Origin: an uncultured archaeon
Lineage (GTDB): Archaea > Asgardarchaeota > Heimdallarchaeia > Heimdallarchaeales > Kariarchaeaceae
Direction of reading: 5' to 3'
NCBI GenBank assembly: GCA_964645535.1
Contig: CAZYCQ010000070.1
Span: 1-14,527, forward strand
DNA: 14,527 nucleotides
This document shows positions 1-14,527 of this stretch, piece by piece. Under the pieces are notes generated by a model. That model made no database searches, was not told the DNA's origin, and saw only the letters and a program-made list of their open reading frames with translations. Positions within the stretch are counted from its first letter, which is position 1. Every line of letters begins with the position of its first letter. Both the position numbers and the translations under genes were made by a program.

Positions 1-49
1 GTAGGGAGGACATAAAAATTTGTCACAGGATACTGATATTTTTTCCAAG

Positions 50-1201
50 TCATTTTTTCAGTTGATTCTCCACTTTTGCGACTTCTTCTGCCCAAATCTT
101 GGCAAATACATCATACGAATGATATTTTGCAGCTTCTTCAGTATTTTTCTGCATTTTTCTCAATTTTTCGTCATCAAAAAGTACTTGAGAGACTTTTTCT
201 ATAATTTCATTTTTGTCTTTGATGTTTTTGATGAAAATCGTGTTGTCTTCAGAAAGTGAGGGTTCGTGATATTTACCATTGACTACTGGAATGGTATGAT
301 AGTTTAATGCTTCAACTACGGTAAAGCAGAGGGTTTCATGGAAGGTAGGGGTTACAAGCATATCAGCAATGGTATAAACAACCGGCAGATAGCGATCATG
401 CAATCTTCCGGTCAGGATAATATTCAATCCTTCTTCTTCAACACGTTGTCGAAGTGGAATAAGATGATAACCACGCCCTACCATGATGCATGTCACATCT
501 TTCATTTGTGAAAAATGCTTGAAGACCTCAAAAATGGTCAAGACATTTTTTTCATTGGCCAATCTGCCCAAATACAGCAAGATTTTGTTTCCGTCTGGGA
601 TATTATAAATTTGCCGGAATTCCTCGATTTGTTCCCTTGTTACATCTTCCTTTTCATAGACAAAGGGAACACGGAAGATCTGCTCTGGTTTGGCACCAAA
701 TCGAAGGGTCTTTTCATAGAACTTGTCCGTTGCAATGGCAAAACGTTGCATGGACATAGTCATATGCATGAAGAATTTCATGAAAATGTTGACGATGGTA
801 TCGGGATAACCAAAGACCAATTTTGCCAATTCATATTCATCATGATGAATAAATTGGTAGACCGGTTTCTTCAATATCTTATTGAAACCCAAAGCATAGA
901 TAATGGTGAGACTCAAGGAATTTACAATAATCATGTCACACGAACGTATTGCTGAAAAAAGTCGGTATGAGGGTAAAGTCAGAAAATAATCCTTGACAGT
1001 TACTGGCAGAACAGGAACCCGAATTTGTTCAATCCCGGGCTCATGTTTTTCATCACCAAGATAGAATCGCTTGGGAACTTTAGGAGCAATGATGACGGGA
1101 GTATGGCCATTGTCCCTGAGGGCTCTGGCAAGATATTCAACAAACCGAACAACTCCATCATAAATTGGATAATACGTATCGGTTAAAATTGCGATCCTCA
1201 A
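50..1201 (-). CDS. Glycosyltransferase family 4 (GT-B fold), similar to 1,2-diacylglycerol 3-glucosyltransferase-like GT4s
   Basis: N-terminal MRIAILTDTYYP..DGV motif, GRLANEKN donor-binding motif and EX7E motif (ETLCFTVVE). The start is TTG with an in-frame stop two codons upstream, so it cannot extend further. Confidence 0.92.
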   Translation of the reverse strand: MRIAILTDTYYPIYDGVVRFVEYLARALRDNGHTPVIIAPKVPKRFYLGDEKHEPGIEQIRVPVLPVTVKDYFLTLPSYRLFSAIRSCDMIIVNSLSLTIIYALGFNKILKKPVYQFIHHDEYELAKLVFGYPDTIVNIFMKFFMHMTMSMQRFAIATDKFYEKTLRFGAKPEQIFRVPFVYEKEDVTREQIEEFRQIYNIPDGNKILLYLGRLANEKNVLTIFEVFKHFSQMKDVTCIMVGRGYHLIPLRQRVEEEGLNIILTGRLHDRYLPVVYTIADMLVTPTFHETLCFTVVEALNYHTIPVVNGKYHEPSLSEDNTIFIKNIKDKNEIIEKVSQVLFDDEKLRKMQKNTEEAAKYHSYDVFAKIWAEEVAKVENQLKK

Positions 1202-1222
1202 TAATTATGCATCATTTACCAG

Positions 1223-1230
1223 CTTTTAAG
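1223..1230 (-). promoter_or_regulatory. Putative TATA box for the GT4 gene
   Basis: CTTAAAAG on the minus strand, 22-29 nt upstream of the TTG start at 1201. Confidence 0.3.
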
Positions 1231-1280
1231 GAATATTGCAGAAAACACACCAAGAGTCAATTTTTCTCATTTGAATTTCC

Positions 1281-2207
1281 TTAGACCTGATCCATGATTC
1301 TGTCTTTGAATTGAATGATTGGATCACCATGGTCAAAAACAGGAGAAAGCACCATCATATCGATACCCATATCCTCAAGAGATCGAATTTTTTCAATCAG
1401 TGTTTCCGGCGTACCGATCAGGTAATCCTCAATTACCTTGTCGACAGGGATGTTCAACCTTTCAGACAGGGTTTTCGCCATCTCTCTCGTTTCTTCTTCG
1501 GATTTTGCGATTCTGATGGCATCGAAACCGGAAATCATATAGTCATCCATATTCTTGCCTGTCTTCTCAACTGCTTCCTTAAACCTATCAAGAACATCCC
1601 GCATGTTCGATATGCCACGGGAAGCTATATTCAGACCTTGTGCATACCTTGCAGTTACTTGGAGCATTCTCGGCTTGGAGCAGCCAACAGAAATGCGCAT
1701 GGGATTTTGAATCGGTTGCGGAATATTTATTGCTCCTTTCAATTTCCAGAATTTCCCTTCAAAATCGACAACTTCCTGGGAAAGCATTAAGTTGAGTATC
1801 TGCAATGAATCAATCAATCGGTCAACTCGTTCTTTTGCTGATGGCATACCTCTGCCTTTTTCCATCAGATCGTACCCAATGTATTCCGGTTCATTCCAGC
1901 CAGCACCGATAAGCACTTCATATCGTCCACCAGTGATGTTGTCCAAGGTAGCAATTGACTTTGCAAGATATGCGGGGTTCCGTAGGCTATTGAAGAGTAC
2001 AATGTGACCAATGCGAATGGTCTTGGTTAGTGCACCAATCGCAGTCATTGTTGTCCATGCTTCAAGATAGGGTTCCCTTCCTTCATCGTCAAATCCGTGC
2101 ACATGATCATTGATGAAAACACCCCAGTAGCCCAAGGATTCTGCGGATCGAGCCTTTTGCAACATTTCATTGAACGTAGGGGATCGGATATATAAGCCGA
2201 ATTTCAT
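1281..2207 (-). CDS. LLM-class (luciferase-like) flavin/F420-dependent oxidoreductase
   Basis: Motifs MKFGL, NDH, EAWTTMTAIG, RNPAYLAKSIATLDNITGGR, GAGW, PQPIQ and C-terminal GTPE..IEKI. Start reassigned to ATG 2207 (MKFGLY, 308 aa) because the extension to 2390 overlaps the upstream gene. Confidence 0.9.
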   Translation of the reverse strand: MKFGLYIRSPTFNEMLQKARSAESLGYWGVFINDHVHGFDDEGREPYLEAWTTMTAIGALTKTIRIGHIVLFNSLRNPAYLAKSIATLDNITGGRYEVLIGAGWNEPEYIGYDLMEKGRGMPSAKERVDRLIDSLQILNLMLSQEVVDFEGKFWKLKGAINIPQPIQNPMRISVGCSKPRMLQVTARYAQGLNIASRGISNMRDVLDRFKEAVEKTGKNMDDYMISGFDAIRIAKSEEETREMAKTLSERLNIPVDKVIEDYLIGTPETLIEKIRSLEDMGIDMMVLSPVFDHGDPIIQFKDRIMDQV

Positions 2208-2259
2208 GGAATGCGATTTGAGGATGACATAAAAGCCTGATGAAAGGGGAATGTGTTGA

Positions 2260-4353
2260 CTATAAGGTAATTCTTGCATCCAAGATAACTGGTTTTTGTC
2301 CTTTCGGTAAGGCAAGAATCGGGTTGATATCGATTTCCTTGATTTGAGGATGATCCACCACGAGTTGGTTGACACGTAACAGGGCATCAATTAATGCCTC
2401 TATGTCAGAAGGAGGTTCTCCCCTAAATCCTAAAAGAAGAGGATATCCCCTAATTTGGGTGATCATCTCCTCTGCATCCCTCCGTGATATCGGAGCCAAC
2501 CGAAAGACCACATCCTTCAGAAGTTCGATCAAAATCCCACCAGAACCAATCATCAGTACATTTCCGAACTGTCTATCAAAGGTTGATCCCATTGCCAGTT
2601 CCACTCCGCTTTGGTAGAATTTTTGAACCATGACAGGTCGATCTTCTTCAGGAACCTTATTTCTGTCATAAACGTCCTGTATTGAAAGCCATGCATCAAT
2701 CAATTCCTCAAAATTGCGGATGTCTAGGAATACACCGCCTGCATCGGTTTTATGTTCGATTTTGGGTGATGCCACCTTAACGACGACAGGAAAACCAATT
2801 TTCTTTGCCTCAGCCAACAAGTCATCAGAGGTATAGACGATTTTAGTTTCTGGGAAACGAAGACCATACAATTCAAATATTTCCTGAGTAAAACGTGGAT
2901 CAAGCAATTCTCCAGGGTTTCCTTTCTTGAGGAGGGTAGCTACTCGCTTTATTGATTTTTGATCCTTGACCAATCTGACCGGTTCTTCGATTGGTGTCTC
3001 TCGCCATTGATAATAGGTATACATATCTTTAAGGACCCTAGCAGCTGATTCAGGGAAATCAAATATGGGAAAGTCCACATCCAAGTCACTTTCACGGATA
3101 ATATCTCGTCCCATGAAACATCCTAGAACTGGTTTTTCACTAGCCTTGATGATTGGATTGACAGCCTGTGCCACTTCCATGGCCTGAATCATCAGTGGAG
3201 GGACAAATATCAAAATCACACTGTCGACATTCTCATCTTCTAGCAATATTTTCAGAGTTTCCTTGTACCGTTCGGCATTTGCACTGGCGATCAGATCCAC
3301 GGGATTAAGAGGGCTAGCCTCAGGCGGGATTACCTTTCGTAACTTTTCCAATGTTGACTCTGTAAGCTCAGCAATCTCCATTCCAAGAGAAATCAATGTG
3401 TCGGTTGCCAAGGTTCCTGGCCCGCCGGAATTAGTGAGAATTGCCACCCGTTTACCTTTTGGTAGAGGTGCCTTCAAGAAGCCTATTGCTGAATCAAACA
3501 GTTCCTTGACAGAATTGACCCGGATAATGCCAGAGCCCTTCATTGCCGCAGAAACAACATATTCCTGTCCCGCAAGTGCTCCAGTATGAGAAGAAGCTGC
3601 ACGTGCGCCTTGAGGAGTTCGACCACTTTTGACCATAAGGATTGGTTTTTTCTTGGATGCGGCCCTAGCGACAGAAGAAAAGTTTCCGGGGTCTGAAAAC
3701 GCTTCCAGATATCCAAGGATTACCTTGGTATCGTCGTCATTCATGAAAAGTTGGAGCATGTGGTTTGCATTGACATCCATCTTATTTCCCAAGGAAACAA
3801 ATTTGGAGAATCCAAGTTTCAGTTGGGTAGCATACTTCATGATTACGACACCAAGCGCACCCGATTGGGAAATGAACCCAATGTTACCAGGGAGTGGTTT
3901 TACCGGTGCAAATGTAGCATTGAGATATGGAGCATGTCCATTCAAAATACCCATGCAATTGGGTCCGACAACCCTCATTCCTCCTTTTCGAGCAATTTCT
4001 GCGATTTCCGCCTCCAGTTGGGCACCTTTTTCACCTATTTCCTTGAACCCGGCAGTGATGATCACTGCAGCTTTGACACCCAATGAAACAGCTTCCTCCA
4101 TGACTTCTTTCACATATTTTGCAGGTACCACAATGATTGCAAGATCAATTTGATCAGGAATGGCGGAAAGAGATTCATAGCAACGTAGGGAATTTACGGA
4201 ATACGCATTTGGATTCACGGGATAGACCCGTCCTTCAAAATTCAGTTCCAGAATGTTTTTCAGGATCTCCCTTCCAATGGAATTGGGGTTGCGGCTTGCA
4301 CCAACAATTGCAACGGTGCGAGGATTGAAAAGGTAATGTATGTTGTCAGTCAT
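2260..4353 (-). CDS. acdAB: ADP-forming acetate/acyl-CoA ligase, fused alpha+beta subunits
   Basis: CoA-binding domain (LFNPRTVAIVGAS, GPNCMG), SQSGALG, phospho-His motif SHTGALAG, TNSGGPG, NPVDL, and an ATP-grasp C-terminus (HKTDAGGV, EIDINP, LDARI). No GNAT domain. Confidence 0.93.
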   Translation of the reverse strand: MTDNIHYLFNPRTVAIVGASRNPNSIGREILKNILELNFEGRVYPVNPNAYSVNSLRCYESLSAIPDQIDLAIIVVPAKYVKEVMEEAVSLGVKAAVIITAGFKEIGEKGAQLEAEIAEIARKGGMRVVGPNCMGILNGHAPYLNATFAPVKPLPGNIGFISQSGALGVVIMKYATQLKLGFSKFVSLGNKMDVNANHMLQLFMNDDDTKVILGYLEAFSDPGNFSSVARAASKKKPILMVKSGRTPQGARAASSHTGALAGQEYVVSAAMKGSGIIRVNSVKELFDSAIGFLKAPLPKGKRVAILTNSGGPGTLATDTLISLGMEIAELTESTLEKLRKVIPPEASPLNPVDLIASANAERYKETLKILLEDENVDSVILIFVPPLMIQAMEVAQAVNPIIKASEKPVLGCFMGRDIIRESDLDVDFPIFDFPESAARVLKDMYTYYQWRETPIEEPVRLVKDQKSIKRVATLLKKGNPGELLDPRFTQEIFELYGLRFPETKIVYTSDDLLAEAKKIGFPVVVKVASPKIEHKTDAGGVFLDIRNFEELIDAWLSIQDVYDRNKVPEEDRPVMVQKFYQSGVELAMGSTFDRQFGNVLMIGSGGILIELLKDVVFRLAPISRRDAEEMITQIRGYPLLLGFRGEPPSDIEALIDALLRVNQLVVDHPQIKEIDINPILALPKGQKPVILDARITL

Positions 4354-4379
4354 CGAGGTCAGGTTAAAATTCTATACCA

Positions 4380-4389
4380 TTTTATTAAA
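4380..4389 (-). promoter_or_regulatory. Putative archaeal TATA box for acdAB
   Basis: TTTAATAAAA on the minus strand, 27-36 nt upstream of ATG 4353, within an AT-rich intergenic gap. Confidence 0.45.
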
Positions 4390-4420
4390 TGAAATGAAAG
4401 ATTTCTAAATTTTTGCACCA

Positions 4421-5380
4421 TCATATCAACCATGGATTGACCCATTCGATGGTTTGTGCATGTTCAAGGAATTGATCTAGATATGGATAATCTATCAATT
4501 TCAGATACTCTACAAGATAATGTTCAAGATCCAACCCAATGGAATATCTTAGTCGATCAATGTCAAATTTGGTTTGTTCATCAAGGTCAGGATAATTCCT
4601 TACCATTTCAGCCATACTTGTGATGGTAGCCCTAGCGGAATATAAGATTTCACGTAATTCAGAAATTCGACCTTTCTTCCCTAGTTTTTCGAGTTTCTTG
4701 AGAAGATTTGTCTTTTGGATGAGAGAATATTTGGCATCTAGAATTTCGGGTGCACCACCGAGCATAAATCCCCCTTTTTCATTGACAAATTGGATTGCCT
4801 GCAAGCATTCCTTATCAAAATTCGAACAACACGACTGTCCAAGATAGTCGACGACAGAAGAGATGTAATGGTCGAAATCCAAAGAACCAGTGTTTGGAAA
4901 CCGGAAATGTCGCTGTGTAAGTAATCCCCAAAAAATAACAGTCAGAAATTCTTTGGGTAGCCTTTGAAAACCAAGCTTTACAGCTCTAGGAATTGCATCA
5001 TCTTTCTCGATGGGTTCATCCTTGTTTTCAAAATAGGCCTTTACTACCTTTTGGATCTCAGCTTCAATCTCTTCCACTGAAAGATTGAATCTTTGCCCAT
5101 CAGTGATTATTCGATTGCATTGACCTAAAAGGAGTTCTAGAGCCGCAATATTTGTATCGCTTCCAACCATCAGAATAGAGCCATCTTCCAGCTGACGGAA
5201 TTTGATTGTGAAACCTTTTGCCTGGATTACTTGTAGGGGATTGGAAGTGAGTTCGTTTGAGACTGAATAAATTGCCTTGAAGATACCTGTAATCAGATAA
5301 GGATCCTTTGAAAAGGGCTTGCCCACTTCGACGAATATATCGGGAGGGCCGTCTTTGGTGGTGATCACGAAAGAACTCAT
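4421..5380 (-). CDS. Longin-like domain protein with a putative C-terminal DENN-like region
   Basis: Residues 1-115 have a beta-beta-alpha-beta-beta-beta-alpha pattern with DPYLITGIFKAIYSVSNEL, resembling the helix-1 signature of Asgard longin domains. Residues 138-181 resemble the start of the cDENN core. Confidence 0.6.
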   Translation of the reverse strand: MSSFVITTKDGPPDIFVEVGKPFSKDPYLITGIFKAIYSVSNELTSNPLQVIQAKGFTIKFRQLEDGSILMVGSDTNIAALELLLGQCNRIITDGQRFNLSVEEIEAEIQKVVKAYFENKDEPIEKDDAIPRAVKLGFQRLPKEFLTVIFWGLLTQRHFRFPNTGSLDFDHYISSVVDYLGQSCCSNFDKECLQAIQFVNEKGGFMLGGAPEILDAKYSLIQKTNLLKKLEKLGKKGRISELREILYSARATITSMAEMVRNYPDLDEQTKFDIDRLRYSIGLDLEHYLVEYLKLIDYPYLDQFLEHAQTIEWVNPWLI

Positions 5381-5392
5381 ACTACATCAACT

Positions 5393-5830
5393 TCAGGTCT
5401 GTCGTGAGAAATAAATCGAACCTACACCCGCAACAAAGCCGCCAAATTCCACCACCATTGAGACGTTGGTAATTGCGAATGCAGTGACTTCATTGAAGCT
5501 GCCCAAAGCCAATATCAAATCAATAAGCTGTTTCAGAAAGAAGAAAAAGAAACAGGCGACCAGAAGGTATTGAGGGGTAAGGTTCAGTTTAACACCAGTC
5601 ATTTGAACTCTTTTCTTGTTTTTGCGGAATGCGTAATACCCATACCCTACAATCCCTGCACTGAACCACACTCCATTTATTTCTACTATAAGTGAGGTGG
5701 CAGTGAAAATTTCACGAGCCCAATCAAGATATTCCAACATTAGAAATGTGAAAATTGCCAGAAAAATATATCCATAAAAAATCACTCTGCCGAAAGGATG
5801 TAAGGGTTGATGATTGCTAGTGGAAGTCAT
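5393..5830 (-). CDS. Hypothetical integral membrane protein (about 4 TM helices)
   Basis: Four hydrophobic segments with a basic loop (RKNKKR). Tightly packed between neighbours. Start is ATG 5830 or GTG 5833, preceded by AGGA. Confidence 0.78.
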   Translation of the reverse strand: MTSTSNHQPLHPFGRVIFYGYIFLAIFTFLMLEYLDWAREIFTATSLIVEINGVWFSAGIVGYGYYAFRKNKKRVQMTGVKLNLTPQYLLVACFFFFFLKQLIDLILALGSFNEVTAFAITNVSMVVEFGGFVAGVGSIYFSRQT

Positions 5831-5851
5831 CACATCCTATATTATCTATCG

Positions 5852-7153
5852 TTATTTAACATATTCAGCAGGTACATGTTCCAAATTTGATTTTTTCTGC
5901 ATTTGCAGTTCATTTTGCACCAATCCTTGGAAAGCAACAATCCCCAATAACGCCATCATTACGCCAGCAACATAAAATGGAAGGTGGATATCTAACCCAT
6001 AAAGATATGCACCCAATAATGGTCCCAATACCCTTGCAATAGCGGCACCACCAGAATTAATCCCCATTCCTTCACCCATCTCTTCCTTTGAAAGTCTCAG
6101 AGAAACCAAACTATTAAGGGTAGGGGTAAGCAATCCCTGACCAATACCTATCGGCACCAAAAACAGAAATAATGTGTATCGATTTTCCGCAAAAGGGATC
6201 AGAATGAAACCCAGAACATTCAACATGAAACCGATAACCACAGTCTTTTCATTTCCAAGTTTCTTCACTACGACTCTGATAAAGCCTGCTTGAACAAAAA
6301 TCACAACAATCCCGATCAGGGCAAATGCATATCCTATTGTACTTTCGTTGAAGAAAGGATCAATTTCTGATGCATAAAGTGCGAACATTGCTTCAAATGA
6401 ACTGAAAACCATTGTTGTAATGGAGAACATTGAAACCAGAAGCAACACCTGTGGAAGGCTCAAAATATGGAAGATTCGTTTTCGACTGGGACCCAGACTT
6501 TTGATCTGTTCCCTTTTTCTTTTGATGTGATCTCTCAATTCCTCGGAAAGCGTTTCTGGAAGATTTACATACGCAAATAAGAAATTAAGGAGTGCCAAGA
6601 CCGATGCCAAAAAGGATGGGGCAGCGTATATAAACTGTTCAAATCCGGGGATAAGAATTCTGCTGGTTGCCGATCCAATGGCAGGACCAAATGTAAAGCC
6701 TAAGCCAAAAGCAGCACCAATAAGCCCCATTCTTGCAGTTCTCTTCTCAGGTGGAGAGATGTCTGCAATAAAAGCTCTTGCAGTGGGAAGGGAGGCAGCT
6801 GTGAAAAAGCCTGCCAAAAATCTGGCAAAAAAAAGTTTGGGAATAGAATCAGATATTCCAAAAACAAAAAAGGAAATCGATGATCCAAATAATCCAACCA
6901 AAACGACAGGCCTTCTTCCAATCCTATCTGAAAGCCGTCCCCAAAAGGGAGAAAAGAGGAATTGAGTCAATGAATAAATTGCCAAGATTGCACCATATTC
7001 GAGTTCTGAGCCATGTAGCGTATCCACTACAAAATAGGGAAGGATTGGAATGATTATTCCAAAACCAAGCAGATCAATAAATACTGCAAGAAACATTAGG
7101 GCAATCCCGCGTTTTTCAATCTCTGAAGGAATTGCAGAAACAGGTTCATTCAT
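5852..7153 (-). CDS. MFS transporter, DHA1/TetA-like drug:H+ antiporter family
   Basis: About 12 TM segments, motif D1 (DLLGFGIIIPILP), motif A (GRLSDRIGRR) and antiporter motif C (GAAFGLGFTFGPAIG). Confidence 0.93.
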   Translation of the reverse strand: MNEPVSAIPSEIEKRGIALMFLAVFIDLLGFGIIIPILPYFVVDTLHGSELEYGAILAIYSLTQFLFSPFWGRLSDRIGRRPVVLVGLFGSSISFFVFGISDSIPKLFFARFLAGFFTAASLPTARAFIADISPPEKRTARMGLIGAAFGLGFTFGPAIGSATSRILIPGFEQFIYAAPSFLASVLALLNFLFAYVNLPETLSEELRDHIKRKREQIKSLGPSRKRIFHILSLPQVLLLVSMFSITTMVFSSFEAMFALYASEIDPFFNESTIGYAFALIGIVVIFVQAGFIRVVVKKLGNEKTVVIGFMLNVLGFILIPFAENRYTLFLFLVPIGIGQGLLTPTLNSLVSLRLSKEEMGEGMGINSGGAAIARVLGPLLGAYLYGLDIHLPFYVAGVMMALLGIVAFQGLVQNELQMQKKSNLEHVPAEYVK

Positions 7154-7174
7154 ACCTGCAATAGAACTTTACCC

Positions 7175-7182
7175 TAATAAAG
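7175..7182 (-). promoter_or_regulatory. Putative TATA box for the MFS operon (leaderless spacing)
   Basis: CTTTATTA on the minus strand, 22-29 nt upstream of ATG 7153. Confidence 0.4.
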
Positions 7183-7259
7183 CATTCCGATATATCGCAT
7201 ATTCGAAACGTATTCGCGGAATAGCATCTCTTGCATCAATTCGAACCCATTCCCTAACA

Positions 7260-7267
7260 TTATAAAG
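7260..7267 (+). promoter_or_regulatory. Putative TATA box for the helicase operon
   Basis: TTATAAAG in the divergent intergenic region upstream of the candidate helicase starts. Confidence 0.45.
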
Positions 7268-7312
7268 CAGAAAAGAGAAAGAGGTTTGAGGCGTGACTTG
7301 CAAGCAAAGAGA

Positions 7313-9949
7313 ATGCCAAAATTAATTATGGAAAAGGTGAAGCTGAAAAGGTCCTCAAAAATCATCAATTACCAGAAACCGGTTCTTGACCTTGCCTGCA
7401 ATATCACCAAGAAGGCAGACAGTATTTTTGAGGAGAAGCAGATTAATCTTGAGGATTTTTTTGGTACACCAAAAATAATTATTCAATTGGATCGTGACCC
7501 CATAAAGATTCCAGACAACCTAGAGGAAACAGAGGATATTGAAAAGTATGTCATAGAGTTGCTTCAGAATGAAGACCTAACCATTAAACTTGAAACCGAC
7601 AGGGTAGGAGGGATATTCAAATGGTATCCCAAAACAGACACCCTTCTTTTGGTTGTGGTCTATGGAGTCAATCCAACCAAGAACAAACATCATCTTCTGC
7701 CAACAACGGATTATCCAGTACGGTTGTTCCGAGCATCAAACGCTAGTACAGGAAATAGGGCCTCATTGGGAAAGATCTTGTTTTCTGCCATCAGTTGGAT
7801 GAAGGAAAATGAAAGAGAACAGATGGATCTCGACTACAAAAGATTCCTCAACAAATCTTTTCAGCCATTTCTTGATTTTCTATACTATGAAAGGCTTTCA
7901 ATCAGAAATCCAAAATACCGACCCCAATGTACGTACACCAAGCTTCCGAGTGACGACAATCGAGGGTATCTTGAAGTCAACGACCCTCCAAGACAGATTA
8001 CAGAAGGGGGAAACCAGATTGCTGCAAAGGACAAACAGGGAAACACATACTATTCTGTCAGGGTAGCAGATTATGATGAGCATGAACAGACGATCATAGT
8101 TGAAGACGGAGACAGAATCGAAGATTGGCCTGATGAAGGAATATTGTTTTTGGAAGGAGACATCGCCAGCAATCGCAGGAAAATGCAGGCAGTAAATCTT
8201 CTGATCAGTAGAACAAACCCGACATATTCCAAGCTTGCGGATCTGCTTATTAGACCATGGGGATTACCTCCTGCCGAATCCCTACCGCGATCCTATTTCC
8301 ATCCCAATATTTCCCATGCTATCGAGATCTCAAAGGGTCAGGCAGAAGCCATTGATCTTGCATTAAGCACGGATGATGTAGCCTTGATCCATGGACCTCC
8401 AGGTACAGGAAAAACCACTGTGATCGTTGAAATCATTCGACATATGGTGGCAAACGGAAAAAGGGTGCTAATGGTTGCCCCGACACATGTTGCAGTTGAC
8501 AATGTTCTTGAACGCGTTGCCCATGAGAAGGGGGTTGTCGCGGTCAGAGTGGGGGGAAGAAAATACATGCCAGATCACTTGAGAAAATATCGGCTACAGG
8601 ATCGGGTATACGATTTAAAAGACACATTGCCTTCGTTGCAGAATGCTAAAGGGGAAGATCCAGAACTAAAGAATCTTCAGGATGGATTTTTGGACAGGAT
8701 GAAGGAGAAGGATCAGCGATATTTTGAGAATCTTGTTCTTGATCAAGCAAATCTTGTTTGCGGAACAACAATTGGGATTGCAAGATTTTATGAGAAATCA
8801 ACCAAGAACCCAATCAATTTTGACATGCTTATTATTGATGAGGCAAGCAAGGCAACAGTCATGGAATTTTTGGTTCCTGCGGTCAGAGCAAGAAAATGGG
8901 TACTTGTGGGAGACCACAGGCAATTGCCACCGTATGTGAATGATCAAGAATTACGGATCTATGTGCAAAGATACTTTGAAACGTCAGAACAGGAGAAAAA
9001 GGATACAAATGGATCATTTGATGAACGTACCGATGAATTGGTCGGCCAACTCAGGAGATTCCATGAGGAACTTCATGCCTTAACGGCAGGTCAGACCGAG
9101 AACCATTGGAAAAAGATTGTTGAGTTGCTCAATTATGATAAGAGAGCCATCCAGTCGGTAGAAGAAATGGTCAATCTTGCATTGGGAAGTTGTTTCCATT
9201 ATTTCCTTCAGCGGGTTGATGAATCAAGAAATGCAAAATTGGTTTATCAACATAGAATGCCATCCATTTTGGCGAACTTCCTTGATGAAGTCATTTACAG
9301 GGGCAATCTTAAGACATCTACAGATGCGGCAGCACATGGATTTGTCCTTCCGAGGATCAAAAGCCTTGGCATCCCCCAAATTAAAGAACCAATGGTCTTT
9401 ATTTCCACAGAAAACTATCCAAATCCCCATGAGAGTCCTGGCAAGTGGAAAGGCTATCGGAATAGTGCGGAAGCGGACAGCATTGCAGAGATTATCTCGA
9501 ACATTATCACCATTGATGCAGAGAGTTTGGGGTTCAATGAGGAAAATCCAATGACAATTGGTGTCATCACATATTATGCAGACCAATCAAGGGAGATCAA
9601 TCGCCAGCTGAGGCTTCTTGATGGTCTAGTTCAAGAAAGAGGATGGAGATACAATGTACCCGGAAAGCCGATTAAGGTAAGGGTAAGTATTGTTGACAGA
9701 TTCCAAGGGCAAGAACAGGACATTGTCCTTTTGAGCTTGACAAGGAGCAATACACGAGGAAACATTGGATTCTTGAAAAACCTTCAACGGATCAATGTCA
9801 GCCTTTCGAGGGCGAAGCATAATCTTCTGATCATTGGAAATCATAGATTCTTCAAGAATCTCCGTGCACCAAAGAACAAACCGATCATCCTCAAAGAATT
9901 AGCCAAGTATACCCAGAAACACCGGCTTGTGAGAAGAATAAAATATTAG
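7313..9949 (+). CDS. Upf1/DNA2/NAM7-like superfamily 1B helicase (AAA_11/AAA_12 type)
   Basis: Q motif (SKGQAEAI), Walker A GPPGTGKT, Ia APTHVAVDNV, Walker B IIDEASK, III GDHRQLPP, IV QHRM, V VDRFQGQE, VI RINVSLSRAK. Start uncertain: TTG 7286, ATG 7313 or ATG 7328. Confidence 0.93.
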   Translation: MPKLIMEKVKLKRSSKIINYQKPVLDLACNITKKADSIFEEKQINLEDFFGTPKIIIQLDRDPIKIPDNLEETEDIEKYVIELLQNEDLTIKLETDRVGGIFKWYPKTDTLLLVVVYGVNPTKNKHHLLPTTDYPVRLFRASNASTGNRASLGKILFSAISWMKENEREQMDLDYKRFLNKSFQPFLDFLYYERLSIRNPKYRPQCTYTKLPSDDNRGYLEVNDPPRQITEGGNQIAAKDKQGNTYYSVRVADYDEHEQTIIVEDGDRIEDWPDEGILFLEGDIASNRRKMQAVNLLISRTNPTYSKLADLLIRPWGLPPAESLPRSYFHPNISHAIEISKGQAEAIDLALSTDDVALIHGPPGTGKTTVIVEIIRHMVANGKRVLMVAPTHVAVDNVLERVAHEKGVVAVRVGGRKYMPDHLRKYRLQDRVYDLKDTLPSLQNAKGEDPELKNLQDGFLDRMKEKDQRYFENLVLDQANLVCGTTIGIARFYEKSTKNPINFDMLIIDEASKATVMEFLVPAVRARKWVLVGDHRQLPPYVNDQELRIYVQRYFETSEQEKKDTNGSFDERTDELVGQLRRFHEELHALTAGQTENHWKKIVELLNYDKRAIQSVEEMVNLALGSCFHYFLQRVDESRNAKLVYQHRMPSILANFLDEVIYRGNLKTSTDAAAHGFVLPRIKSLGIPQIKEPMVFISTENYPNPHESPGKWKGYRNSAEADSIAEIISNIITIDAESLGFNEENPMTIGVITYYADQSREINRQLRLLDGLVQERGWRYNVPGKPIKVRVSIVDRFQGQEQDIVLLSLTRSNTRGNIGFLKNLQRINVSLSRAKHNLLIIGNHRFFKNLRAPKNKPIILKELAKYTQKHRLVRRIKY

Positions 9950-9951
9950 AT

Positions 9952-9956
9952 GAGGG
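9952..9956 (+). promoter_or_regulatory. Shine-Dalgarno-like site for the second gene of the helicase operon
   Basis: GAGGG ending 6 nt before ATG 9963, inside the 13-bp intergenic gap. Confidence 0.45.
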
Positions 9957-9962
9957 AACAGA

Positions 9963-11684
9963 ATGTTTTCGAGTACATTACGAAATTGGGCAAAACACAA
10001 CAAGGATTTTACCTCCACGCTTGTTCTCAAGTCAACAACACCAGTATCATTGTTCAAATTCACAAAAATTGAAGCCAGAACGAGAACCAAATTGGAACCT
10101 ATCGAATGGATGGTGTTGAAATGTGCAGATACCTTCGGTAAAGTGTCAAGGATTGAGGTTCACGCAATATCTGGATTTCAATTGCACATTATTGAGGAGA
10201 TCATGGAAAAACTTGAAGAATCAGGTCAACTCAAAATCGAGGATTTCGACAAGGAAATTCTTCACAAAAACCTTTCCCGTTTGGAAAATGAGCTAGGTGA
10301 TGGATGGAAAACACCTTTGGTTGAAAAGCTGCTTGAGAGGCCTATGATCATCCAATATTCGCTGACCGATTTTGGAAAAAAAGCCTTGAAAGGTAATTTT
10401 AAGACGCTTGAAGAAATAATCGACCTGTCGGTCTACATAACCGCTTCGCCATTCAAATTGTTTTTTGGAGACCTTGTGCTTAAGGCCCAAAGCTATGAGG
10501 AAATAGATGTGGATGCAGAGTTGGCAAATCGGGTCCTTTATCTTGCCCAGCAGGAAGGAAAGAAACTTGAAAATTCGATTGTCCCATTGGCAGTGACAAA
10601 TGAAACTGCAATCGCGGGTTTTGAAGTGGAATCGTCAAATTTCTGGTTGTTGCTTGATGTGGAGGAAGAAGACGACTTTTCCGAGGAGATTCCGTTTCTG
10701 CCCTTCATCACATCAATCGCATTTGTGAGATGGGATAGCCCAAGTGTAGCAGATCCATTGGCAAATTTCGTCAGACTTGAGGGAACCGTGAAGGAGGTAT
10801 TGAGTCAAGCCCTTTCAAAGCACTACAGGATAGTCAAGGATCTTATAGTCCAAGGGATTTCGCTCGAAAAGGATTCTGGAATTTGGACACTTGTCGCAGA
10901 TCTTGAAATGTTCAAGCTTATCAGAGATGTGGATCGGGAACCCATTGAGAAATACATTTCAGAAGTCGAGATAGACCTGTATGAAAACTGGAGGGTCAGC
11001 TTGTTACTCAAGCTTGAACCTATGGAGGAACTCGATGAAATATCATTATTTGTTGCAAGGTTCCACAGTAGGGTTGACAGACAAGGGTTTACGGAAGAAC
11101 AGGGGTATAATACTTGGGCAGAAATCCTGAATGAAGCAGGAAGAAAACCAAAAAGGAAGCAGTATAGAAATGCCTTGGATATTTTGCTTAAACATCGGGC
11201 AATTAAAGAAGAAAAACCCAAGATACAGAATTTGGTGGTGAATCTAGATTACTTGTTGTCCTATGCACAAAGGAAAAGACATGCATGGAAGTTTAACAGG
11301 ATAAGGATACTCGAATCTTTAATCAAACGAGCCAAAATCAAAAAGGTGTACTTCTACTGTACTGAAGAATTATTTGCAAAGATTGACGAGACGGATCAGT
11401 TTAATGAATGGAAGAAAAACGTCGACTTAAGGGTGGTTGAGGATATTGAAGAGAGCGTAAGATTTGCCGTGGATAATTATTTCCATTTCATTGGTATCGA
11501 TGAAGATAATGAAGAAGTTTTGGAAAAGCTCAACAAGAAAAAAGTGGATAAGATGAAAGTCGGCAAGAGGTTCATTGAATTGAAAGGGGACAAAAATCTT
11601 GAGATTCCAGAATTTGAACCGATTTTTCATTGGCTTCCAGAAAATATTCTCGATAAATTGTACAATGAATATTACTCAGATTAA
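9963..11684 (+). CDS. Helicase-associated protein: N-terminal winged helix, central unknown region, second wHTH-like segment, C-terminal degenerate PIN/NYN-like domain
   Basis: 573-aa ORF starting 13 bp after the helicase stop, with GAGGG upstream. wHTH pattern LEPIEWMVLK...VSRIEVHAISG...IIEEIMEKLEESGQL...YSLTDFGKKAL. The C-terminal alpha/beta region resembles Zc3h12a-like NYN. The CDS is secure, the domain calls are tentative. Confidence 0.7.
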   Translation: MFSSTLRNWAKHNKDFTSTLVLKSTTPVSLFKFTKIEARTRTKLEPIEWMVLKCADTFGKVSRIEVHAISGFQLHIIEEIMEKLEESGQLKIEDFDKEILHKNLSRLENELGDGWKTPLVEKLLERPMIIQYSLTDFGKKALKGNFKTLEEIIDLSVYITASPFKLFFGDLVLKAQSYEEIDVDAELANRVLYLAQQEGKKLENSIVPLAVTNETAIAGFEVESSNFWLLLDVEEEDDFSEEIPFLPFITSIAFVRWDSPSVADPLANFVRLEGTVKEVLSQALSKHYRIVKDLIVQGISLEKDSGIWTLVADLEMFKLIRDVDREPIEKYISEVEIDLYENWRVSLLLKLEPMEELDEISLFVARFHSRVDRQGFTEEQGYNTWAEILNEAGRKPKRKQYRNALDILLKHRAIKEEKPKIQNLVVNLDYLLSYAQRKRHAWKFNRIRILESLIKRAKIKKVYFYCTEELFAKIDETDQFNEWKKNVDLRVVEDIEESVRFAVDNYFHFIGIDEDNEEVLEKLNKKKVDKMKVGKRFIELKGDKNLEIPEFEPIFHWLPENILDKLYNEYYSD

Positions 11685-12944
11685 TGCGGGAAGTATTTGG
11701 GTTTTAACTTCTCCAAAGCCGACACGATAATGCTCGTTTTCGGCATAGGCAGTCATGATGACCGTATCATAATCTTCCAATGCCCTTCTAGTCTCACCAT
11801 TAGGAAGTTCAAGAGGTTCTTTGCCTCTCCACGTCAATTCCAATAGACAAGCCCGTGATTCCTTTGTGGGCCCACTTATTGTTCCCGTTCCACAAAGGTC
11901 TCCTGTCTGCATATTGCAACCAGTAACAGTATGATGCGTCAACATCTGGTCAATTGTCCAATAAAGATATTTGAAATTGGATTGCATAATCATAGCAGGT
12001 TCGGTCATGTTCTGCGTTTGCAAGAAGGTCTGCAAGGTAATATCAAAGCATGCATCAGATCCTGTTTTGAGGTATTCCATCGGCTCTGGAACCTGTTTTT
12101 CCCGTTCAGTACGAAAAGGCTCCAAAGCCTCGATGGTCACTACCCAAGGAGAAATCGACGTCGCAAAATTCTTTGCGGTGAAGGGTCCCAATGGACGGTA
12201 TTCCCATCCTTGAATATCTCGAGCACTCCAGTCGTTCAATATTACGAGTCCAAAAATATGATCAAGAGCTTCAGAAATAGGTATCGATCTCCCCAACTCA
12301 TTACCTTGTCCAATGACAAATCCCATTTCAAACTCAAAATCTAGAAAACGAGATGGAGAAAAGAAGGGAACTTCATGACCACCGGGACGAATCTGCCCCT
12401 TTGGACGATGGATATCTTGACCACTGAGGATAACTGAACTGGCTCGACCATGGTAACCGACAGGTAAGTGCAACCAATTATCTTGCAAAGCATTTTCTGG
12501 TCCACGGATGATGGTGCCAACATTAGTTGCATGGTATATGCTTGCATAAAAATCGGTGAATTCATTCACTTTGAATGGGAGATGCATAGTGGCATTGGAT
12601 TGAGGAATCAATGCATTTTGACGAAGTTCGGGATTGTCCCGCAATTCACCAGGTTTATCCTGTAAGAGATCAGACACGGTTTTCCTCACACGAGACCATA
12701 CATCTTTTCCTTTAGCCATAAACGAATTTAGAAAAGGATTGGAAAAAATCGGTTCATCAAGAATATCTTGAAAAAAGCCCTTCTCCTCAAGGAGTTGAAG
12801 ATCAAGAATATAATCTCCAATAGCCACACCCACCCTAGGTGATTTTTCGTCTGTTGAAAATACGCCATACGGTAGATTTTGAATGGGAAATGGATGTTTG
12901 GAACTATAATCAATGAAAGATTTTAGATTTGGATCTGTAGTCAT
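11676..12944 (-). CDS. fahA: Fumarylacetoacetase (full-length FAH with N-terminal domain)
   Basis: FPIQNLPYGVFS, DFYAS..HATNVG, YHGRASS, LDFEFEMG, NDWSARDIQ.WEY.PLGPF, GTGTISGP. Start reassigned to ATG 12944 (MTTDPNLKSF, 422 aa). Confidence 0.95.
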   Translation of the reverse strand: MTTDPNLKSFIDYSSKHPFPIQNLPYGVFSTDEKSPRVGVAIGDYILDLQLLEEKGFFQDILDEPIFSNPFLNSFMAKGKDVWSRVRKTVSDLLQDKPGELRDNPELRQNALIPQSNATMHLPFKVNEFTDFYASIYHATNVGTIIRGPENALQDNWLHLPVGYHGRASSVILSGQDIHRPKGQIRPGGHEVPFFSPSRFLDFEFEMGFVIGQGNELGRSIPISEALDHIFGLVILNDWSARDIQGWEYRPLGPFTAKNFATSISPWVVTIEALEPFRTEREKQVPEPMEYLKTGSDACFDITLQTFLQTQNMTEPAMIMQSNFKYLYWTIDQMLTHHTVTGCNMQTGDLCGTGTISGPTKESRACLLELTWRGKEPLELPNGETRRALEDYDTVIMTAYAENEHYRVGFGEVKTQILPALI

Positions 12945-13009
12945 TACTATTTTTGATTTTAGTTTTGTTTTTTTGTGTATCCATTCCATTGCTTGAAATT
13001 GGCATAAAA

Positions 13010-14428
13010 TTAGAACCATGGTTGGACTATCTTTTCACCTTTTTCATTCAACTTTCGAATGGCGAATGGTATCAGTCTAAGGGTTTCTTGGTCAAGGAAA
13101 ATGCGGTCATTCTTGCTTCGAATTAAACCGAGATTTGAAACGCTTTCCCGATTTTCACTCAATTTTTGCAACCAATGGAGCAAGGGAAATGCATAGTCTG
13201 CATATTGAGGATGTGATATTAGTTTTCCATCAGGATCATATTCCCGGAGAACTAGCTCACTTTCGAGTTCACGGTTGAGTCTAAGGAGAATGCCTTCAAT
13301 AAGAAGTGGATTGCCTTCATCCTGAAACAAGGAATAAAGAGAAAGTATACGTTCCATTTCTGTGAAAGTCCGTTCCAGCCATGTTCGAAAGCCATCACGT
13401 GGCCCACCAGGCATATCCGGTGCCCGTCCGGGTATCTTTCCGAATGAATTGAAGAAATAATCAATGTATTTTTCGAATTTTACATCTTTTTGTGAACCGC
13501 TTCGATAACGGGCGCTCAACCAAGTATTCATCAGATACCCGTCCCTGTTCACATTGGGAATCAAGGTAAATTGATTCCAAGAAAACAAAAATTTCTTGGT
13601 TTCCTTTACCAAGGTATACGCAAACAACAGCACTGTTGCTGTAAAACGAGAATAGACATCCGGATCCATCAGGAGATCATCAAGGAGAGTGAAAAACGGG
13701 CTGGGATCCAGCTTCGTCAGGATTTCCGATTCATCCCAATAAACCAGAAGACGGCCAAGAAGGTAAATCTGCCAAAATCCAAGGCGAGGATATACCCGTG
13801 CATCCTTGTATCCTTTGAATTTAGCAATCAGCATCTCCAATAGCCGCAAATCGTTGCTTTCTGCAAAACGGCTCCATTCCCGTTCTATCACCTTCCTCAC
13901 ATTTTTGAAGGAAGAAGGACGCACAATTGGATCTTCTTCACCATTTGCTAAACGGTCAAGGTAGAGCGGGTCTTTTTTTTCCTCAATCAATCGTATCATT
14001 GAATTCAGGAAATCGATCTGGGCTTCAAATGCTTCATTCAATATGTCCCTAAGCAAATCAGATGGATTAGGTGGATCCAGTCTGACCTTGAATTTGGCTT
14101 GGAAAATAAGAGTCATTTCCTTGAAAAGGAAACGGTTAAGTGTCTTGAACTTTGCAACAGACCGTACCCTTTGCTGATAGGATTCAGGATCGAATTTTCT
14201 TTTATAATAATTTGAGAAATCCCATTTTTCTGGAATTTGTGTAGGAGAACCTCTTCTCGGTCCAATAACTTTCTTTTTCTCTTTTTCTTGATCTCCCTCT
14301 TTTTCATTTGGTTGGGCATCCAGATTTGGGTCTTTTTTTGATTTGTCAGGTGGTTTGAAGTCAAGGTTTGGAGGGTTACCTGCCACAAGAGACCTATCAC
14401 CATATAGATTAAAAGGAAACCCTTCCAA
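13010..14428 (-). CDS. Hypothetical, largely alpha-helical protein with a charged low-complexity N-terminal region
   Basis: 472-codon ORF with no competing long ORF. K/E/D/P-rich segment at about residues 20-65 and one HEAT-like motif (LLDDLLMDPDVYSRFTATVLL). The TTG start is uncertain. Confidence 0.72.
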   Translation of the reverse strand: MEGFPFNLYGDRSLVAGNPPNLDFKPPDKSKKDPNLDAQPNEKEGDQEKEKKKVIGPRRGSPTQIPEKWDFSNYYKRKFDPESYQQRVRSVAKFKTLNRFLFKEMTLIFQAKFKVRLDPPNPSDLLRDILNEAFEAQIDFLNSMIRLIEEKKDPLYLDRLANGEEDPIVRPSSFKNVRKVIEREWSRFAESNDLRLLEMLIAKFKGYKDARVYPRLGFWQIYLLGRLLVYWDESEILTKLDPSPFFTLLDDLLMDPDVYSRFTATVLLFAYTLVKETKKFLFSWNQFTLIPNVNRDGYLMNTWLSARYRSGSQKDVKFEKYIDYFFNSFGKIPGRAPDMPGGPRDGFRTWLERTFTEMERILSLYSLFQDEGNPLLIEGILLRLNRELESELVLREYDPDGKLISHPQYADYAFPLLHWLQKLSENRESVSNLGLIRSKNDRIFLDQETLRLIPFAIRKLNEKGEKIVQPWF

Positions 14429-14527
14429 AAATGAAAGGTTGTTAACTCGTTCTTCTTAGATCAACTGCAAGGTGATACTGAGTCGGGGAATACTGACGGA
14501 TTTTTGTGTAGTTCATAATTTCTACTT

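Follow-up and report, generated by a model that had tools for sequence, protein, structure and literature searches.

The 573-amino-acid Kariarchaeaceae (Asgard) protein analysed here very probably ends in a diverged NYN homologue and is probably the wHTH-beta-wHTH-NYN partner of a Upf1/Mokosh-type helicase, the two genes forming a vertically inherited, single-copy operon of the family. Its residues 421-555 are very probably a highly diverged but true homologue of the Zc3h12a-type NYN RNase domain. The gene pair has the layout of a cnuHE-type module, in which a UPF1-like helicase gene is followed by a downstream wHTH-effector gene, with the NYN-like domain in the effector slot. Because the partner gene always comes after a Upf1/Mokosh-type helicase, we read the pair as an archaeal variant of the bacterial helicase-plus-effector pairs and not as a forerunner of eukaryotic RNA surveillance. 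Our search of the literature on Asgard archaea with UPF1/NYN or with Mokosh found no description of the Kariarchaeaceae pair.

The features of the window, the whole stretch of 14,527 nucleotides that was analysed, are collected in Table 1. The helicase reading frame has two alternative starts, TTG 7298 and ATG 7313, either of which may be the true one. A Shine-Dalgarno-like element, GAGGGA, lies inside the short spacer between the two genes, and in some orthologous loci the genes abut or overlap by 1 or 4 nt. The pair is flanked by genes for an MFS transporter, an acetyl-CoA synthetase, an FAA hydrolase and Trm5/TYW2. No terminator was found 3′ of the partner gene, a result that says little for an archaeon because the scan relies on bacterial consensus patterns.

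Table 1. Coordinates of the helicase-partner locus and of positions within the partner protein
Feature	Position in window	Strand	Description
TATA-like TTATAAAG	7260-7267		upstream of the helicase gene
Helicase gene	7286..9949	+	Upf1-like SF1B, 887 aa from TTG 7286
Intergenic spacer	9950..9962	+	13 nt, from helicase stop TAG to partner start ATG
Partner gene	9963..11684	+	573-aa multidomain protein without a Pfam, NCBIfam or PADLOC family
N-terminal module	9963..10400	+	residues 1-146: helix, long beta-hairpin, MarR-like winged helix-turn-helix (42-146)
Middle region	10401..11027	+	residues 147-355, beta-rich by secondary structure of the model
Second small winged-helix-like domain	11028..11222	+	residues 356-420; invariant R366, G375, F376
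Divergent Zc3h12a-like NYN/PIN domain	11223..11627	+	residues ~421-555; catalytic set degenerate
Asn427 codon AAT	11241-11243	+	position of the first catalytic Asp (Regnase-1 D141); GAT/GAC would encode Asp
Asp475 codon GAC	11385-11387	+	invariant in 27/27; pairs with the conserved Asp in the 'Q-I-D' motif of canonical domains
Asp513 codon GAT	11499-11501	+	position of the last catalytic Asp (Regnase-1 D244, 'SND')

An earlier note on this DNA, made from the sequence alone, had proposed that positions 11223-11600 encode a catalytically dead, Regnase-type domain. Translation of the reading frame confirmed the sequence as quoted there (residues 421-546, reading NLVVNLDYLL..., WKFNRIRILESLIKRAKIKKVYFYCTEELFAKIDETDQFNEW, LRVV and IEESVRFAVDNYFHFIGID), although the domain as a whole runs a little beyond that span, to about residue 555. 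The 573-aa protein gave nothing significant in Pfam, NCBIfam, PADLOC or the PDB, whether searched as a single sequence or with family profiles, and PF11977 (gathering score 23 bits) matched neither the window protein nor 21 family members at E values up to 1. The AF2 model of the C-terminal domain (pLDDT 92.6) has a predicted PIN-like three-layer alpha/beta fold with NYN topology. Its best VIA match was ZC3H12C (7ndj_A; Z 11.6, rmsd 2.9 Å over 130 residues), followed by PRORP1 (10.5), MRPP3 (8.4), Rae1/YacP (7.6), HARP (7.1) and, lower, Utp23 (5.1), where models without a true match typically reach a best Z of 7-8. Foldseek placed KHNYN, ZC3H12B/C, Regnase-1 and MCPIP1 at the top, with probability 1.0 and target TM of 0.52-0.65. 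When the family C-terminal alignment was compared by hhalign with 14 canonical Asgard PF11977 domains, 119 columns aligned with a probability of 83.9% and an E value of 7.7e-6, that is, 84% and not >95%. In the reverse direction, the family profile picked up TPR+PF11977 proteins of other Asgard genomes through their NYN domain, and one 190-aa match carries intermediate motifs. A search for related loci with a 5-sequence alignment returned two Heimdallarchaeota contigs only. The resemblance of residues 421-546 to the NYN pattern exceeds chance, because both the hhalign probability and the VIA score stand out, the latter against the typical 7-8.

A HAD-type phosphatase was also considered, since 'VVDLD..LS', the consensus of the family, looks like HAD motif I (DxDxT/V). 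The likeness extends to a DxD at the end of strand 1 and an S/T at the end of strand 2, followed by K473 and D475, and weak Pfam matches occur in the family (DUF5752 at 6.8e-4 in one member, HAD_SAK_2 at 0.14 in another or the same member). However, the chains with HAD-fold domains among the VIA matches listed, P-type ATPases such as 2voy_I, scored Z 5.6-5.8 against 11.6 for ZC3H12C, hhalign paired the whole domain including its C-terminal hairpin with NYN, and the family profile matched PF11977 proteins. With fold and profile comparisons favouring NYN, the HAD reading of 'VVDLD' was set aside as having a negligible probability. The fold call of the earlier note held in the checks by VIA, Foldseek and profile comparison: NYN/PIN families came out on top, with Zc3h12a, Regnase and KHNYN closest.

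The full-length partner model (mean pLDDT 91.4) gives the protein a predicted wHTH-beta-wHTH-NYN layout. Its MarR-like wHTH superimposed on MarR (5h3r_A) with a VIA Z of 10.9 and an rmsd of 1.8 Å over 76 residues, and Foldseek matched the N-terminal module to MarR-type regulators at probability 1.0. Remote homologues of this module (P0028, P0030 and a protein of genome G162) are also located after Upf1-like helicases. The second winged-helix-like domain resembled the WHB domains of cullins (3dpl_C, 3rtr_A; Z 9.1). None of the matches listed in either full-length fold search was centred on the middle region, both being dominated by the wHTH and NYN domains.

Catalytic columns were scored over 27 distinct family sequences from the hhalign columns, the predicted secondary structure and the register to an invariant Ala. 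The degenerate catalytic set described in the earlier note was borne out: the window protein has Asn at the first catalytic Asp (N427, the equivalent of Regnase-1 D141N), the Asp of the 'AD' motif is not recoverable, and 'SND' reads G-I-D (G511, I512-D513). The last Asp is retained here as D513. The position of Regnase D226, counted back from the invariant A502, is I495, where hhalign places a gap; it is unconserved across the family and without an acidic residue in the window protein. The prokaryotic D2 position is T, S or P and never acidic in the 27 sequences. In the last-Asp column, R occurs in 12 sequences, K in 4 and D in 3, the Asp being that of the window protein and two close relatives. 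Most of the Regnase-1-equivalent set (D141, D225/D226 and D244, with N144 and S242) is accordingly missing from the window protein; its genome also encodes canonical, intact NYN domains.

The first-Asp column reads D in 25 and N in 2 of the 27 sequences. Because 25 of 27 relatives keep this Asp, the Asn is, judging from the aligned sequences, a feature of two genomes, the other catalytic losses being family-wide. The term 'catalytically dead' may fit by homology, Regnase-1 D141N being without RNase activity (PMC7145602), but the substitution that it leans on is found in these two genomes only. By the same homology, we consider it reasonably probable that the window copy has lost canonical nuclease activity. 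The domain nevertheless remains under constraint. Its mean pairwise identity is 33%, compared with 32-38% for the other partner domains, and its dN is 0.20; only dN is reported per domain because dS was saturated even against the closest relative. Purifying selection acts on it as on the rest of the protein.

This constraint also bears on the alternative that the domain is still an active nuclease, in which a rearranged acidic cluster (N/D427, D429, D475, D478, E493, D494 and D513) replaces the Regnase tetrad and the pair works as a helicase-nuclease machine. The family has conserved acids of its own, at positions 429 (D or E, 25/27), 475 (27/27), 478 (24/27) and 493 (24/27), although Asp475 does not align with any known catalytic Asp. 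Asn can still ligate Mg2+, and together with these acids it makes a non-canonical metal site possible. Five acidic columns are kept in at least 24 of the 27 sequences, the last Asp persists in the window protein and in the two relatives nearest to it, an intact NYN domain occurs fused to a related helicase (see below), and the effector slot of this helicase clade is normally filled by a nuclease (PMC11090510). On the other hand, the window protein carries the exact equivalent of the nuclease-dead Regnase-1 D141N, the Mg-ligand position D226 is hydrophobic or in a gap depending on the alignment, and the last Asp is Arg or Lys in 16 of 27 sequences, which is hard to reconcile with one common metal site; the intact NYN domains of the same genome provide the canonical pattern for comparison. 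We therefore regard an active nuclease as unlikely.

The upstream gene encodes a helicase with Pfam matches to AAA_11 (4.9e-43) and AAA_12 (3.9e-38) and with all helicase motifs invariant in 13 orthologues. Among PDB chains, IGHMBP2 (3.1e-39) scored slightly better than UPF1 (5.5e-36), and the PADLOC profile of MkoA (PDLC03920) scored far better than both (E 4.6e-112; helicase residues 241-878 on profile positions 519-1099 of 1112). Pfam found no domain, and so no UPF1 CH domain, in residues 1-340. Among the 120 best matches, the nearest relatives outside the family were prokaryotic, bacterial helicases of about 932 aa; none of the named ones was eukaryotic, those with names being archaeal or bacterial and most being unnamed metagenome proteins.

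The genomic coupling of the domain to a UPF1-like helicase and its Asgard origin, both suggested in the earlier note, were substantiated. In all 12 sampled genomes of Kariarchaeaceae, one family of the Heimdall group, the pair was present in single copy, and the SF1B helicase lay directly upstream in the same orientation in every locus examined. The full-length partner gene was found in none of the 388 other Asgard genomes searched, and the N-terminal region of the helicase is distributed like the pair, in the same genomes. A second line of evidence comes from a 1341-aa protein, P0069, in which a helicase of the same clade (35% identity over 98% of the query) shares one chain with an intact PF11977 domain (Pfam 1.3e-11) that keeps the DGxN, DD and SND motifs, without a wHTH module; this fusion is Rosetta-stone-type support for a functional link between helicase and NYN domain.

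A direct contact between the two proteins was also predicted. Modelling of helicase residues 245-887 with partner residues 1-355 gave an ipSAE of 0.60 (0.60, 0.54 and 0.62 in the individual runs), compared with 0.00 for the best control, with at least 83% of contacts in common between runs and a partner pLDDT of at least 83; the verdict of the tool was 'weak support'. Of 80 solved complexes 58 reach the mark applied, as do 2 of 110 mismatched pairs, but only 7 of the 80 solved complexes, and both of the passing mismatches, do so at scores of 0.60 or lower; these counts hold only roughly because our own alignments were supplied. We consider a physical helicase-partner complex fairly likely.

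What the pair does in the cell is a separate matter. It could be an antiviral relative of Mokosh and the CoCoNuTs, in which the helicase senses foreign RNA and the partner serves as effector or adaptor, with no part in housekeeping RNA metabolism. The helicase matches a defence protein, MkoA, at the E value given above, its nearest relatives outside the family are the ~932-aa bacterial helicases, and a helicase-then-wHTH-effector layout has been described for defence-linked operons (PMC11090510). Kariarchaeaceae have moreover been reported to be rich in defence systems (PMC11291487). The evolutionary rate of the partner is also about three times that of the helicase (dN 0.18 and 0.06, respectively; helicase identities of 93, 85 and 80% where those of the partner are 76, 59 and 52%), which fits an arms race. 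In contrast, the pair is single-copy in 12 of 12 family genomes, its neighbours, genes of metabolism and tRNA modification, are constant within the genus, and the six different contexts in which it was viewed showed no defence genes nearby. No PLD family match, and hence no MkoB/PLD, was found by Pfam among the window ORFs, and no McrBC-type gene among the window ORFs or related loci. The helicase is as conserved as the acetyl-CoA synthetase, and the catalytic set of the effector is eroded. Weighing these points, we give defence a little less than an even chance and lean slightly towards a conserved housekeeping or domesticated role over that of a mobile defence cassette. The more specific proposal that a Mokosh/cnuHE-type pair was domesticated into a core, family-wide RNA-surveillance module, with the pseudo-NYN domain as RNA-sensing or helicase-regulating subunit, is doubtful. 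If true, such a module would independently parallel UPF1 with its inactive and active PIN/NYN partners (SMG5/SMG6, Regnase-1, Smg6L), in a prokaryote of the archaeal class closest to eukaryotes.

The earlier note had gone further and called the pair a prokaryotic analogue or precursor of the UPF1 partnerships with Regnase-1 or with SMG5 and SMG6. A functional analogy is reasonable. The idea of a precursor draws on the presence, in an Asgard archaeon of the Heimdall group, of a Upf1-like helicase beside a Zc3h12a-like fold and on the recurrence of UPF1-NYN partnerships in eukaryotes, where Regnase-1 (PMC7145602) and, reportedly, Tetrahymena Smg6L (PMC5499736) are examples. It fails because the full-length pair was found in one family only (in none of the 388 other Asgard genomes searched), the helicase has no CH domain, MkoA is its best profile match and its nearest relatives outside the family are prokaryotic, no eukaryote being named among the 120 best matches. 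IGHMBP2 and UPF1 score about equally against the helicase, which has neither the CH domain nor the closest similarity to UPF1 that mark a eukaryotic UPF1 orthologue, and the NYN-like domain has diverged further from Regnase than have the ordinary PF11977 domains, which occur widely among Asgard genomes (in 55 of 151). We judge descent of the eukaryotic partnership from this pair highly improbable, and the finding does not bring the origin of NMD within reach of a test.

For the preferred reading, a diverged NYN homologue partnered with the helicase, the following working can be proposed. The winged-helix module at its N-terminus would anchor the partner to the helicase body. The helicase would translocate 5′-3′ on RNA, assumed here from family precedent, or less likely on ssDNA, and the NYN-like domain may receive the unwound strand. 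Because the canonical four-acid metal site is unconserved in the family and the window copy has the D141N equivalent, the most likely task of the domain here is to bind or sense nucleic acid or to regulate the helicase, rather than Regnase-type cleavage. The family offers a natural series for what becomes of a PIN-like fold after loss of catalysis, with members that keep the first and last Asp, carry the D141N equivalent, or have Arg or Lys in place of the last Asp. It also adds an NYN/PIN-like domain to the HEPN, Vsr-like and PLD effectors known before to follow UPF1-like helicases, and shows such a pair fixed, single-copy and syntenic across a whole Asgard family instead of scattered in defence islands.

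The closest known systems are those of Bell et al. 2024 (eLife), in whose description of Type II/III CoCoNuTs and their relatives the UPF1-like helicase CnuH is followed by CnuE, an elongated wHTH fused to an effector nuclease (PMC11090510). As there, the gene directly behind a Upf1-like SF1 helicase gene codes for a protein with a winged-helix start (MarR-like, 42-146, Z 10.9) and a nuclease-fold end (NYN-like, 421-555, Z 11.6), a likeness of architecture, and the genes are tightly spaced or overlapping. Both here and there a complex of helicase and effector has been predicted, by AF2 multimer in the published work (PMC11090510) and with 'weak support' in the present analysis. The effector is NYN/PIN-like in Kariarchaeaceae, whereas the effectors named in the description of CnuE are HEPN, Vsr-like and PLD, with NYN unmentioned there (PMC11090510). 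The window and related loci have no CnuB GTPase and CnuC, so that the pair is not a CoCoNuT proper; McrBC (CnuB/C) and TerY-P partners are absent, and the host is an archaeon, whereas CoCoNuTs are said in the same source to be 'nearly absent in archaea' (PMC11090510). The catalytic set is also degenerate in Kariarchaeaceae, and the pair is family-wide and syntenic, not island-borne.

Mokosh type I, which consists of the MkoA helicase and the MkoB PLD nuclease (Millman et al. 2022, as cited in PMC11291487), shares the two-gene helicase-plus-nuclease-fold layout, and the helicase matches MkoA over the whole core. It differs in that the Kariarchaeaceae partner has no PLD and no PADLOC match at E up to 0.01, that the MkoA match takes in only profile positions 519-1099 of 1112, and that a defence-island context is lacking. 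With the PF11977 domains of Regnase-1/MCPIP1, ZC3H12B-D, KHNYN, N4BP1 and prokaryotic homologues, the modelled domain shares fold and topology including the C-terminal extension, and it aligns with them at the Asp of the first strand, at the 'I-D' motif, at the invariant Ala in the helix that follows strand 3 and at the Gly/Ser-x-x turn behind strand 4. In contrast to them, residues 421-555 fall below Pfam detection, 'DGSN' reads 'D/N-L-D', no acidic residue stands at D226 and most sequences have Arg or Lys for the last Asp; the partner has no CCCH zinc finger and its NYN-like domain is embedded in a wHTH-rich protein.

SMG5 and Utp23 have non-catalytic PIN-like domains that are used as binding modules. 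The Kariarchaeaceae domain resembles them as a PIN-like fold under selection that has lost catalytic acids and lies beside an active RNA-processing machine, although the sequence relationship is at superfamily level only and a binding role here is conjectural. The P0069 fusion is alike in joining a helicase of the same clade to a Zc3h12a-type domain, but there the NYN domain is intact, covalently fused and without wHTH, whereas here it is a degenerate part of a separate partner. Coupling of helicase and NYN domain appears to have come about several times, with a separate partner here, a fusion in P0069 and the partners of UPF1 in eukaryotes, and this suggests convergence, not descent.

The 573-aa partner protein gave no sequence match in Pfam, NCBIfam, PADLOC or PDB, and it is rare, with 5 clusters in a 5.8-billion-protein set and 25 representatives in a 1.8-billion-protein set, of which ~16 were near full length, at identities down to 30%. 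When the alignment of these relatives was used as AlphaFold2 input, the full-length protein was modelled with a mean pLDDT of 91.4, and residues 398-573 modelled alone reached pLDDT 92.6 and pTM 0.83. Foldseek comparison of the C-terminal domain with the PDB gave KHNYN, ZC3H12B/C, Regnase-1 and MCPIP1 as top matches (probability 1.0, target-normalised TM 0.52-0.65, rmsd ~3.0-3.8 Å over ~145-150 columns), at E-values of only ~3e-3 to 4e-2. A Foldseek-independent all-against-all structural search placed ZC3H12C (7ndj_A) first (Z 11.6, rmsd 2.9 Å, 130 residues), followed by PRORP1 (Z 10.5), MRPP3 (8.4 and 8.1), Rae1/YacP (7.6), HARP (7.1) and then FEN/5′-nuclease and VapC-type PINs. Both searches agree with the Zc3h12a/Regnase-type NYN/PIN fold that the earlier note had read by eye. 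PIN-like matches lead, rather than the HAD, PLD or restriction endonuclease folds it had named as alternatives; listed chains with HAD-fold domains (P-type ATPases) reached only Z 5.6-5.8.

Canonical PF11977 domains are present in 55 of 151 Asgard genomes, including two in the source genome. When the family C-terminal alignment was compared by hhalign with 14 aligned canonical Asgard domains, the match spanned the whole domain (probability 83.9%, E 7.7e-6, 119 columns). In the reverse search, the family profile found TPR-NYN proteins of other Asgard genomes through their NYN domain (E ~2e-6 to 2e-5 per genome); both TPR-NYN ORFs scanned passed PF11977 (6.2e-16 and 8e-11), and a third has canonical motifs by eye. 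One 190-aa profile match carries intermediate motifs ('AVDL..N' and 'S..KVDE', with later Asp motifs intact).

Coordinates of the gene pair, its neighbours, partner domains and catalytic positions, and related loci (family counts: 27 distinct sequences)
Feature	Position	Strand	Detail
Helicase gene	7286-9949	+	887-codon frame
Partner gene	9963-11684	+	open frame, 573 codons
Flagged span	11223-11600	+	partner residues 421-546
First Asp (Regnase-1 D141, 'DGSN')	N427, 11241-11243	+	codon AAT; family D 25, N 2 (source genome and one congener)
'ADAAL' Asp following strand 2 in prokaryotic NYNs	T467		family T 12, S 12, P 3
'Q-I-D' Asp, conserved, without known catalytic role	D475		family D 27
Position before Regnase D226 (D225)	D494		family D or E in 12
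Helix-start Asp before invariant Ala (Regnase D226)	I495 by register from A502		hhalign gap; family unconserved
Last Asp (Regnase D244), in the 'S-N-D' that follows strand 4	G511-I512-D513		position 513: R 12, K 4, D 3
Helix, then long hairpin	partner N-terminus		full-length model
MarR-like winged helix	residues 42-146		full-length model, Z 10.9
Beta-rich region	residues 147-355		full-length model
Second small winged helix, cullin WHB-like	residues 356-420		full-length model, Z 9.1
NYN-like domain	C-terminal, after second winged helix		full-length model
319-aa ORF	4421-5380	-	
146-aa ORF	5393-5833	-	
Fumarylacetoacetase gene	11676-13019	-	convergent
472-aa ORF	13010-14428	-	
Membrane-anchored NYN protein gene, source genome	G000:C19, L026:220-1941	+	573 aa
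Cousin system, two sister-family genomes	L061 (G162:C256), L063 (G162:C297); G152:C553, G152:C659		
Locus with remote homologue P0028	L071:2734-7410		469 aa, after 1040-1085-aa helicase
Locus with remote homologue P0030	L069:2811-8253		750 aa, after 1040-1085-aa helicase

Catalytic residues were mapped by hhalign columns and counted over the family. Translation of residues 421-546 was identical to the text quoted in the earlier note, and its description of the site held for the first catalytic Asp, which reads Asn, and for the AD motif, which is not evident at the gapped D226 position. The claim that ND reads ID was right as sequence (I512-D513), but the last Asp is kept and the changed residue is the Asn before it. 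The canonical site is eroded across the whole family, and the D-to-N change is specific to two genomes. D141N Regnase-1 has no RNase activity (PMC7145602). From these residues we infer, on good grounds, that the source genome's copy would be catalytically dead. Family-specific acids are conserved at positions 429, 478 and 493, and a non-canonical active site in the domain is conceivable, which we consider rather unlikely; the NYN-like effector is probably non-catalytic. The domain is not decaying: at 33%, identity averaged over sequence pairs is on a par with the partner's other domains (32-38%), and the comparison with its closest relative gives a dN of 0.20, dS being saturated.

In contrast, a 573-aa membrane-anchored protein of the source genome has a fully canonical NYN domain ('VDGSNVAW', 'ADAAL', 'ADHFILRLA', 'SND'). 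At its N-terminus is a signal peptide or TM segment, followed by a long Ser/Thr/Asn-rich region, presumably extracellular, a TM helix and the cytoplasmic C-terminal NYN domain, an unusual, membrane-anchored form of Regnase-type RNase. ORFs of ~570-640 aa with PF11977 at the same position recur across the order.

By its Pfam signature (AAA_11 and AAA_12) the upstream gene encodes a Upf1-like SF1B helicase, with all ATPase and helicase motifs invariant in 13 orthologues. Its best profile match was PADLOC MkoA (4.6e-112), and its closest solved structures were IGHMBP2 (3.1e-39) and UPF1 (5.5e-36), then Nam7, DNA2 and SEN1. No CH domain was recognisable with Pfam. Relatives outside the family were archaeal metagenome proteins (43-45%) and then ~932-aa bacterial proteins (33-37%); the 120 best hits are mostly unnamed, and none of those with a name is eukaryotic. 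The earlier note's suggestion of a forerunner of UPF1-Regnase or NMD is not supported and seems to us highly improbable. P0069, a 1341-aa JGI/Logan metagenome protein, combines a helicase of this clade (35% core identity, with a recognisable resemblance in the N-terminal region) and an intact C-terminally fused PF11977 NYN domain (residues 1051-1173) followed by ~170 more residues.

The genomic coupling postulated earlier is real and strict. At every locus examined, the partner gene lies directly 3′ of an 870-930-aa AAA_11/AAA_12 helicase, with spacers of -4 to +13 nt, and this holds at loci whose other neighbours differ completely; the window's 13-nt spacer contains a GAGGGA element. Among 400 Asgard genomes searched, the full-length partner was found as a single copy in 12/12 genomes of one GTDB family and in 0/388 of the remainder, and the N-terminal 345 residues of the helicase have an identical distribution on the same contigs. 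Orthologous helicases at NCBI are named Candidatus Kariarchaeaceae or Heimdallarchaeota, including LC_2. Helicase identities (93/85/80/68/65/57%) are far above those of the partner (76/59/52/36/43/33%) and comparable with the neighbouring acetyl-CoA synthetase.

A TATA-like TTATAAAG stands ~20 nt ahead of the TTG at 7286 from which the helicase frame is counted (window 7260-7313); the gene caller reports an 883-aa product from TTG 7298, and orthologue alignments begin at about ATG 7313. Any of these candidates may be the true start, and the transcript may be nearly leaderless. Downstream, the last 9 nt of the partner gene (11676-11684) overlap the 3′ end of the fumarylacetoacetase gene; a scan with bacterial patterns, in an archaeal host, found no terminator-like element between them. 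The 472-aa ORF has no family match, is conserved between FAA-hydrolase and Trm5/TYW2 methyltransferase genes in relatives, and evolves at about the partner's rate (76/60/48% identity). The conserved 319-aa and 146-aa ORFs, without Pfam or NCBIfam family, are syntenic with an MFS gene in close relatives.

Two sister-family genomes hold a cousin system in the order actin/Hsp70-like ATPase (596 aa, MreB_Mbl 8e-14), Upf1-like helicase and partner. The cousin partner, at least 970 aa from broken contigs and without any Pfam domain, has only the N-terminal module (residues ~23-228) in common with the window protein. Two further remote homologues of this module, P0028 and P0030 from other archaeal metagenomes, directly follow Upf1-like helicases and contain no informative Pfam domain. 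Radical-SAM and AAA genes lie downstream of one, and an 873-aa protein without assignment upstream of the other. The recurrence of this winged-helix module after helicases marks it as the constant, helicase-linked part and the C-terminal domain as the variable effector.

Other helicase-linked proteins share this module, and a model of Bell et al. has a wHTH in contact with the helicase (PMC11090510); helicase 245-887 was therefore paired with partner 1-355 for complex prediction. The ipSAE was 0.60 (runs 0.60, 0.54 and 0.62) against 0.00 for the best control; runs had at least 83% of contacts in common and partner pLDDT of at least 83, and the tool returned 'weak support'. The score mark was passed by 58/80 solved complexes and 2/110 mismatches, counts that are rough here as own alignments were used, and at ipSAE ≤0.60 by only 7 of the 80 and both passing mismatches. 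Taken with the strict operon coupling, the prediction suggests that helicase and partner quite probably form a physical complex.

The pair may serve either in defence or in host RNA surveillance; family universality, synteny, helicase conservation and the lack of defence neighbours make us lean slightly towards a domesticated, vertically inherited role. Leão et al. report that Asgard archaea have Mokosh and that defence systems are numerous in Kariarchaeaceae, without mention of the window pair (PMC11291487); our literature search found no published description of this pair. The helicase resembles that of Mokosh type I, but the window pair lacks the PLD partner. Bell et al. place a wHTH-effector gene after that of a UPF1-like helicase, list HEPN, Vsr-like and PLD effectors, NYN being absent from their paper, and state that CoCoNuTs are 'nearly absent in archaea' (PMC11090510). 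The pair is better described as a variant of the helicase-plus-wHTH-effector module that is archaeal, spans the family and has an NYN-like effector. Because it fits this layout of Bell et al. but, unlike CoCoNuTs, is without McrBC, it is a relative of CoCoNuTs rather than a CoCoNuT.
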